The position numbers and the translations under genes were made by a program. DNA of 64,000 nt, taken from NCBI GenBank assembly GCA_963737655.1, contig CAVTTN010000002.1:1696001-1760000 (forward strand). The letters run 5' to 3'. Of the stretch, positions 1 through 64,000 are shown one piece after another. The DNA is from an uncultured Planctomycetota bacterium (lineage in GTDB: Bacteria; Planctomycetota; Planctomycetia; Isosphaerales; Isosphaeraceae). Positions within the stretch are counted from its first letter, which is position 1. Every line of letters starts with the position of its first letter. A model generated the notes under the pieces. The model made no database searches. It was not told the DNA's origin and worked only from the letters and a program-made list of their open reading frames with translations.

Positions 1-207
1 GATCGAGTTCGAGCTCCGGTCGGCCGGGTTGGCGCTCGTCTTCACCAACGGCGTCGCGCCGGCCCAGGCCCCGGGGCGGCCGACGGATCCACGTCCCGGT
101 CGGGGGAGCGATGACCTTCGGGTCGGAGCCGCCGCCGGGCCCGCTGGACGACGGCCCCACCGACCGCCCGGCGATCCGCAGGAGGATCGACGGCGGCGAG
201 CTTCCTC

Positions 208-1434
208 CTAGTAGTCCGCCAATCTTAAAGTACCGGGTATAGTCGTCGGAGCTTGATCCGTGCCTCCACCGTCGTGAATTGCCACTGGATCTCGACGCCC
301 CGCTCGTTCCGCTCCTCTTCCCACGCCGCCACCTCCCGCTCCAGCTCCTCCCTGGTCTCGATCCGCCGGGCCAGGCACTGCCGGGCCAGTACCGACAGCT
401 CGATCTCCGCCATGTTCAGCCAACTACCGTGCTTCGGCGTGTGGTGGATCTCCAGCTTCTCGGCGATCCGCCTCGCCTGCTCGGGCGGGAACGCCTCGTA
501 CAGCGAGGCCAGCTTGTGCGTGTTCAGGTTGTCCATCACCAGGACCACCTTCTCGGCCTCCTCGTGTAAATCCTCGACCAGCCATCGGATCACCTCGGCG
601 AAGTCCACCGCCGTCCGGCGGTCGGTCACCTTCACCGCACGCCATCCCAGCAGCGGCTCGGAGATCATGAACAGGTTGGCCGTCCCGTTGCGGGTGTACT
701 CCTAGTCGAACCGCTCGGGCTGGCCAGGACCGGCCGGGATCGGCTCGATCACCTCGCCGATGAGCTGCTTGCTCGCCTCGTCGAGGCAGACCAGCGGCCG
801 CTTCTCGTCGTAGGGCCGATGGTAGACGTCGAGCACGTCCTCCATGGCACAGACGAACTCGGCGTTCGCCTCCGGCGGGATGCACCATTGCTCCTTGAGG
901 TGCGGCTTCAGCTCGTTTTTTTCAGAGCCAGCCGCACCGTCTCGTCGGAGATCGAGTCGACGACCTCCAGCTCGACGAGCTTGTCAGCCAGCAGTTGCAT
1001 GGTCCAGGCCGCCCGCCCCAGCGGCGGTGGCGAGCAGGCCAGGGCGATCAGGCGGGCCTCGGCCCGGCCGTCGAGCTTGATCTCCCGGGGCGGTCGCTCC
1101 CGCTGCTTGCGATCCAGGGCGGCGTCGAGGCCCAGCTCGACGAACCGCTGACGGACCCGCTCGACGGTGTCGGTGCTGACCTCCAGGGCGTCGGCGATCT
1201 GCCGGTCGGCCCAGGCGGGGCCGCCGTCGGCGGCATCGGCCTTGAGCAGGATCCGGGCATGGGCCAACTTGCGGGCGGCGGCCTGACCGGTGGCGATCAA
1301 GTCGTGGAGTTGCTGGCGTTCCTCGGCTTCGAGCGTCACCTGGTATCTCTTCACGGCAGGCCTCCTTTGGCGATAATTGCCTCAGGAGAATCGATGTAGA
1401 GATGATCCGCAACCCAAATTGGGCAGACTGCTCG
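208..1434 (-). mobile_element. IS630-family insertion sequence, degenerate copy
   Basis: Imperfect terminal IRs CTAGTAGTCCGCCAATCTT (208-226) and AAATTGGGCAGACTGCTCG (1416-1434) enclose a two-ORF IS630 transposase. Confidence 0.8.
225..1354 (-). pseudogene. IS630 transposase (HTH orfA + DDE orfB via -1 frameshift) with premature stop
   Basis: orf[18 protein letters not shown] with RBS AAAGGAGG; A7C slippery run at 915-922; orfB DNLNTH and TPKHGSWLNMAEIE motifs; in-frame TAG at 702-704 (FD*EYTR). Confidence 0.88.
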
Positions 1435-1455
1435 ACCCATGTGGTTGCCAGTCGA

Positions 1456-3294
1456 TTATCGGCTTGGTGGCGCGGCGAGGAGGGTCTTGATCTGGGCAGC
1501 GACCGCGGCATGGTCGCGGGGGTTGACGGACCCGACGACCTGGCCCGCCCGGTCGATCAGGAGCGTGGTGGGCCAGAGCTCGACCGAGTATCGCCGGGCC
1601 GACACCCCGCCGCCGATCCCGGAGTCGTTCGGCTTCAGGTCGGGCTCCGGATTGTCGAGCGCCACGCGGAACGGGAGGTCGCGGTCGTTCCAACTCGACC
1701 GGCGGACCGCCCCGAGCTTGACGTCGAAGGTCGCTCGCGACTGGATCGATTGGTCATGCAGGGCGACGATCGTCACCGGTTGACCGACGAACTCTTCGTG
1801 GATCTTGATCAGTTCGGGGAGCGCCCCCAGGCACGGCCCGCACCAGTATCCCCAGAAGTCGAGCACCACCACCCTCCCCCGAAAGTCGGCGAGCCGGACC
1901 GGGGCGCCGGTGTCGAGGTCCTTCGCGGCGATCTCCGGCGCGGGCTTGCCCGCCATCTGATCGTGGACCTGAGGTCTCAGCGTAAGCGCCGGGAGGATCA
2001 GCTCACCTTCACCAGGCGGGACATCCAGCCTGGTCGTGGTCTCCTCCAACACCCGCGCGGCTTCGGGGTCTTCCGATTTGATCACCATTTCATAGGAACC
2101 GGGCGGGAGGAAGGCCTCAATCCAGTCACCCGCCGGTTTGCCGCCGTCGCCCGCCTCGCGGAAGGCCGACCCGCTCGCCACGGGAATCGACGTTCCGGGC
2201 CCGATGGCGTCGGCCCTGAAGTTCAAGGTCCAACCAGTCTCCTGCTTGCCCGACGACGAGGTAACGACGTGCTCGACCGGAAACCGGACGTGTCGCGTGG
2301 GGCCAATTGTCACATCATATGACGTCCTGGGATTCCGTCGGTGAAGAACCACAAAAGCGACTTGGCGGAAAGCGGCGTCCGCGAAGCAGAGCGCTTGTGG
2401 GAACAGGCGAAGCTCGCCGGCCTTGGAGATCCCTCGCGCGAAGGCCCTCACCGGCAGGTCGAGCACGAATCGCCCATCAAGGTCGGTTGTGAGATCGGCG
2501 GTAGTTTTCGAGTAAGGGAGCAGGGTGAACCGACGCCGGGCCGCGGGATCGTCGGCCATGTCATCCGTCGCGATCAAGCGACCGATCCGGAGGCCGACCA
2601 CCGGTCGCCCGGCGGGATCGATCACTCGACCGCGAACCGGCTCGCGGATCGGCACGATGATCCGGGGTGGTTCGTCGGTTGTGCCCATCGCGGTGACGCT
2701 GGTCTGGACCGACCCAGGGCGCCAGGCGGTGATGACGTAAACTTTCCCCGGCGGGTTGGACACGCGGCAGAGCCCGTTCGCGTCGGTCCGGAGGTGTGCC
2801 CACTCCCTGATCCCCGACATCTGCTGGATGACCTCGCCATCCGTGACAGGTCGGTCCGCCGCGTCGACGAGTTGATACTCGGTCTCCCGCCACGCTTCGG
2901 CCCTCAGGCGGACGTCGCAGGTCAGTGGGCCCGCCCCGGGCGGGGTAGCCACGACACCCGACTCGGCTCGATACCCGGGAGCCAACACCTCGAAGCGCAG
3001 CGGGCCGGAGGCTCGCGCCGTGATCATTTCATCGCCGACGAGCGATTGCTGGACTGTGTCGACTAGTTCAATCCGATAACGACCGTCTGCATCGAGCGGG
3101 GTCGACCAAGCTTCGGGGGAGGGCTGGGCACGGCCATCGGGCCGGAAAAAGATCCGCCCCGCTTGCGGTACTTGCCCGTCACCCGCGACGCAGCGACCGG
3201 CGATGATTCGTCGGGTTCCCGACTGCGGCGGGTCATCGGCCCCCAGGTGGGGCAACATCGACCAGATGGCTAGGAGTAGCCAAGCACGCGGCAT
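1456..3294 (-). CDS. Secreted TlpA/redoxin-family protein with N-terminal beta-sandwich (carboxypeptidase-regulatory-like) domains
   Basis: Signal peptide; GRVIDPAGRPV-type motif; C-terminal GKPAPEI..LADFRGRVVVLDFWGYWCGPC..WPTTLLIDRAG thioredoxin fold. Confidence 0.85.
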   Translation of the reverse strand: MPRAWLLLAIWSMLPHLGADDPPQSGTRRIIAGRCVAGDGQVPQAGRIFFRPDGRAQPSPEAWSTPLDADGRYRIELVDTVQQSLVGDEMITARASGPLRFEVLAPGYRAESGVVATPPGAGPLTCDVRLRAEAWRETEYQLVDAADRPVTDGEVIQQMSGIREWAHLRTDANGLCRVSNPPGKVYVITAWRPGSVQTSVTAMGTTDEPPRIIVPIREPVRGRVIDPAGRPVVGLRIGRLIATDDMADDPAARRRFTLLPYSKTTADLTTDLDGRFVLDLPVRAFARGISKAGELRLFPQALCFADAAFRQVAFVVLHRRNPRTSYDVTIGPTRHVRFPVEHVVTSSSGKQETGWTLNFRADAIGPGTSIPVASGSAFREAGDGGKPAGDWIEAFLPPGSYEMVIKSEDPEAARVLEETTTRLDVPPGEGELILPALTLRPQVHDQMAGKPAPEIAAKDLDTGAPVRLADFRGRVVVLDFWGYWCGPCLGALPELIKIHEEFVGQPVTIVALHDQSIQSRATFDVKLGAVRRSSWNDRDLPFRVALDNPEPDLKPNDSGIGGGVSARRYSVELWPTTLLIDRAGQVVGSVNPRDHAAVAAQIKTLLAAPPSR

Positions 3295-3413
3295 GTGTCC
3301 ACCTCGAAGGCCCGAGCCAGGAAGTCTCGATCACCAAGAAGTGTACCAATCTTGGGATGCGAGATGCCACTTAAACCACAGAATTCTATCCGCAAAATAA
3401 GGTTGGTGGGCCA

Positions 3414-4604
3414 CTAGTGGTCTACCGCTGTAAAGGTTGTGGGTAGAGATGGGCGAGTTTCCGACGGGCGTCGGCCACACGGAAGCTCCACTCCAGCCTT
3501 ACCCCGAGCCGATTCCGCTCCGTCTGCCACGTATCGACCTCCCTCGTCACGGACTCCTTGTCGGGCAGGCGGCGGTCGAGGCACTGCCGGGAGAGCACCG
3601 ACAGCTCGCACTCCGCCATGTTCAGCCAGCTGGCGTGCTTGGGCGTGAAGTGGAACTCCAGGCGACGGGCCAGCCGCCACGCCTCATCCGGCGGATAGGT
3701 GGCGAAGAGCGACCCGAGCGCATGAGTGTTCAAGTTGTCCAGCACTACCCGGATCACGTCCGCCTCCGGATACAACTCGTCGCAGAGGTGGCGCATCTGG
3801 GCGGCGAAGTCGGGGATCGCCCGGCGGTCCGTCACCGTGACATGACGCCGGCCAGCCAGGGGCTCGACGATCACGAACAGGTTGGCCGTGCCATGGCGGG
3901 TGTATTCGTAATCCTGCTTGGCTGGCGAGCCCGGCCGAGGCGGGATCGGCTCGGCGACATCGCCCCGCAGCTCCTTGCTCGCCTCGTCGAAGCAGACCAC
4001 CGGCCGGGCCGAGTCGTGGGCCTCGGCATACAGCTCGAGCACGTCCTCCATGCGATGGATGAACTCCCCATCTACGCCCTTCGGCAGGCACCACGACTTC
4101 TTCTGCCACGGCTTGAGCTCGCTTTTTTTAGGACCCGCAGGATCGTGTCCTCGGAGACCGATTCGACAACCTGGAGCTCGACCAGGCGGTTGGCCAGCAT
4201 GCGTGCGGTCCAGGTGGCCCGCCCCTCAGGCACCGGGCTGCATGCCATGGCGATGACGATCGCCTCGGCCTTGCCGTCGAGGAGGGGCTTGGCCCCGGGG
4301 CGTGGCCTCTCGTGGATCGCGGCGCCGAGCCCGCCGGCGGCGAACCGACGCCGGACGTTGGCGACGGTCCCGAGGGAGACACCGACCCCCTCGACGATCT
4401 CCTCGTCGGTCTCGCCGGCATCGGTCCGGAGGAGGATCTGCGCCCGATTCCGCTGACGACGGGTCAGGGGACCGGCCTCCCACCGATCGAGCTCCATCCT
4501 CTGGTCATCTGTCAACTGAACCGCATGTCGCTTCGGCATGATCGGCCTCCTATGAGGCCATCTTACCGGAATGACCGTCAATCTCTACAGCGGGCAACCA
4601 CTAG
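3414..4604 (-). mobile_element. IS630-family insertion sequence, apparently intact
   Basis: IRs CTAGTGGTCTACCGCTGTAAAGGTTG (3414-3439) and CAATCTCTACAGCGGGCAACCACTAG (4579-4604); CTAG at both ends fits IS630 TA targeting. Confidence 0.9.
3422..4539 (-). CDS. IS630 transposase, programmed -1 frameshift
   Basis: orfA MPKRHAVQL (RBS GGAGG); A7G slippery site at 4122-4129; orfB CFDE, DNLNTH, TPKHASWLNMAECE. Confidence 0.9.
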
Positions 4605-4867
4605 TCCTCGCCGCCGTTATCGTGACCTCCAGCCCTCCGGTAGCGTCGCTCTGGAGAAATCCGCGGCTTGGCATCCGGTTCTGGATGGCCGTCGGGGACC
4701 TGGGCAGGGCGCTTGCGATGGCGTCCTTCGTCGGTTGCCTCGTGCTCGCCATCGCGTGTCTGCCACTCTCCGGGAGCAAGGCGGGGCGCATTGGTCTGTA
4801 CGCCTGGCTCAACGTCGCTACCCTGGTGCTCTCGATGTTCGTTCCAGCGGTCGCCGCGCGCTGGTAA
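4601..4867 (+). pseudogene. Possible 3' remnant of a small membrane protein gene cut by the IS630
   Basis: Hydrophobic open frame LVLAAVIV..VPAVAARW begins at the IS end. Confidence 0.3.
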
Positions 4868-4868
4868 A

Positions 4869-5050
4869 GCGGGGAAAGGGGACGTTCTTGCTCTGGAGAA
4901 AACCCCATGGAGAATGAGGAAACGAGTAGGTCCGACTTCAGTCGGGCCTACGAAAAAAAGGATTCCTGGAGGCCCGCCTGAAGTCGGACCTACTCCTATC
5001 GATCCTTCGTAGGGGTTTTCTCCAGAGCAAGAACGTCCCCTTTTCCCCGC
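4869..5050. repeat. Composite palindromic element (MITE/REPIN-like) with internal GTAG REP-A doublet
   Basis: Outer IR of about 38 bp (4869-4906 / 5012-5050); inner GTAGGTCCGACTTCAGTCGGGCCT (4926-4949) and inverted copy (4970-4993). Confidence 0.85.
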
Positions 5051-5091
5051 GCCAGACGGCTCTTCTGGCGTTACTTTGTCCCGATAGGCAA

Positions 5092-5678
5092 ATGAAACGA
5101 TCTATTGCGCTTTTCGTCATCGCCGCCTCGACCTTGCTTCCTTGCGGCATCGCCCAGGGGCCTTTCGGTCCCGGATCGGACTCGGATCGCGACTATTCGG
5201 CGCTCGAGGCGGCACTTGGAGATATTCTTTCCTTGGACGGTTCGCCACTTCGGCCCCCTGACCCAGCCAGGAGGCATCTCTTCTTCTCTCCGGAGGCCCT
5301 CAGCGGGCGCCCCAAGGTCGAATTCCTCCCCGACGATGCGGGGCGATGGGGCGAATTGACCCCGGCCCAACTCAAGCTCGCAACGGAGGCAGCCGAGGAC
5401 CTGGCGACGCGACCTCGGATCGACGATCCTTCAAGGGCTTTGAGCCGAAAAACGAGCGGATCACGATCAGGGGCAAGAATCGAAAGGTTGAAGGGCGCCC
5501 ATCCCGTCTGACTCAAGTCTTCGGCGCGCACCCGACCGGTTATTCTCCGAAACGGCGGCTTGCCGTCATTCGCTTGCACTTCACGTGGAGCAAACACAGT
5601 GGCGAGGGGACTTACGTCTTGGAGAAACAGCGTGGCGAGTGGATCGTTCTTGGACGAAGCTTCTCCTATTTTTTCTAG
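5092..5678 (+). CDS. Hypothetical secreted protein, frameshifted near 5430
   Basis: Signal peptide MKRSIALFVIAAS; protein-like C-terminus continues in the 5346-5678 frame (HSGEGTYVLEKQRGEWIVLGR). Confidence 0.6.
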
Positions 5679-5969
5679 GAGGTCCCGGGACAGAGGTTTG
5701 GGGAACCCGCCGCCTCCTTGTGGACCTTGCACCGGCCTGGGTCGTCGAAGATTGATGGCGTGTTCGAGTCGTTGAACGTTCGCGAATGAAGCCCCTGGCC
5801 CTTCGTTCGTCGGGGGTGAACTCCTTGCGGCCTCGACGCCGGCCCGGGGCTGGCGCCTGCCCTCCGTTTTCACTCGACATGAACATGACCATGCACGTCG
5901 ATGGCGGCGGGGTGACGATGGGCGACGAGGAGCGAGGCGCGGCGGGCCGAAATCTCCCGGGATTTTCGG

Positions 5970-5999
5970 TTGACCTGGGCCGGAGCGCGTCCTTATGAT
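5970..5999 (+). promoter_or_regulatory. Sigma70-like promoter of the leu leader/leuA
   Basis: TTGACC-N18-TATGAT. Confidence 0.6.
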
Positions 6000-6048
6000 G
6001 ACGATCGCCTCGCACGAGTCGAAATCTCCGGGCTCCTCGGACCCGACC

Positions 6049-6126
6049 ATGCCCCTCGATCCCCGAATCCTCCCGGGCCTCCGACTTTTCCTGGCCCTCG
6101 GCCTTCCCGGCCGATGGAGGTCCTAG
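6049..6126 (+). CDS. Leucine-rich leader peptide (25 aa)
   Basis: MPLDPRILPGLRLFLALGLPGRWRS*; 7 Leu codons; directly upstream of attenuator hairpins and leuA. Confidence 0.7.
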   Translation: MPLDPRILPGLRLFLALGLPGRWRS

Positions 6127-6163
6127 GGTTCGTCTTTCTCCGAGCGCCTCGCGCGAGACTCAC

Positions 6164-6205
6164 GAAGCCCCGAGACCCCCTTCCGGCGGATCTCGGGGCT
6201 TCTTT
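6164..6205 (+). terminator. Attenuator terminator upstream of leuA
   Basis: Stem GAAGCCCCGAGA / TCTCGGGGCTTC followed by a short T run; alternative pairing of GGGTTCGT (6126-6133) with ACGAAGCCC. Confidence 0.7.
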
Positions 6206-6266
6206 CGTCTCGACCCCAAGCCCTCCGCCGGTCCTCTCCTTTTCCGACAAGGATTGAAGGCGAATC

Positions 6267-7838
<1,572 letters not shown>

Positions 7839-7842
7839 TGTC

Positions 7843-8139
7843 TTGGGAGAGATCCTCAAGAGGCTCGGGACGTCCCGGGAATCGGCGGCACGCCTGGGGC
7901 GAAAGGCGGAGGAAGCCGAGGCGGCCCTGGGAATCCACGGCGTTTCCGTGACGGCCGGAGCGGCGATCGGACCGGCCTCCGAGGCATCCAGGGACGAGGT
8001 CGAGAAGAGCTTCCCGATCCACGAGACCCCCTCCCGGGCCGATCCGCTCCACCGGACGATCGAATTGCCGAGACCGATGACTCAGGAGGCCGCCGATCTG
8101 TTCAACGAACTCTTTGGTCGGGGAGGGCCATCGCGATGA
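7843..8139 (+). CDS. Hypothetical protein, possible orphan toxin C-terminal domain (start uncertain)
   Basis: Protein-like ORF (GIHGVSVT..DPLHRTIELPRP); ATGA overlap with the next gene. Confidence 0.5.
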   Translation: MGEILKRLGTSRESAARLGRKAEEAEAALGIHGVSVTAGAAIGPASEASRDEVEKSFPIHETPSRADPLHRTIELPRPMTQEAADLFNELFGRGGPSR

Positions 8140-8618
8140 AGGACGAGAACGCGAACGGCGAGGCCGGGCCCGGGAGGGCCTTCGATCGGGTCATCGCCCT
8201 GGATTGGTACGACGGCCCGCGTTCCGGGCTGGCGTCTCGTTCGGGTTCGGAGTATCGATTCGACCTGCTCGATGAGACGACCGACGATCCCTCGGGGCGA
8301 GACGTGCGGATCTTCTCCCTGTCTCCGCTCCCGCCGGGTTCCATCGATCGGTTCGCGGCGGCCGTGTCTCGGTTCGACGAGCCTCGCCTGCCGGTCTGGG
8401 TCCCCTCCTGGCTCTTCCCCGCCGAGGCCGATCGGGCGGCGATGGATGCGATGGCCGACGAGATCCTCCGCTCGGCCGGGCCCCCGGTCCAGGCCGTCGC
8501 CTCGACCGACTTCGATCGAGAGTCCCTCGCCGCGATCGATCTCTCGGGCATCGACCCGGCCTCGGTCGAGGACTGGTTCGTCCTTCTCGGGATCGAGCGC
8601 GTTCATGTCGGTTCCTGA
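8136..8618 (+). CDS. Hypothetical acidic protein, possible immunity-like
   Basis: 160 aa, WYDGP motif, translationally coupled to the upstream ORF. Confidence 0.65.
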   Translation: MKDENANGEAGPGRAFDRVIALDWYDGPRSGLASRSGSEYRFDLLDETTDDPSGRDVRIFSLSPLPPGSIDRFAAAVSRFDEPRLPVWVPSWLFPAEADRAAMDAMADEILRSAGPPVQAVASTDFDRESLAAIDLSGIDPASVEDWFVLLGIERVHVGS

Positions 8619-9537
8619 GCGAGACGCGCGGGAGGTCCGCCCGCGTGACCGGCGTCGCCTGAGCCGATGGCTTCGGGTCGCGGCGGTCGTGGTCGTGGCC
8701 TGGCTCGTGGCTTCGTGGGCGGTCGCGTATCGCTTGACGCGCCGCCCTCGGTCCGTGTTCGCCGAGGCGGTCCCTGCGGTCGCCTGGGCGGAGTTCGAGG
8801 GGCTCCGGCTCTCGACCCGTGATGGGGAAGAGGTCGGCGGTTGGTATTCACCCGGGAAGGCCGGGACGGCGGCGGTCCTCCTGCTTCATGGCAATGGCGG
8901 GAGTCGGTGGAATTGCCTGAGGAGGGCGGAAGTCCTGGCGAAACGCGGTCATCCGGTCCTGATGATCTCGCTCCGGGCCCACGGCGATTCCTCGGGCGAT
9001 TATCACGACATCGGCTACGGGGCGCGTCATGACGTGGTGGCCGCCGTCGAGTTCCTCGAACGGCGGAGGCCCGGGTCGCCGATCGTTGTCGTGGGGACGT
9101 CGATGGGCGGGGCCTCGGCGTTGTTCGCGGCGGGGGAGCTGGGCCGGAGGGTCCGCGGTTACGTCCTGGAGAGCCCGTATCGCGACCTGAGAACGGCGGT
9201 CTGGAACCGCGTGAATAACGCCCTGCCGATCGGGCTGGACTGGGTCGCCTATCGAGGGCTGATCGCCGTTTCGCCGCTGGTCCTGCCTCACCTGGACCGG
9301 ATCGCCCCGGTCGATGCGATCAAGGGCGTCCCGGACGACGTGCCGATCCTGATCCTCGCCGGAGACGCGGACCGGAAGGCGCGCCCCGACGAGGCCCGCG
9401 ACCTGTTCGATCGCGCCCGGTCTCATGCCGAGCTGACGATCTTCGCCGGGGCGGGGCACCTGGGGATGATGGAGACGGACCCGGAGCGGTACTGGAAGGC
9501 CGTCTTCGGCCTGATCGCTCGGGCGGCGACGCAATGA
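8605..9537 (+). CDS. Alpha/beta hydrolase with N-terminal membrane anchor
   Basis: LLHGNG, GTSMGG nucleophile elbow, AGDAD, GAGH. Confidence 0.9.
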   Translation: MSVPERDAREVRPRDRRRLSRWLRVAAVVVVAWLVASWAVAYRLTRRPRSVFAEAVPAVAWAEFEGLRLSTRDGEEVGGWYSPGKAGTAAVLLLHGNGGSRWNCLRRAEVLAKRGHPVLMISLRAHGDSSGDYHDIGYGARHDVVAAVEFLERRRPGSPIVVVGTSMGGASALFAAGELGRRVRGYVLESPYRDLRTAVWNRVNNALPIGLDWVAYRGLIAVSPLVLPHLDRIAPVDAIKGVPDDVPILILAGDADRKARPDEARDLFDRARSHAELTIFAGAGHLGMMETDPERYWKAVFGLIARAATQ

Positions 9538-9582
9538 GGCCGGGAGATGGCTCCCCCGGCCTCGGTCGAGCTCGACCTCATC

Positions 9583-11107
9583 TCACTTCGGCTTCCGGCC
9601 CTCCCCCTCCCGGGGATTGGCGTGGGGCGGTCGGTTCTCGAGGTGCTGATTGGGGTGGAACTCGGGCGTGGGGACGTGCCGGAGGGACTCGGCGCTCCGG
9701 CCCGGCGGGCGGATTTCTCGGTTGACTTCGGGGTGGCGCGGGGCCTCCGGCGCCGCGACGCGGTTGGGGCCTTCGCGGCGGGCGGCGATGATCGGCGACC
9801 GGGCCATCTCGGCTCGCCTGGGTTCGGTCAGGGCCGCTCGGTTGCCCTGGAGGCCCTGGGCCTCTCGCTTCAGCCTCTCGTCGCGGAACTGGTTGAACTG
9901 GGTCGCCTGGCGGGCGAGTTCCTGCCGACGGTTCTGCTCGACCCTCTGGAGCCTCAGCGCAGTTCTCTCCGGCGTTGTTCCCGCCGTTGAAGGCGTTCAG
10001 GCGACGGGCCAGGACCATGTTCGACGCCGCCAGGGCCGCCGGGGCGTTGTTCCCGGCGGGCCGGGCCGCGAGGTTCCTCATCGCCGCGAACGTCCGGGGG
10101 GGCCGGGCTTCGGGATGATCGCGTCGGTAGGTGTAGACCTGATGGAGGTTCTGCGCCCAGTTCGGGTTGTTGATGTTCCTGGCCGCGTTATAGGCGTAGA
10201 TCGGGTCATACCCGTACCGGCTGTTGTGGAAGGCGTAGAACGGGTAGATCCCCGAGCCGAAGTTGTTCGCGCCGTAGTAGTCGCCAAAATAGTACGACCC
10301 GTAGTTGGGCCTCACGAACAGGCTGGAGAGCAACGCCGAGCCGAGGAGGGCCGTCGTCGGCGAGTACTGGAAGCCGGGCTGGTTGTAGATCGGCTGGTTG
10401 AACGCGACCGGGGCGAACGGCAGCCCTCGGTTGGCCAGCGGATAATCCCAGAACCCCTGATTGTAAAGATAGCCGTTGGGGGTCCAGGAATAGGAGGCGG
10501 GGGTCCACATCCAGTTCTGCTGGGGCTGGACCCAGAACCCGGGCCTCCAGAGGTACTGGCCGTCCTGCCAGACCCACAGGCCGGGCGACCACGTCGCGTT
10601 GGGCGTCGGCGCCGCGGAGGTCGGGCCGTTCTCCTGGCTGGGCGGAGGCTCGGGGAGGTACTGGAGCTGCTGGGCCCCTTCGGCGGAGGCCCAGTAGCCC
10701 GGCACCCACTGATAGCCGTTCTGGGCCTGGGCATAGTAGCCGGGCACCCACTGGCGGCCCGGGGGGATGTCTCGCCAGACCCCGGGGATCCAGATGTAAT
10801 GGCTCGTGGAGTCGTCCCACGACCAGTACCCCGGAATCCACTGGACGTCCGCCCCCTCGGGCCTCTGGTCGGGCGGGATTTCGTGGATCGCCGCCGGGGG
10901 GGCCTGGGGGATCACGGGCCCGCCCCTCGGGTCATACAACACGGGCTCGGCGAACGCCTCGTGGATCGGCCCCTGGGTGAGGACCTCCGCCCCCTCGGGC
11001 TCTTCCAGGGCCGGGCCTTGATAGGCCCGGGCCGGGGCCGCGCCGAAGGTGATCCCGCCCAGGACGGCCAGCGAGCCCGCCGCCGTCCACCATCTCCGTC
11101 GATTCAT
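9583..11107 (-). CDS. Secreted WxxGxW (YXWGXW)-repeat protein, frameshift near 9960
   Basis: Signal peptide; GPIHEAFA motif; repeated WIPGYW/WVPGYW/WRPGFW; plausible C-terminus in the 9583-9807 frame. Confidence 0.85.
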
Positions 11108-11230
11108 GAGATCTCGCTCCCTGCCGAGGTCCGCCGCGAAGGGCCATCCCGGAGGCCGCCTCGCCGGCCCTCGGGTCCATCAGCCCGATTCGCAAATCCT
11201 GGGCCTCGGACGAGCCGGAGCGGCAGGGCC

Positions 11231-12043
11231 TCACCGACCGGCCTGGCCCCAGGCCGCCTGATCGACGATCCACGTCGTCTTCGAGGCCACGGTCTGGAGC
11301 AGGGATGCGGGGACATCCGCCGAGATCGGGCCGTCCACGGCCCTGGCGACGGCCTCGGCCTTGGACCGGCCGAAGGCGAGGATCAGGATCTCCCGGGCCG
11401 CGAGGATCGTGGCGACTCCCATCGTCAACGCATGCTTCGGCACGAGCTCGGGGTCGCCGCCGAAGTCCCGGGAGGCGTCCTCGGTGGTGATCGGGTGGAG
11501 GGGGACGAGGCGGGTCCTCAGCGACAGGGCGGCCTCGACGGGCAAATCGCTCGGCTCGTTGAACCCGATGTGCCCGTTCCGGCCGATCCCGAGGAGCTGG
11601 AGGTCGAGCCCGCCGTCGGCGGCGATCCACCGCTCGAACTCGGCGCAATGGTCGGCCACGGCGAACTCGGGCACGGTGCCATCGAGGACGTGCGACCGGT
11701 TCGGGGGCAAATCCACGTGGCTGAACAGGTGCCGATGCATGAAGGTCCGGTAGCTGTTGGGGTCTCGGGGGCTGATCGGGTAATATTCGTCGAGGTTATA
11801 GGTCGTCACGCCATTGAACTTCAAGTCGCCGTCGCGATGGCGGGCGACCAGCCGGGCATAGACCGGGATCGGCGTCGATCCGGTGGCCAATCCCAAAACG
11901 GCCTTCCCCCGGCGGGCCCCGGCGGAGTCCACGGCCGACCGGATGAGGTCCGAGGCGGCCCGGGAGGCGGCATCGAGGTCCCCCTCGGCGAAGATCAGGA
12001 CGGAACCGGCCCGGGTCATCCGGGAGGCGAGCGGAGCGGGCAT
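11231..12043 (-). CDS. nagB: Glucosamine-6-phosphate deaminase
   Basis: GLATGSTP, NLDEYY, LLGIGRNGHIGFNEP, ALTMG. Confidence 0.92.
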   Translation of the reverse strand: MPAPLASRMTRAGSVLIFAEGDLDAASRAASDLIRSAVDSAGARRGKAVLGLATGSTPIPVYARLVARHRDGDLKFNGVTTYNLDEYYPISPRDPNSYRTFMHRHLFSHVDLPPNRSHVLDGTVPEFAVADHCAEFERWIAADGGLDLQLLGIGRNGHIGFNEPSDLPVEAALSLRTRLVPLHPITTEDASRDFGGDPELVPKHALTMGVATILAAREILILAFGRSKAEAVARAVDGPISADVPASLLQTVASKTTWIVDQAAWGQAGR

Positions 12044-12415
12044 GGCGACGAAATCCCCGGCGGAAGAAGGCTCGGACCCGGACTGTACCCGGTCCCCCGA
12101 GACCGACGCAACGCCGGGGCGAATCCGCTAGGGGCGGGAGGCCATCGTGCCGCATCGGCCGGTCGTTCGACGGCTCGCCCTCTCGAGTGTGGTCCGCCGA
12201 GGGCCGGCGGACAAGGGACGTGCCGGATGCTCCGGCCTCGGAGGGCTTCGGATTGGCCCGGCCCGGGAGGCCCGGAGATCGTCTCGCCGGCGCGCCGTCT
12301 GGCAATCCGCGTCCCCTCGGGCTTACACTGAGGGCGGGGGACCGGGCGCGTTCCCCTCGTGGATGGATGAGACGAGTCCCGGGCGCCCCGGGTTCTGGCG
12401 AGGGATCGATCGACG

Positions 12416-12931
12416 ATGGGACCGGAGCTCATCTGGCCTCTGATCTGCCTGGCGCTGGGGCTGATCCTGCTGATGGCCGAGGTGTTCGTGCCGTCGGGCG
12501 GCCTGATCGGCCTCCTGGCCGTGGGTTTGCTGGGCGTGAGCCTCTACCTGGCGTTCACGACCACCACCCACGGGCTGAAGTTCGTCTTCGGGCTGGCCGT
12601 GCTGCTCCCCTTGAGCCTGGCCGCCGCCGTGAATCTGTGGCCGAGGTCTCCGATGGCGAAGTACATCTTCCTGACGCCGCCCCGGCCCGAGGAATTCGCC
12701 CCCGAGGCCCCCCGGGGGCTCGTCCTGGAGCACCTGATCGGCCAGTTCGGCCGGGCCCTGACCCCCTTGCGGCCCTCGGGACTCGTCGATTTCGAGGGGA
12801 AACGGCTCGACGGGATCTCCGAGGAAGGCCTGATCCCCGCCGGCGCGCTGGTCCGCGCCATCCAGATCCGCAGCGGACAGATCATCGTCCGCGCCGCCAG
12901 CGAGAAGACCCTGGAAGAATTCCTTTCCTGA
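12416..12931 (+). CDS. NfeD-family membrane protein
   Basis: AEVFVPSGG transmembrane segments followed by G..LTPLRPSG OB-fold. Confidence 0.88.
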   Translation: MGPELIWPLICLALGLILLMAEVFVPSGGLIGLLAVGLLGVSLYLAFTTTTHGLKFVFGLAVLLPLSLAAAVNLWPRSPMAKYIFLTPPRPEEFAPEAPRGLVLEHLIGQFGRALTPLRPSGLVDFEGKRLDGISEEGLIPAGALVRAIQIRSGQIIVRAASEKTLEEFLS

Positions 12932-12937
12932 ATCTCC

Positions 12938-13128
12938 GGAGATTGAACCGCCAAGGCACAAGATCGCCAAGGACAGAGGAGAAGAGAGGAGACGAGAAGA
13001 GGAGAAGAGGACAAACGAAACAAGTTCAAAAGGCCCTGTGTTCCTCGTTTTCTCTCGTCTCTACTCCTTTGCTCTCCTCTCCTCTCCTCTGTCCTTGGCG
13101 CTCTTGGCGTCTTGGCGGTTCAATCTCC
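12938..13128. repeat. Long hairpin/MITE-like element with purine-rich and pyrimidine-rich arms
   Basis: Perfect 18-bp IR GGAGATTGAACCGCCAAG / CTTGGCGGTTCAATCTCC; GAGAAGAG vs CTCTCCTC arms. Confidence 0.8.
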
Positions 13129-13506
13129 CCCCAGCCCCCGGCGGATCGCGTCGAGGAAGGCGGGTCGTCCGAGGTCGGACTTGCCGAATCCGTCCAGGGC
13201 GCCGAGGGACCGGGCCTGGGCCTGGGCGTCGGCGAAGTTGCTGACGAGCACCACGGCCGGGGCGGCGGATGCGGATCCGGCTCGGGCCTTGAGGGCCCGG
13301 ATCAGGTCCAGGCCCGGGGCGCCGTCGGCGTCGCCGACTCGGTTGACCAGGACGAGGTCGAAGGCGGACTCGTCCAGGGCGTCGAGGGCCTCGGCGTGGG
13401 TGTCGGCGGCGACGACCTCGGCGTCGAAGTTCTGGGAGAGCTGGCGGGTGATCTGGCCGTGGTCGTAGCCGCACTGGCCGACGCTGAGGATTCTCGGGCG
13501 GGGCAC
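13120..13506 (-). CDS. Single-domain receiver-like (atypical response regulator) protein
   Basis: CheY-like pattern FDLVLVN..GLDLIRAL..VVLVS..LGA..GK. Confidence 0.8.
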   Translation of the reverse strand: MPRPRILSVGQCGYDHGQITRQLSQNFDAEVVAADTHAEALDALDESAFDLVLVNRVGDADGAPGLDLIRALKARAGSASAAPAVVLVSNFADAQAQARSLGALDGFGKSDLGRPAFLDAIRRGLGGD

Positions 13507-13591
13507 GGGGAGGGACTCCGAGGGGGGCGGCCGGCGCCGATCGCGCCGGCCGCCCCTCCACTCTATCGCCTCGGAGGCGACCGCCTCAAGC

Positions 13592-15448
13592 TCAGGAGCG
13601 GGCCGCCCGGGCCATCCCCGGCCGGCTCAGGCCCCCGGTCAGGGGCCGGACCCGGGGCGAGGCGGGGGAGCCGTCGGCAACCACCACCGAGGCCCTCTTG
13701 CCGATCGAGACGGTCTGGCCGACGTTCTGCGCGACGTTCCGCCTCGGGATCGAGACGGTCAGCGGGGAGGCGTTGGTCCCCACATGGCCGGTCTGGGTCG
13801 CCGCCGCGGCGCCGACCCCGGCGGGAAGGTTGGTGGTCGCCGTGGCGGCTTCGGCGACGGAGGAGGCGTCCTGGGCCTTCCTGGCGGCCCGGGTCTTGAC
13901 CTTCACCGTGGGGCGATCGGTCGAGGCGAACGAGGCCGATCCGTCAGTCGTCGCCGCGTGGAGGGCCTGGTCGTGGTGGTTGGCCACGTAGTGCTTCTGC
14001 GAGGGGGTCAGCGGCGGATTGGTCGAGCTGAACCCCTCTCGGGCCTGCCGGGCGTCCCGGGCCTTGATTTCCGCGGGGGAGTAGTACGAATCGTTGCGGT
14101 TGAAGATCTGGTAGGTGCTCTGGAACATCCTCCCGTCGGTGGTCTCGCCGGTCACGACGGCGTTGGTGATCCCTCGGGGCAGGGTGATATCACTGCCCCG
14201 GAAGATGAAGGTGCGGTCGAGGTAGCCGTCGCGGTTGATGTGTCGCTCGAAGTTGTAGATCTGGTCGGCGCCGCCCAGCTCGACCGACTCGGGGATGATC
14301 CTGTCCACGGGAAACCCGGCCGATCCCAGGATGTTCACGCGGACGTCCGTCGGGTGCGCCGTGTTCACGTGCCGGTGCAGGTGAGGATTGATCAGGATCG
14401 GCGGCTCCGCCGGGGGGCACACCATGGGGGGCGGCGGAGGGGGCGGCGGCGGCGGCGGAGGGGGCGGCGGCGGCGGCGGAGGAGGCGGAGGCGGCGGCGG
14501 AGGAGGCGGCGGGGGAGGGGGGGGCGGAGGCGGCGGCGGGGGCGGCGGGGGCGTGGGGACCACTCCGAAGGTCACGTCCTGGGACCCGAAGAACGCCTCG
14601 CTGATCCCGTCGTCGTCGTTGGAGGTGCCGAAGGCCCCCACTCCGATCTTGGAATCGGTCTGGAGCTGGTTGCCGGTCTCGGCCAGATAGAGCTTGGAGA
14701 AGTTGGTGATCTGGAATTCGAAGCTGGGCTTGGTGGGGTCGTTGGTGAGGAACGAGGCCCCGGTGTTGTCGAGCAGTTGAGTGCCGAAGTGGGGGATGGT
14801 CTCGGCGGCGATGGTGGGATCGCTATTGACGACGGCGTCGGCGACCTGATAAGACTTCAGCCCTGGATTGGTGGCCGCGTCGGTGGTGGCGGGGCTGGCG
14901 ATCCCCGCGACGACGGTGGGTACGTTGTCGCCCTTGAGGTCAAGGAAGACCCCCATGCTCTCCGAACCGCCCAGGTATGGGAAGTCCATGAAGGTGGGGC
15001 GGAGCGCCTGGACGGCCGGGCTGACGGTGCCGCCGTCGCCGTTGTTGTCGGTGTCGCCGGCCAGGACGGGGAAGCCCGCCCGGGGGTCTCCGGCCGCGGC
15101 CTGGTTGTCCGGTTGCTGGATGGCGATGCTCAACACGTCGTCCGACGGCGTGTACTGGAGCCGGATGCCGTTGATGGTCAGGCCCGAGACCTTGATCAAG
15201 GGCTGGAGATCGGTGGGGATGCCGGCGGGGCGGACCGTGCCGTTTCCGGGGTCCTGGAGGATCGCGACGCCCGGGCCGGATGGGCCGGGAATGTCTTTTG
15301 TAGCGTTTCCGGTGAAGGTGACGCTCAGGAGCTGCCGATGATCGAGGCATTCCAGCGCGATGTCGGTCCGGCGTGGTGGCTTCGGTCCGCCGCGTCGGCG
15401 CCGCCACGCTTGGACGGCCTTGCTCAGGAGTGATTGGAACGAGAACAT
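13592..15448 (-). CDS. Planctomycete extracellular protein with a 42-residue polyproline linker
   Basis: RR-rich N-terminus and LECLDHRQLLS motif; RBS AGAAAGGA; poly-Pro tract. Confidence 0.85.
   Translation of the reverse strand: MFSFQSLLSKAVQAWRRRRGGPKPPRRTDIALECLDHRQLLSVTFTGNATKDIPGPSGPGVAILQDPGNGTVRPAGIPTDLQPLIKVSGLTINGIRLQYTPSDDVLSIAIQQPDNQAAAGDPRAGFPVLAGDTDNNGDGGTVSPAVQALRPTFMDFPYLGGSESMGVFLDLKGDNVPTVVAGIASPATTDAATNPGLKSYQVADAVVNSDPTIAAETIPHFGTQLLDNTGASFLTNDPTKPSFEFQITNFSKLYLAETGNQLQTDSKIGVGAFGTSNDDDGISEAFFGSQDVTFGVVPTPPPPPPPPPPPPPPPPPPPPPPPPPPPPPPPPPPPPPPPPPPMVCPPAEPPILINPHLHRHVNTAHPTDVRVNILGSAGFPVDRIIPESVELGGADQIYNFERHINRDGYLDRTFIFRGSDITLPRGITNAVVTGETTDGRMFQSTYQIFNRNDSYYSPAEIKARDARQAREGFSSTNPPLTPSQKHYVANHHDQALHAATTDGSASFASTDRPTVKVKTRAARKAQDASSVAEAATATTNLPAGVGAAAATQTGHVGTNASPLTVSIPRRNVAQNVGQTVSIGKRASVVVADGSPASPRVRPLTGGLSRPGMARAARS
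14427..14552 (-). repeat. Polyproline-coding tract of 42 CCN codons
   Basis: (GGN)42 on the plus strand. Confidence 0.95.
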
Positions 15449-15677
15449 CGCGCCATCGTCCTTTCTGGCGGGTTGGCGGGCCCCTCGGGGCCGATCACCC
15501 AACGGGAGGGGCCTCGGGAGGCGGGGCGGAGGATCCGCCCCGGACCGTGAGGACCGGCGGTGTAAGGATCGACCACTCGGGACCGCTCAACGGCGACCCC
15601 GCGGGACAAGACCGCGACGCGTCGTCGATCGGCCGGGCCACCGGAAACTGGGAACTCTTCGCGGAAGGAGACGCGTC

Positions 15678-16553
15678 ATGGTTCGCCGCAGATTGCTGAT
15701 CGGGGCCGCGCTGGCCTTGGGCCTCGCGGGGGCACGGCCCGCGACGGCCGGCCCCATCTCGTTTACCGGGAACGTCGAGACGGACATGGCGTCCTCGACA
15801 CCCGGCGTCGTCACGATCGTCAACCATCCCTACCCCGGCACGAGCATCAGCAACCCGAACACTGTGTACCAGGCGCAGTGGATGACCGACCGGGGTTGGA
15901 TCAACGGCTGGGATATCAAGGACATCCGAGCCAGCTACGACGCCGCCACCGATAGCCTCCAGATCGGCGTGAACTTCTTCGGGATCGCCGGCGACGTGGA
16001 CGGCAACGGCACGCCCGGCGTCGCCGACCCGCAGCTGACCAAGGATGGCGGCCACGAGTGGGCCCACCTCGGCCAGGGGACCTCCAGCGACGCCTCGATC
16101 ACCGTCGGGATCGACCTGGCCAACTCGGGCAAGCCGACGATCGTCGCCGGCATCGCCGCCGACAAATCGATCACCGGCCCGGGGATCGACGGCTTCACCG
16201 TCAACTACGCCAAGAACAGCTCCGGGGGCCTGAGCACGGCCTACGGCGCCTCGCTGAATGACCACAACGGCGGCCTGGCCTTCGATCCCTCGGCCGCCCA
16301 CCCGGACTTCGAGTTCACCATCACCGGCCTGAGCAAGATCCCCGGGTTCGACCCCAAGAACGGCATCGGCCTGTCGGCCTTCGCCGGCGCCAGCGACGAC
16401 GTGGACGTGGGCGAGGACTCGCTGCCCCTGACCCACATTTCGTTCGAGCAGATCCCCGAGCCGGCGACGATGCTCGCCTGGGGCCTGGTCGCCGGGGGCG
16501 CGGCCTGGCGAGGGGCCCGGGGGCGTCGCCGCCTTCGGCCCGATCCCGCCTGA
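15678..16553 (+). CDS. PEP-CTERM surface protein
   Basis: Sec signal peptide; C-terminal IPEPATMLAWGL, transmembrane segment and basic tail. Confidence 0.9.
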   Translation: MVRRRLLIGAALALGLAGARPATAGPISFTGNVETDMASSTPGVVTIVNHPYPGTSISNPNTVYQAQWMTDRGWINGWDIKDIRASYDAATDSLQIGVNFFGIAGDVDGNGTPGVADPQLTKDGGHEWAHLGQGTSSDASITVGIDLANSGKPTIVAGIAADKSITGPGIDGFTVNYAKNSSGGLSTAYGASLNDHNGGLAFDPSAAHPDFEFTITGLSKIPGFDPKNGIGLSAFAGASDDVDVGEDSLPLTHISFEQIPEPATMLAWGLVAGGAAWRGARGRRRLRPDPA

Positions 16554-16892
16554 GTCGTCCCGCGCGATCCGTCGCAACATCATCGCCCAATCGCCCTCCC
16601 GGCGCGAGGCGGAGGCCCGATCCGTCGGGCATCCGCCTCTTCTTTTCGGCCCGGGACGGGCCCCGAGTCCCGGCGATTCGCCGCCGACGCCGCCCCGCGA
16701 TCGCCCCGGCCGTCACAGGCGGCATCCCTTACCAGGCGGGCCGCCGCGGCCCCCGCATCGGGGGCGAGATCGCCCGGATCGGGGCCTCGACGCCCCTTGA
16801 GGGGACCGGGCCCGCCGGTTACCCTGGCCGGAGGAGGGGCGACGCCTCGCCGCCCCGCTTCGGCGACCGATCGACCGTGGAGCCCGCCTCCC

Positions 16893-17462
16893 ATGAGCCG
16901 CACCCTCTTGTCGCTCGCGGCCCTCGCCCTGATCGGGGCCTCACCTCGCGGCGACGATCCCCCGGCACCGAAGCTGGCCATGACCCCGGCCATCCCCTGC
17001 GTCTCGATCGCCGGGTTCGAGGACTTCGTCCCCCTGGACGAGGTGGTCCTGACCCGCGACGAGAAGCTCCTCCTCTATTACAAGCCCCGGAATTATCGCC
17101 ACGAGGTCGTGGGCAAGGAGTACCGCGTCCACCTCGTCGAGGACGCGAGAATCCGCCGCAAAGGGGAGAAGGCCGTGATCCAGAGCAAGGACAAGCTCCT
17201 GGAATACAAGGGCAAGAGCAAGCAATTCCCGGCCAACGTCTACCTGACCAACTCGATCTCGCTGAAGCCCCTGCCGCCGGGCGAGTACGACCTGGAGATC
17301 ATCCTCCGGGACGAGATCGGCAAGGGGCCCCCGGCGACCCAGACCGTCCGGTTCCGGGTCAAGGCGGCCCCGGCCGCGGGCTCCCCGGCCGAGTCGAAAG
17401 ACAAGGCCACGGAGAAAGCCAAGGGGAAGGATCCCGAGGCCGACCCGGGCCGGGACCGCTGA
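16893..17462 (+). CDS. Hypothetical secreted beta-sandwich protein
   Basis: Signal peptide; LPPGEYDLEIILRDEIG. Confidence 0.8.
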   Translation: MSRTLLSLAALALIGASPRGDDPPAPKLAMTPAIPCVSIAGFEDFVPLDEVVLTRDEKLLLYYKPRNYRHEVVGKEYRVHLVEDARIRRKGEKAVIQSKDKLLEYKGKSKQFPANVYLTNSISLKPLPPGEYDLEIILRDEIGKGPPATQTVRFRVKAAPAAGSPAESKDKATEKAKGKDPEADPGRDR

Positions 17463-17638
17463 GCCCGCGCCCCGCCCCGGGGCCCGGCCGTCGCAAAATA
17501 TCTTGAAATTCATATATTTGAGTATCGATAACCTGTTGAATTTCAGGGCCGTTCCTGGTCCAATGCTCGGGCGGGCGAGATCGCGAGACGGCGGCCGGCT
17601 GGGGCCTCGACGACGATCGCCCCGGGGGCCAGAGCATC

Positions 17639-19171
17639 ATGAGGGCGGACGAGGCGGCCGATCCGGGCGGGGATCGGCGCGAGGGTGAAAGCCACGACCG
17701 AGCGGGCGGCGGCGACGCGCTGAGGAGGTCCGAGGCGCTGCTCCGCGCGGTCTTCGAGAGGGCGCTGGACGCCCTGATCCTCGCCGACGACCGGGGCGTG
17801 TACCTCGACGCCAACCCCGCCGCCGCCTCGCTGTTCGGCCTGCCCCGGGAGGCCCTCCTGGGCAAGACGATCGCCGAATTCGCCGGCCCGGACTTCGACG
17901 TCCCGGCGGCCTGGGACGCCTTCCGACGCGAGGGGACCGCCCGGGGGGAATTCCGCCTGTTCCGCCCCGACGGCTCGATCCGCGAGACCGAGTACGCCGC
18001 CTCGACCGACGTCGTGCCCGGCCTCCACCTCTGGGCCGTCCGCGACGTGACCCAGAGGGTCCGGGCCGAGGACGCCCTCCGGAGCAGCGAGGGGCGGTTC
18101 CGCCGGGTCCTGGAGAGTTCCCGCGACGTCATCTATCAGCTCAACCTGACGGAGCGGACCTACGACTACGTCAGCCCGTCGATCCGGGACGTCCTGGGGA
18201 TCGACCCGGAGGAGGTGGCGGCCGGGGGGCTGGCCGGGATCCTCCAACGGGTCCACCCCGAGGACCTCCGCCAGCTCCGGGACGTGGTGGACCGGCTGAT
18301 GGTCCCGCGTCCCGAGCTCGATTACGGGCCGATCATGGAATATCGCGCGCTCGTCCCGGGCAAGGGCTGGCGGTGGATCAGCGACAACGGGGCGGCGATC
18401 CGCGACGCCGGCGGGATGCCCGTGGCGATCGTCGGCAACGTCCGCGACGTGACCGAGGAGAAGCTCGCCGCCGACCGGCTCCGCGACCTCTCCCGTCGCC
18501 TGCTCCGGGCCGAGGAGGAAAGCCGCCGGCACCTCGCCCGCGAGCTCCACGACGAGATCGGCCAGGCGCTGATGGCCATCAAGCTGAACGTCCGCGCGGC
18601 CCTGAGGGACCCGGCCGGGCCGGGGTCGGCCCGGGGTCTGGCCGAGGTCCTCGCCCTGGTCGATCGCACGATCGCCCAGGTCCGGGACATCTCGCTGGAC
18701 CTCCGCCCGTCGATGCTCGACGACCTCGGCCTGGTCGATGCCCTGCGGTCCCACGTCCGGGGCTTCGCCCAGAGGTCGGGCCTGGACGCCCGGTTCTCGG
18801 CCGAGGGGGGCATCGGCCGGCACGAGCCCGACGTCGAGACGGCCTGCTACCGGATCGTCCAGGAGGCGCTCACCAACGTCGCCCGGCACGCCTCGGCCCG
18901 GTCGGTCCGCGTCGAGCTGTCCCGGGCCGGCGAGCGGCTCCTCCTGGTCGTGGCCGACGACGGCGACGGGTTCGACGTCCCCTCGGCCACGGCGCGAGCC
19001 ACCGGCGGGGAGAGCCTCGGCCTCCTGGGGATGGGGGAACGGGCCATGCTCGTCGGGGGGACCCTGGCGATCGTGTCGACGGCGGGCCGGGGGACCGAGC
19101 TCGTCGCCGAGTTCCCGATCGGGTCGGTTCCCCCCGCCCGGATCCCCTCGGAGGGCCCGCCGTGGACGTGA
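17639..19171 (+). CDS. PAS-PAS sensor histidine kinase (HisKA_3, NarX/UhpB type)
   Basis: Two PAS domains; ARELHDEIGQ; QEALTNVARH; DDGDGF. Confidence 0.93.
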   Translation: MRADEAADPGGDRREGESHDRAGGGDALRRSEALLRAVFERALDALILADDRGVYLDANPAAASLFGLPREALLGKTIAEFAGPDFDVPAAWDAFRREGTARGEFRLFRPDGSIRETEYAASTDVVPGLHLWAVRDVTQRVRAEDALRSSEGRFRRVLESSRDVIYQLNLTERTYDYVSPSIRDVLGIDPEEVAAGGLAGILQRVHPEDLRQLRDVVDRLMVPRPELDYGPIMEYRALVPGKGWRWISDNGAAIRDAGGMPVAIVGNVRDVTEEKLAADRLRDLSRRLLRAEEESRRHLARELHDEIGQALMAIKLNVRAALRDPAGPGSARGLAEVLALVDRTIAQVRDISLDLRPSMLDDLGLVDALRSHVRGFAQRSGLDARFSAEGGIGRHEPDVETACYRIVQEALTNVARHASARSVRVELSRAGERLLLVVADDGDGFDVPSATARATGGESLGLLGMGERAMLVGGTLAIVSTAGRGTELVAEFPIGSVPPARIPSEGPPWT

Positions 19172-19815
19172 TCCGGGTCCTCCTGGCCGATGACCACACC
19201 CTGCTCCGAGCGGGCGTTCGTGCGCTGCTGGAGGACCTGCCGGGCGTGGAGGTCGTCGCCGAGGCGGCCGACGGCCCGGAGGCCCTGGCCCGAGCGATCG
19301 AGCTTCGCCCCGACGTCGCCCTGCTCGACATCGCCATGCCCGGCCTCTCCGGCCTGGACGTCGCCGCCCGGCTCGCCCGGGACTGCCCCGAGGTCCGCAT
19401 CCTGATCCTCTCCATGCACAAGGATGAGGCCTACGTCCGCCGGGCCATCCTGGCCGGGGCCGCCGGATACCTCCTGAAGGATGCCGACACCGGCGAGCTC
19501 GGCCTGGCCCTGCTCGCCGCCGCCCGGGGCGAGACCTATCTCAGCCCCGCCGTGACCACCCACCTCGTCGCCGATTACCGCCGGCAGGCCGCCGCCGAGC
19601 CCGGCCCCTCCGACGGCCTGACCGCCCGGCAACGCGAGGTCCTCCGCCTCGTCGCCCAGGGCCGGACGACCAAGGCCATCGCCCGGACCCTGGGCATCAG
19701 CGCCAAGACCGTCGAGTCCCACCGGGCCGTCCTGATGGAGCGCCTGGGCATCCACGACGTCCCCGGGCTCGTCCGCTTCGCCCTCCGAGTCGGCCTGATC
19801 CACTCCGAGGACTGA
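19162..19815 (+). CDS. NarL/LuxR-family response regulator
   Basis: LADDH, LLDIAMP, LTARQREVL..KTVESHR. Confidence 0.93.
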   Translation: MDVIRVLLADDHTLLRAGVRALLEDLPGVEVVAEAADGPEALARAIELRPDVALLDIAMPGLSGLDVAARLARDCPEVRILILSMHKDEAYVRRAILAGAAGYLLKDADTGELGLALLAAARGETYLSPAVTTHLVADYRRQAAAEPGPSDGLTARQREVLRLVAQGRTTKAIARTLGISAKTVESHRAVLMERLGIHDVPGLVRFALRVGLIHSED

Positions 19816-19821
19816 AAAGGC

Positions 19822-20508
19822 TCACTTGCCCGGGGGGGCCAGCGAATTCCGCTTCACCTCGGCGAGCTTCGCCTCCAGGCGCCCGACCAGGGCCGTCAAC
19901 CGGCGGTCCAGCGCGGCGCGGTCGGCGTCGGTGGCCGAGGGGATCGCCTCCAGGATCGCGTCGGCCTCCTTCTGGCCGTCGGCCAGCGTCTTGCTGAGGT
20001 CGGCCATCAGCTTCATCGACTCGGTGCGATTGGGCCGGAGCTTCGGGGCCGGATTGACCGGCGGGGTCGGCGCGGCCTCGGGGCCGTTCAGGCCGGACTT
20101 GTCCTCGGCGAACTTCATCGCGTCGGTCTTGAACAAATTCGGCCCGGTCGGGCTCGCGGCGAACTTGTACGCCTTCTGATACGCCTCCAGGACCCTGGCG
20201 CCGTCCCTCCTCTTCGCCATCCGATCGGCCAGCTTCATGGCGTCGGCGCGGAAGAGGTTGGGGCCGTCGGGCGTGGTCGCATACTTGTAGGCGCCTTGAT
20301 AGACCTCCAGGGCCCGGGCCCCGTCGGGCCGGGCGGACATCTCCTCGGCGAACTTCATGGCGTCGGTCTTGAACTGGTTCGGGCCGTCGGGCGCCTGGGC
20401 GTACTGGAACGCCTTCTGATAGACCGAGAGGTCCCCCTGGCCCCTCGCCACGGCCCAGACCAGGCCCAACCCCACGGCCGAGACCGCCAGCACTCGTCGA
20501 TGAGCCAT
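19822..20508 (-). CDS. Secreted protein with three ~40-aa helical repeats
   Basis: Signal peptide; YQxAxxYA..PxGPNxF..DAM repeated three times. Confidence 0.8.
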   Translation of the reverse strand: MAHRRVLAVSAVGLGLVWAVARGQGDLSVYQKAFQYAQAPDGPNQFKTDAMKFAEEMSARPDGARALEVYQGAYKYATTPDGPNLFRADAMKLADRMAKRRDGARVLEAYQKAYKFAASPTGPNLFKTDAMKFAEDKSGLNGPEAAPTPPVNPAPKLRPNRTESMKLMADLSKTLADGQKEADAILEAIPSATDADRAALDRRLTALVGRLEAKLAEVKRNSLAPPGK

Positions 20509-20632
20509 CGTCGCCTCCCCGTCGCGAGAAGAACGGGCCCGCCCGTCGGGAGCCCGGGGATAGCTTCGCTCGGGAGCCGCGATCCTTGAAGGGCCCGGCG
20601 ACGAAAATTGCACGATCCCGAGGCGCCCTCCG

Positions 20633-20710
20633 GCGAATCTCGTAGGGCAGGCCTCGGCCTGCCGTCGCCGGGCCGAAGCGGCAGGCCGAGGCCTGCCCTA
20701 CGAGATTCGC
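20633..20710. repeat. GTAG REP-B inverted doublet
   Basis: GTAGGGCAGGCCTCGGCCTGCC ... GGCAGGCCGAGGCCTGCCCTAC with complementary flanks GCGAATCTC/GAGATTCGC. Confidence 0.85.
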
Positions 20711-21603
20711 TCGGGACCGGCGTCGAGCCGATCGCTCCCGGCCCTGACCCGTCCCTCGCGAGTGGCGAAGAACGCCCGGCCCGCCAATCCGCCGAGGGCC
20801 GCCGCGATCAGGGCCCAGAGGCAATGGCCGATCTTTCGGAACGGGATCAGGGGGTCTTCATCCTCGGAGATCAGCGAGGTCGAGGACGTCGCCGTGATCA
20901 CGAGCAACCCGTCCCGGACCCGATAGGTCAGGTCCAGCTGCTTCAGGAGCAGCTTCAGCGATTTCTTCAGCGGGACGCCGTCGAGCTTCAAGGTGATCGG
21001 CGAGGCCATCGATTGCTGGGCCTCCCGGAGGCCGACCGGATCGACGAAGATCGGCAGGCCCTGGGGCATGTCCGCGCCGGTCGTGGCCGTCTTGATGGAC
21101 TGGAGGACCTGCGCCAGGGGAGTCTCCTGGTCGAACGGCATCGGCACTTGCTCTTCAAGTTTCCGCAGGACGGCCCGGCTCGAAGCGTCGCCTCCGGACG
21201 GATCGAGGAGACCTCGGGGCATGGTCCCCCGCTGGTAGGCGTGGAGGCTCGGCTCGATCATGTCGAGGATCTCCGTCGTGATCAGGGTCGGATGCTCGGT
21301 GGACTCGAAGACCGCCCCGCCCTGCTTCGTGACCCGGAACACTCGGTGATCGACGGGCCTCCAGAACCACTCGGCGCTCATGGCGAGGTAGCCCGACCCC
21401 ATCAGGGCGAACCCCACCCAGAACGCCCGCCGCGCCCCTCGCCGATAGACGATGCCCAGGACCGCCGACGCGAGGAGGGCCAGCGTGAGCACCCAAACCA
21501 GCCCGGCCCACCCCTCCGAGGCGAACCTCAGCGACACGAACCCGACCGCCACGAAGAACACCAGGGCCATCAGCCCCCGGATCGACACGCGGAACGGGCT
21601 CAT
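20698..21603 (-). CDS. Membrane protein with periplasmic STN/secretin-N-like domain (paralog 1)
   Basis: RVSIRGLM start, three TMs, ETPL..IFVDPVGL..GVPL..LDLTYRVRDGLLVIT, C-terminal TM. Confidence 0.8.
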   Translation of the reverse strand: MSPFRVSIRGLMALVFFVAVGFVSLRFASEGWAGLVWVLTLALLASAVLGIVYRRGARRAFWVGFALMGSGYLAMSAEWFWRPVDHRVFRVTKQGGAVFESTEHPTLITTEILDMIEPSLHAYQRGTMPRGLLDPSGGDASSRAVLRKLEEQVPMPFDQETPLAQVLQSIKTATTGADMPQGLPIFVDPVGLREAQQSMASPITLKLDGVPLKKSLKLLLKQLDLTYRVRDGLLVITATSSTSLISEDEDPLIPFRKIGHCLWALIAAALGGLAGRAFFATREGRVRAGSDRLDAGPERIS

Positions 21604-22481
21604 CCCGAGGCTCCCGGGAGGGTGGTCTCTCGCGGCGATCGCTCCCCCTCATCGCGGGTGGCGAAGAAGATCCGGCCCGCCAGGCCGCCGAGGAGCGCCG
21701 CCAGGAGCGCGAAATACGCATGGCCGATCCGGCCGAACGATTCCTTGGGGGACCCTTCGTCCAGGGTGTCACTCGTGATCGTCAGCAGGCCGTCCCGGAC
21801 CCGATAGGTCAGGTCCAGTTGCCTGAGGAGGAGTTGCAGGCTCACCCTCAGCGGCACGCCGTCGAGGTTGAGCTGGATCGGCGAGGCTAACGTCTTCTCG
21901 GCTTCCTGCAAGCCCACCGGATCGACGTAGATCGGGATGCCCTGGGGGAAATTCGGATCCACAGTCGCGGTTTTGATGTAATGAACCACGTCCTCAAGCG
22001 GTGTCTCGTTGGGAAACGGCATCGAGAAGGGCGCCTCCAGCTTGTCGAGGATTCGCTGGCTCTTTCCGTCGGCCATCAGGCGGCCGAACATCCCGGAGGA
22101 TACGGCGGAGCCCTGGTCCCGGTGGAGGCTCGGATAGAGCCAGTCGAGGAATCTCGTGGTAACCAGCGGCGGGTGCTTGTACTCGCTCCCCCAGATCCCC
22201 GACCCCATGGTCGGCCTCGTCCGGGCCTCGATCGTCTGCCAGAGGAAGTCCGTCGAATAGGCGATATATCCCCAGCCGAGCAGCACGAACCCCACCCAGA
22301 ACGCCCGCCGCGCCCCTCTCCGATAGACGATGCCCAGGAACGCCAGGATGAGGACCCCGAGTGTCATCATCACGACCAGCCCGGCCCACGTTTCCGAGGC
22401 ATACCTCAGCGCCACGAAGCCGAAGGCCACGAACAGCACCAGGGCCATCAGCCCCCGGATCGAGACGCGGAACGGGCGCAT
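21600..22481 (-). CDS. Membrane protein with periplasmic STN/secretin-N-like domain (paralog 2)
   Basis: Same architecture and strong similarity to 20698-21603; ATGA overlap. Confidence 0.8.
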   Translation of the reverse strand: MRPFRVSIRGLMALVLFVAFGFVALRYASETWAGLVVMMTLGVLILAFLGIVYRRGARRAFWVGFVLLGWGYIAYSTDFLWQTIEARTRPTMGSGIWGSEYKHPPLVTTRFLDWLYPSLHRDQGSAVSSGMFGRLMADGKSQRILDKLEAPFSMPFPNETPLEDVVHYIKTATVDPNFPQGIPIYVDPVGLQEAEKTLASPIQLNLDGVPLRVSLQLLLRQLDLTYRVRDGLLTITSDTLDEGSPKESFGRIGHAYFALLAALLGGLAGRIFFATRDEGERSPRETTLPGASG

Positions 22482-22578
22482 GGGACGGCTCCGGGAATGG
22501 TGGGATCTCGCAACGAATTCACCCCTTCGACGCCCCCGCTCGCCCCGAGTTCCTTCGCCGGTCCCCGATCCCGTCTCG

Positions 22579-22995
22579 TCACTTCGACAGGCGGACGAAC
22601 CCGGCCTGTTCGAAGTGCCCGTCGGTCGTCAGGGCGTCGGTGATCCCCCGGTCGTCCATCACGACGAAGCTCGCGCAATCGACGAGGCTCCAGTCCTTGT
22701 CCGGCCTCTTCTTGAGGAGGTCCCAGGCCCGGGCGTCGAGCTCGGGCGTGATGTGGACGACCCGGACCCACGGGAGCGACCGGATGGTCTCGGGGATCGA
22801 CCATTTCTGCTCCCGGGCCCCTCGGCCGCGACTCATCAGCGGGGCGACCAGCTCGGCCAGGACGTAATTGGTCGTGACGACGGTCCTCGCGGAGTTATGC
22901 CAGCGACGGAGAAGGGCCTGCGCCTTCAGGTGATGGGGTTCGGTCGCGACGAAGAACGTCATCCAGCCCGAGGTATCGCCGAACTCCTCAAGCAT
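22579..22995 (-). CDS. PIN-domain (VapC-like) toxin
   Basis: DTSG, TNYVLAE, SLVDCASF, TTDGHF acidic motifs. Confidence 0.85.
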   Translation of the reverse strand: MLEEFGDTSGWMTFFVATEPHHLKAQALLRRWHNSARTVVTTNYVLAELVAPLMSRGRGAREQKWSIPETIRSLPWVRVVHITPELDARAWDLLKKRPDKDWSLVDCASFVVMDDRGITDALTTDGHFEQAGFVRLSK

Positions 22996-23276
22996 CGCGA
23001 TCATCCCGCGATCCGACGACGGCCGGCGCCAGTCGCTGAGGTCTGACCGGGCCGGAAACATCGCCGAACAGGTCGTCATGTTCCCTGGCCGCCTGCTCTC
23101 CTTCGACCCGGACCGTTCCGGCCAGCTTCAAGAGCGGGTCTTGATCGTGCCGTCGGATGCCTCCGACCAAAAGGTCTCCGGCGGCCTCTTCCGGGGTCTG
23201 GAGTGTCAGCCCGGCGATCCGGGCGAGCGCCTCGAACACCTCGTCGGAGAGACTCCATCGTCAGGGAGCGGGCCAT
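22988..23276 (-). CDS. Putative antitoxin, frameshift near 23250
   Basis: Removing one base gives MARSLTMELSDEVFEAL..DPLLKLAG..AREHD; overlaps the PIN gene start. Confidence 0.65.
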
Positions 23277-23380
23277 GATTTGTTACCTCCACCGGGCCGA
23301 TCGTCCGCCCCGGCACTCCGCGGCCGAGGCCCCCGGGCCATTCTACCCGGGCCGCTCCAAGAGGTGATACAATCGCCGCC

Positions 23381-24851
23381 ATGAACGTGATCGTGATCGC
23401 CTGCAATGCCCTGCACCTGGGATTTCTCGGCACCTATGGGAACTCGTGGATCGAGACGCCCCACCTCGACCGCCTGGCGGCCGAGGGGGTGGTCTTCGAC
23501 CATCATTTCGCCGAGAACCTGACCACCCTGCCCACGCGCCGGAGCTGGTGGACCGGCCGCTACGGGTTCGCCGACCCCGATTCGGGCTGGACCCCGTTGC
23601 GGCCCGACGAGGTCATCCTGCCGGACTTGCTGTTCCGCCACGGGGTCCGCTCGGCCCTGATCTCGGACGTCCCGATGCTCCGCGAGGCCGGCAGGGGCTT
23701 TGGCCGGGGGTTCGATGACGTGGTCTGGGTCCGGGGCTCGGGCTATGACCCGCTCATCCCCGAGAATGACGCTCGGGCCCGGAACGTTCGGGTCGAGGAC
23801 GAGCCCGGCTTGCGGCTCCCGGACGCCGACGACCCGGATTTCGACCTCTGGAAAGGTCGCTGGGAGCAATATCTCCGCAACCGCCGGGTCTTGAAGTTCC
23901 ACGAGGACGAGGAAACGACCGGCGTGGCCCGGACCGTCTCGGCCGCGATCGACTGGCTCGATCGGCAGGGCCGCGACCCCGAGCCGTTCTTGCTCTGGCT
24001 CGACCTGTTCAGCCCCCACGGGCCGTGGGACCCTCCCCAGCCGTACCGGGACCAGTACGCCGCCGCCGAGCCCGACGAGTTCGAGGCCGGCGAGGAGGGG
24101 GACCTCGTCGAGGAGGAAGACGACGAGGACCTCGACCTCGAAGAGGTCCGCGTCCTGATCGACGTCCCGGCCGGGGCCGTCGGCGACGTGATCGACGAGC
24201 CCGAATTGCTCCGACTGCGACGGACCTACGCCGGGGCCGTGACCCTCCTGGATGCCCAGGTCGGCCGGCTCCTGGAGGCGATGAGGGGTTCGGGCCGTCT
24301 GGACGACTCGCTCGTGATCTTCACGGCCGACCAGGGGGAGCCCCTGGGCGAGCACGGCTACGTCCGCCGGTTCCGGCCGTGGCTCTATGAAGAATTGATC
24401 CACACGCCGTTGATCGTCCGCCTCCCCCGGGGCGAGGCGGGCGGGACGCGGTGCCCGGCGCTGGTCCAGCCGGTGGACCTCCTGCCGACGGCCCTCGCCG
24501 CCCTGGGCCTGCCGCCGAGCGACGACGCCCACGGTCACGACCTGATGCCCCTGGCGCGGGGGGAGGCGTCCAAGGTCCGCGATTATGCGTGCCTCGGCAT
24601 GGACGTCGAGGAATTCGCGATCCGCACCCCCGGATGGCACCTCACGGTGCCCATCGAGGCCGATCCGGACGACCCGCCCCGGGGCCCGAGCTCTTCGGAA
24701 GCCCGAGGACCGATGGGACCAGAACGACGTGGCCGCCGAGAACGCGGACGTCGTCGAGGCGCTCGAACTAACCCTCCGCCGGTTCGTGGCGGCCGTGGAG
24801 AGGGACTCGCTGGCGTCCCTGCCCCCTCTGCGAGTGCCGGAACGGGCCTGA
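23381..24851 (+). CDS. Sulfatase-like (alkaline phosphatase superfamily) protein, frameshift near 24690
   Basis: ETPHLDRLAAEGVVF, PHGPWDP, ADQGE.LGEHG, LYEELIHTPL; C-terminus in the 24585-24851 frame. Confidence 0.85.
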
Positions 24852-24882
24852 AGCCCTGCGGTCCGGGAGCATTCGGAAACAA

Positions 24883-25172
24883 ATGGGGACTGGCTTGCTC
24901 CGTGGAAAACCCCGTTGAGAATGAGGAAATGAGTAGGTCCGACTTCAGTCGGGCCTTCACGGAGTCAAGGCTTGTACATTGATTCACGGTTTGATGGCAC
25001 ACGCCGGTCTTCTTAGGTCAGGCCTCGGCCTGCCCTCTTCGCGGATCGGCAGGCCGAGGCCTGCCCTACATGGGTGCGACCCGGTCGTGACCTGCTGAAG
25101 GCCCGACTGAAGTCGGACCCACTCGATCCTTCCGTTTCTCCGAGGTTTTCGACGGAGGATGCCGGTCCCCAT
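24883..25172. repeat. Nested composite palindrome: outer arms, REP-A doublet and inner REP-B doublet
   Basis: ATGGGGAC..GTCCCCAT ends; REP-A at 24933-24957 and 25097-25122; REP-B at 25014-25069; left arm homologous to the 4869 element. Confidence 0.8.
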
Positions 25173-25189
25173 CGTGGTGTTCAGGATTC

Positions 25190-26554
25190 TCACGGACCGC
25201 CGCGGAGCCGGGACAGGAACCGGGGCCGCCAGGTCCATCGGGCGACTTTCTGGGTCTCGGGGTCGGCCTTGGGCGGGTCGAGGGCTTCGCCCTTGCCCTT
25301 GCCCGTCTCCGAGGCGTAATAGGTGGCGGGGAAGGTGACCGGGGGCAGGCCGGGCGGGAGGGCGTCTCGGGTGGCTCGGACCCGGGGGAGCCTCGGTCGC
25401 CCGGCGAGGGCGGGGTTGCCGCCGGTGTCGGGGTCCTCGGGGACTTCCGGCTCTCTCAGGGCGACCTCGCGAGAGATCGGCTTGCGGGGTCGCGCCTCGG
25501 CCTCGGGCGCCCGGGGAGTCTCGGGCCGGGCCGGCACCGCCGAGGGTTCGACGGACGGGTCGGCCGGGGGCGGGACTCGCTCCAGCTCGGGCTTCGCGGG
25601 GGCCTCAAGCTGCTCCGGAGCGGGCCCGGTCCTGGGCTTCGCGGGGGCCTCGGATTCGGATTCCTGGGCGATCCGTTCCAGGTCGGCGGCGGTCGAGGGC
25701 TGCGGCCCGGTGATCGGGGCCGGAGGGCTCGGGGCGTCGGCCGGGGGCTCGACGACGGGGGCCGGCGGGCGGTCCTCGGAGACCGCCAGGATCGGCGTGA
25801 CGGCCGAATCGGACCGGGCCTCGTCCTCGAGGGCCCGGACGGTCCGGGCCTCGGAGTCGGCGGAGGGCCGGGTGGCCGTCCAGTCGGACCTGGGCTTGCG
25901 GATCGTCGGGTCGAGGTCCGGGACCGGCGGCATCCTCCTCTGGGCGACCGAGGCGACGATGGCCGTCGGCCGGGAAACCGGCTCGGGCGCCTCCGGGGGC
26001 GGAGGGGCGACGAACCGGGGATCGACCTCGGCCACCAGCGCCGCCGTCGCGAGCAGAGGGGATCGAGAGGCGGCCCGGGGCGGCGTCCGGGAGGGAGCGG
26101 AGGCCGACGCGGCGGCGGAGGCGGAATCCAGCTCCGGCGGGGCGCTTTCCCGCAACGGTTCGGCCGGGGGAGGCGCGGCCGGGGTCCGGGCCATCGGGGC
26201 CCGGAAGAACCGGGGCCACTCTCGCTTGCGGGGCGGGGGGGCGGCGGCCTCGGCCGTGATCTCGCCCGGGGGCGGCGACGGCATCGCGGTCCCGGCGTCC
26301 CCGGGGTCGATCAGGGGCGGAGGGCCCGGCGGGAGGGCCGTCGAGGACGGCGCCGGAGGCCCGTTCAGGCCCGGGAAATACCGGGCGATCCGCTCCCCGA
26401 TCGGGTCGCGACGGGGGTGGAACGGGTCGGCCGCGACCGCGATGGCCGGGGGCGTCCGGGTCCACGACCGGGCCGACAGCCCGTCGGGCCCCGAGGCGCA
26501 GCCGGCCCCGGCGACGATCAGACCCAGCGCCAGGATGGACCGAACCCGATTCAT
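25190..26554 (-). CDS. Pro/Ala-rich disordered lipoprotein
   Basis: MNRVRSILALGLIVAGAGC lipobox followed by low-complexity sequence. Confidence 0.7.
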   Translation of the reverse strand: MNRVRSILALGLIVAGAGCASGPDGLSARSWTRTPPAIAVAADPFHPRRDPIGERIARYFPGLNGPPAPSSTALPPGPPPLIDPGDAGTAMPSPPPGEITAEAAAPPPRKREWPRFFRAPMARTPAAPPPAEPLRESAPPELDSASAAASASAPSRTPPRAASRSPLLATAALVAEVDPRFVAPPPPEAPEPVSRPTAIVASVAQRRMPPVPDLDPTIRKPRSDWTATRPSADSEARTVRALEDEARSDSAVTPILAVSEDRPPAPVVEPPADAPSPPAPITGPQPSTAADLERIAQESESEAPAKPRTGPAPEQLEAPAKPELERVPPPADPSVEPSAVPARPETPRAPEAEARPRKPISREVALREPEVPEDPDTGGNPALAGRPRLPRVRATRDALPPGLPPVTFPATYYASETGKGKGEALDPPKADPETQKVARWTWRPRFLSRLRGGP

Positions 26555-26797
26555 GGCGACTCCCTCCGCCCTCGACCGATCGCCGGGGGGCGGCCTCATG
26601 CCGCCCCGGCCTTTCCTCAAGCCTTCGCTGAGTCTCCATCGGCCGATGAGCCGGGGGGCGGCCCCTCGATTCGGCCCCCGGGGCGGCCGGGGGCGAGACA
26701 TAATTCGGCTATCCGGTACAATCGGTCCGAGCGGCCCGGGGAGTCGAGCCGATCTGCGGGCCTGTTCCGAATGGTCCTTGCCCCGTCGAACGCGGGA

Positions 26798-26867
26798 GGA
26801 GGTCCGACTTCAGTCGGGCCATCCGCCCGAGAATTCGGCTTGCAGGCCCGGCTGAAGTCGGACCTAC
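26798..26867. repeat. REP-A inverted doublet
   Basis: GGAGGTCCGACTTCAGTCGGGCC ... GGCCCGGCTGAAGTCGGACCTAC. Confidence 0.8.
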
Positions 26868-27019
26868 TGAGCCCATCGACCGGGCGGGGACGCGTCCCGG
26901 ACGGCCTCGGAAACGATCTCCCGGGCCCCGAGGGCGCCGACCCCTGCCGTCGTCTCCGTCGTAGAAACACGGGAGGGCCGACCGGCCCCCTCGCCCCGAC
27001 TCTCCCGGGAGCCTTGCCG

Positions 27020-27554
27020 ATGGTCTCGCCCGATGCCGCCGAACGCTTCCTCGCCTGCCCCTGGATCGAGCAGATGGACAGCGCGACCCGCCAGGAGGTC
27101 CTCAACGTCCTGGTCGAGTCCCGGGCCCCGGCCGGCGCGGTCCTGCTCGCCCAGGGGCAGCCCAATGACCACATCGCCTTCCTGATCGACGGCCGGGCGA
27201 CGGTCTCGCGGGTCACCGAGTCGGGCCGTCACGAGACGTTGACCTCGTTGACGGCGCCGTCTCTGTTCGGCCTGACCTCGTTCTTCCGCCCGAGCCCCTC
27301 CGGGCTTCTCGGTCCGGGCCGACACGCCGGTCTGGGTCCTCACCCTGGACCACCACGCCCACGACCTCCTGAGGAGGGCCGACCCCCGGGCGACCGAGGA
27401 GATCGCCCTGGCCGCCGTCCGCATCCTGGCCGACCGCTTCGACCTCCTGGACAAGCGGATGACCGCCGACATGGCCGAGCACCCCGACGGCCACCCCAAG
27501 GCCACCGAATGGGCCGAGTTCCGATCGCGCCTGTTCGAGGAATCGAGCATCTGA
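27020..27554 (+). CDS. Cyclic nucleotide-binding domain protein, frameshift near 27300
   Basis: GAVLLAQGQPNDHIAFLIDG..LFGLTSFF; after the shift SVRADTPVWVLTLD..ILADRF. Confidence 0.8.
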
Positions 27555-27569
27555 TCGGAGGCCCCGGCC

Positions 27570-29398
27570 TCAGCGGATCAGCCGGGGGGCCCCGTCGTCG
27601 ATCGTCCCGGCTTCGCGGAGGGTCAATCGCACCCGGCGGACGGTCCGGCCGTCCCAGTGCGGCAGGCGATCGAGCGAGACGGCCCACTCCGCCCGGGGGC
27701 GCGACGGGTCGGGCCTCCAGCGGATGCTCCTCGCCTCGGTCCACTTGCCCGGGCGGTCCGACCACCAGACTTCCACCGCCGAGCTTCCCGGGAGGCTCAG
27801 GGATTTCGCCTCCGGCGAGTCGCCCGAGAGCTCATACTCGACGAACGCCGGAGGGCCCGAGGCCGACCACCTGTGACCCGGTCCTCCCGGCTTCAGGCCC
27901 AGGGTCTGGACCAGGTGCCCCTCGGCCACGGCCTGGCCCTCCCCGACGGCGCGGAGGTAGGGCGAGGCGTCCATCCCCCCGCAAATCGCCTCGCGGTCGG
28001 CCAGGCCCAGCGAGCCCAGGAGCACCCCCCGGACCTCGGCATCGGCGATCGAGGGCGTCTCCACGGTCGTCGGGAACATGGTCAGGGCGTTGAATTCGTG
28101 GTCGAACCAGCGGGTGCGGATCGGGTCGAGCGCCCGGAGGGCCTGGCCCCGGGTGATCCCCCTGGACCGCGCAGCTCGCCGAGGCGGTCGATCGCCGCGA
28201 GGGTCCGCGCCTGGTCGCGGAACAGGAAGAACCGCGAATGGACCTTCATCCTCGGCAGGTTCACGCCGAGGAGGACCGCCGCGATCGCCAGGAGGACCGC
28301 CGGGCCCGTCCGCGATCGGTCCAGGCGGGCCATCGCCGGCCCGATCGCGGCCGAGAGGATCAGGACCAGCCCCACGGCCGGGAACAGATGGTAGCGCTGG
28401 AGCGCCAGGATCACCCGCGAGCCGGCCGTCGAGCGGACCCCGAACGTGATCGCGTAGCCCGAGGCGATCAGGGCCAGGCCCACCAGGAGCATCGGCCGGG
28501 CCGCCGGCCTCTTCGCCGCCAGGACGAGGACCGCGACGGCCAGCGCCGCGCCCAGGGCCAGCGCCGCCGCGTCGGGAACGAACCGTTCGAGGCTGGGCAG
28601 GCCGACCATCCCGGGCAAGAGCACGTCGATCGGGGCGCAGCCGACGTTGCGGAGCCCCGCGACGATCGCCACGTTCCGTTCCAGGCTCTGCGAGAGGACC
28701 TCGCGATAGCCGAACGTCTGGCAGATGGCCAGGTAGGCGAGCGTGCCGACCATCGGCGCGACCGAGCCGGCCAGCCGGCCCCGCCACGTCCCCCGCCCGG
28801 CCAGGATTCGCAGGCCCGCCGAGGGGCCGGCGAGGAGGCCGATCGCCGAGAACGCCGGCGCCACGGCCGAGGCGACCGCCGACCCCGCCAGCCCCAGCCA
28901 CCGCCTCCGCCCCGGATCGGCTCGCCCGGCGAGGTCCAGGGCGGCCACGGTCCCGGCCAGGGCCCAGGTGAAGCTGCTGGCGGAGTACCAGTAGAGGGTC
29001 TCCGACGCCACGGCCGTCATCGCGGTGACCATGACGGCCAGCCACGCCGCCGATTCCGAGCCCGCTTCGCGGCGGACCAGCCGGAAAATCAGGATCAGCG
29101 CCACGACCCAGGGCACGACCGACGCCAGGGTGAACGCCAGGGGGGCAACCGGCAGCCTCCGCCCGGCCAGGCCCCAGGTCGTCCACGACACGACCTCGAA
29201 CAACGGGGCCATGTGCTCGTTGAACGGCCGGAACAGCAGGGCCCGGAGCGGGCTTTCTTGAAGGTGGGAGATCCGGACCACGTCATCGGAATAGAGGCTG
29301 GGGTGGGCGGCCCTCAAGGAGGGCGGGACGATCAGCAAGGCGAGCAGGGCCGCCGGGACGAGCCGGCGGCCGGGGAGGCGAGCTTCGGGACCGGGCAT
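27570..29398 (-). CDS. Multi-pass membrane protein (GT-C-like), frameshift near 28170
   Basis: LYSDD and PFNEHMAPL motifs, many TMs, RYHLFP; soluble C-terminal domain in the 27570 frame. Confidence 0.7.
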
Positions 29399-29970
29399 GG
29401 ACGGTCGCTCCGCGGGTCCGGGGCGTGGGGCAGGGTCTCCATCTGAGTAAGAGGGTCGGTCCTGGGGGGGGCGGCCTCGAACCCGCTCGGCCCGGGATTG
29501 TCGAGATCCTCGCCGTCCTGTCACGCCCAGATTCCCCCCGGAGGACCCGCCCCGACCCGGCCGGATGGCGAGACCCTGGGGGTGGGGCAAACGGTGATGG
29601 GCCGACTCTTCCGAAAGTGACGAAGATTCGGGCGCTCATCTTTCGCAGATCCCCGGGACTGCCCGACTGTGACGATCGTCACGACCGGACGACGTAAGTC
29701 CTTGCTAGAAAACGGGAAGGGCGTTCAAGGCGATTCGCGGGGAAGACGATACAACGGTTGGCTCGCCACGGTTCGCCACGGCGAGGACTCGGGAGCACCC
29801 CAACGGGGGTGCCGTCCGGGGGGTGCGGCCTTCGGGCCTCGGGCGCGGGAACGCCCGCCTTCGGACGGCGCCGGACAGATCCAAACGAAGTGGGAGGGCC
29901 TGCCGCGACCGGCCGGCCGGATTTCGTGGCCCCTCTCTCAGACCAAGCTTGCCAAGGAGAACCGTCTCCC

Positions 29971-30612
29971 ATGTTGAAGCCCCTGTCTTTGAGCGTCAGC
30001 CTGGCTGTCGCCCTGGGCGCGTGCAGCCTGAGCCTCGCCGGTGGTCACCTGAAGACCTATGCGTCGGGCCAGTGCGAGACCGTCGCCAGCCCGCAGTCGG
30101 TCGTCCCCTCGGCGCAGAGCATCGGGGAAGGCTGCGGCGAAGTCTGCGGCCCCGTCGCCAAGAAGTCCTGCTTCGGCAACCTCTTCAAGCACAAGCCCAA
30201 GACCTACACCTACGAGTGGGTCCTGAAGAAGAAGCGTTGCGGCGGCCTCTTCGGCGGCGGCTGCGGCACGGCCACGGCCGGCGGCTGCGAGTCCTGCGGG
30301 ACGGCCCTGCCCTCGGCCCAGTACCCGAGCAGCCAGTCTTATGGCAGCGCCCAGTACCCGACGACCTACAGCGCCCCCCAGGGCAGCTACAGCGCCCCGC
30401 AGGCCGGCTACAGCGCCCCGCAGTCCGGTGGCATGACGGCCGCCCCGGCGGCCGCCGCCGCCCCGACGATGGAAGCCCCCCCGGCCCCCGAAGTCGCCCC
30501 GGCCCCGGCTCCCGCCCCGGCCCCGCCGACCAACCCCGCCCCCGCCCCCCCGGCCCCGGCCCCGCCGACGGCCTCCAACGGCGGCCTCCAGCTCCTGCCC
30601 TCGGGCAACTGA
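29971..30612 (+). CDS. Small secreted Cys-rich protein with YSAPQ repeats and Ala/Pro tail
   Basis: RBS AAGGAG; signal peptide; 9 Cys; YSAPQ x3; own terminator. Confidence 0.85.
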   Translation: MLKPLSLSVSLAVALGACSLSLAGGHLKTYASGQCETVASPQSVVPSAQSIGEGCGEVCGPVAKKSCFGNLFKHKPKTYTYEWVLKKKRCGGLFGGGCGTATAGGCESCGTALPSAQYPSSQSYGSAQYPTTYSAPQGSYSAPQAGYSAPQSGGMTAAPAAAAAPTMEAPPAPEVAPAPAPAPAPPTNPAPAPPAPAPPTASNGGLQLLPSGN

Positions 30613-30645
30613 GACTCGATCGGCCCCAAGCCGTTCGATCGATCG

Positions 30646-30681
30646 AAGCCCACGCACCCTCGCGGTGCGTGGGCTTTTTTT
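30646..30681 (+). terminator. Rho-independent terminator
   Basis: AAGCCCACGCACC-loop-GGTGCGTGGGCTT followed by a T run. Confidence 0.9.
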
Positions 30682-30802
30682 CGTGGGGTCGGAGTGCGGG
30701 GTGAGGGTCGATGGGCGGGCGGGGCCCGCCGCCGGTTGGCGCATTGCATGCACCCTGCTTGATGGGAGGCCGGCGCCGACGGCTTTGCTTCGGCAGTGCG
30801 AA

Positions 30803-30830
30803 TTGACAAACGGCGCCGATTGTGGATAAC
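30803..30830 (+). promoter_or_regulatory. Putative promoter with overlapping DnaA box upstream of the export operon
   Basis: TTGACA at 30803-30808; TGTGGATAA (reverse complement of TTATCCACA) at 30821-30829 overlapping a weak -10 GATAAC. Confidence 0.5.
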
Positions 30831-31081
30831 ACTGGCCGCGCAGGATGCGATGGGCCTCGCTCCCAAGGATGGGACGACGGCCGACCTCGATCGCTCCGCC
30901 TCGGCGGATCGACGGGATCGGCCCCGATCGACGGGCCCTTTGCCGTCCGCCGATTTGCTCTTGCGACCGGATCGATCTTCCCGGCCGGTTCGGAGTCTCG
31001 CGCCGTCGCCGATCTCGGCGTCCGGCGGGTGGGCCTCCGATCGGCCGCCGAAGGCTTGGCCGGGGGGCCGGAGGAGAGACG

Positions 31082-32562
31082 ATGCGGACCGATTCCACGC
31101 CCCGGACCGACCCCTCGCTGGACCGGCTCCCCTCGCGGGTCCGGCGGGCCTGGCGGTGGCTCTCCGGGCGGAGCCCCCAGGTCAGGATGGCCGTCGCCGG
31201 GGCCGCCCTGATCGCCCTGATCGCCGCCGGCTACGTGGCCACGACGGCCCCCGAGCCGGTCGAGACCGCCTGGCTCCACGGCGACCGTCCGTTGACGCCC
31301 GAGGAGCTGGAGGCCGTCCTCGCGGCCCTGAGCGAGGGGAAGATCCCCGCCTCGGCCTCCGAGCGGGGCCGGGTGGCCGTCCCGGCGTCGCGACGCGGCG
31401 AGGCCCTCGCCCTGCTCGCCCGCAAGAAGGTCGGCCCCAAGGGGTTGCGAGAACTCCACGAGCAGGCCGTGGCCGCCTCGCCCTGGGAAGGACCCGCCGA
31501 GAGGGCCGAGCGCCAGCAATGGCTCAAGACCCAGGAATTGGAGGTCGGCCTCGCCAAGCTCCCCGGCGTCGCCTCGGCCGAGGTCCGGATCAATCGGGCC
31601 GCCGGCCACGGATTCGGGCCCAAGGCCCCGAAGGTCGCCGCCATCGTCTGGCTCCGCCCGGCCGACGGCGAGCCCCTGCCGCCCCCGACGATCAAGAACG
31701 TCCAGGCCGTCGTCAAGTCGTTCGAGCCCGACCTGCCCGACGACGCCCTGTCGATCTTCGACGAGTCCGGCCAGGCGTACCTGATCGCCGGCAACCCCGA
31801 GGCCGGCCAGGAGCTGATGGCCCACGCCCGCGAGGAGCAGTTGCGGAGGCGGATCAAGCGCGACCTGGAGTGGATCGACGGCGTGAGGGTGTTCGTGACC
31901 CTCGACCCGATCGCCCCGGCCCCTCCCCATCGGGCCGAGAGCCGCCGGGCCCGGCCGCGACGCTCCCGCCGGGTCCCGTGGCCGTGAACCTCCCGGCGGA
32001 GGTCGCCGCCTCGGCCCCGGCCCCGCCTCCCTCGCCGACCCCTCCGCCCCCGACGGCCGCCGCGCCCCGGGCCACGGTCCTGGTCCAGGTCCCGATCAGC
32101 CACTACATCGACCGCTTCCAGAGGCTCCACCATCGCGACCCCTCGCCCGAGGACCTCCGGCCTTACGCGGCGAAGACCGAGGCGTCGATCCGGGCGACCG
32201 TCGAGCAGGCGATCCCGGCGGAGTTCGCCTCGATCCTCAAGGTCGATCGCATCGACGACCCCGGGCCCGAGCGGCCGTCGGTGGCCCCGGCCGACGCCGA
32301 GTCCCGGAGGGACCGGGCGTGGTGGCCGATCGCGGCCCTGGCCGCTTCGGCCGCCGCGGCGACGTTCGCGGCCGTGACCACCCGGAGGCTCCTGGGCCGA
32401 CGGCCCGCGGTCGAGGCCGCCGCCCCGAGCCGGCCCTCGGCCTTCGAGGTCGGCGACTCCGCCGGGCCGGCCGAGAGGGTCCGCGAGCTCGTCCGGCTCG
32501 ATCCCTCGGCCGCCTCGGGCGTCCTCCAGCGATGGATCGGGCGGGGAGGGACCGTCGGATGA
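31082..32562 (+). CDS. fliF: FliF/SctJ-like M-ring protein, frameshift near 31930
   Basis: TM, ring-building motifs (GRVAVP, ELEVGLAKLPGVASAEVRI, LSIFDESG), second TM, C-terminal RELVRLDPSAASGVLQRWI motif. Confidence 0.75.
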
Positions 32563-33125
32563 CCCCCCGGACCGAACCCGCGCCCTCCTCGGCGATCCCC
32601 TCGGCCTCGCCCCCGGCCGCCGAGACCGACCCCCTGCGGAAGGCGGCCATCCTGGTCGTCAGCCTGGAGCAGCCGCTGGCCTCGCAGCTCCTCGCGCACC
32701 TGGACCGCTCGGCCGTCGAGGCGGTCACCCTGGAGATCGCCCGGCTCGATCGGATCGCCCCGGCCGAACAACGTGCCGTCCTTGAGGAGTTTTACGGCCT
32801 GGGCCTCCGTCGGCTCCGATTTGTGTTCGACGACCTGGTGAGGCTGGACGATATAGATCTCAGGGAAGCGTTCCACGACGAGGACGCGCCGGCCTGGGCG
32901 GTGGCCCTGGCCGGGGCCTCGTCTCCGGTCCGGGCCAAGGTCCTCTCGGCCCTGGCGCCCGGGTCGGCCGCCGCCCTGAGGCGGGCCCTGGACGGGATCG
33001 GGCCGTTCCGGCTCGACGACGCCGAGGCCGCCCAGGCCGAGCTGGCCGAGCGCTTCCGCCGGCTCCACGACCACGGCCGGATCACGCTACCAGACCCCGA
33101 CGGTCGGGAGGAGATCCTTGTCTGA
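32559..33125 (+). CDS. fliG: Short FliG-like protein (N domain joined directly to C domain)
   Basis: RKAAILVVSL N-terminal motif; FVFDDL and GPFRL..EAAQ C-domain motifs. Confidence 0.8.
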   Translation: MTPRTEPAPSSAIPSASPPAAETDPLRKAAILVVSLEQPLASQLLAHLDRSAVEAVTLEIARLDRIAPAEQRAVLEEFYGLGLRRLRFVFDDLVRLDDIDLREAFHDEDAPAWAVALAGASSPVRAKVLSALAPGSAAALRRALDGIGPFRLDDAEAAQAELAERFRRLHDHGRITLPDPDGREEILV

Positions 33126-33426
33126 CCTCGTCGATTTCGAAGACCTCGGGCAGCTCGACGGCGGCGACCTGAGGGCCGTGTTCGGCCAGGTGAGCCTCGA
33201 TCAGGTCCTCGCGGCCCTGATCGGGACCACCCCGGCCTTCCGCCAACAACTCCTGACGAAGCTCGCGCCGGCCTCCGCCGTCAAGCTGGAGAGCCGGGTC
33301 AAGACCCACGGCCCGGTGGCGTTCGCCACCGTCCAGGCCGCCCAGCGCGACCTGGTCGAGGCCCTCTGCCGCCTCAGCCGGGGCGGGCAGGTCGCCTTCG
33401 ACGACCCGGCCGACATGGTGGCCTGA
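33118..33426 (+). CDS. Stand-alone FliG C-terminal domain protein
   Basis: DFEDL..AL.G..GPV..VQAAQ..L.RL..GGQV. Confidence 0.8.
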   Translation: MSDLVDFEDLGQLDGGDLRAVFGQVSLDQVLAALIGTTPAFRQQLLTKLAPASAVKLESRVKTHGPVAFATVQAAQRDLVEALCRLSRGGQVAFDDPADMVA

Positions 33427-33754
33427 CCGACCGCGACCCTCGGGCCGGCCTTCCGCCGCCCTCTCCCCCGCTTGCTTCGGGGGAGAGGGTCTACCAGGGC
33501 CTCACGACCACCCCTCCCCGGGGATCGTCCGGGGCCGTTTCCTCCTCGGTGGGCGATTCTTCCGAGGGGTTTGGGGCGGCACGGGTTCCGTCCTCGGAAT
33601 CCGTGCCGCCCCAAATGCTTCCGGCCGAGAACCTCTCGGAAAAGGAAACGGCCCCGGGGGATCGTCGAACCGCTCTGGACGCGCCCTCCGAATCGTGTAC
33701 CCTGACGCCGCCGGTCGTCCCGGAGGGCCTCGGGTGATGCGACAAGGAGCGTCG

Positions 33755-34234
33755 ATGCCGCGTACGATCTCGCGACTCGCGGCGGCCGTCTGCGTCTTTT
33801 CGACGAGCTGGGGCCTCGGCCCGGGCCCTCGGGCCTCGGCCGACGAGCCGGCGCCGACGGTCGCCCTGCCGAACCCCTCGCGCCATCCCACGTCGCGACC
33901 CGTCGGCGGGAAGCCGGGGGCCTCGACCGGCTCGGGCGGCTTCTGGCTCGGCTCGGCCGGGGTGGCGGTCGCGTTGGCGGCCTTCGGAGGACTCAGCCTG
34001 GCGACGAAGAAGCTCCGCCCCTCCGGCGGCGACTCCCCCACGCTCCGCGTGGTCGGCCGGGCCGGGTTGTCGCCGAAGCACAGCGTTTATCTCCTCCGGG
34101 TCGGCGATCGCGTCCTGATCGTCGGCGCCGGGGGCCAGGGGCCGCCGTCGCTCCTGGGCGAGATCACCGACTCGAACGCCCTCGGCCGGCTGATCCCCGA
34201 TCGCTCGCCCGGCGGGGCCGGAGGCTCGTCATGA
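33755..34234 (+). CDS. fliO: FliO-like export assembly protein
   Basis: RBS AAGGAG; TM followed by LRVVGRAGLSPKHSVYLLRVGDRVLIVG. Confidence 0.8.
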   Translation: MPRTISRLAAAVCVFSTSWGLGPGPRASADEPAPTVALPNPSRHPTSRPVGGKPGASTGSGGFWLGSAGVAVALAAFGGLSLATKKLRPSGGDSPTLRVVGRAGLSPKHSVYLLRVGDRVLIVGAGGQGPPSLLGEITDSNALGRLIPDRSPGGAGGSS

Positions 34235-35073
34235 AACGCCCCGGCCTGGCCGTGGGGCTGGCCCTGGTCGCCGTCGTCCTGATCGCCGGGGCCGACTCGC
34301 CCCGGGACGGGGATCGCGACGGTGACGGCGGGAAGGTCGCCCTCTCGGACTTCTCCGACATCCGGATCCCGCCCAGGCCCGAGCCCGTCTCGGCGCCGAC
34401 GGCCGCCGTCCCCGCGCCTCCTCCGGTGGCCGCGTCGATCCAGACCGTCGTCCTGTTCGCGTTGATCTCGCTCGCCCCGGCCGCCGCGCTGATGGTCACG
34501 GCCTTTGTGAGGATCAGCGTCGTCCTGACGCTCCTCCGCCAGGCGCTGGGCAGCCCCCAGGTCCCGGGCAATCAGGTGTTGATGGCCGTGGCGCTGCTGC
34601 TGACGGCCCTGGTGATGCGCCCGGTCGCCGAATCGGTGTATGAACGGGGGATCAAGCCGTATTCCGAGGGCCGGCTCGAACCGATCCCGGCGTGGGAGGC
34701 CGGCACCGGCCCGATCAAGGATTTCATGATCGAACAGATCTGCCGGACCCACCACGAACGCTACCTCTGGGAGCTGTACGACCGCACCAATCCCCCGGCC
34801 GGCACCCCGGAGCCGACGGACTGCTCGCAGTTCTCGCTCGGGGTGGTCGCCCCGGCGTTCCTCCTCAGCGAGCTGACGACCGCCCTGTTCATCGGCTTCG
34901 CGATCTACTTGCCGTTCCTGGTGATCGACCTGGTGGTCTCGGCCGTGCTCTCGGCGATGGGCCTGTTCATGATGCCGCCGTCGCTCGTGGCGCTGCCCCT
35001 GAAGCTCATCCTCTTCGCCCTGGCCGACGGCTGGATGCTCGTCGCCGGGATGCTCTTGAGGAGCTTCCTGTAG
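34231..35073 (+). CDS. fliP: Export gate protein FliP (SctR)
   Basis: TAFVRI..LRQALG..PGNQVL, PAFLLSEL, YLPFLVIDLVV, LPLKLILF..DGW. Confidence 0.95.
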   Translation: MKRPGLAVGLALVAVVLIAGADSPRDGDRDGDGGKVALSDFSDIRIPPRPEPVSAPTAAVPAPPPVAASIQTVVLFALISLAPAAALMVTAFVRISVVLTLLRQALGSPQVPGNQVLMAVALLLTALVMRPVAESVYERGIKPYSEGRLEPIPAWEAGTGPIKDFMIEQICRTHHERYLWELYDRTNPPAGTPEPTDCSQFSLGVVAPAFLLSELTTALFIGFAIYLPFLVIDLVVSAVLSAMGLFMMPPSLVALPLKLILFALADGWMLVAGMLLRSFL

Positions 35074-35201
35074 GGTGCATGAAATGCACCAGTCTGGATT
35101 CTTTGGTTTTGCAAGATCTGCATCGGAAGGGCGGCCCGGGGCCGCCGGGTGCCTGGTGCATTTCATGCACCCTACATGACGGTGCATTTCATGCACCCTA
35201 C
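35070..35201. repeat. GTAG REP-C cluster (one forward, two inverted copies)
   Basis: GTAGGGTGCATGAAATGCACC; GGTGCATTTCATGCACCCTAC at 35155 and 35181. Confidence 0.85.
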
Positions 35202-35210
35202 GGGGGATTC

Positions 35211-35471
35211 ATGGATACGGTCATCGACTGGTCGCGGGAAGCCGTCCGGATGGCCTTGCTTCTCGGCGGGCCGATCCTGCTGGCGGCGCTGGTGGTGGGC
35301 CTGGTGGTGGGCGTGGTCCAGGCCGTGACCCAGATGCATGAGCCGGTCGTCGGCCAGGTGCCCCGGCTGATCGCCGTGGCGGTGGTCGTGTTGCTGGCCC
35401 TGCCGTGGCTGATGGCGACGTGGGTCGGCTACGCGAGCGAGTTGATCGGCTCGATCCCGGACCGTCTCTGA
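35211..35471 (+). CDS. fliQ: Export gate protein FliQ (SctS)
   Basis: P.LLAALVVGLVVGVVQAVTQMHE..VPRL; 86 aa. Confidence 0.92.
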   Translation: MDTVIDWSREAVRMALLLGGPILLAALVVGLVVGVVQAVTQMHEPVVGQVPRLIAVAVVVLLALPWLMATWVGYASELIGSIPDRL

Positions 35472-35490
35472 GGCGAGGGAGCGTCTGCCG

Positions 35491-36264
35491 ATGGGCCGGA
35501 CCCTCGACTTCTTGCTGGCGATCGCGGCCGACCGCGCCGGCGATTACGCGCTGATCGCGGCGAGGGTGGGCGGCCTGGTGGCGACGGCGCCCGGGTTCGG
35601 CACGTCGGCCCTGGGCTGGCGGGTCCGCGTGGGCCTGGCGATCGTCTTGACGCTGGCCGTCGCCCCGGCCGTGGGGCCGATCGCCACCCGGCCGGCGGGC
35701 TTCGAGGCGATCGCCCGGCTCGCCCTCGGCGAATTCGGCCTGGGGGCGGCCCTGGGGATCATCGCGGGCCTGGTGATCGCCGGGGCGAGGCAGGCCGGAG
35801 ACCTCGTCGGGATGCAAGCCGGCCTCGCGCCGGCCAGCCTGATCGACCCCGAGGCCGGCGACGACCTGAACCCGCTGGGCCACCTGTACGGAGGCCTGGC
35901 CCTGGGCGTGTTCCTCGCGATGGACGGCCCGCTCGTCCTCGTCGGCTCGCTCGTCGAGAGCTACCGGGCGATGGGCGTCGGCGAGGTCGAGCTCTCGGCC
36001 GAGACGGTCGATCGGGCGTTCGCCCGGATCGGCTGGGGCCTGTCCCTGGCGATCCGGGCCGCCGCCCCGGCCGCCCTGGCGATGGCCATCGCCGGGGCCG
36101 CCCTCGGCCTGCTCGGCCGGGCGGCGCCGTCTCTGGGCCTGATCAGCCTGAGCATGCCGGCGAGGATCGCCCTCGGCCTGGTCCTGGCGATGATGGGCCT
36201 GGCGGCCCTCGCCGGGGTGTTCGAATCCGCGTGGATGGACGCCCTGCGGTTCGGGACCGGATAG
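35491..36264 (+). CDS. fliR: Export gate protein FliR (SctT)
   Basis: ARQAGDLVGMQAGL..IDP, LGRAAPSL, six-TM pattern. Confidence 0.9.
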   Translation: MGRTLDFLLAIAADRAGDYALIAARVGGLVATAPGFGTSALGWRVRVGLAIVLTLAVAPAVGPIATRPAGFEAIARLALGEFGLGAALGIIAGLVIAGARQAGDLVGMQAGLAPASLIDPEAGDDLNPLGHLYGGLALGVFLAMDGPLVLVGSLVESYRAMGVGEVELSAETVDRAFARIGWGLSLAIRAAAPAALAMAIAGAALGLLGRAAPSLGLISLSMPARIALGLVLAMMGLAALAGVFESAWMDALRFGTG

Positions 36265-36294
36265 GGCGGTTTTCGATGGCTTTCGATGGCTTTC

Positions 36295-36363
36295 GTAGGG
36301 TCCGCTCTTGCGGACCTCCCGGCGGCTTCTCGGATCGAAGAGGTCCGCATTAGCGGACCCTAC
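36295..36363. repeat. GTAG REP-D inverted doublet
   Basis: GTAGGGTCCGCTCTTGCGGACCT ... AGGTCCGCATTAGCGGACCCTAC. Confidence 0.8.
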
Positions 36364-36398
36364 AAAAACCTTGGCCAACCGTCCTGAGAGGAGCCGCC

Positions 36399-37463
36399 AT
36401 GTCCGAAGACCGGACCCAGGCGCCTTCGGCCCGCCGTCGGCAGGAAGCCCGGGAGATGGGCGTGGTCGCCCGGAGCTCGGAGCTGACCGCCGCCGTGGGG
36501 CTGCTCGCGGCCGTGGCCTTGCTCGGGGCGTTCGGCGAATCGCTCGGCTCGGGCCTCGTCAACCTCGTCCGAGGCCCGTTCGTCGAGGGATCGATCCCTC
36601 CGTCCGACCCGTCGGCCGTCGTGGCGAGCGTCCGAGCGGCATCGGGGAAGGTCTTCGGCCCCCTGATCGGCCTCCTCGGCGGGACCGTCCTGGCGATGGT
36701 CGCGGCCCATCAGGCGCAGGTCGGCGGGATCTTCACGCCGGGCCGCCTCGCCCCGGACTTCACCCGGCTGATGCCCTCCTCCGACGGCGGCTTCCTCGCC
36801 CGAGGGGGTCGCGGCCTCTGGGGCCTGGCCAAGGCGGTCGTCGTCGTGGCCGTGGCGGCGTGGGCGATCCGGTCGCGAGGCCCCGAGCTCGCCCGCCTCG
36901 GCCATCTCGACCCGCCCGCCCTGATCTCGGCCGCCGGATCGATCGTCCGAAGCCTGTTCTTCGCGCTGGGGGTCGCCACGCTGGCCCTGGGCCTGATCGA
37001 CCTGGCGATCCAGAGGGCGAGGGTCGAGGCCCTCCTGCGGACGACCCCTCAGGAGCAGCGCGAGGACCAGAAAGCCATCGACGGCGACCCCGCCGTGAAG
37101 GCCCGCCGCCACCGCCTGGCGAAATCCTGGAGGAGCGACCCGGGGGAGATCCTCGCCGGGGCGTCGCTGGTCCTGACCGGCCCGGGGAACCTCGCCGTGG
37201 TCCTCGCCGGAGGTCCCCCGCCGGGCCGGATCACCGTCCGGGGCTCGGCCCGGGGAGGCTCGGGCGCGACCCTCGCCAAAGCGGCGAAAAAGGCCGGGAT
37301 CGGCACGATCGACGCCCCCGGGCTCGCCCGCCACTTCGCCCGAGGCGCCTCGGCCGGGCCGGCCCTGCCTCCCGAACTCGACGCCGAACTCACCCGGCTG
37401 TGGGTTCGCCGGGCCTCGGAGGGGCCGCCGAGGAGTCCAGCCGTGGCTCCGGATCGTCTCTAG
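36399..37463 (+). CDS. flhB: FlhB (SctU)-like export protein lacking NPTH
   Basis: EDRTQAPS.RR..ARE.G.V.RS.EL; DGDPAVKAR; cytoplasmic domain IDAPGLAR. Confidence 0.88.
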   Translation: MSEDRTQAPSARRRQEAREMGVVARSSELTAAVGLLAAVALLGAFGESLGSGLVNLVRGPFVEGSIPPSDPSAVVASVRAASGKVFGPLIGLLGGTVLAMVAAHQAQVGGIFTPGRLAPDFTRLMPSSDGGFLARGGRGLWGLAKAVVVVAVAAWAIRSRGPELARLGHLDPPALISAAGSIVRSLFFALGVATLALGLIDLAIQRARVEALLRTTPQEQREDQKAIDGDPAVKARRHRLAKSWRSDPGEILAGASLVLTGPGNLAVVLAGGPPPGRITVRGSARGGSGATLAKAAKKAGIGTIDAPGLARHFARGASAGPALPPELDAELTRLWVRRASEGPPRSPAVAPDRL

Positions 37464-37483
37464 CGGGGTCGAGGGCGGTTCCT

Positions 37484-37567
37484 GTAGGTTCCGCTCTTGC
37501 GGACCTCTTCGATTCGATGAGCTGCCATGAGAGGAGATGCGAAGAGGTCCGCAAGGGCGGACCCCAC
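37484..37567. repeat. REP-D inverted doublet
   Basis: GTAGGTTCCGCTCTTGCGGACCT ... AGGTCCGCAAGGGCGGACCCCAC. Confidence 0.75.
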
Positions 37568-37589
37568 AAGAACCGCTGAGAGAGCCACG

Positions 37590-38021
37590 ATGTTCGGGAT
37601 CTACGACGACCAGGGAATCCGCTTCGAGTACCCGCCGGGCTGGGAGGTCGAGGTCACCGACGACGGCCCCCGCCGGGTCATCGCGATCGAGTCGCCCGAC
37701 GGACCGGCGTTCGCCATGATCACCGTGGACGAAAACCGCCTCGCCCCGGCCGACATGGCCGACGAGGCCCTGGCCGCCATGCGGGACGAATACCCCACGC
37801 TCGAAGCCGTCCCCGCGCTGGACTCGATCGACGGCCAGAACGCGGTGGGCTTCGACGTCGAGTTCTTCAGCCTGGACATGCTCAACGCCTGCTCGATCCG
37901 CTGCTTCCGAACGCCGAGGCGGACCGTCCTGATCTTCGGCCAGTGGATGGAAGACGACGAGGACGACCCCGGGGCGGCCATCGCGGCGATCGCCCGCTCG
38001 ATCGAGGAGACCGACGCCTGA
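37590..38021 (+). CDS. Hypothetical acidic protein (PsbP/DcrB-like fold possible)
   Basis: GIRFEYPPGWEV N-terminal motif. Confidence 0.75.
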   Translation: MFGIYDDQGIRFEYPPGWEVEVTDDGPRRVIAIESPDGPAFAMITVDENRLAPADMADEALAAMRDEYPTLEAVPALDSIDGQNAVGFDVEFFSLDMLNACSIRCFRTPRRTVLIFGQWMEDDEDDPGAAIAAIARSIEETDA

Positions 38022-38076
38022 ATCGGTCGATCGGTTACAATGCCGTCAGGGCCGACCGACCGACGGAGGGACGACG

Positions 38077-38412
38077 ATGGCTTCGGCGACCACCCCGCAG
38101 ATCCGCCTGGACGACCGGGGCCGGGCGGTGATCGACGACACCCGCATGAAGGTGAAGATGCTGGTGCTCTCCCGGATCGCCCACGGCTGGGGGATCGACG
38201 AGTTGCAGACTCAATATCCCCACCTCTCCCGAGAGCAGGTCGAGGCGGCCCTGGTCTACTACGACGCCCATCGCGCCGAGATGGACGCCGAGATCGAACG
38301 GGAATATCGGGAGGTGCAGGAGCTGCGGGCCCGGCAATCCCCGAAACAGCCGACGCGGGAGGAACTGGTCGCCAGGTTGGAGGCGATGCGGGCCTCGGGC
38401 AAGCGGCCGTGA
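38077..38412 (+). CDS. DUF433-family antitoxin
   Basis: IDDTRMKV..G..ELQTQYPHLSREQVEAALVYY. Confidence 0.9.
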   Translation: MASATTPQIRLDDRGRAVIDDTRMKVKMLVLSRIAHGWGIDELQTQYPHLSREQVEAALVYYDAHRAEMDAEIEREYREVQELRARQSPKQPTREELVARLEAMRASGKRP

Positions 38413-38756
38413 GCGTGGCCTTCTACCTCGATCACAACGTCGATCGCGCCGTGGCCGAGGGGTTGCGACTCCGGGGGGTGGACGTCCTGACCGCCCTGGA
38501 GGATGGGACCACGACCCTGGCCGACCCGGACCTCCTGGATCGCGCCTCCGCCCTCGGTCGGGTCATCGTGACCCATGACCAGGACTTTCTCCGGGAAGGT
38601 CCGGCTCGTCAGCGAACGGGCCGGACCTTCGCCGGCATCCTGTACGCGCACCAGCTCGACGTCTCGCTTGGCCGACTGATCGACGACCTCGAATTGATCG
38701 CGCAGGCCCAATCGCCCGAAGATTACGCGGGTCGAGTCCGCTACTTGCCTCTGTGA
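38409..38756 (+). CDS. DUF5615 PIN-like toxin
   Basis: [35 protein letters not shown] overlap with the antitoxin. Confidence 0.88.
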
Positions 38757-38799
38757 CGCGGATAACGCTCGCCCTCTCTTGAGCCGGCCCGGGCCCGGG

Positions 38800-39963
38800 T
38801 CACGGGGTGAGCGACCCCGCCGGGAACATGGTTCCGATTCGGGGGCAGTTCTCGTCGAGCAGCGCGTCGATGTTCGCGAGCTCCAGCGACTTGCCGTAGG
38901 CCCGGAGCTTGTCGCGGGTGATGTCGCGGACGAACGGGATGTTCGAGACCGCCTGGAGCTTGATCCACCCGGTCAGCCAGCCCTGCTCGAAACTCTTTTG
39001 CAGGGGGTCCTTTTCGACGTTCGGCAGGTCGGCGATCCGCACGACGTCCACATTTTTCAGCAGGACCGGGGCGTCCTTGTCTACGTCCTTGGCGGTCAGG
39101 ACCAGGGTCTTGTCCACGACCTGGGCCGGGTCGAAGCTGGCGTCGAAGGTGTCGTCGTCGGTGTCCACCGCCGTCCTCCAGGCCTCGATCTGCTGGGCGA
39201 CGACGAGCATCTCCTGCATGACCCGCTCGTTGATGGCGTTCTGCCACTGCAAGGGGTTGGCGGGGATGGCCTTGATGGACGCCGGGCGCAGGGTCGCGCC
39301 GGCGGGGCCTCGGACCGCGAACTTGGACAGGTCCTTGATCCCGTCGATCAGGAAGATGGCCTTCGCGCCCTTCATGTCCGCGTCGCTGGTCCCGAGCTTC
39401 CTCATGGCGTTGCCGACCGTCGAGCCGGCCAGGGCGCCGACGCCCCCGCCGATGAACGCCAGGGCCAGCCCCAGCAGCATGTCCTCGGCGAGCTTGACCG
39501 TGGCGTCGATGTCCTTCAGGACCTTGTTGTGCGCCTCGAACGCGTTGCCGTAGGCGAGGGAGATGCTGCTGAGCCATCCGCTGATGTGGATCTGGGCGAT
39601 CTGCACCTTGGCCACGGCGGTGTTGCACCGGGCGACGAACTGGGCCTTGGCCTCCGCCGTGCGGACGAAGAGGACCTGGGCGCCGATCTTCCGGGCCTCG
39701 GCCTTCAGGTCGAACGTCCCGGCCTGCATGTGCGCCTTGCCGGTCGCGCCGTGGGGGTCCAGGGGCACGTTCCATTCTTCCCACGTCTTGGACCCGGTCC
39801 ACCGGGTGACCAGCTTCCCGTTGTCGATCTTCCAGGAGCCGGCGCCGGTCATCCCGTTGAGCGGGTCGCTCCAGTTCACGGCCCCCTGCGCGGTGAAGTT
39901 GTAGATCCAGTTCCATTGCTGGACGTGGACGTTCCAGCTGGAATCCGTCATGGTTTGCAGCAC
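38800..39963 (-). CDS. Hypothetical protein: Trp-rich beta domain plus helical domain with hydrophobic hairpin
   Basis: RBS GGAGG; typical codon usage; LLGLALAFIGGGVGALAG segment; no signal peptide. Confidence 0.8.
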   Translation of the reverse strand: MLQTMTDSSWNVHVQQWNWIYNFTAQGAVNWSDPLNGMTGAGSWKIDNGKLVTRWTGSKTWEEWNVPLDPHGATGKAHMQAGTFDLKAEARKIGAQVLFVRTAEAKAQFVARCNTAVAKVQIAQIHISGWLSSISLAYGNAFEAHNKVLKDIDATVKLAEDMLLGLALAFIGGGVGALAGSTVGNAMRKLGTSDADMKGAKAIFLIDGIKDLSKFAVRGPAGATLRPASIKAIPANPLQWQNAINERVMQEMLVVAQQIEAWRTAVDTDDDTFDASFDPAQVVDKTLVLTAKDVDKDAPVLLKNVDVVRIADLPNVEKDPLQKSFEQGWLTGWIKLQAVSNIPFVRDITRDKLRAYGKSLELANIDALLDENCPRIGTMFPAGSLTP

Positions 39964-40215
39964 GGCGATCCTCCCCTTACCGTCCGTCCGATCGCGAGCC
40001 CCTCGCCACCGGAGGCCGGACGATCCGCCCGGGCGGAGGATTTCGAAGTCTCATTCATTCCAAGAACGAGCACCTCGCCCGGTTATTCCTCCGAATGATC
40101 CATGATTCCGAAAAAGCCCAACTCGCCCGGAGGGTCCGGGCGGGGCGGAGGGCGGAGTCGATCGAAGTCCGGCCGACCCGGGACGTTCGTCGGGTCGGCG
40201 AGCTTGCGTCATCCA

Positions 40216-43200
40216 TCAGGGTGCATCGGATGCGCCCGGACCCGGGCCATCCAGGAGCATCAAAGCCCGATCCGCCAGGGCCTCGCCCCCGTGGGTGAAG
40301 ACGTCGTGATGCCTCGCTCCGGGGATCTCGACCAGCTCGACCGGGCCGGCGAACGCGGAGGCCAGGCGCCGGGCGTTCGCGAGCCGGACGATCGGATCGG
40401 CCGTCCCGTGGAGGATCAGGGTCGGGATGCTCAGCTTCGGGGCGAGGTCGATCGGCCGGGGCTCGTGGAGGGAGACGCCGGCCAGGACCTCCGCCCGAGC
40501 CAGGATCGCCCCGGCGAACAGGCCCGGGAGCCTCATCCGGCGGAGCCAGCCCGCCACGGCGGCTCGGAGGTCGGCATAGGGGGCTTCGAGGACGAGGGCC
40601 CCGATCCTCGGGTCGAGCGTCGCCGCCCGGACCGCGATGGCCGCGCCCATCGACCGGCCCCAGACGAGGAGCCGGGGGTCCGGGCCGACCCGATCGCTCA
40701 GGGCGTCGAGCCAGGCGAGCAGGTCGTCGGTCTCCATCCCGCCGAAGCTCGTGAAATGGCCGAGACTTCGGCCCCGTCCCCTCGCGTCGATCACCGCCAC
40801 GTTCAGCCCGCGAGCCGAGAGGGCCTCGGCCCGGTCCCTCATCGAGGATCGGTCCTCGCCGAAGCCGTGGAGGAGGACCGCCGATCGGGCTCCGGGCGTC
40901 CTGGAGCCGAGCCAGGCGCCCGAGAGATGCGTCCCGTCGGCGGCGGTCGCCTCGATCGGCTCCCACGGAGGGGGCTCGGCCTCGGTTCCGGCGAGCCTTC
41001 GGCCCGGCATCACCAGGGTCCACGCCCCCCACTCGATCACGACCAGAGCCAGGCAGAGCACCAGGCCGCCGACCAGCCCGAGGACCACCACGACCGCCGT
41101 CGGGACGATCGGGACGGCCATCGCCGGAGGGGCCGGGGCCGCCGGAGGAGGGTCGAGGAACCCGCCGACGGCCAGGCCGCCGGGGAGGAACCGGACGAGG
41201 ATCGCGCCTCGGAGCCAGGTCCGATCCACGATCGCCCCCCGGCTCGCGACGGCGTCCAAAGTGTCGCGAGAGCCGGCCTTGGGCCGCGGCTGGCTGACGA
41301 TCACCCGCTTCGGCTCGGCCCAGGCGAAGAGCCAGCCCGGGTTGGCGGTCCGGCCTCCGTGGTGAGGGGACAGCATGGCGTCGATCGGGATTTTCGGCCG
41401 GGCGACCAGCTCGGAGAGGCCGGGCCCGTCGAGGTCGCCGGTCAGGAGGAATCGGCGGCCGGAACGGTCCCGGACGTCCAGGACGAGGCTCCGGGCGTTG
41501 TCGGGCGAGCCGGGGAGCCAGCCCGGAGGGGGATGGATCGCCTCGGCCGAGGCCCCTCCGCCCAGATCCACGCGGTCCCCGGCCGAGATCGGGACGACCG
41601 GGACCCTCCGGGCGCGGAGGAGGTCCAGGAGCCGGACCGCCTCCGGGTTCGCCGAGCCTCCGAAACCGGGAGGGATGCGGACTTCGCCGATCGGGATGCG
41701 GTCCAGGAGGTCGGGCAGGGCGTTGAAGTGGTCCGAATCGGCGTGGGAGAGCAGGACCGAATCGATCCGCCGGACCCCCCGGGACCACAGCGCCGGGGCG
41801 ATCACCCGTCGGCCGACCCGGGGGTCGCGCATGGACCCGCAATCATAAAGAGACGTCCGTCCGTCCTCGGCGCGGAGGAGGACGCAGAGGCCGTGATTGA
41901 CGGCCAGGACCTCGGCCTCGAAGGTCTCCGGGAGGCTCGGGACGATCATCGAGCCGGCCGCGCCGAGCGAGACGACCCCCACCGCCGCCCAGGCCCATCG
42001 CCGGCCGCCCCTGCGTCGCCAGGTCATCCAGAGGGCCAGGCCCAGGGCCGCGTAAATCGCCGCGACCCAGCCCACGGCCGGGCCCGGGACGAACGCATGG
42101 CCTCCGGGCAGGTCGGCCCCCCATCGGACGATCGCCAGGGTCCCTTTCAGGAGCGCCGAGCAGCCCCAGGCGAACGGCAGGGCCAGGGGAGGCCAGATCG
42201 CCCCGGCGATCAGGGCCAGGGCGGCGCAGATCAGGGCGGCCGTGGTCATCGGGATCAGCGGAACATTCAAAATAATGCCGATCGGAGAGGCCAGGTGGAA
42301 CCGGAGGGCCGTGATCGGCAGCCCCACCAGCCAGACCACGGCCGAGATCGTCACCCCCTGAGCGGCCAGGGCGGCCGACCGCCGGAGGGCCTTCTTCCAC
42401 CCAGGCTCCAGGCGGCGTTCCAGGGCATCCAAGGCCGCGACGGGGTCTTCCGGGCCGGCCTGGGGGCCGCGATCGTCGGCGGGGGGCTTCAATCGCAGGA
42501 GGGCCAGCACCGGATCGACGGCCCAGACCAGCGCGGCCACCCCGAGGAAGGAGAGCTGGCAACCGGCGTCAAACAGGTGGGCGGGATTGAGGGCCAGGGT
42601 CGCCAGGGCCGCCGCGGCCAGGAGGTTCGCCGGGCGGGAGCAGCGGTCGCACAGGGCCGCCAGGCAGACCACGACGGTCATCGTCGCCGAGCGGACGACC
42701 GAGGGCAGGAGCCCCACCAGGACGGCGTAGCCGATCGTCACCACGGCCACCAGGACCTGCGACTTCTTCCGGCCCAGGCGCAGGGCGGCGCAGGCCGTGA
42801 GCAGGGCCACCGCCATGGCCTGGAGGTGGAGGCCGGAGATCGCCAGCAGGTGAGTCGTGCCGGTCCGGGCGAAGGCGTCGTTGTCGTCGGGATCGACCCC
42901 CTCTCGGCGGCCCAGGAGCAGGGCCGAGGCCAGGGGGGCGACCTCCTCCGGGAGGCCCGAGACCAGGGCCTTGCGGCTCGCCTCGCGGAGGCCGCCGAGC
43001 AGGCGCAGCCCCCAGGAGGGACGGCCCTCCGGGTCGGGCCAGAGGCCGATCGCCTCGCCGACGCTGATCCGGAGCCGGACCCCCTCGGCCCTCGCCCGGT
43101 CCCGGCGGTCGGGCTCGCCCGGGTTCATCGGAGCGGGGATCGCCCCGAGGCTCCCGGCGACGAAGACCGGGTCGCCGGCCCGGAGGTCCGAGCGGTCCCC

Positions 43201-43656
43201 CACGACCGAGACGAAGATCCGTCCCGAGGCCGGCCGCCATCGCGACTGATCGTAGATCGCCGAGATTTTCATGGCCGAGAGGGTCCGGCCGGAGTCGTCG
43301 GGCCGGTCCGAGGGGCGGAACTCGGGGACCTCGGCCAGCACGCCCCGGAGCCAGGCCGGTCGGGGGACCGACCAGTCCCCCCGGGACAGGTCGTCGGCCG
43401 CCAGGTCGGACCAGCGGCGGTGATGCCAGGCCGCGCCCAGGGCCACGAAGGCGACCAGCACGGCCACCGAGCCGATCCGGGCCCGCGACCCGAGCACCGC
43501 CACCCCGGCGGCGACCATCGCGACGGCCGCCGCCGAGGTCGTCGCCGGCGCGAACCCGAGCCGATCCGCGACGACCCCCGAGGCGAAGGCGATCGCCGCC
43601 GGGGCCAGGGGGGCGGCCAGGGCGACCGGGCGTCTCTCGGGCGTCGGGCGGCTCAT
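40216..43656 (-). CDS. comEC: ComEC/Rec2 DNA uptake protein fused to a C-terminal alpha/beta hydrolase
   Basis: NPGE, HLLAISGLH, QLSF, SHADSDH, GDL, PHHG; then TM and LLHGF, GRSMG, HGTAD, GARH. Confidence 0.9.
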   Translation of the reverse strand: MSRPTPERRPVALAAPLAPAAIAFASGVVADRLGFAPATTSAAAVAMVAAGVAVLGSRARIGSVAVLVAFVALGAAWHHRRWSDLAADDLSRGDWSVPRPAWLRGVLAEVPEFRPSDRPDDSGRTLSAMKISAIYDQSRWRPASGRIFVSVVGDRSDLRAGDPVFVAGSLGAIPAPMNPGEPDRRDRARAEGVRLRISVGEAIGLWPDPEGRPSWGLRLLGGLREASRKALVSGLPEEVAPLASALLLGRREGVDPDDNDAFARTGTTHLLAISGLHLQAMAVALLTACAALRLGRKKSQVLVAVVTIGYAVLVGLLPSVVRSATMTVVVCLAALCDRCSRPANLLAAAALATLALNPAHLFDAGCQLSFLGVAALVWAVDPVLALLRLKPPADDRGPQAGPEDPVAALDALERRLEPGWKKALRRSAALAAQGVTISAVVWLVGLPITALRFHLASPIGIILNVPLIPMTTAALICAALALIAGAIWPPLALPFAWGCSALLKGTLAIVRWGADLPGGHAFVPGPAVGWVAAIYAALGLALWMTWRRRGGRRWAWAAVGVVSLGAAGSMIVPSLPETFEAEVLAVNHGLCVLLRAEDGRTSLYDCGSMRDPRVGRRVIAPALWSRGVRRIDSVLLSHADSDHFNALPDLLDRIPIGEVRIPPGFGGSANPEAVRLLDLLRARRVPVVPISAGDRVDLGGGASAEAIHPPPGWLPGSPDNARSLVLDVRDRSGRRFLLTGDLDGPGLSELVARPKIPIDAMLSPHHGGRTANPGWLFAWAEPKRVIVSQPRPKAGSRDTLDAVASRGAIVDRTWLRGAILVRFLPGGLAVGGFLDPPPAAPAPPAMAVPIVPTAVVVVLGLVGGLVLCLALVVIEWGAWTLVMPGRRLAGTEAEPPPWEPIEATAADGTHLSGAWLGSRTPGARSAVLLHGFGEDRSSMRDRAEALSARGLNVAVIDARGRGRSLGHFTSFGGMETDDLLAWLDALSDRVGPDPRLLVWGRSMGAAIAVRAATLDPRIGALVLEAPYADLRAAVAGWLRRMRLPGLFAGAILARAEVLAGVSLHEPRPIDLAPKLSIPTLILHGTADPIVRLANARRLASAFAGPVELVEIPGARHHDVFTHGGEALADRALMLLDGPGPGASDAP

Positions 43657-43840
43657 GGGCGGATCGCGGCTCCTCGGATTCCTCGCCTTCGCCCTCGCCA
43701 CGTCGCGACGGGCCGGATGAGCATAACATCGGCCGCCCCCGGGTCGAACCCGCCGCCCCTCGAATCCCCTCGCCCGACTTCGTGCCGTCGGTTATGTTCG
43801 AGCCGGGCGGGAGCGACTTTCCAGGACCGGAGCGACGGAC

Positions 43841-44413
43841 ATGAACGCGATGGCGACCACCGATCTGATCCTCACGCCCGACGACCTCCTGGCCCTGCCC
43901 GAGGGGGACCGCTTCGAGCTCGTCGATGGCCACCTGGTGGAGCTTCACGTGAGCGCGTTATCCAGCCTGGTGGCGTTGGAACTGGGCAGCCAGTTGCGAA
44001 ATCACTCCCGGATGGGCGATCTCGGCTGGATTTTTGGGCCCGACCTGGGCTATCGCTTCTTCCCCGATCGTCCGTCCAAGGTCCGCAAGCCGGACGTTTC
44101 CTTCATCCGTCGCGATCGGCTGGCGGTCGAGGCTCTGGCGGAAGGTTACGTCACGATTGCTCCGGATTTGATCGTCGAGGTGGTCTCGCCCAACGACGAG
44201 GCGGAGGAGCTCGAGGGGAAGATTGTCGAATATCTCGACGCCGGAGTGGGGCTGGTCTGGGTGGTTTATCCGACGACCCGGACGGCCTACGCGATCCGAC
44301 GGGACGGCTCAGCCTCTCGGCTGGGCCCGGGGGACGAGCTGGACGGGGGGGACGTCCTGCCGGGATTCCATTGTCGCCTGGGCGACCTGTTCCCGACGAT
44401 CCCCGCCCGGTAA
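43841..44413 (+). CDS. Uma2-family (PD-(D/E)xK) endonuclease
   Basis: ELVDG, RKPDVSF, APDLIVEVVSP, K..EYLDAGV, VLPGF. Confidence 0.92.
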   Translation: MNAMATTDLILTPDDLLALPEGDRFELVDGHLVELHVSALSSLVALELGSQLRNHSRMGDLGWIFGPDLGYRFFPDRPSKVRKPDVSFIRRDRLAVEALAEGYVTIAPDLIVEVVSPNDEAEELEGKIVEYLDAGVGLVWVVYPTTRTAYAIRRDGSASRLGPGDELDGGDVLPGFHCRLGDLFPTIPAR

Positions 44414-44488
44414 CGCGATCGGCCCCGCGACCGCCGGCCTGACGGGGCCGGGTCGCGGGGCCGAAGAAGGGTTCGCCGGCCGGATGGC

Positions 44489-45472
44489 TCAGAAGACGAT
44501 GGTCGGCGGCGGCCAGGTGGTGGCCGGCTGCGAGGGGACGCCGCCTCCGCCGGAAGGGCTGGTGGTTACCGGGCTTCCGCCTCCGGGATAGCCGCCTCCC
44601 GGGTAGCCGGGGCCGGGCACGAGGCCCGGAGCGGTCGGCGTGGTCCCCGGGTTGGTCGTCGGCGTGCCCCCGCCCGGATAGCTCGGGGTCGGCGTGCTCG
44701 GGCTGGTCGTGGGCGAGCCGCCCGAGCCGCTGGGCTGGGTCGTCGGCGAGCCGGGCGAGGGATAGCCCGGGCCGGGCGAGGCCGGGCCGGTCGTCGGCGA
44801 GCCGGCGCCCGGGTAGCCGGGGCCCGTCGAGCCCCCTCCGGCCGAAGGATTGGTCGTCGGCGTCCCGGCTCCCGGGTAGCCCGGGCTGGGGTGGCCCGGC
44901 GTGGGATAGCCGGTGCTCGGCGACATCCCGGGAGTGGTCGGCGTCCCGGCTCCCGGATAGCCGGTCGAGGGCGATCCCGGCGTGGGATAGCCCGTGCTGG
45001 GCGACATCCCGGGGGTCGTCGGCGTCCCGGCGCCGGGATAGCCCGGGCTGGGGTGGCCCGGCGTGGGGTATCCGGTGCTGGGGGACATGCCCGGGGTCGT
45101 CGGCGTCCCGGCTCCCGGGTAACCCGGCGGGGTGGTTCCGGGGGTCGGATAGCCCGTGCTCGGCGACATCCCGGGGGTCGTCGGCGTCCCGGCTCCCGGA
45201 TATCCCGGCGGGGTGGTTCCCGGCGTGGGGTATCCGGTGCTGGGGGACATGCCCGGGGTCGTCGGCGTCCCGGCTCCCGGGTAACCCGGCGGGGTGGTTC
45301 CGGGGGTCGGATAGCCCGTGCTGGGGGACATCCCCGGGTTGGTTGTCGGCGAGCTCCCACCGGGGTAGCCCGTCGAGCTTGGCTTGGTGGGCGTCTGGCC
45401 CAGGGCCGAGACCGCCGGCGCCAGGGCCAGGCCCAGCGCGGCAGGCAGTGCCAGCAGCGTCTTGCGCGACAT
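44489..45472 (-). CDS. Secreted Pro/Gly/Thr/Tyr tandem-repeat protein
   Basis: Signal peptide MSRKTLLALPAALGLALA; GYP repeats throughout. Confidence 0.8.
   Translation of the reverse strand: MSRKTLLALPAALGLALAPAVSALGQTPTKPSSTGYPGGSSPTTNPGMSPSTGYPTPGTTPPGYPGAGTPTTPGMSPSTGYPTPGTTPPGYPGAGTPTTPGMSPSTGYPTPGTTPPGYPGAGTPTTPGMSPSTGYPTPGHPSPGYPGAGTPTTPGMSPSTGYPTPGSPSTGYPGAGTPTTPGMSPSTGYPTPGHPSPGYPGAGTPTTNPSAGGGSTGPGYPGAGSPTTGPASPGPGYPSPGSPTTQPSGSGGSPTTSPSTPTPSYPGGGTPTTNPGTTPTAPGLVPGPGYPGGGYPGGGSPVTTSPSGGGGVPSQPATTWPPPTIVF
44852..45337 (-). repeat. Six tandem 81-bp repeats (27 aa)
   Basis: PGMSPSTGYPTPGxxxxGYPGAGTPTT x6. Confidence 0.92.
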
Positions 45473-45729
45473 GATCCTGCTCCGTCGATGAGACCGATTG
45501 GGACGAGCCGGCGGGGTGCCGACCCATCTCAGTCCGCGCAACCACGACCGTTCTGAACGATCCGAATCGAAATCGATGGCGAGGGGCCGAGAATCCGCCG
45601 GGTGATTGCCGGGACGCTCGGATGGATGGAATATTAGATCGGCGAGAAGTCGGCCGCAATAGAATTCTTGGATTTTTTGGGTTCGGATCGTGCCGGACTG
45701 TCCCGACGATCCCAGGGAAAGGCCCCACG

Positions 45730-46761
45730 ATGCTCGAAATCACCGCCGAGACGGCCGCCGAGTACCTCGAAACGACCGGCCGGGCCGCTCCAGGCACCGT
45801 CGTCGGCGGGCCCCTGGGCGGAGGGGTCTCCAACGTGGTCGTCCGGGTGGACGTGGAGGGCGCCCCGCCGATCGTCCTGAAGCAGTCGCGGGTCCGGCTC
45901 CGGACGGCCGCCCTCTGGGAGAGCCGCCTGGACCGGATCTGGATCGAGGCCGACGCCCTGGACCTCCTCGGCTCGGTCCTGCCCGAGGGGGCCGTCCCCA
46001 AAGTGTTGTTCCGCGACGGGCCCAATTACCTCTTCGCCATGACCCACGCCCCTCTCGGCTCGGTCGTGTGGAAGGAATGGCTCCTGGCCGGCGAGCCCCG
46101 GCCCGAGGATCGCCTCCGCGTCGCCCGGATGGCCGGGGATCTCCTGGCGGCGATCCATCGCGGGACCGCCGGGCACCCGGCGCTCCTCGGCCGGCTGGCC
46201 GACCTTTCGGTCTTCGACGATTTGAGGCTCGACCCGTTCTTCCGGGCCTGCGCCCGGAGCCATCCCGACCTCGCCCCCCGGCTCGATTCCCTGATCGCGT
46301 CGCTCCGGTCGCCGGCCGACCGGGCTTTGGTCCATGCCGACTTCAGCCCGAAGAACCTCCTGATCCACCCGGACTTCGCCGGGATCACGGCCGTGGACTT
46401 CGAGACGGCCCATGCCGGCGACCCGGCGTTCGACCTGGGCTTCGTCGTCAGCCACCTCCTCTTGAAGGCGATCCGCCGGGCGCCCGACCCCTCGGGGATC
46501 GAGGACGTCCGGGCCGTGGCCGACGCCTACCTCGACAGTATCGGCGCCGAGGCCGGCGGCGATCGCCTGATCCGGGCCGTCCCGGTCGCGGCGGCCTGCG
46601 TCCTGGCCCGAATCGACGGCAAGAGCCCCGTCGATTACCTCGACGCCCCCCGCCGGGACCTCGCCCGCCGCTTCGCCCGGCATGCGCTGCTGGATCCGCC
46701 TTTGGGCCTCCCCGCGTTCCTCGACCGGGCGGCGCGAGACGTGCAAACCTTCACGATTTAG
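45730..46761 (+). CDS. APH/methylthioribose-kinase-like phosphotransferase
   Basis: LGGGVSN, VLKQ, HADFSPKN, DFE, GDPAFD, RIDGKSPVDYL. Confidence 0.88.
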   Translation: MLEITAETAAEYLETTGRAAPGTVVGGPLGGGVSNVVVRVDVEGAPPIVLKQSRVRLRTAALWESRLDRIWIEADALDLLGSVLPEGAVPKVLFRDGPNYLFAMTHAPLGSVVWKEWLLAGEPRPEDRLRVARMAGDLLAAIHRGTAGHPALLGRLADLSVFDDLRLDPFFRACARSHPDLAPRLDSLIASLRSPADRALVHADFSPKNLLIHPDFAGITAVDFETAHAGDPAFDLGFVVSHLLLKAIRRAPDPSGIEDVRAVADAYLDSIGAEAGGDRLIRAVPVAAACVLARIDGKSPVDYLDAPRRDLARRFARHALLDPPLGLPAFLDRAARDVQTFTI

Positions 46762-46810
46762 GATCGATGCGAACGATCACCCCTCCGCCCCGACGACAGA
46801 GGCCCTCGCC

Positions 46811-48127
46811 GTGCCCAAGCTTGCGCATTTGATTGCCCGGGAGGTCCTCGATTCGCGGGGCAAGCCGACCGTCGAGGTCGAGGCCATCGGCTCCGACGGG
46901 GCCCGAGGCCGGGCGATCGTCCCTTCCGGCGCCAGCACCGGCCGCCACGAGGCCGTCGAACTCCGCGACGGCGACCCCAGGCGCCACTCCGGTCGGGGCG
47001 TGTTGACGGCCGTGGCGAACGTCGTCGGCGAGATCGCCCGGGACGTGGTCGGCCTCGACCCCGACGATCAGTTCTCGCTGGACGCCCGCTTGATCGCCCT
47101 GGACGGCTCGCCCGACAAGTCCCGGCTCGGCGGCAACGCCCTGCTGGGCGTCTCGATGGCCTCGGCCTGCCTGGCGGCGGCGTCCCGGGGCGAGGAATTG
47201 TATGTTCACCTGAACCGGCTCTGGAACGACCGATCCGGGAGGCCCGTCGAGCCGAGCCTGCCCCTGCCGATGGTCAACATGATCTCCGGAGGGCTCCACG
47301 CCGGGCGGAACCTGGATTTCCAGGACTTCTTGATGGTCCCCGTCGGCGCCTCGACCTACTCCCGGGCGTTGGAGATGGCCGCCGACGTGTATCATTGCCT
47401 CTGGAAGGTCCTGAAGGATTACGGCGAGGAGCATCTCCTCGTGGCCGACGAGGGCGGGTACGGGCCCCGCCTCCGCGCCGAGTCCCACGCGGTGGATCGC
47501 ATCCTGGAGGCCGCGATGGCCTGCCATTTCCGGCTCGGCGACGACGTGGCGGTGGCCCTGGACGTGGCCTCGTCCCACTTCTTCGATCCCGCGACCGGCC
47601 GATACACCATGGCCGCCTCCGACGAGGTCCTCGACGCCCCCGGGATGGTCGCCAAGCTCGTCCACTGGGCCGGCCAGTTCCCGATCGTCTCGATCGAGGA
47701 CGGCCTCTCCGAGGACGACTGGGACGGCTGGATCGACCTTTCGAGCAAGCTCGGCGACACCATCCAGCTCATCGGCGATGACCTCTTCGCCACCAACGCG
47801 GGGCGGATCAGGGAAGGGATCTCACGGCACGCGGCGAATGCGGTGTTGATCAAATTGAACCAGGCCGGGACGCTCACCGAGACCCTCGACGCGATGGCCG
47901 AGGCGCGCCGGGGCGGATATCGGACGATCGTCTCGGCCCGGTCGGGCGAGACGGAAGATACGTTCCTGGCCGATCTGGCCGTCGGGACGGCCGCCGGCCA
48001 GGTCAAGATCGGGTCGATGGCCCGGTCCGAGAGGCTGGCGAAGTACAACCGCCTGCTCCGGATCGAGGAGCACCTCGGCCCCTCCGCCCGGTTCGCCGGC
48101 CGGTCCGCCCTCGCCGCCTCCCCCTGA
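46811..48127 (+). CDS. eno: Enolase, divergent paralog
   Basis: REVLDSRG.PTVEV, PSGASTG, DEGG, IEDG, GDDL, KLNQ, RSERLAKYN. Confidence 0.88.
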   Translation: MPKLAHLIAREVLDSRGKPTVEVEAIGSDGARGRAIVPSGASTGRHEAVELRDGDPRRHSGRGVLTAVANVVGEIARDVVGLDPDDQFSLDARLIALDGSPDKSRLGGNALLGVSMASACLAAASRGEELYVHLNRLWNDRSGRPVEPSLPLPMVNMISGGLHAGRNLDFQDFLMVPVGASTYSRALEMAADVYHCLWKVLKDYGEEHLLVADEGGYGPRLRAESHAVDRILEAAMACHFRLGDDVAVALDVASSHFFDPATGRYTMAASDEVLDAPGMVAKLVHWAGQFPIVSIEDGLSEDDWDGWIDLSSKLGDTIQLIGDDLFATNAGRIREGISRHAANAVLIKLNQAGTLTETLDAMAEARRGGYRTIVSARSGETEDTFLADLAVGTAAGQVKIGSMARSERLAKYNRLLRIEEHLGPSARFAGRSALAASP

Positions 48128-48521
48128 CTCGCGCCGCCTTCCCAGTCCAGACCATCGGGGCCGACCCCCCCGGGCGATCGCATAATCCGTCGGATCGCGC
48201 CGTGAGCTTTTGTCGGTTTCTCGATGTGCGAGCGGGGACGCGTCCCGCCCTCCGGACGCCCTGTCTCCCATGAGGTCCGGCCGGACGGCTTCTCGAAGGG
48301 GAGGGTCCGACCCGGCTTGCGGCGGATGGATCGATGCGTTGACTCGTGGAAAAACGTCGATATCAAGGGCCTTGCGCGAGCAAGTGGCACACCGTAACCC
48401 CTCGGAGGGCATGGGGTTCGGGCGTTCTTGCGCGAAAAGTGTAGTCAACTTTCGGTTTTTTAAAAAATTGCATGGATTCTTGATATTGAGAGATTCAATT
48501 TCGAAGATCATGGCATTCTTC

Positions 48522-48582
48522 GTAGGGCAGGCCTCGGCCTGCCGTCCCCGGGTCCGACCCGGCAGGCCGAGGCCCGCCCTAC
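48522..48582. repeat. REP-B inverted doublet
   Basis: GTAGGGCAGGCCTCGGCCTGCC ... GGCAGGCCGAGGCCCGCCCTAC. Confidence 0.85.
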
Positions 48583-48643
48583 CCCAATCCCCCACCCTTC
48601 GCGACCGGAAAATCTCCCACTCCGCGACTTCTCGAATCGGCCC

Positions 48644-48693
48644 TTGACTTCTCAGACATGGCGTCTTACCATCGGATATCAGACAAGCCGTCT
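48644..48693 (+). promoter_or_regulatory. Promoter with two BlaI-type operator dyads
   Basis: TTGACT-N17-TACCAT; AGAC-N5-GTCT at 48654-48666 and 48681-48693. Confidence 0.75.
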
Positions 48694-48725
48694 TGATTCC
48701 GAGTCGATCGAAGGAGGGCCGGGGC

Positions 48726-49147
48726 ATGGCCAGGCCGAGCCGGGACGTGACCGAGGCGGAATTGAGCGTCCTGAGGACGCTCTGGGACCGGGGCCCGCCC
48801 CGATCCGTTCGATCACCGAGGCGATCTATCCCGAGGGGGGCGCGTCGCGATACGCGACCGTCCAGAAGCTCCTGGAACGGCTGGAGGCGAAGGGGTGCGT
48901 GGCCCGCGACCGATCGAGTTCGGTCCACGTGTTCTCCCCCCTGATCGAGAAGGACGACCTGATCGGCCGGAGGCTCCAGGACGTGGCCGAGACCCTGTGC
49001 GACGGCTCGCTGACACCGTTATTGACGCACCTGGTGACGGCCGAGCCCCTGTCTCGGGCGGATCGCGAGGCGCTCCGGGCGCTGATCGACCGGCTGGACG
49101 GCGAGGCGAGGGACGCATCGAAGGCAAACCGCGCCCGGACGGGCTGA
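48726..49147 (+). CDS. BlaI/MecI/CopY-family repressor, frameshift near 48800
   Basis: VTEAELSVLRTLWDRG then YATVQKLLERLEAKG..GSLTPLLTHLV. Confidence 0.85.
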
Positions 49148-49159
49148 AAGGGGGCCGCG

Positions 49160-51949
49160 ATGGAAGGGTTCCTGAGCCTGGGGCTGGCCAATGCCGTGAC
49201 CGCCGCGGTCCTCGCGCCGGTGGCGGCCGTCGTGGGACGAGCCTCGAGACGGCCGGCGCTGGCCCACGCGTTGTGGCTGATCGTCGTGCTGAAGCTGATC
49301 ACGCCGCCCCTGGTGGGCGTCCCGGTCGTCCCGGCCGAGGCGGCGGTCCCGGACGCGGTCGCCGGGCCGGTCGCCTCGGCGCCGCCCTCCGTCGCGGAGG
49401 AGGCCGAGGCGGCGGTCTCGTTCTCGGTCGTGGGGCAGGTGGATCCGAAGGCCGTCGCGACGCTCGAACCGATCGCCGAGCCGCCTTTCCGGCCGTCGTG
49501 GCGGACGATCGTGGGCGCGACCTGGGTCTCGGGGTCGGCCGCGTGGTTGGCCCTGGCCCTGTGGAGGATCGCCCGGTTCCGCCGCGTCCTGATGAGGGCC
49601 GATCCGGCCGATCCGTCGCTGGTCGAGTGGGTCGGATCGCTCTCGGGGAGGCTGGGGCTGGGCCGTCCCCCGGAGGTCCGGATGGTCCCGGGGCGGGTCT
49701 CGCCGATGGTCCTGGCCCTGGGCGGCCGTCCGCGACTGGTGATCCCCTCGGACCTGTGGAAGAGGCTGGACGGGTCGCAGAGGGAGGCCCTCCTTGTTCA
49801 TGAACTGGCGCATTTGAAGAGGAAGGACCACTGGGTCCGCGCCGTCGAATTGGTGGCCACGGGGCTGTTCTGGTGGAACCCGGTGCTGTGGTGGGCCCGT
49901 CGCGGATTGCACCGGGCCGAGGAGGAGTGCTGCGACCTGTGGGTCGTCTGGGCCCTGCCGGAGTCGGCCCGGACGTATGCTTCGGCCCTGGTCGAGGCGA
50001 TCGAGTTCCTGAGCGCGGGCCGTCCGGGCTTGCCGGTGGGGGCGAGCGGGATGGGCGCGGTGGCGGACCTTTCCAGGAGGATTGGCATGATCATGCGAGG
50101 AACGACGCCGAAGGGGCTTTCCAGGCTCGGGCTCGTCGGGACGATCGGCCTGGCGGCCCTGGTCCTGCCGCTGATGCCCACCAGGGCCCAGGCCCCGAAG
50201 GGGGAGGACCAGCCGGAGAAGACCGCCCCGATCGAGGCCCCCAGGGCCGAGAAAACGGCCCCCGAGAAACCGGCCGACGAGCCGCCGATGGACCGCCTGA
50301 GGTTCCTCAAGGCGCAGGTTGAGAGGGCCAAGGCGGTGGTGGCCCGGAACGCCCGGCTCAAGCAGGCCGGCACCCTCAGCGACGCCGAGATGCAGGCGGC
50401 CGAGGCCGAGCGCGACAAGGCCGAGCTCGACCTGGCCGAGTACCAGCTCGAACAGAAGCGCGCCGAATCCAATCGCCGGAGCGACCTGGAACGGGCCGAG
50501 GACCGGCTGAAGTGGTCCGAGGAGATGCACGCCAAGGGCTACGTCTCCCGGGCCCAGCTCGTCGCCGATCGCCTGGCGGTCGCGAAGCTCCGACGGGACG
50601 CCGGGGATGGCCGTGACCTCGAATCGCTCCGCAACGAGGCCGAATTGCTGGAGGCCCAGGCCCGGCTGAAGGAGGCGGGGCTGAACAAGGCCCGGGCCCA
50701 GAGGTCGCTGGCCACGGCCGAGCTCGCCCGCCTCAACAGGCTGAAATCGAAGGGCCCCGGCTTCGTCTCGACGATCGAGTCGGACAAGGCCAAGGCCGAG
50801 TTGGAGATCGCCGACGCGGGGATCGCGGAGGCCCAGGGCGAGCTCGACATCGCCCGGGTGAAGCTGGACCAGGCCCGGCGGTGGCTCAAGCAGGCCGAGG
50901 ACGACGCGAAGGGCGGGAGCAAGCCCGTCCCGGCGCCGTCCTCGACCTCGCCGAAGGCCCAGAACCTCAAGAGGATCGGCCTGGCCCTCCACAACTTCCA
51001 AAGCGCCCGGGGCCACTTCCCCGGCGCCTCCAGCAACCCCGAGATCCCGGGAGGCCCCCCCGTGAGCTGGCGGGTCGCGATCCTGCCGTTCCTGGAAGAG
51101 GACGGGGCCAACGAGTTGTACAAATCCTACAATTTCGATGAGCCGTGGGACGCCCCACGCAACCAGGCCCTGATCGCCAAAATGCCCCGGGCCTTCCGGC
51201 TCGATCCGGGCAAGCCGGGGACGACCCGGGCGTTGGCCCTGGTCGGCCCGGGGACCGGCCTGGACGGCCCGGGGTCGAAGCTCGACGAATTCGCCGACGG
51301 CCCGAGGAACACCCTGCTCGTGGTCGAGGCGAAGACGCCCGTGGAATGGACCCGGCCCGAGGACCTCTCCGCCCCCGGGCCCGGGGCCGTGGACGCCCTG
51401 GGAGGCACCGACGCCGGGTTCGTCGCCCTGTTCGCCGATGGGACGGTCCGGCTCCTGAAGAAGCCCCCGGACCGCGTCTTCCGCGCCCTGGCCTCGATTG
51501 CCGGCGGGGAAGTCCTGGAGGAGAAGTCTTACGGCCGGGACTCGGACCCGAAGGCCGAGGCCTCCGATCAAGCCCCGGGCGCCCGAGGCGGCATGGTCGG
51601 GATGATGCAGATGATGGCCGGAGGAGCGGCCAGGGCCGACGACCGCCCCGACGCCGAGCGACGGCTCTCCGAGGTCGAGGAGAAGCTGGAGCGATTGCTC
51701 CGGGAGAAGGAACAGAAGCCGCCGGGCGGAGGCTCGGTGAACGTGGGATTGCTCGTCCGCCTGATCGACTCCCCGGGCAAGGCCGACGAGCAGGCCGTCC
51801 GCGACCTCTTCGCGATCGTCGATCGGCCGATCTCCGACGCCGAGCTGAAGGACGCCGTGGGGGCCCTGAAGGATCGCAAGCCCGAGGAGCGCCGCGAGGT
51901 GCTGGAAATGCTGGCGAAACGGCTCCTCGGAGACGCCCGGAAGCCGTGA
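49160..51949 (+). CDS. M56 (BlaR1-like) metallopeptidase with coiled coil and DUF1559-like domain
   Basis: LWL..LKL..PP, HELAHLKRKD, WWNP, EECCD; NLKRIGLALHNF..SWRVAILPFLE. Confidence 0.9.
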   Translation: MEGFLSLGLANAVTAAVLAPVAAVVGRASRRPALAHALWLIVVLKLITPPLVGVPVVPAEAAVPDAVAGPVASAPPSVAEEAEAAVSFSVVGQVDPKAVATLEPIAEPPFRPSWRTIVGATWVSGSAAWLALALWRIARFRRVLMRADPADPSLVEWVGSLSGRLGLGRPPEVRMVPGRVSPMVLALGGRPRLVIPSDLWKRLDGSQREALLVHELAHLKRKDHWVRAVELVATGLFWWNPVLWWARRGLHRAEEECCDLWVVWALPESARTYASALVEAIEFLSAGRPGLPVGASGMGAVADLSRRIGMIMRGTTPKGLSRLGLVGTIGLAALVLPLMPTRAQAPKGEDQPEKTAPIEAPRAEKTAPEKPADEPPMDRLRFLKAQVERAKAVVARNARLKQAGTLSDAEMQAAEAERDKAELDLAEYQLEQKRAESNRRSDLERAEDRLKWSEEMHAKGYVSRAQLVADRLAVAKLRRDAGDGRDLESLRNEAELLEAQARLKEAGLNKARAQRSLATAELARLNRLKSKGPGFVSTIESDKAKAELEIADAGIAEAQGELDIARVKLDQARRWLKQAEDDAKGGSKPVPAPSSTSPKAQNLKRIGLALHNFQSARGHFPGASSNPEIPGGPPVSWRVAILPFLEEDGANELYKSYNFDEPWDAPRNQALIAKMPRAFRLDPGKPGTTRALALVGPGTGLDGPGSKLDEFADGPRNTLLVVEAKTPVEWTRPEDLSAPGPGAVDALGGTDAGFVALFADGTVRLLKKPPDRVFRALASIAGGEVLEEKSYGRDSDPKAEASDQAPGARGGMVGMMQMMAGGAARADDRPDAERRLSEVEEKLERLLREKEQKPPGGGSVNVGLLVRLIDSPGKADEQAVRDLFAIVDRPISDAELKDAVGALKDRKPEERREVLEMLAKRLLGDARKP

Positions 51950-51972
51950 ACCGTGCCGCGCCGCCTTGATTC

Positions 51973-52010
51973 CGGGTGGCATGCCCACGAAGACGTGGGC
52001 ATGCCACCCG
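51973..52010. repeat. Perfect 17-bp stem hairpin (REP-like or terminator)
   Basis: CGGGTGGCATGCCCACG-AAGA-CGTGGGCATGCCACCCG. Confidence 0.75.
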
Positions 52011-52109
52011 AAGACTCGCCGATCCCGCGACTTTCCCCGTCTGGAAGGGGGAGAGGCCGGTGTGCTAGACTGGATCGATCCGGGATGACCGATCGATTCA
52101 GGAGGCGTC

Positions 52110-52863
52110 ATGCGCAACGGTGATCCCGAGCCGCCGGGTTCGGGCCCGCAGGCGGTCGTGGCGGGTCGCGACCCGTCGGGGCGAGGCCCGGCCCCTCCCA
52201 ATCCGGGCTGGGTCCTGGAGACGACCGTCAGCCCGTTCCACTGCCTGTATCAGGACGCGCTGGACTTCCACAAGCAGAGTCATCTGAGGATGGGCCGATC
52301 GGAGGCCGAGGCCAGCCGCCTGGCCCGGGCGGCGTTGGTCCTCTATCTCGGGGCGGCCGAGGCGCTGATCCACCAGGCGTCGGCCGAGCTCGCCCGTCCG
52401 GATCTCGCCGATTTGCTCTGCGACCCGTCCCACCCGGTCGATCTCGAGACGGCGTGGAGGCTCCTGCCGGTGATCGTCGGCGAGGGGCCGGTCGGCGGGT
52501 TCGACCCGGCGTGCCCGCCCTGGCCGCAGCTCGGCGAGCTCCTGGCGCTGCGAACTTCGTGGGCGTTCCCCGGCCCGGCCTCGGAGCGTCGGGCGTATTA
52601 CTGCTCGCCGAACAAGGATGGCTCGTATCGAGCCCCTCGAACCGCATCAGGTGCCTCTGGGCGTGGAAATCCGGGCCGATCGGCTGGTCCTGCCCCGGAC
52701 CGGCCTCCCCCTGGACCCCTACGCCCTGAGGCCCCGGCACCTGGACACCGCCCGGAGCATCCTCGATCAGGCCATCGAGCAACTCGACAAGCGCCTCGGA
52801 GGCGCCCTGACCCGAGACGGCCGACACCGCAAGGAGCCGGTCCGCGTCGTCTCCTCGCCGTGA
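52110..52863 (+). CDS. Hypothetical protein, frameshift near 52630
   Basis: RBS AGGAGG; continues in the 52618-52863 frame (LPRTGLPLDPYALRP). Confidence 0.7.
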
Positions 52864-52883
52864 TCGCTCGATTGATCGAGCGA

Positions 52884-53393
52884 TCACGCGGCGCGCTGGG
52901 CGTCGGTCTCGCGGAGGACCATCGCGCAAAGCGTGGCGATGGCGACGAGGACCGTCATGTAGTAGGCCAGCAACGGCTCTCGCTGGACGGTCGGCGGGGC
53001 GGCGATCGGGACGGTCTTCTTCCGGGGGATCGGCCGGGAGCCGAGCAGGTCGTCGAGGACCAGCGGCGTGAGCAGGGGTTTCCCGGTGAAGGGACCGCGA
53101 GCGGCCTCGGCCCGGCGGAGCAGGAGGCGGACCTTGGCCGGCGGATACGTCGTGCGCATCCGGCCGATCCCCTGGATCACCCGACGGTCGGCCAGGGCCC
53201 GATTCAACGAGCCGAGCCGGGCGAACGGGTGATCGGGCCGGGTTCTGATCAGCCATCGGGACAGAGGCCCCGCCCACTCGGCCCCGACCAGTGCCCCTTC
53301 GGCGACGGCCAGGGTGAGCAACACGTCGCGACGGCCCCGCCGCCCCTCTCGGTGGGCGATCCAGGCGAGTTTCAGGTCGTCCTCGGCCGTCAT
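52884..53393 (-). CDS. Hypothetical protein with C-terminal TM
   Basis: RBS GGAGG; 169 aa. Confidence 0.7.
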   Translation of the reverse strand: MTAEDDLKLAWIAHREGRRGRRDVLLTLAVAEGALVGAEWAGPLSRWLIRTRPDHPFARLGSLNRALADRRVIQGIGRMRTTYPPAKVRLLLRRAEAARGPFTGKPLLTPLVLDDLLGSRPIPRKKTVPIAAPPTVQREPLLAYYMTVLVAIATLCAMVLRETDAQRAA

Positions 53394-53597
53394 GGGGCCT
53401 CCGATCGCCTCGGGCTCGGGTCTTCCGGAGCGGTCTCGCCCCCATAATCCTCAAGATCGGCATCCGGGGCGGTCCGGATTTGGGGTTTTCGGCCCCGGGG
53501 CGGCCTCGTATGTTGGCTCGTCGCGGGGTCGGGGCCGATTTCGAAGGGTCCGAAGTCGATCACCCCTCGGCCGAGGCCCGCCCGGGACTTCCCTCCG

Positions 53598-54746
53598 ATG
53601 CGCATCCTGATGGTCACCTCGTTCCCCGTCCCCGGCGAGTTCGACGGCACCGCGATGCTCCCGATCAAGATCGTCCGGGCCCTGAAGGCCCGAGGGCATG
53701 AGGTCGTCCTCGCCCACCTGAAGGCCCGGAGGCCCTGGGGCAAGCCCTCGCGAGGCGACTTCGAGGGCGTCCCGCAGTTCACCCTGCCCCCGCCGTCGTG
53801 GGTCTCGGGCCTGCGAAGAATCCGCCGCGAATTCCCCTTCGAACTCGTCCACGCCCAGCATTACGGAGGGGCCACCCGGGCCTATTTCGCCTGCCGGATC
53901 GGCCGGTGGCCGATGGTTTATGAGATCCATTCCTTGCTGGGGGACGAGGTCGAGCGCGACCGCCTCGGCCGGGGGATGGCGTTCCGCGGCTATCGCGCCC
54001 TGGAGCGCCGGGTCTGCCGCCACGCCGCCGCCGTGATCGCCCTGGGAGAGCCGGTCAAGACGGTCGTGGTCGAGGAAAAAGGCGTCCCCGCCGACCGGGT
54101 GACGGTGATCTATCCCGGGATCGACCTGGCCGAATACGACGGCCCGTCCGAACCGGCGGAGATCCCCGGGGTCGGCCCCGAGCATCAGGTGATCATGTAC
54201 GTCGGAAGCATCGTCCACCCGAACCAGGGGGTGCCGATCCTGATCGACGCCCTGCCCAGGATCTTCGCCGCCAGGCCCGAGGCCCGATGCGTCCTCGTGG
54301 GAGGCCCGGCCGACGCGGGCGAGGCCTACCGCCGCCAGCTCGGCGAGTTCGGCGACCGCCTGATCGTCCTGACCGGCCGATCCCCCGGGGAGGTCGTCTC
54401 GCTGACCCGCCGGGCGGACGTCCTGGTCCACCCCCGGCTCGCCTGCCGGGAGAATTACTCCGTTCAAAGCAAGATCGCGGTCTACCTCGCCGCCGGGAGG
54501 CCGATCGTCGCGACCGACTTCGGCGACTACCAGAAGCTCCTGGGCGAGACCGGCGCCGGCCTCCTGACCGAAGTGGCCCCAGCCCCCCTGGCCGACGGAA
54601 TCCTCAAGGTCCTCAACAACCCCCAGCTCGCCGAAAACCTCGCCAACGCCACCCGCCCCGTGGCCGAGGAGTACTTCGGGATGGATCGCAACATCGACCG
54701 CTACCTGGACGTCTACCGCAAGGCCCTGGCCGACGGCCCAAGATGA
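53598..54746 (+). CDS. GT4 glycosyltransferase
   Basis: VYEIH, VIYPGID, MYVG, ADVLVHP, K..YLAAGRPIVATD. Confidence 0.92.
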   Translation: MRILMVTSFPVPGEFDGTAMLPIKIVRALKARGHEVVLAHLKARRPWGKPSRGDFEGVPQFTLPPPSWVSGLRRIRREFPFELVHAQHYGGATRAYFACRIGRWPMVYEIHSLLGDEVERDRLGRGMAFRGYRALERRVCRHAAAVIALGEPVKTVVVEEKGVPADRVTVIYPGIDLAEYDGPSEPAEIPGVGPEHQVIMYVGSIVHPNQGVPILIDALPRIFAARPEARCVLVGGPADAGEAYRRQLGEFGDRLIVLTGRSPGEVVSLTRRADVLVHPRLACRENYSVQSKIAVYLAAGRPIVATDFGDYQKLLGETGAGLLTEVAPAPLADGILKVLNNPQLAENLANATRPVAEEYFGMDRNIDRYLDVYRKALADGPR

Positions 54747-54816
54747 ACAGACGACCATTGACCGAGCCGGACCAGCAGGCTAAAGTCAACAAACGATCGA
54801 CGAAAGGGGGACGGCG

Positions 54817-55040
54817 ATGGCCGAAGGCACAATCAGCCTGCCCGAAGCGCTCCTAAAATTCGCCCGAGAGCAAGCGGCCCGCAACGGGATGGGCGGCCCC
54901 GAAGACGACGTCGCCAGCCTGATCGACCAGGCCCGGCGCGAGGCCGCGAGAGAGCATCGGGAAGGCCTTTTGCTGGAAGGCTTGAACTCGGGTCCGGCCA
55001 TCGAGATGACTGCCGAGGATTGGGAAGCGGAAAAGAAGCG
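54817..55040 (+). pseudogene. ParD-like (RHH) antitoxin truncated by a palindromic element
   Basis: ISLPEAL..LLLEGLNSGP.IEMT.EDWE; frame runs into the IR element without a normal end. Confidence 0.65.
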
Positions 55041-55111
55041 GAAAAGGGGTCAGGAGCCGATTTTGAATCCCGGCAGGCGGGTCTGGAATCGGCTCCTGAC
55101 CCCTTTTCCGC
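55038..55111. repeat. MITE-like element with perfect 25-bp IR
   Basis: GCGGAAAAGGGGTCAGGAGCCGATT / AATCGGCTCCTGACCCCTTTTCCGC. Confidence 0.85.
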
Positions 55112-55127
55112 CCCTCGCGGCGGGGCT

Positions 55128-55838
55128 TTACGACTTCGCCCCGTCCCCGCGACGGGCCCCTGTCCGGTTCGACCAGCGGCGGCCGAGGGCGCATACGCCT
55201 CCCACGAGGCACAGGGCGAGCGTCGAGGGTTCGGGGACCGACAGGGGCTCCAGGTCGACGTTGTCCAGGCCGGCGAAGGCCGTCGGGGAGGGGGTGCCGT
55301 TGCGGAAGGTGATCGAGGTGCTCGTCCCCGTGGCGACGAACGTGGTCGTGAACTGCTCCCAGTTCACATGACCGGCGGTGATGTTGGAGTTGGTGTAGGC
55401 GACGCTCGAGCCGCCGTCGATGCTCAGGTCAATGGTCGCGGGCGCTGCATAGTAGCTATTCGTCCCCTCCGCCCGGCCCACATAGAACGAGAGCTGATAC
55501 GTCGTGCCGATCGTCGTGGCCACAGACTGGGTCACGCCGTCGGTCGACCCGGTGTTGCCGCTCCCGGTGATGTCCAGCGAGTTCGACCCCTCCTCGGCGT
55601 TGAACGAGGCGATGCCGTTGCCGGGCTCGCCGTACTGGGTCTGGATCAAAAGGACGTCGTTGCCCAGGACCGTCCAGGCGGAGCCGATCACCTCGCCGCC
55701 CGTGTAATCTTTCAGGCCGCCGCTGCTCAGGGACGGATTCTCGAAGCCGCCGTCGGCGATCAGGTCGGCGAAGGCCGAGCCCGCCCCGACGATCCAGGAC
55801 GCGGCGAGGACGGCCGCCGAGAGGACGAATGGACGCAT
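55128..55838 (-). CDS. PEP-CTERM protein with DUF642-like carbohydrate-binding fold
   Basis: Signal peptide; LIADGGFENP, Q..AT..GTTYQLSF, LDNV; VPEPSTLAL. Confidence 0.9.
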   Translation of the reverse strand: MRPFVLSAAVLAASWIVGAGSAFADLIADGGFENPSLSSGGLKDYTGGEVIGSAWTVLGNDVLLIQTQYGEPGNGIASFNAEEGSNSLDITGSGNTGSTDGVTQSVATTIGTTYQLSFYVGRAEGTNSYYAAPATIDLSIDGGSSVAYTNSNITAGHVNWEQFTTTFVATGTSTSITFRNGTPSPTAFAGLDNVDLEPLSVPEPSTLALCLVGGVCALGRRWSNRTGARRGDGAKS

Positions 55839-56140
55839 GAGTCGAATTCTCCATGTCGGGCGCGGAGGGTCCTCCGTCGGGATCATTCGGATCCCGGAGG
55901 GCCCCTTCATGTCATCGGGATTCGACCCAACGCCGATCCCGGTGCCCACCCGCATGCGTCGCGGATCGGCGAATCATCGATTAATACGAGTGGCAAGCAT
56001 AAATATTTCCGCTCCGAATACAATCGATGTGTTTTTTTGCAACGAAGGCGCGAGGAGTCGCCTCCCCCGCGGCGGGACCGGATGGCCGAGCAAGAGTCGC
56101 GGGCTCATGAGTCCGGCTTGGTGGTCACGTCGGATTTCCC

Positions 56141-56310
56141 TCGTTCCCACGCGGAGCGTGGGAACGAGTTGTTGAGCAAGCACCAATCTGGAATCATGAG
56201 CCGAGTCGCGTCCCGAGGTGAAACGGGGGCAGAAAAGGGGTCAGGCGAGGAACAGCGGTCAGGCAAGGAAAAGGGGTCGGAAAGGGGTCAGGACTTCCTG
56301 ACCCCTTTCC
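56141..56310. repeat. Cluster of palindromes and AAAAGGGGTCAGG tandem copies
   Basis: TCGTTCCCACGC-GGA-GCGTGGGAACGA; four GGTC(A)GG units ending in CCTGACCCCTTT. Confidence 0.65.
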
Positions 56311-56451
56311 GACCTTTGAGCGACAAGTAAAAACATTTTAGTATATTGTTTTATGAATTTGTGGAAATTCGCAATCGGCCGGCGGCCGGGTCCGCTCTTG
56401 GTGATTGGTATTCGCGAGAGCGGACCCGGGGCGAAGGCCCGGCGATCGGCC

Positions 56452-57647
56452 TTATTTCTTCTCCTGGGCGGTGGGCTTGATCGTCTTGCGGAGCTCCTCG
56501 ACGGCCTTGTTCAGGGCCTGGACCTGGGCGTTCAGCTCGTCGAGCTTCCTGGCGACGTCGGGCGAGGCGGTGAGGTTCGGGAGGAAGTCGAAGACCCCCG
56601 AGGTCGTCTGGGCCGGGCCGTCCAGGTTCACGATGGTGTGACCCTGGGGGGCGTTCAGGTAGAGGCGATCGACGTTGGTGTTCAGGGTTCTCATCAGGTC
56701 GACGTTGCCGTCGCGGTCGATGTCGCCGTACAGGTAGATCAGGCCTCGCCCGTTGTTCGTCGCGGCCTGGGGCTCGGGCTTTCTCGCCTCGGGGGTGATC
56801 GGCACCGTCCTCCTCTGGCCCCCCCGGATCAAGTCGAGCTGCGTCGGCTTGCCGCCGATCTCCTGGACCCGGGTCCTCAGGGCCTCGACGCTGGGCAGGA
56901 GGCTCCCGCCGAGGCTCACGAGGACGTCGAACTTCATGACCCCGGCTCGGCTGGCCGGGCTGTCCTCGACGACGTCGCCGACGACCAGGCCCGTGTCCTC
57001 GTTCAGGCCGAGATGGGCCTTGAGCGTGGCGTCGGCCGGGTTCACGGGGGTGCCGAGGTAGAACTCGGCCTTCGCCTCCTCGGGCGCGGGGGCGAGGAAG
57101 ACCTTGACCTCGGGCCGGACGGCCAGACTCATCGGCTTGCCGCCCCGGAGCAGGGCCAGGGGGGCGAGCCTGGCGTGGACCGGCTGCTTTTGAGCCTCGT
57201 GGAACGCCTGCAAGGCCGTCGCGAGGTCTTCGGGCCTGGCCAGAGGGGTCTCGGCGAGCGTCAAGAGGATGTCATTGACCTGGAGGCCGACCCGGGCCGC
57301 CGGTCCTCCGGGGACGACCTCGGCGACGACCAGCCCGCGCCCTCGGGCAGCGCGAGCTGGGCCCGGACCGCCGGATCGGCCGGGACGAGCGTCGCCCCCA
57401 CGCCGTCGGTCGTCCCGCCGACGTTCCACACTCGCCAGCCCGTCGGCTGGGCCCAGTTGACGAACGACCCGTCCTGGGCGGCCGTGTTGGCGCCGAGGAT
57501 GTCCCAGGTCTGAATCACGCCGTTGCGGTCGGCCGTGGCCCGGATCGTGGCCTGGGGCGTCTTCGCGTCCTTCGCCTCCTGGGCCGACGCCCCTCCGCCG
57601 ATCAGGGCGAGCAGGGCCAGGGCGCGGAGTCCTCGGTTCGTCGTCAT
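56452..57647 (-). CDS. Secreted tandem-PDZ protein, frameshift near 57340
   Basis: Signal peptide; GATLVPAD..LVVAEVVPGGPAARVGLQVNDI and YLG..DSPASRAG..DVL. Confidence 0.8.
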
Positions 57648-57678
57648 GCGATCGCTTCCTTTCCGAAAAAGACCTTCG

Positions 57679-58227
57679 TTACAATGCCCGGTTCCCCACG
57701 AACCGGAGCCGTTTTTCCTCGATCGGGACGGCGACCCGGCGGCCGGAGGGGGTCCGGGCCGGGACGAGCACGGTCCGGCGGTCGATCCGGTAGCCCTGGC
57801 GTTCCAGGGAGCCGACGAGATAGCTCGGCGCCGCCGGAGGAGGCAGGTGGACCGCCACCGCGGGCGGTCTCGGGACGTTCAGGCGGGCCTCGGGCGGCGA
57901 GGGGCGGCGGAGAGGAGGCGACGGCTCCCGCCGGGGGGCCGCCGACATCCCCAGCGCGAACACCAGGGCGACCGCCGCGGCCCGACTGACGACGGAGAGG
58001 AACCGCCGCGATCGCCTCGGGGCGATCGGGGCCGACCGGGCCGCCGGGCGAGCCGCCGAGCCGAGCGCGGACTGCCATTCCCGGGCTTCGAGGAACGCCA
58101 GGGCGCACCGCCTCCAGCCGTCGGGCGAGGCGTCCAGCCTCCGGAGCAAGGCCCGTCGGCCTTCGTCGTCGAGTTCGCCGTCCACGAGGCGATCGATCAG
58201 GGCATCGTCGGAATCGAGGGGGATCAT
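57679..58227 (-). CDS. Putative anti-sigma factor
   Basis: IDRLVDGELD..WRRCALAFLEA followed by a TM; coupled to the ECF gene. Confidence 0.75.
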   Translation of the reverse strand: MIPLDSDDALIDRLVDGELDDEGRRALLRRLDASPDGWRRCALAFLEAREWQSALGSAARPAARSAPIAPRRSRRFLSVVSRAAAVALVFALGMSAAPRREPSPPLRRPSPPEARLNVPRPPAVAVHLPPPAAPSYLVGSLERQGYRIDRRTVLVPARTPSGRRVAVPIEEKRLRFVGNRAL

Positions 58228-58760
58228 TCGGTCACCTCGATGGCGGAGGAGCCCGCGAGCTCGGCCCGGAGCCTGGTCCGGGCCCGGTGGAGGCGGGCCT
58301 CGACGGCCGACGGCGAGAGCCCGAGGCGGTCGGCGAGGTCGCGATAGGTCCAGTCCTCGGCATACTTGAGCATCAGGATCTCGGCATCGCGACGGGGCAG
58401 CCGGAGCAGGGCCCGGCGGACGGCCTCGGCCCTCTCGTCGCGGAGGAGCCAGGCCAGGGGGTCGGCGTCCCGGTCGGGGGACGGGCGATTCTCGGCGTAC
58501 CGGGCCTCGATCCTCGCCTTGCGGCCTCGCCCTCGGCGGTAGAGCAGCGCCTGGCGGACGGCCAGCCGATGGAGCCAGGCCGGCAGCTTCGCGCGGTCGA
58601 GCAGCGGGGCCTTGCCCGCCACGACGGCCAGGGCGACCTCCTGCAAGACCTCCTCGGCCGCCGGTCCCGGCCCGACCCTCGCCACGACCGCCACGCGGAG
58701 CAGCCGGTCATGCTCGGCCAGGGCCGAGGGCCAGTCGATCGGGGGGGGCGTCGTGCTCAT
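58224..58760 (-). CDS. ECF RNA polymerase sigma factor
   Basis: AEEVLQEV, WLHRLA, YRDLA..AVEARLHRAR. Confidence 0.9.
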   Translation of the reverse strand: MSTTPPPIDWPSALAEHDRLLRVAVVARVGPGPAAEEVLQEVALAVVAGKAPLLDRAKLPAWLHRLAVRQALLYRRGRGRKARIEARYAENRPSPDRDADPLAWLLRDERAEAVRRALLRLPRRDAEILMLKYAEDWTYRDLADRLGLSPSAVEARLHRARTRLRAELAGSSAIEVTE

Positions 58761-58905
58761 CGCGACAGGATAGTTGCCGCCGAGGCGAAAACCTTGCGGC
58801 ATCCCCCGAATTTTTTCATCCCGGGCCGACGGCTTCCGAACCGGGCGGGCCGCGGGTATGATCCTCGCAACCGCCGCTCGGCTCGGATCTTCGGGGGAAC
58901 GCTCC

Positions 58906-60651
58906 ATGAAAGTCGGGATCGTCTTCGCCGGGATCTCCATGCTCTCCCTGGCCGCCTCGGCCCTGGCCTTCGAGGGGAAGCCGGAGGACGCGAAGCTCGA
59001 ACGCTTCTTCCGCGATTATCTCGACGAGAGCTTCCGGGTCAGGCCGATGCTCGCCACCTCCCTGGGCGACCACCGGTTCGACGACCGGCTCGATGACCTC
59101 TCGCCGGACGCCCGGGCCGCCGACCGGGCCCGCGTCCGCAAGGCGTTGGCCGACCTGCCGAAGGCGGTCTCTTCCAAGGAACTCTCGCGGGATTCGCAGA
59201 TCGATTACGAGATCCTCGAACAGAGCCTCCGCCGCGAGGTCTGGCTCGACGAGAACTTCGCCCCGTTCGAGGACGATCCCAGGACCTATGGCCCGTACCT
59301 GACGGACAGCGTGTATTTGCCCCTGGTGCAGTCCACCCTGCCGAAGGAGACGAACGTCAAGAACGCCCTGGCGAGGATGGCGCTGATCCCGAAGGTGGTG
59401 GACGTGGCCCGGACCACGATCAAGGACCCGCCCAGGGTCCGGGTGGACACCGCGATCCGCCAGACCGATGGCGCCATCCACTTCTATGAATCCGAGGTGT
59501 TCGAGCTGTCCGGCCAGGCGAAGGGGTCGGGCGAGATGGGCGAGAAGGCGGCGAGGATCGTCGAGGCCCTGCGCCGCCATCGCGAGTTCCTGAAGGCCGA
59601 GGTCTTGCCGAGGTCGACCGAATCCTGGCGGATCGGGCCCGAGAAGTTCGCGAAGAAGCTGGAATTCGAGCTCGACGCGAACATCTCGGCCGACGAGGTG
59701 CTCAAGGAGGCGGAGGCCGAGGCGGTCCGCGTCGAGGCCGAGATGCTGGCGATCGCGAGGGTCCTGTGGTCGTCGATGTTCCCGACCGAGCCGGTCCCGC
59801 CGGACGACGCCCCGGGCCGACGCGCCACGGTCGCCCGCGTCCTGGCCGAGGTCGCCAGGGACCACGGCACGCCCGAGTCGCTGGTCTCCGACGCGAGGGC
59901 GACGGTCGCCCAGATCAAGGCGTTCATCGCCGAGAAAGACATCCTCGGCCTGCCCGAGCCCGACCGGTGCCGGATCGTCGAGATGCCCGAGTTCAAGCGA
60001 GGCGTGTCGGTCGCCTACCTCGAACCGGCCCCTCCTCTGGATACCCGGGGCGTCAGCGAGTACGCGATCAGCCCTCCGCCGAAGGACTGGGACGCCGCGA
60101 AGGTGGCGAGCTACCTGGGCGAGTATAACAAGGCCATGCTCAAGATTTTAACCATCCATGAGGCGTATCCCGGCCACTACGTCCAGCTCGAATACGGCAA
60201 TCGCTGCCCCTCGACGATCCGCCGGGTGCTGTACTCGGGCGTGTTCGCCGAGGGCTGGGCGGTGTACACCGAGAGGATGATGCTCGACCAGGGATTCGGC
60301 GGCGGCGACTTGAAGCTGAGGCTCCAGCAGTTGAAGTTCTACCTCCGGGCGGTGGTCAACGCGATCCTGGATAATCGGATGCACGCCGGGACCATGACCG
60401 ACGCCGAGGCGATGGAGCTGCTCGTCGGCCGGGCGTTCCAGACCGAGGGGGAGGCGCTGGGCAAGATCGTCCGGGCGAAGCTGACGAGCTGCCAGCTCTC
60501 GACGTACTTCGTCGGCCGGCTGGCGTTCCACCGGCTCCGGCAGAAGGTCCAGAGGGAGCGGGGGGAATCCTTCCGGCTCGGGAGGTTCCACGAGGCCGTC
60601 CTGGGCCACGGGACGTTGCCGGTGAAGTACCTGCCGGAGCTGGTCAAGTAG
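58906..60651 (+). CDS. DUF885-family secreted protein
   Basis: AT.LGDHRFD, HEAYPGHY, EGWAVY, FHEAVL.HG.LP. Confidence 0.92.
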   Translation: MKVGIVFAGISMLSLAASALAFEGKPEDAKLERFFRDYLDESFRVRPMLATSLGDHRFDDRLDDLSPDARAADRARVRKALADLPKAVSSKELSRDSQIDYEILEQSLRREVWLDENFAPFEDDPRTYGPYLTDSVYLPLVQSTLPKETNVKNALARMALIPKVVDVARTTIKDPPRVRVDTAIRQTDGAIHFYESEVFELSGQAKGSGEMGEKAARIVEALRRHREFLKAEVLPRSTESWRIGPEKFAKKLEFELDANISADEVLKEAEAEAVRVEAEMLAIARVLWSSMFPTEPVPPDDAPGRRATVARVLAEVARDHGTPESLVSDARATVAQIKAFIAEKDILGLPEPDRCRIVEMPEFKRGVSVAYLEPAPPLDTRGVSEYAISPPPKDWDAAKVASYLGEYNKAMLKILTIHEAYPGHYVQLEYGNRCPSTIRRVLYSGVFAEGWAVYTERMMLDQGFGGGDLKLRLQQLKFYLRAVVNAILDNRMHAGTMTDAEAMELLVGRAFQTEGEALGKIVRAKLTSCQLSTYFVGRLAFHRLRQKVQRERGESFRLGRFHEAVLGHGTLPVKYLPELVK

Positions 60652-60774
60652 GGTGCATGAGATGCACCGAACCGGGTCAGGGCGACGTCCGCAACCTTCT
60701 TCCGTCCCTTGGGGAGGAGGAATGAGGTTGCGGCCCTTGGCCGCCGCAGGGTTGGTGCATTTCCTGCACCCTAC
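60648..60774. repeat. REP-C inverted doublet between convergent genes
   Basis: GTAGGGTGCATGAGATGCACC ... GGTGCATTTCCTGCACCCTAC. Confidence 0.85.
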
Positions 60775-61202
60775 ACCATCGGGAAGAGTCCGGTGACGGG
60801 CATGAGGTCGCCGTCGGGGTCGGCCGGGAGGTTGGGGATGCTGGGCGGGGCCGCCGGGGCCTTGTTGGGCCGGTTCTGAGCGGGGCTCGGGGCCTTGCGA
60901 GGGGAGGGCGCGGGGGCGTCGTCCTCGAACCGGAAGACCAGGGGGCCGATGGCGACCTCGTCGCCCGCGCGGAGGCGGGCTTCCTCGGTGCGGTCGCCGT
61001 TGACCCAGACGCCGTGGCGGCTGCCCAGGTCGCGGATCAGGAGCCGGTCATCGGCCAGGGCGAGGCAGCAGTGCCTCCGGGAGACGGCGGGCAGGTCGAT
61101 CCGGACGTCGCACTCGGGGTGACGGCCCAGGAGGAGGACCGGACGCAGGAGGGGGACGACCGGCGCGGAGCCGGCGATCAGTGGGACGAGTCGGGCCGGC
61201 AT
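60771..61202 (-). CDS. FHA domain protein
   Basis: GRHPECD, VSRRHCC, DLGSRHG..VNG. Confidence 0.88.
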   Translation of the reverse strand: MPARLVPLIAGSAPVVPLLRPVLLLGRHPECDVRIDLPAVSRRHCCLALADDRLLIRDLGSRHGVWVNGDRTEEARLRAGDEVAIGPLVFRFEDDAPAPSPRKAPSPAQNRPNKAPAAPPSIPNLPADPDGDLMPVTGLFPMV

Positions 61203-61792
61203 TCGTGGTCCTCGTCCTCGTCGATCTCCAGGTCCTCGCCGTCGAGGTCGGCCGGGGCGTCCTGCGGCATCTGGACGATGACCTGGATGCGGCACTTGTC
61301 GGCCACGGCGGCCGGGAGCATCTCGCGGACGGCGGCGGCCAGGGGGTTGTCCTCGTCCCGGGGGCCGTGGAGCTGGCCGGGGGGCGTGGCCGTGGGGATC
61401 GACGGCCGGAGGCGGAGGCCGGGGCCGTGGCCGCCCGCGCCGTTGCGGTCGGGGCCGTGGCGGTCCGGGCTGCGGTCCTCGGGCGCCCCGGCGACGGTCA
61501 TCTCCTGGCCGTTGCCGTCGTCGACCCGGTAGCGGATGTGGGCGATCGACAGCTCGTCACCGATCCGGAGCCGGCCCTTCTCGACCCTCTGGCCGTTGAT
61601 CCGGATGCCGTTGGTGCTGCCGAGGTCCTTGACGATCACTTCGCCGTTGTCCGGCGTCATGCAGCAATGCCGGCGCGAGACACGTATGGAATCGAGCCGG
61701 GCGTCGCACTGGGGATGGCGGCCCACGACCAGCATTTCGCGGTCCAGCGGGATGTCAGGCCCTTCATCCAAGGCCACCAAGCGTACGGGCAT
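61178..61792 (-). CDS. FHA domain protein
   Basis: GRHPQCD, VSRRHCC, DLGSTNG..ING. Confidence 0.9.
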   Translation of the reverse strand: MPVRLVALDEGPDIPLDREMLVVGRHPQCDARLDSIRVSRRHCCMTPDNGEVIVKDLGSTNGIRINGQRVEKGRLRIGDELSIAHIRYRVDDGNGQEMTVAGAPEDRSPDRHGPDRNGAGGHGPGLRLRPSIPTATPPGQLHGPRDEDNPLAAAVREMLPAAVADKCRIQVIVQMPQDAPADLDGEDLEIDEDEDHECRPDSSH

Positions 61793-62079
61793 GGGGCGAG
61801 TCCTGGACCGAAAATCTTGGCCGGTCACATAGTCTATTCGAGTGCGAGGGCCGGATACTTCATTATAGATCCGACTCCCGCCAGGTTTCCAGCGTCAAAT
61901 CGCGGAACTTGGCAAACCTGGCCATTCGCGTCGTGACGGGGCGACGCCGCCTCGCCCGGCCGGGCCGACTCTCGGCCCCGATCTCGATGCCAGGCGATTG
62001 TGAGCGTCCCTTCCGGGGCTGTCAACGAATTTTTCTCCTCCGCAAAAGGAATGCCGGCCCCTCGGGGCGGGCCGATCGA

Positions 62080-63119
62080 TCAGTGGGTGTCAAGTCTAAT
62101 TAGGTTTTGTTCGGTCCGAACAAGGCGGGCTGCCCCCCGCCGACCGGTGGCGAGCCAGCCCACCGCGTCGGCCAGGGAGGCGTCGATCGATCGAGGTTCC
62201 AGGCCCAGGGCGGCCAGGCTCCTCGAGGCGTCGAAGTGCATCGTCCTACGGGTCAGTCGCACTCCCGTGACGCTGGCCTGGGGAGATCGGCCGGTGATCC
62301 GGTCGGCCCAGAACTCGCTGGCGACGGCGAAGGCCAGGGCGACCGGATAGGGGACCCGGCGGCGGGGGGCCGGCACGCCGGAGATCGCCTCCAGCTTCGC
62401 GAACAGCGATTCCAGGGTCAGGTTCGCCCCTCCCAGGAGGTAGCGGCGGCCGGGCTCGCCCACGTCCCGGACCCGGATCAGCCCCTCGGCCACGTCGCGG
62501 ACGTCGATCAGGTTCAGCGAGCAATCCAGGAGGGCCGGGACCCTGCCCCGGCAGAAGTCCCGGATCAATCGCGAGGGGGGAGAGAGCCGCGGTCCCCGGG
62601 GCCGACCGGCATCGTCGGGTTGGCGATCAGGACCGGGTGGCCGGCGTCGGCCCGTCGCCTCGCCGCGACTTCCGCCCGGAGCTTGGAGAGGCAGTACGGG
62701 CCGACGGCGTCGCGCTCGGTGACCTCGACGTCCTCGGCGATCGGCCCGGTTCGCCTCGCGCAGGTCAGGATGCTCTCGGTGCTCACGTGGACGATCCGCT
62801 CGGCCCCCTCGGCGATGGCCGAATCCAGGACGTGGGTTGTCCCCCGGTGGTTCACGGCGTCGAACTCGCGGCGGTCGCGCACCCAGAGGTTCGGGTTCGC
62901 CGCGAGGTGGAAGACGTGCCGCGCCCCGCGCATCGCCTTGCTCACGGCCGAGGGGTCGCGGATATCGGCCCGGACGGTCTCGACCCCCTCGGGCAGGTGA
63001 TCGACGCTCGCCCCGGGCCTCTCGACCACGCGGACCCGCCGCCCTTCGCCCACCAACTGCTCGACCAGGTGGCTGCCGATGAACCCGGCTCCTCCGGTGA
63101 CGACCGTCAGTTCGTCCAT
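62080..63119 (-). CDS. NAD-dependent epimerase/dehydratase (HpnA-like), frameshift near 62575
   Basis: TGGAGFIG, HLAA, YCLSK, NP..GPGD; continues IDVRDVAEG..GRRYLLGG. Confidence 0.88.
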
Positions 63120-63200
63120 GACGCGAGACTCCTGCTTTCCCTGGGCGCTCCTCCCGGCATCATGGCCGAAATGGCTCGATCGGGCGAGGCGAGTTCGCCG

Positions 63201-64000
63201 TCATCGGGGCGGGACGACGCGGAAGAGGTCGGGGGAGGGCCGGGACTCGTCGATCGGTCCCGCCAGGGGCATGGGCTCCAGGACCCCGGCCTCTCGGAGC
63301 CTCTCGAAGGCGTCCTTCGAGACGAACGGGGTGTAGCCGTAGCCTCCGGGCTTGCGGTGACGGCCGATCTCGAACCAGTCCACATAAATGTGGGTGATCC
63401 CGCGATCGGCCAGGGCCCGGCCGACCTCCCCGGGCGTCCTGTCCCGGGCGAGCGCCTCGAAGATGTCGTCGTTGAACACGGTGTTGTAGACCGGTTCATG
63501 ATTCATGTGGAACACGGCCGCCTGGCCGATCAGCAGGGGCCGGGCTCCCGGGGGGAGCGTGGCGTCGAGGCCCGCCAGCCAGGGATTGAGCCTGAGCGGG
63601 ACGTCTTTCCGGAGGAATTCGAGGTCTCCGGTCCACTCGTTGAAGGCGGTGAGCGCGGACGACCCATAGGCGAAGTTCGTCAGGGTCGCCACGGTCATCA
63701 CGAACGCCAGGATCGCCGTCCACGCCCGGGATCGCGACCAGTCCGCCCCGATCCCCGCCAGGATCGCCAGGGGGGGCAAGAGCGGGAGCCAGAAGCGATC
63801 CAGGCGGTGGGTGAAGAGCCACCACGTCGCGAAGATGTAGGACACGTAGGCCCATAAGACAAGCGAAAGCTTCCGAGATCGGGGCCGCACGAGAGCCAAG
63901 GGCGCCAGGGCGACGAAGAGGACGGATTGCCAGTCCGACCGGCCGGCGATCTCCAGGAGGGCGTCGGTGAAGGCGGGCCAGGACGGGGGCCTCGGGCCGT
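63201..64000 (-). CDS. Multi-pass membrane protein (GT-C/ArnT-like), partial at window edge
   Basis: WWLFTHRLDRFWLPLLP, GITHIYV. Confidence 0.7.
   Translation of the reverse strand, partial: GPRPPSWPAFTDALLEIAGRSDWQSVLFVALAPLALVRPRSRKLSLVLWAYVSYIFATWWLFTHRLDRFWLPLLPPLAILAGIGADWSRSRAWTAILAFVMTVATLTNFAYGSSALTAFNEWTGDLEFLRKDVPLRLNPWLAGLDATLPPGARPLLIGQAAVFHMNHEPVYNTVFNDDIFEALARDRTPGEVGRALADRGITHIYVDWFEIGRHRKPGGYGYTPFVSKDAFERLREAGVLEPMPLAGPIDESRPSPDLFRVVPPR

What the first reader, a model, noticed from the sequence alone, without database searches (positions are those of the whole stretch)
31082..37463. Flagellum-derived export operon remodelled into an apparently non-rotary secretion machine
Seen: a contiguous fliF-fliG'-fliG''-fliO-fliP-fliQ-fliR-flhB operon with no rod, hook, filament, stator, fliM/N, flhA or fliH/I genes in the window. 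The reading frames are preserved apart from one probable sequencing frameshift in fliF. Features needed for rotation (FliG) and switching (FlhB) are lost, and the FliF segment that normally forms the beta-collar is replaced by Pro-rich sequence. Established: FliP/Q/R/FlhB form the export gate, and FliO marks flagellar rather than injectisome ancestry. Inference: this is a repurposed T3SS-like channel, distinct from both flagellum and injectisome, in a planctomycete lineage generally described as non-flagellated. Its substrate is unknown.
Basis: partly seen in the sequence, partly recalled or inferred. Interest (0 to 1): 0.9.

Follow-up and report, generated by a model that had tools for sequence, protein, structure and literature searches.

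The report
Flagellar export gate turned sigma switch
A family of non-swimming soil bacteria has lost the flagellum but kept its membrane export gate and the one small regulatory protein that the gate normally pumps out, which suggests the gate now works as an on-switch for a gene-control cascade, not as a motor or a toxin injector.

Summary
The operon is real: fliF (split by a probable assembly error), a shortened fliG, a second FliG-C copy, fliO, fliP, fliQ, fliR and flhB without its cleavage motif. The genome also holds flhA-flhF-flhG-fliA, fliW-csrA and flgM elsewhere. It has no rod, hook, filament, FliE, ATPase or stator. The pattern is family-wide (Isosphaeraceae): FliP 36/36, FlhA 59/61, FlgM 61/61; flagellin, FliE and the export ATPase 0/61 each over cut-off. 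All genes tested show dN/dS below 1, so this is not decay. FlgM, the anti-sigma-28 factor, is the only known cargo left. It keeps its N-terminal export region in Isosphaeraceae and in 12/12 other gate-positive, flagellin-negative planctomycetes, and lacks it in 12/12 gate-negative ones. Sigma-28-type promoters are conserved before flgM, fliA and an RpoS-like sigma gene. Best reading (about 50%): an ATPase-free, proton-driven gate exports FlgM to the periplasm and so starts a sigma cascade. Against it: FlhB-C looks folded and uncleavable, which blocks FlgM export in Salmonella, and FliE is missing. Export itself is inferred, not shown. Ten literature searches found no description.

The parts
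31082..31987 (+). fliF, N-terminal frame (TM1, RBM1, RBM2, start of RBM3); frame changes near 31920-31945, probably an assembly error
   Evidence: PF01514 E 4.5e-12; tblastn of relatives switches frame; single ORF in 33 of 37 family loci
31903..32562 (+). fliF, C-terminal frame: Pro-rich linker in place of the beta-collar, rest of RBM3, second membrane segment, FliG-binding C-terminal helix
   Evidence: alignment with flagellated planctomycete FliF; blastp to single-ORF relatives
32559..33125 (+). fliG': FliF-binding N domain fused directly to the C domain, middle (FliM-binding) domain deleted; likely FlhF-FliF adaptor
   Evidence: Pfam; same junction in 37 of 37 family loci with a hit; model pLDDT 89 matches FliFc:FliGn 5tdy at 1.1-1.2 A and FliG-C 1qc7 at 1.8-2.6 A; dN/dS 0.01-0.24
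33118..33426 (+). fliG'': stand-alone duplicate of the FliG C domain, accessory
   Evidence: PF01706 E 3.7e-13; present in 15 of 37 family loci
33737..34234 (+). fliO, FliP assembly chaperone
   Evidence: PF04347 E 4.7e-6, TIGR03500 E 3.2e-9
34231..35073 (+). fliP, export gate; Met-rich gate loop changed family-wide, N-terminal pre-helix motif lost
   Evidence: PF00813 E 2.7e-62; alignments
35211..35471 (+). fliQ, export gate; conserved loop altered in a family-specific way
   Evidence: PF01313 E 2.9e-22; alignment
35491..36264 (+). fliR, export gate
   Evidence: PF01311 E 1.7e-46
36399..37463 (+). flhB without the NPT autocleavage motif; C domain remodelled (new Gly-Gly-Pro-Pro-Pro loop) but still predicted to fold
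   Evidence: PF01312 E 1.1e-46; alignment; tally; model and fold search

Best explanation
The operon is the membrane core of a former flagellum kept as a regulatory device. FliF forms a collar-less ring around the FliPQR-FlhB gate. FlhA (encoded elsewhere) powers it with the proton gradient, with no ATPase. FlhF, acting through the shortened FliG', places the ring at one site in the cell, and FlhG limits its number. Its cargo is the anti-sigma factor FlgM, which is moved into the periplasm because no rod or hook exists. Removing FlgM frees sigma-28 (FliA), which transcribes fliA (positive loop), flgM (negative loop) and a conserved RpoS-like sigma factor. The result is a pulse-like, possibly bud- or stage-specific sigma cascade. 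Shown here: the gene inventory, conservation, purifying selection, domain changes, co-occurrence of FlgM's N-terminus with the gate, and conserved promoter-like sites. Inferred: assembly, export, FliG'-FlhF binding, localisation, the trigger and the biological output.
For: (1) Inventory of this genome with profiles built from flagellated planctomycetes: only fliF, fliG, fliOPQR, flhB, flhA, flhF, flhG, fliA, fliW, csrA hit; none of the rod, hook, junction, filament, cap, ring, chaperone, ATPase, switch or stator families does; flgM found by Pfam. (2) Family counts: FliP 56/61 and 27/27 good genomes, FlhA 59/61 (19), FlgM 61/61 (50), FliW 60/61 (45); flagellin 0/61 over cut-off (16), rod/hook C-terminus 1/61 (17), FliE 0/61 (108), T3SS ATPase C domain 0/61 (46), MotB plug 0/5 (109). 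(3) FlgM keeps the N-terminal half with its D-x-V-x-I-S motif in 32/32 family loci, 21/22 flagellated genomes and 12/12 other FliP-positive flagellin-negative genomes, but in 0/12 FliP-negative flagellin-negative genomes with a FlgM hit. FliA persists in 5/5 FliP-negative genomes tested, so the N-terminus tracks the gate, not the sigma factor. (4) FlgM's N-terminal 32 codons have dN/dS 0.15 against 0.11 for the sigma-binding part (218 non-independent pairs). (5) Sigma-28-type sites: flgM 31/32 (training set), fliA 15/19 at score 14 or more and 19/19 at the same position, RpoS-like sigma gene 27/30 with reversed control 0/30; background 76/2901 genes. (6) FlhA is present in 5/5 other FliP-positive flagellin-negative genomes; in G170 flhA, fliA and flgM are neighbours and in G086 flhA and fliA are. 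(7) FlhA's conserved charged membrane residues are intact (functional positions recalled). (8) Precedent: Salmonella lacking rod-hook genes, Flk and the FlhB C-terminal domain secretes FlgM-Bla into the periplasm without FliK (PMC13344023, section 6), and FlhB ends before that domain in 3 family loci and 6 other reduced loci. Export can run without FliHIJ (PMC4230889, passages). FlhF's N-terminal domain binds FliG and lets it capture FliF while excluding FliM/N (PMC11236974, passages); that N-terminal region is 67-83% identical across 6 family loci.
Against: (1) In most family members FlhB-C is full length, uncleavable and predicted to fold; its best structural matches are uncleaved EscU/YscU mutants. 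In Salmonella that state prevents late (FlgM) secretion (PMC13344023, passages). (2) FliE is absent, and FliE normally opens the periplasmic gate (PMC12403130, passages); the Salmonella strain that secreted FlgM-Bla kept fliE and the ATPase and needed overexpression. (3) Gate-lining motifs of FliP and FliQ are changed family-wide; this could mean a sealed pore as easily as an open one. (4) FliA and FlgM can be kept and regulated with no basal body, as in Legionella oakridgensis, and Helicobacter FlgM is inactivated without export (PMC5655016, passages). (5) The co-occurrence is not clean: only the short FlgM form was detected in 8/8 flagellated genomes of families f5/f14 (7 of them FliP-positive) and in 3 flagellated f4 genomes; the gate-negative genomes come mostly from two related families, so they count as few events; G175 has FliP and no FlgM hit. 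(6) The promoter matrix was trained on flgM; an antisense control reached the threshold in 5/30 RpoS-like loci, and a strict pattern scan of 5 genomes was near control level. (7) FliW and CsrA are kept although flagellin, FliW's known partner, is gone, which the model does not explain.
Confidence: 0.5

Rival explanations
1. A non-exporting scaffold. The ring and gate assemble as a polar landmark or assembly checkpoint. They control FlgM by binding it or handing it to a protease, or signal to other partners (bud-site choice, a kinase), without moving protein across the membrane.
For: Uncleavable folded FlhB-C, no FliE, no ATPase, altered gate motifs. FliG' (75-98% identity in pairs) is better conserved than FliP, FliR, FlhB or FliF. 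FlhF and FlhG are kept. In Campylobacter the MS ring, FliG and T3SS form a sensed checkpoint (PMC3760246, abstract). A FliM/N- or SctQ-like protein lies next to a response-regulator cluster in 4 of 5 other family genomes.
Against: Orthologues of the flagellar sensor kinase and sigma-54 regulator of flagellated planctomycetes are not found in this genome (best 31-38% and 39-44% identity, against 46% and 55% or more among orthologues). The FliM/N-like gene is missing here at an otherwise syntenic site. FlhF is not next to flhA in G086 and G170, where fliA is. A pure scaffold gives less reason to keep FlhA's proton-coupling residues and FlgM's N-terminus.
Confidence: 0.27
2. A secretion channel for new, unidentified substrates: periplasmic or surface proteins, or a pilus-related function; FlgM and FliA are kept for separate reasons.
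For: Precedent in non-flagellated Lysobacter (PMC7277350 and PMC7688988, abstracts) and in Myxococcales (PMC3459982, passages). Family-specific remodelling of FlhB-C and the gate loops could reflect new specificity.
Against: Those systems keep the ATPase (stated for Lysobacter in the abstracts; recalled for Myxococcus). By my rough gene calls, no conserved unknown gene, chaperone, secretin or ring partner lies inside the cluster in the family loci read. Folded cargo normally needs the ATPase. It does not explain why FlgM's N-terminus tracks the gate.
Confidence: 0.17
3. Slow decay of a lost flagellum.
For: Long branches; FliF dN/dS up to 0.84 and low identity; patchy fliG'', FlhB-C and FliM/N-like gene; earlier authors read the few flagellar genes simply as matching non-motility (PMC5352709, passage).
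Against: FliP 36/36 in the class sample of this family, FlhA 59/61, FlgM 61/61; every dN/dS below 1 in up to 12 pairs per gene; one identical FliG junction in 37 loci; the same core is what survives in separate clades, whereas most non-flagellated f5 genomes have no FliP (9/31 FliP, 11/31 flagellin).
Confidence: 0.04

Closest known systems
Flagellar type III export apparatus with the FlgM/sigma-28 checkpoint (Salmonella)
   Same: FliF, FliG, FliO, FliPQR, FlhA, FlhB, FliA and FlgM, with a sigma-28-type promoter before flgM; flagellar ancestry by profile scores and tree.
   Different: No axial structure, FliE, FliK, ATPase complex or stator; FlhB cannot autocleave; FliG lacks its middle domain. 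It resembles the engineered rod-hook-less strains of PMC13344023, but is natural and family-wide.
Repurposed flagellar T3SS of non-flagellated Lysobacter enzymogenes OH11 (PMC7277350, PMC7688988; abstracts)
   Same: Flagellar export genes kept and used in a non-flagellated bacterium.
   Different: OH11 keeps FliI and FlgD and exports enzymes or affects twitching; here the ATPase and all structural cargo are gone.
Myxococcales reduced non-flagellar T3SS (PMC3459982, passages; needleless T3SS* recalled)
   Same: A conserved reduced T3SS once dismissed as a relic; FliO homologues occur there too (PMC12248157, passages).
   Different: Injectisome branch; this system nests among planctomycete flagellar FliPQR and carries FlhF, FlhG, FliA and FlgM.
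FliA-FlgM pair of non-flagellated Legionella oakridgensis (PMC5655016, passages)
   Same: Sigma-28 and FlgM kept after loss of the flagellum; flgM under sigma-28 control.
   Different: No basal body there, and FlgM is apparently removed by degradation; that resembles the gate-negative planctomycetes, not this family.
MS ring-FliG-T3SS checkpoint of polar flagellates (PMC3760246, abstract) and FlhF-FliG-FliF capture (PMC11236974, passages)
   Same: The same set of early parts has a signalling or positioning role before any axial structure exists.
   Different: There it serves flagellum building through FlgSR and sigma-54; the orthologous two-component system is not found here.
SpoIIIA-SpoIIQ channel of sporulating Firmicutes (recalled, not fetched)
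   Same: Secretion-system ring parts reused to license a developmental sigma factor.
   Different: No FliPQR gate or FlgM; different architecture and origin.

Membership tests
Bacterial flagellum | Export gate FliPQR, FlhA, FlhB and MS ring FliF | tested here: met
Bacterial flagellum | Axial proteins (FliE, rod, hook, junction, flagellin, cap) | tested here: not met
   no hit in this genome; family 0/61 FliE, 0/61 flagellin over cut-off, 1/61 rod/hook
Bacterial flagellum | Stator MotAB and complete C ring (FliG with middle domain, FliM, FliN) | tested here: not met
   a FliM/N- or SctQ-like gene exists unlinked in 4 of 5 other family genomes but not here
Bacterial flagellum | FliH/FliI/FliJ ATPase complex | tested here: not met
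   only sub-threshold paralogous ATPase hits in this genome; T3SS ATPase C domain 0/61
Injectisome (non-flagellar T3SS) | Export gate branches with SctRST, away from flagellar FliPQR | tested here: not met
   flagellar models outscore injectisome models for FliP, FliQ, FliR, FlhB, FlhA; nested among planctomycete flagellar genes
Injectisome (non-flagellar T3SS) | SctN ATPase | tested here: not met
Injectisome (non-flagellar T3SS) | Linked secretin, SctD, needle and translocon | tested here: inconclusive
   none recognised among called genes around the operon; no genome-wide search for these families was run
FlgM/sigma-28 export checkpoint | FliA and a full-length FlgM | tested here: met
   TIGR02479 above cut-off; FlgM 61/61; full length in 32/32 loci
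FlgM/sigma-28 export checkpoint | Sigma-28 promoter before flgM and further targets | tested here: met
   promoter-like sites conserved before flgM, fliA and an RpoS-like gene; sequence evidence only
FlgM/sigma-28 export checkpoint | FliK- and FlhB-cleavage-dependent specificity switch | tested here: not met
   no FliK hit; NPT absent 37/37
FlgM/sigma-28 export checkpoint | FlgM is physically exported through the gate | not testable with these tools
   needs fractionation or a periplasmic reporter

The most novel reading that the evidence does not exclude
Isosphaeraceae, and independently several other budding planctomycete lineages, reduced the flagellum to the smallest natural type III system: an ATPase-free, needle-free gate whose sole job is to pump out an anti-sigma factor. 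Positioned by FlhF, it acts as a spatial or developmental switch that fires a sigma-28 to RpoS-like sigma cascade in one cell type, such as the bud.
Probability: 0.4. Interest if true: 0.92.

Novelty: new variant of a known kind. Interest (0 to 1): 0.8.

Why it matters
It would be a natural minimal type III exporter, showing which parts are enough for proton-driven export without ATPase, FliE, ruler or FlhB cleavage. That bears directly on the open question of how the early-to-late specificity switch works. It would be a new route of flagellar exaptation, from motility to gene regulation, repeated in parallel within one class. It also gives planctomycete biology, where cell-cycle control of budding is poorly understood, a concrete sigma cascade (FlgM, FliA, RpoS-like sigma) with named promoters to test, and it warns that sparse flagellar genes in non-motile bacteria need not be relics.

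Tried and rejected
Complete flagellum elsewhere: rejected. Injectisome origin: rejected. A FlgI-like hit (E 9e-12) is an unlinked 605-aa protein and was not counted as a P ring. FlgS/FlgR-type sensing: orthologues not found. Loss of torque charges as evidence: dropped, because flagellated relatives vary at the same sites. 'No FliM/N in the family': wrong; true only for this genome and G051 among 6 tested. Sigma-28 control of the operon itself: not supported (fliF 1/37, flhA 0/21, fliP 0/38, fliW 2/20). Two further candidate targets from the genome scan were not conserved: serine acetyltransferase 1/5 and a dockerin/Ig-like extracellular protein 0/5 orthologues. The RpoS-like promoter was not detected in 5 genomes outside the family (0/5), with a family-trained matrix. 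A strict pattern scan in 5 genomes gave 20 matches against 8 for the control and only flgM recurred. The matrix rests on flgM sites alone, so the regulon is only partly mapped. G133 is FliP-positive and flagellin-negative but has a full hook and motor operon, so it is probably flagellated; it is still counted among the 12. Sequencing runs: none was listed, so the frameshift and expression were not checked on reads. Complex prediction for FlhF with FliG' was not available. The first dN/dS method often fell back to a simple counting method, and no flagellated comparison set was run, so relaxation was not tested. The broad cultivation paper PMC7286433 is not held. Earlier scan findings: nothing relevant.


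Full report
Observation. The window is a stretch of a 7.63-Mb, three-contig genome, 87.7% complete. The closest named relatives of its FliP are Isosphaeraceae. Pfam and NCBIfam confirm fliF, two FliG-derived genes, fliO, fliP, fliQ, fliR and flhB at 31082-37463 on the plus strand. fliF is split over two frames. It is one ORF in 33 of 37 family loci with a hit, and 7 of 58 control gene sites of this assembly also change frame, so an assembly error is most likely; no reads were listed to check it. FliF keeps its first membrane segment, RBM1, RBM2, the core of RBM3, a second hydrophobic segment and the FliG-binding C-terminal helix, while a Pro-rich linker replaces the beta-collar. FliG' joins profile positions 4-58 directly to 233-321, at essentially the same junction in 37 of 37 loci; a second FliG-C gene follows in 15 of them (some genomes may appear twice among the loci). 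Its model (pLDDT 89) matches the FliF-bound FliG N domain at 1.1-1.2 A and the FliG C domain at 1.8-2.6 A. FlhB has no NPT motif in 37 of 37 family loci, against 15 of 16 loci labelled flagellated.

What else the genome holds. I built profiles from flagellar gene families of flagellated planctomycetes and searched all six frames. Beyond the operon they hit flhA-flhF-flhG-fliA (contig C2, 5747568-5752986) and fliW-csrA (C2, 5250439-5251409). Pfam found flgM (C2, 3348435-3348716). Nothing credible was found for FliE, FlgB/C/F/G/E/D/K/L, FliC/D/S, FlgA/H/J/N, FliH/I/J/K/L/M/N or MotAB; a weak FlgI-like hit is an unlinked larger protein. In many relatives the two clusters are one operon from fliF to fliA.

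Family-wide, not decay. In samples of 61 family genomes: FliP 56 (27 of 27 good genomes), FlhA 59, FliW 60, FlgM 61; flagellin 0 over cut-off, rod/hook C-terminus 1 (a genome lacking FliP and FlhA, not examined), FliE 0, T3SS ATPase C domain 0; MotB plug 0 of 5. In a class sample of 151 genomes this family has FliP in 36 of 36 and flagellin in 0 of 36. All pairwise dN/dS values are below 1: FliF 0.20-0.84, FliG' 0.01-0.24, FliO 0.13-0.49, FliP 0.16-0.51, FliQ 0.12-0.38, FliR 0.06-0.44, FlhB 0.07-0.50, FlhA 0.09-0.24, FliA 0.005-0.07 (up to 12 pairs, rough methods, GC-rich codons, no flagellated comparison).

Origin and parallels. Trees of FliP+FliQ+FliR put the family in one long-stemmed clade among the flagellar genes of Planctomycetia, away from an injectisome-type outgroup. 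Thirteen genomes of other families are also FliP-positive and flagellin-negative, one of them probably by a missed flagellin. Their loci show the same drift: fliPQR always, often fliF, fliG pieces or FliF-FliG fusions, and a FlhB cut before its C domain. FlhA is present in 5 of 5 tested. An AU test rejects a single clade for the reduced systems (p 7e-6, and 5e-7 with a mixture model; the group was named after I had seen a tree), so the reduction happened more than once. Most non-flagellated genomes of family f5 lost the gate as well (FliP 9 of 31, flagellin 11 of 31).

The likely cargo. FlgM is the only known type III substrate left. In flagellated bacteria its N-terminal half carries the export signal and its C-terminal half binds sigma-28 (established knowledge, recalled). 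The N-terminal half, marked by a D-x-V-x-I-S motif, is present in 32 of 32 family loci, 21 of 22 flagellated genomes, 12 of 12 other FliP-positive flagellin-negative genomes and 4 of 6 further f4 genomes, but in 0 of 12 FliP-negative flagellin-negative genomes that have a FlgM hit. FliA is kept in 5 of 5 FliP-negative genomes tested. Within the family the N-terminal codons are nearly as constrained as the sigma-binding part (dN/dS 0.15 and 0.11; identity 83% over the first 20 columns against 80%, compared with 57% against 67% in flagellated f3 genomes). The pattern has exceptions: 8 of 8 flagellated f5/f14 genomes and 3 flagellated f4 genomes showed only the short form, and G175 has FliP with no FlgM hit. 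Whether those carry laterally acquired flagella with a FlgM that the profile misses was not tested.

The output. A sigma-28-type site lies about 190-245 bases before flgM in 31 of 32 loci (these trained the matrix). The same matrix finds a site at one fixed position before fliA in 19 of 19 loci (15 at score 14 or more, reversed control 0) and before an RpoS-like sigma gene (C2, 6497689-6498522) in 27 of 30 loci (reversed control 0, antisense control 5), against 76 of 2901 genes genome-wide. It is not found before fliF, flhA, fliP or fliW. Two other candidates failed and a strict pattern scan was near control level. So sigma-28 appears to drive itself, its inhibitor and a second sigma factor; further targets are unknown.

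Mechanism. FlhA keeps its conserved charged membrane residues (roles recalled), and Salmonella can export without FliHIJ when the proton gradient or substrate level is high (PMC4230889, passages). FlhF's N-terminal domain binds FliG, lets it capture FliF and excludes FliM/N (PMC11236974, passages). That domain is well conserved here, and FliG' has kept the FliF-binding and C domains and lost the FliM-binding one, which fits an adaptor; binding was not tested. A Salmonella strain without rod-hook genes, Flk and FlhB-C secretes FlgM-Bla into the periplasm with no need for FliK (PMC13344023, abstract, passages and section 6). FlhB ends early in 3 family loci and 6 other reduced loci, the natural counterpart of that mutant. 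The most economical reading is a positioned, ATPase-free gate that removes FlgM and fires a sigma cascade.

What speaks against export. Most family FlhB-C domains are full length and predicted to fold like uncleaved EscU/YscU mutants, a state that blocks late secretion in Salmonella. FliE, which opens the periplasmic gate (PMC12403130, passages), is absent, though the FliP region before the first helix has also lost its conserved motif. The Met-rich loop of FliP and the conserved loop of FliQ carry family-wide substitutions that could open or seal the pore. FliA and FlgM can persist without any basal body (PMC5655016, passages). A non-exporting scaffold or checkpoint, as in Campylobacter (PMC3760246, abstract), therefore remains a serious rival, although the matching kinase and regulator are not found here. 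Secretion of unknown cargo, as in Lysobacter (PMC7277350, PMC7688988, abstracts), is less likely without an ATPase.

Literature. Ten full-text searches found no description of this system; the search for Isosphaer + flagell + T3SS returned no paper. A comparative genomics paper notes only 'poor representation' of flagellar genes in four Isosphaeraceae and links it to the lack of swarmer cells (PMC5352709, passage); a type strain whose chromosome carries the operon (L085) is described as non-motile and budding (PMC12603096, passages). Passages of PMC3459982, PMC12248157, PMC13277936, PMC3542564 and PMC12700997 did not mention it. PMC7286433 is not held, most subscription papers are outside the library, and I read no supplements, where gene-presence tables could list these genes. 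The Myxococcus needleless system, Buchnera basal bodies and the SpoIIIA-SpoIIQ channel are recalled, not checked.

Verdict. It is a conserved, selected, flagellum-derived export core that is neither a flagellum nor an injectisome. Best explanation: a FlgM-exporting sigma-28 switch (0.5); non-exporting scaffold (0.27); secretion of unknown cargo (0.17); decay (0.04). Novelty: new variant of a known kind. Interest 0.8.

Noticed in passing
L420:8047-10261, L421-L423 (G057, G052, G053, G083): An unlinked two-gene unit, an unknown protein of about 300 aa plus a FliM/N- or SctQ-like protein of about 420 aa, sits after a kinase/response-regulator cluster in 4 of 5 family genomes; the window's genome has the cluster without the unit.
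   Followed up: partly
L365 (G000:C2:5250439-5251409) and L223-L242: fliW-csrA is kept in 60 of 61 family genomes with no flagellin, so FliW's partner is unknown; CsrA is almost invariant.
   Followed up: partly
L295-L314, L328-L330: A short FlgM-like protein with only the sigma-binding end, and unrelated N-termini, in families f5 and f14 and some f4 genomes; FliA is kept there without an export gate.
   Followed up: partly
L165, L170, L172, L179, L180: FliF-FliG fusion genes in several independently reduced planctomycete loci.
   Followed up: no
L176, L177, L179, L180 (G080, G087, G172, G182): Flagellated f4 genomes with two fliP copies: a reduced native fliPQR(B) locus beside a second, full flagellar one, plus a full-length FlgM; suggests the native gate was kept when another flagellum was gained (not tested).
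   Followed up: partly
L178 (G100:C1:412000-431999): An injectisome-type export-gate cluster in a planctomycete genome; used only as an outgroup.
   Followed up: no
window 29971-30612: Signal-peptide protein rich in Cys and Pro, upstream of fliF in about ten family loci, followed by a hairpin and T run near 30648-30681 (seen by eye), so probably transcribed separately.
   Followed up: partly
window 33427-33736, 35074-35210, 36265-36398, 37464-37589: The operon spacers hold dispersed palindromic repeats with 49-179 blastn hits each in the genome; they are absent from the compact operons of many relatives.
   Followed up: partly
window 37590-38021: PsbP-like protein of 143 aa after flhB; a homologue also follows flhB in some Pirellulaceae loci (L090, L102) and lies near flhA in L429.
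   Followed up: no
L364 (G000:C2:5749600-5750730): flhF of this genome has its first 19 or so codons in another frame, like fliF probably an assembly error.
   Followed up: partly
window 38800-39963: A 387-aa gene of lower GC with no studied relative here, after a toxin-antitoxin-like pair (38077-38756).
   Followed up: no

Follow-up and report, generated by a model that had tools for sequence, protein, structure and literature searches.

Family-wide loss of the FlhB autocleavage motif in a flagellum-free export gate of Isosphaeraceae and its association with FlgM and sigma-28

Introduction

The window, by which the whole analysed stretch of 64,000 nucleotides from an Isosphaeraceae genome (Planctomycetota; assembly GCA_963737655.1, contig CAVTTN010000002.1, positions 1,696,001 to 1,760,000) is meant, carries an flhB gene in which GPGN occupies the place of the autocleavage motif, and the question raised by this locus is whether such an export gate can still switch between substrates and, if it cannot, which substrate it would serve. 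A sequence-only reading of the locus had claimed that NPTH is replaced by GPGN, that the gate is uncleavable and that it exports a single class of substrate. In Salmonella, FlhB with the Asn changed to Ala remains in early mode.

FlhB of the studied genome

A profile search revealed flhB as the single PF01312 match in the whole genome, with the following features:

36399..37463, forward strand: flhB, 354 aa; PF01312 (FlhB/SctU), E 1e-46
37179..37190, forward strand: GPGN replacing the NPTH/NPTE autocleavage motif, residues 261-264 (GGC CCG GGG AAC = G261 P262 G263 N264)
37401..37403, forward strand: W335, a family-specific Trp (62/69) in the column of L344 of the early-substrate pocket, mapped by alignment

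The motif lies in the context LVLT-GPGN-LAVVL, and the replacement was borne out by the bases, by the translation and by the alignment to a solved full-length FlhB (36hu_K1), where phmmer paired LVLTGPGNLAVVL of this protein residue for residue with VIVTNPTHYSVAL. The PF01312 match covers the full length of the protein, with four membrane helices and the linker, while the scores are far under the NCBIfam cut-offs (116 of 349 bits for FlhB and 108 of 358 bits for SctU). The membrane domain and linker are conserved, and the C-domain displays a remodelled surface on a fold that is predicted to be intact. The AlphaFold2 model (8-row alignment; pLDDT 73.8, pTM 0.47) contains four long helices and an alpha/beta C-domain, in which GPGN forms the turn joining strands 255-261 and 265-271. 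A Foldseek search with this model placed the FliPQR-FlhB complex at the top rank and uncleavable YscU/EscU domains next, and the C-domain matches were the C-domains of YscU, EscU and FlhB (E 0.006-0.04). The uncleavable YscU/EscU mutants (PDB 2v5g, 2w0r, 2jlh, 3bzr), which are the closest C-domain matches to the model and share a continuous C-domain fold with it, are single substitutions in an intact domain, whereas 18 of 20 flagellar invariants are replaced in the FlhB of the family.

Three other accounts of the motif were ruled out, namely a sequencing error or chance, because the loss of Asn is family-wide; a second intact flhB elsewhere in the genome, because a single match was found; and cleavage at N264, because no Pro follows N264 and this residue is not conserved.

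Conservation of FlhB in Isosphaeraceae

FlhB was detected in 109 of the 121 Isosphaeraceae genomes, including 47/47 of the well-completed ones, and in 52 of the 53 genera, and could be read from 83 of the 109 genomes having a match. Whether the loss of Asn is conserved had been left to an alignment of orthologues, and it is: Asn was absent from the cleavage column in 83/83 family genomes, and also in 120/120 of the best 120 of 224 database homologues, where position 1 of the motif is G in 117 and A in 3. Among the 69 family members with at least 60 residues past the site (one of them, G070, is probably a frameshift read-through), position 1 is G in 65, D in 3 and A in 1 and position 4 is G in 60, giving the family consensus GxxG. 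The N that this genome has at position 4, where His or Glu normally stands, precedes Leu instead of Pro and is rare (1/69 in the family; 4/120 in the best 120 of 224 homologues). The remaining 14 of the 83 proteins are short, comprising all members of the genera g52 (5/5) and g39 (3/3) and four further proteins, besides one cut by a contig end and one by a frameshift. In the FlhB of flagellated Planctomycetia, the motif was kept in 31/31 (NPTE in 19, NPTH in 12), a mostly top-scoring sample that leans towards the canonical motif. FlhB of the genomes G145, G220 and G244 was not located.

Differential conservation was also observed along the protein. Of the residues that are near-invariant in flagellated relatives, 9/21 are kept in the membrane part and 2/20 in the C-domain, where the Tyr-Asp loop is replaced by GGPPP, the Ala-Pro pair matching A286/P287 is lost and the L344 column holds Trp in 62/69; A286/P287 and L344 are early-substrate pocket residues as given in the available text of PMC13344023. 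The dN/dS of the C-domain ranged from 0.03 to 0.69 in 12 family pairs versus 0 to 0.08 in 9 flagellated pairs, the pairs not being independent, and was below 1 in all three regions of FlhB for every pair with a value. Judged by these sequences, the C-domain in Isosphaeraceae appears to be under selection yet rebuilt. With the catalytic Asn gone family-wide and the fold predicted to be intact, we infer with good support that the FlhB of Isosphaeraceae is uncleavable.

Gate cluster and its neighbourhood

The flhB gene belongs to a cluster of flagellar export genes, of which the other members and signals in the window are as follows:

29723..29753, forward strand: sigma-28-type promoter-like site (TTCAAG ... 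GACGATAC), upstream of the small gene
29971..30612, forward strand: small gene encoding 213 aa; product rich in Cys, with a Pro/Ala tail and a start resembling a signal peptide; no Pfam match
30645..30684, forward strand: intrinsic terminator-like hairpin, 14 pairs and a T run, separating the small gene from fliF
31082..32562, forward strand: fliF (MS ring) in two frames, PF01514; break between 31924 and 32068
32559..33125, forward strand: shortened fliG, 188 aa (about 330 aa in flagellated relatives); PF14842 and PF01706
33118..33426, forward strand: second fliG gene, C-domain only, PF01706; found in part of the relatives
33737..34234, forward strand: fliO, start uncertain; PF04347, TIGR03500
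34231..35073, forward strand: fliP; PF00813, TIGR01103
35211..35471, forward strand: fliQ; PF01313, TIGR01402
35491..36264, forward strand: fliR; PF01311, TIGR01400

The flhA-flhF-flhG-fliA block and, separately, flgM are located elsewhere in the genome, outside the window; in many relatives the window block and the flhA block form one cluster, and the order fliF-G-O-P-Q-R-flhB-flhA-flhF-(flhG)-fliA is conserved in the family. The small Cys-rich gene is conserved at the head of the gate cluster, and an ESM Atlas search with its protein returned planctomycete clusters only, none of them named. The frame change of fliF sits within a Pro/Ala-rich linker, and fliF is a single ORF in most relatives, so the break in this genome (assembly completeness 87.7%) may be either an assembly error or a real recent break.

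The gate proteins FliPQR-FlhB-FlhA and the MS ring proteins FliF/FliG are of flagellar descent, and an injectisome origin was ruled out by the profile scores (757 bits of FlhA to the FlhA profile versus 506 to SctV) and by the tree, which places FlhA among planctomycete flagellar FlhAs. FlhA keeps 87/98 of the flagellar invariants of its membrane region and 37/53 of those of its cytoplasmic region, and the pore helices of FliP and FliQ are strongly conserved. The genome also contains the complete set of the nanotube CORE (FliO, FliP, FliQ, FliR, FlhB, FlhA).

Several minor features were recorded around the cluster. Two kinds of short palindromic repeat occupy 35074-35200 (fliP/fliQ) and 36300-36365 (fliR/flhB), whose patterns recur 240 and 47 times genome-wide. 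Downstream of flhB, a DUF433 and DUF5615/PIN-like pair (38077-38756) is likely a toxin-antitoxin module, followed on the reverse strand by a 387-aa ORF of lower G+C (38800-39963) that matches no Pfam family clearly (a glycine zipper weakly), a 1161-aa ComEC/Rec2-like protein (40216-43701; DUF4131, Competence, metallo-beta-lactamase) with a C-terminal alpha/beta hydrolase fusion, and a protein of 327-350 aa (44489-45541) with a signal-like start and PGTTPPGYPG-type repeats, whose upstream sigma-28-type site scores 15.9.

Flagellar gene inventory

Isosphaeraceae keep fliF-G-O-P-Q-R, flhB, flhA, flhF, fliA and flgM, and FlhA, FlgM and FliA (the last at 84-98% identity) were each observed in 30/30 family genomes. 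Flagellin was found neither in these 30 genomes nor in this genome, and FliI reached the cut-off in 0/30, with 7/7 flagellated controls over it. The rod/hook C-domain was absent from 49/49 relatives and from this genome, in which the rod N-domain was not found either; the rod N-domain occurred in 4/121 family genomes, all fragmented assemblies, where the rod/hook genes are real. FliH, MotB, FliE and FliK were each found in 0/5 genomes, a search without a flagellated planctomycete control, so that diverged copies could be missed, and no SctN ATPase was found. The maps of the gate clusters showed no secretin, needle or translocon gene. An unlinked SctQ/FliN-like gene is present in 24/29 relatives and missing at the syntenic site in this genome.

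Two observations accompany this inventory. In most family genomes the SctQ/FliN-like protein (about 400 aa) is paired with an upstream protein of no known family, the pair being flanked by response regulators and a kinase (L141:1492-3188, L142:8067-10009), and both members are absent at their own syntenic site in this genome (C2 near 2951700). Moreover, four loci (L255-L258, of genomes G140, G245, G260 and G221) belong to genomes with rod/hook genes and two FlhAs, the second FlhA lying beside fliA, in three of them with an flhF match; in G140 the clade of the first FlhA is a separate one, the second FlhA falls among the axial-less FlhAs, and the native gate may persist in such genomes beside an acquired flagellum.

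The system might be regarded as a decaying relic of a lost flagellum, since selection on FlhB is relaxed, several genera carry truncations, this genome has a fliF frameshift and lacks the SctQ/FliN-like gene at its syntenic site, and the family has been described as poor in flagellar genes and without swarmer cells (PMC5352709, available text). The near-universal presence of FlhB in well-completed genomes and genera, dN/dS below 1 wherever it could be valued and the family-wide retention of the same gene set speak against this, and a relic is considered highly improbable.

Of the known type III substrates, FlgM alone was found in the family (30/30), and it is a late one. A gate locked early like the N269A mutant, exporting a rod/hook-class substrate too diverged to detect, is the probable sense of the sequence-only reading and would agree with an Asn lost while the C-domain fold is predicted to be intact and selected, and with the attached C-domain that keeps Salmonella in early mode (PMC13344023, available text). 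However, no early substrate was found (rod/hook domains, FliE, FliK), the columns of the early docking pocket are changed, and the genera g52 and g39 and other lineages delete the domain, a deletion that abolishes early export in Salmonella according to the same source; this explanation is very unlikely. With no early substrate found and FlgM present, the gate does not correspond to the early-locked state of the N-to-A mutant. The single substrate class of the sequence-only reading agrees with the gene content, although the class is not the early one of the locked Asn mutants. More than an oddity of one gene, the loss of the motif is the hallmark of an entire export system that has no flagellum and is linked to sigma-28.

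FlgM, FliA and sigma-28-type sites

Over 28 family genomes, FlgM identity amounts to 82% in residues 1-22, 56% in residues 23-36 and 78% in residues 37-94, the N-terminal stretch being no less conserved than the C-terminal one; FlgM scores over the cut-off of PF04316 and below that of TIGR03824, and FliA reaches 269 bits with TIGR02479 (cut-off 190). Native FliA was present in 63/63 Planctomycetia tested, and as 18 of these are gate-less, sigma-28 does not everywhere need a gate; its role extends across the class, with gate-independent control in other lineages. Full-length FlgM was observed with the native gate in 45 of 46 axial-less gate genomes (FlhB present, rod/hook domain absent), as against ten gate-less genomes in which the FlgM-like match is partial and C-terminal in 5 and lacking in the other 5. 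Three FlgM-like proteins (L261-L263, of G124, G141 and G162; two gate-less genomes and one with the other flagellar clade) have a conserved C-terminal half and a different N-terminus, and such C-terminal-only proteins are a possible second way to control sigma-28.

Export of non-flagellar cargo, or a nanotube platform of the CORE type with FlgM and sigma-28 kept separately, is unlikely on these data. It is favoured by the complete CORE set, by the proposal that CORE-only bacteria form nanotubes (PMC6456723, available text), by the non-flagellated Lysobacter that exports enzymes through its flagellar type III system (PMC7688988, available text) and by the presence of FliA in all 63 Planctomycetia tested; yet full-length FlgM tracks the native gate, FliI, which the Lysobacter system uses while exporting FlgD, is not there to unfold folded cargo, and the cluster holds no conserved candidate cargo gene.

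The sequence T(T/C)AA-N16/17-(G/T/A)(C/T)CGAT occurs about 200 bases before flgM in 24/27 relatives and in this genome. We take it to resemble the sigma-28/sigma-D consensus, and FliA would be expected to read it, judged by this consensus and by its place before flgM and fliA. The motif also precedes fliA, two TolC-like genes and an RpoS-like sigma in 4/4 relatives and this genome, and an ExeA-like ATPase, a 1398-aa protein and a cyclophilin-domain surface protein in 2/4 relatives and this genome. A promoter-like site precedes the small Cys-rich gene in 18/18 relative loci, making this gene a predicted sigma-28 target; its site has a variant -10, which was missed by a sigma-28 regular expression on the window and detected by the weight matrix. 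No sigma-28-type site was found before fliF, fliO, flhB or flhA, which suggests that sigma-28 does not drive the gate genes.

The strict motif gave 11 matches in this genome against 3 in a shuffle; all 11 are intergenic, where the intergenic share is 0.19 by our own gene calls, and as AT-rich motifs favour intergenic DNA, this overstates the enrichment. Four relatives gave 39, 20, 15 and 27 matches versus 12, 1, 5 and 14 in the controls (30 of the 39 in the first relative were fetched). With the weight matrix, 19 sense versus 13 antisense sites score at least 16 genome-wide, a weak enrichment. Outside the family, sites scoring at least 13 precede fliA in 9/14 other axial-less genomes, and the RpoS-like sigma is preceded by the motif irregularly, with scores from 3 to 20.5 over 30 genomes and antisense values reaching 22.7, so the link to this sigma factor is claimed for Isosphaeraceae only. 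Motif scores of at least 16 were seen for 3/54 LEPR-type surface-protein genes versus 16/3447 (p 0.003, post hoc), which is a lead only. The RpoS-like group-2 sigma itself (L358, C2:6497686-6498522) shows 66-78% identity in 30/30 other Planctomycetia, rising to about 90% among family members.

The sites before ftsK and rsmH score 2.1 (no promoter-like site) and 10.4. The retention of FlhF and FlhG next to flhA, and an ATPase, FliH and stator plug that were not found (FliI in 30 genomes; FliH and MotB in 5), would suit an assembly of FlhF/FlhG, gate, FliG and MS ring that secretes nothing and instead acts as a polar landmark or signalling scaffold, labelling the pole where buds form or being sensed by a kinase. 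This possibility has a low probability, for the membrane region of FlhA, the pore helices of FliP/FliQ and the N-terminus of FlgM are all strongly conserved, the cluster shows no partner kinase and ftsK is without a promoter-like site here.

Comparison with known systems

In Bacillus subtilis, Calvo and Kearns reportedly found in 2015 that FliF, FliG, FliO, FliP, FliQ, FliR, FlhA, FlhB and FliK are enough to export FlgM in the absence of the hook-basal body. Isosphaeraceae keep the same proteins except FliK; unlike that minimal set, which is the mutant state of a flagellated cell needing FliK, theirs is the wild type, in which neither FliK nor a cleavage site was found. With the FlgM/sigma-28 checkpoint of Salmonella (PMC13344023, available text), Isosphaeraceae share the gate proteins, FlgM, FliA and a sigma-28-type site before flgM, and differ in that flagellin and FliI (30 genomes), the rod/hook C-domain (49) and FliK, FliE, FliH and MotB (5) were not found, the loss of the switch motif is a natural one and the targets predicted for sigma-28 have envelope and regulatory functions. 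The hook-completion trigger of Salmonella, which acts through FliK and FlhB cleavage, likewise has no counterpart among the genes found.

Three further systems were compared through the available text of their descriptions. Lysobacter enzymogenes OH11 also re-uses flagellar export genes without flagellin, but keeps FliI and FlgD and exports enzymes, whereas Isosphaeraceae are without FliI and keep FlgM, FliA and FlhF (PMC7688988). The nanotube CORE shares FliO, FliP, FliQ, FliR, FlhB and FlhA without a flagellum, known here from genes, and beyond it Isosphaeraceae co-retain FliF, FliG, FlhF, FliA and FlgM; the table of PMC6456723 scores Isosphaera pallida for FliP and FlhA only, and the available text does not name it as CORE-only. 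Streptomyces WhiG is again a sigma-28 re-used for non-flagellar genes after loss of the flagellum, controlled by RsiG and c-di-GMP, where Isosphaeraceae instead keep FlgM and the export gate (PMC12871210). No published description of the present system was found in the literature searched, most subscription journals lying outside its reach.

Proposed mechanism

Our preferred reading, which we consider somewhat better than an even bet, is that a flagellum-free, switchless gate exports FlgM and so times sigma-28. It is based on the gene content, the family-wide loss of Asn, purifying selection, the conserved FlgM and FliA and the conserved promoter-like motif, from which we infer FlgM export and the non-cleavage of FlhB. 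FlhF and FlhG would place and time the assembly of the gate at the pole, so that gate completion would replace hook completion as the checkpoint. The FlhB chain would stay uncleaved, Asn being absent, and its C-domain would neither dock early substrates nor block late ones, given the rebuilt pocket and loop and the outright deletion of the domain in several genera. FliPQR-FlhB-FlhA within the FliF/FliG ring would then export the small FlgM on proton motive force alone; with FlgM exported into the periplasm, sigma-28 (FliA) would be freed and would transcribe flgM, fliA, the RpoS-like sigma, the two TolC-like genes and other envelope genes.

FlgM is disordered, and a small disordered FlgM may need little for export, despite the absent FliI. 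In Salmonella, export without the ATPase is possible (PMC4230889, available text), while efficient late export requires near-wild-type FliI (PMC12802181, available text), and by this analogy the absence of FliI from the family would count against FlgM export, as do the fliF frameshift and the missing SctQ/FliN-like gene in this genome. According to the available text of PMC13344023, removal of the cleaved FlhB C-domain and of Fluke in Salmonella leads to constitutive, FliK-independent export of FlgM into the periplasm without rod and hook, early export is lost once the C-domain is removed, FliK can be bypassed by changes that destabilise the domain, and late export is expected to be blocked as long as the C-domain stays covalently attached. 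The truncated planctomycete FlhBs resemble this laboratory flhB-deltaCCD strain and, by analogy, would directly match its late-locked state. In a GxxG FlhB, the attached C-domain would need to be disarmed, as its rebuilt surface suggests; since a folded C-domain under selection persists in most of the family, the disarming is an assumption and weighs against the exporter reading. The co-retention of gate and FlgM could also reflect a shared history in few lineages, and the gate might have cargo besides FlgM.

If the switchless FlgM exporter is real, it would add pure gene regulation to motility and injection as a use of the flagellar export machine. The C-domain was removed or rebuilt several times in nature where rod and hook genes were lost, which offers a natural test of whether it is an inhibitor that has to be removed for late export, as well as of whether a gate can export without any ATPase. 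The system further provides a handle on planctomycete cell-cycle control, with sigma-28 in every genome tested and a short predicted target list.

Recurrent reduction of the flagellum in Planctomycetia

The sample comprised 201 Planctomycetia, 151 of them outside Isosphaeraceae, and 16 of these 151 are axial-less, with FlhA in 16, FlgM in 15, FliI in 8 and flagellin in 0. Thirteen of their FlhBs could be read: 8 end in or right after the linker, 1 has an unrelated tail, 3 are full length without the motif (AGSA, NGMA, DAEG) and 1 has NPVH. In the FlhA trees, the axial-less members of f4 join the flagellated f4 (support 0.999; SH-aLRT 99) and Isosphaeraceae form a separate clade, and an AU test on FlhA (24 of 68 rows, fast LG+G4 search, 2000 replicates) rejected a single clade of the axial-less sequences (delta lnL 172). 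These phylogenies argue that the flagellum was reduced more than once in Planctomycetia, the number of times not being part of the claim, and the loss of the FlhB cleavage motif is both conserved and convergent.

A broader reading is put forward tentatively and carries a little less than even probability: Planctomycetes would repeatedly have stripped the flagellum to a pole-placed, ATPase-free, switchless gate whose sole product is a regulatory signal, FlgM export firing a cascade from sigma-28 to the RpoS-like sigma that runs an envelope or daughter-cell programme in budding cells, with the loss of the FlhB site or C-domain as its convergent signature and as nature's counterpart of the late-locked gate engineered in Salmonella.

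The FlhB with NPVH belongs to G224 (L212), an axial-less genome without FlgM that combines this cleavable-type FlhB with FliI, three FliN-type matches and a very divergent, long-branch FlhA of another clade, and its system is probably a different type III system.
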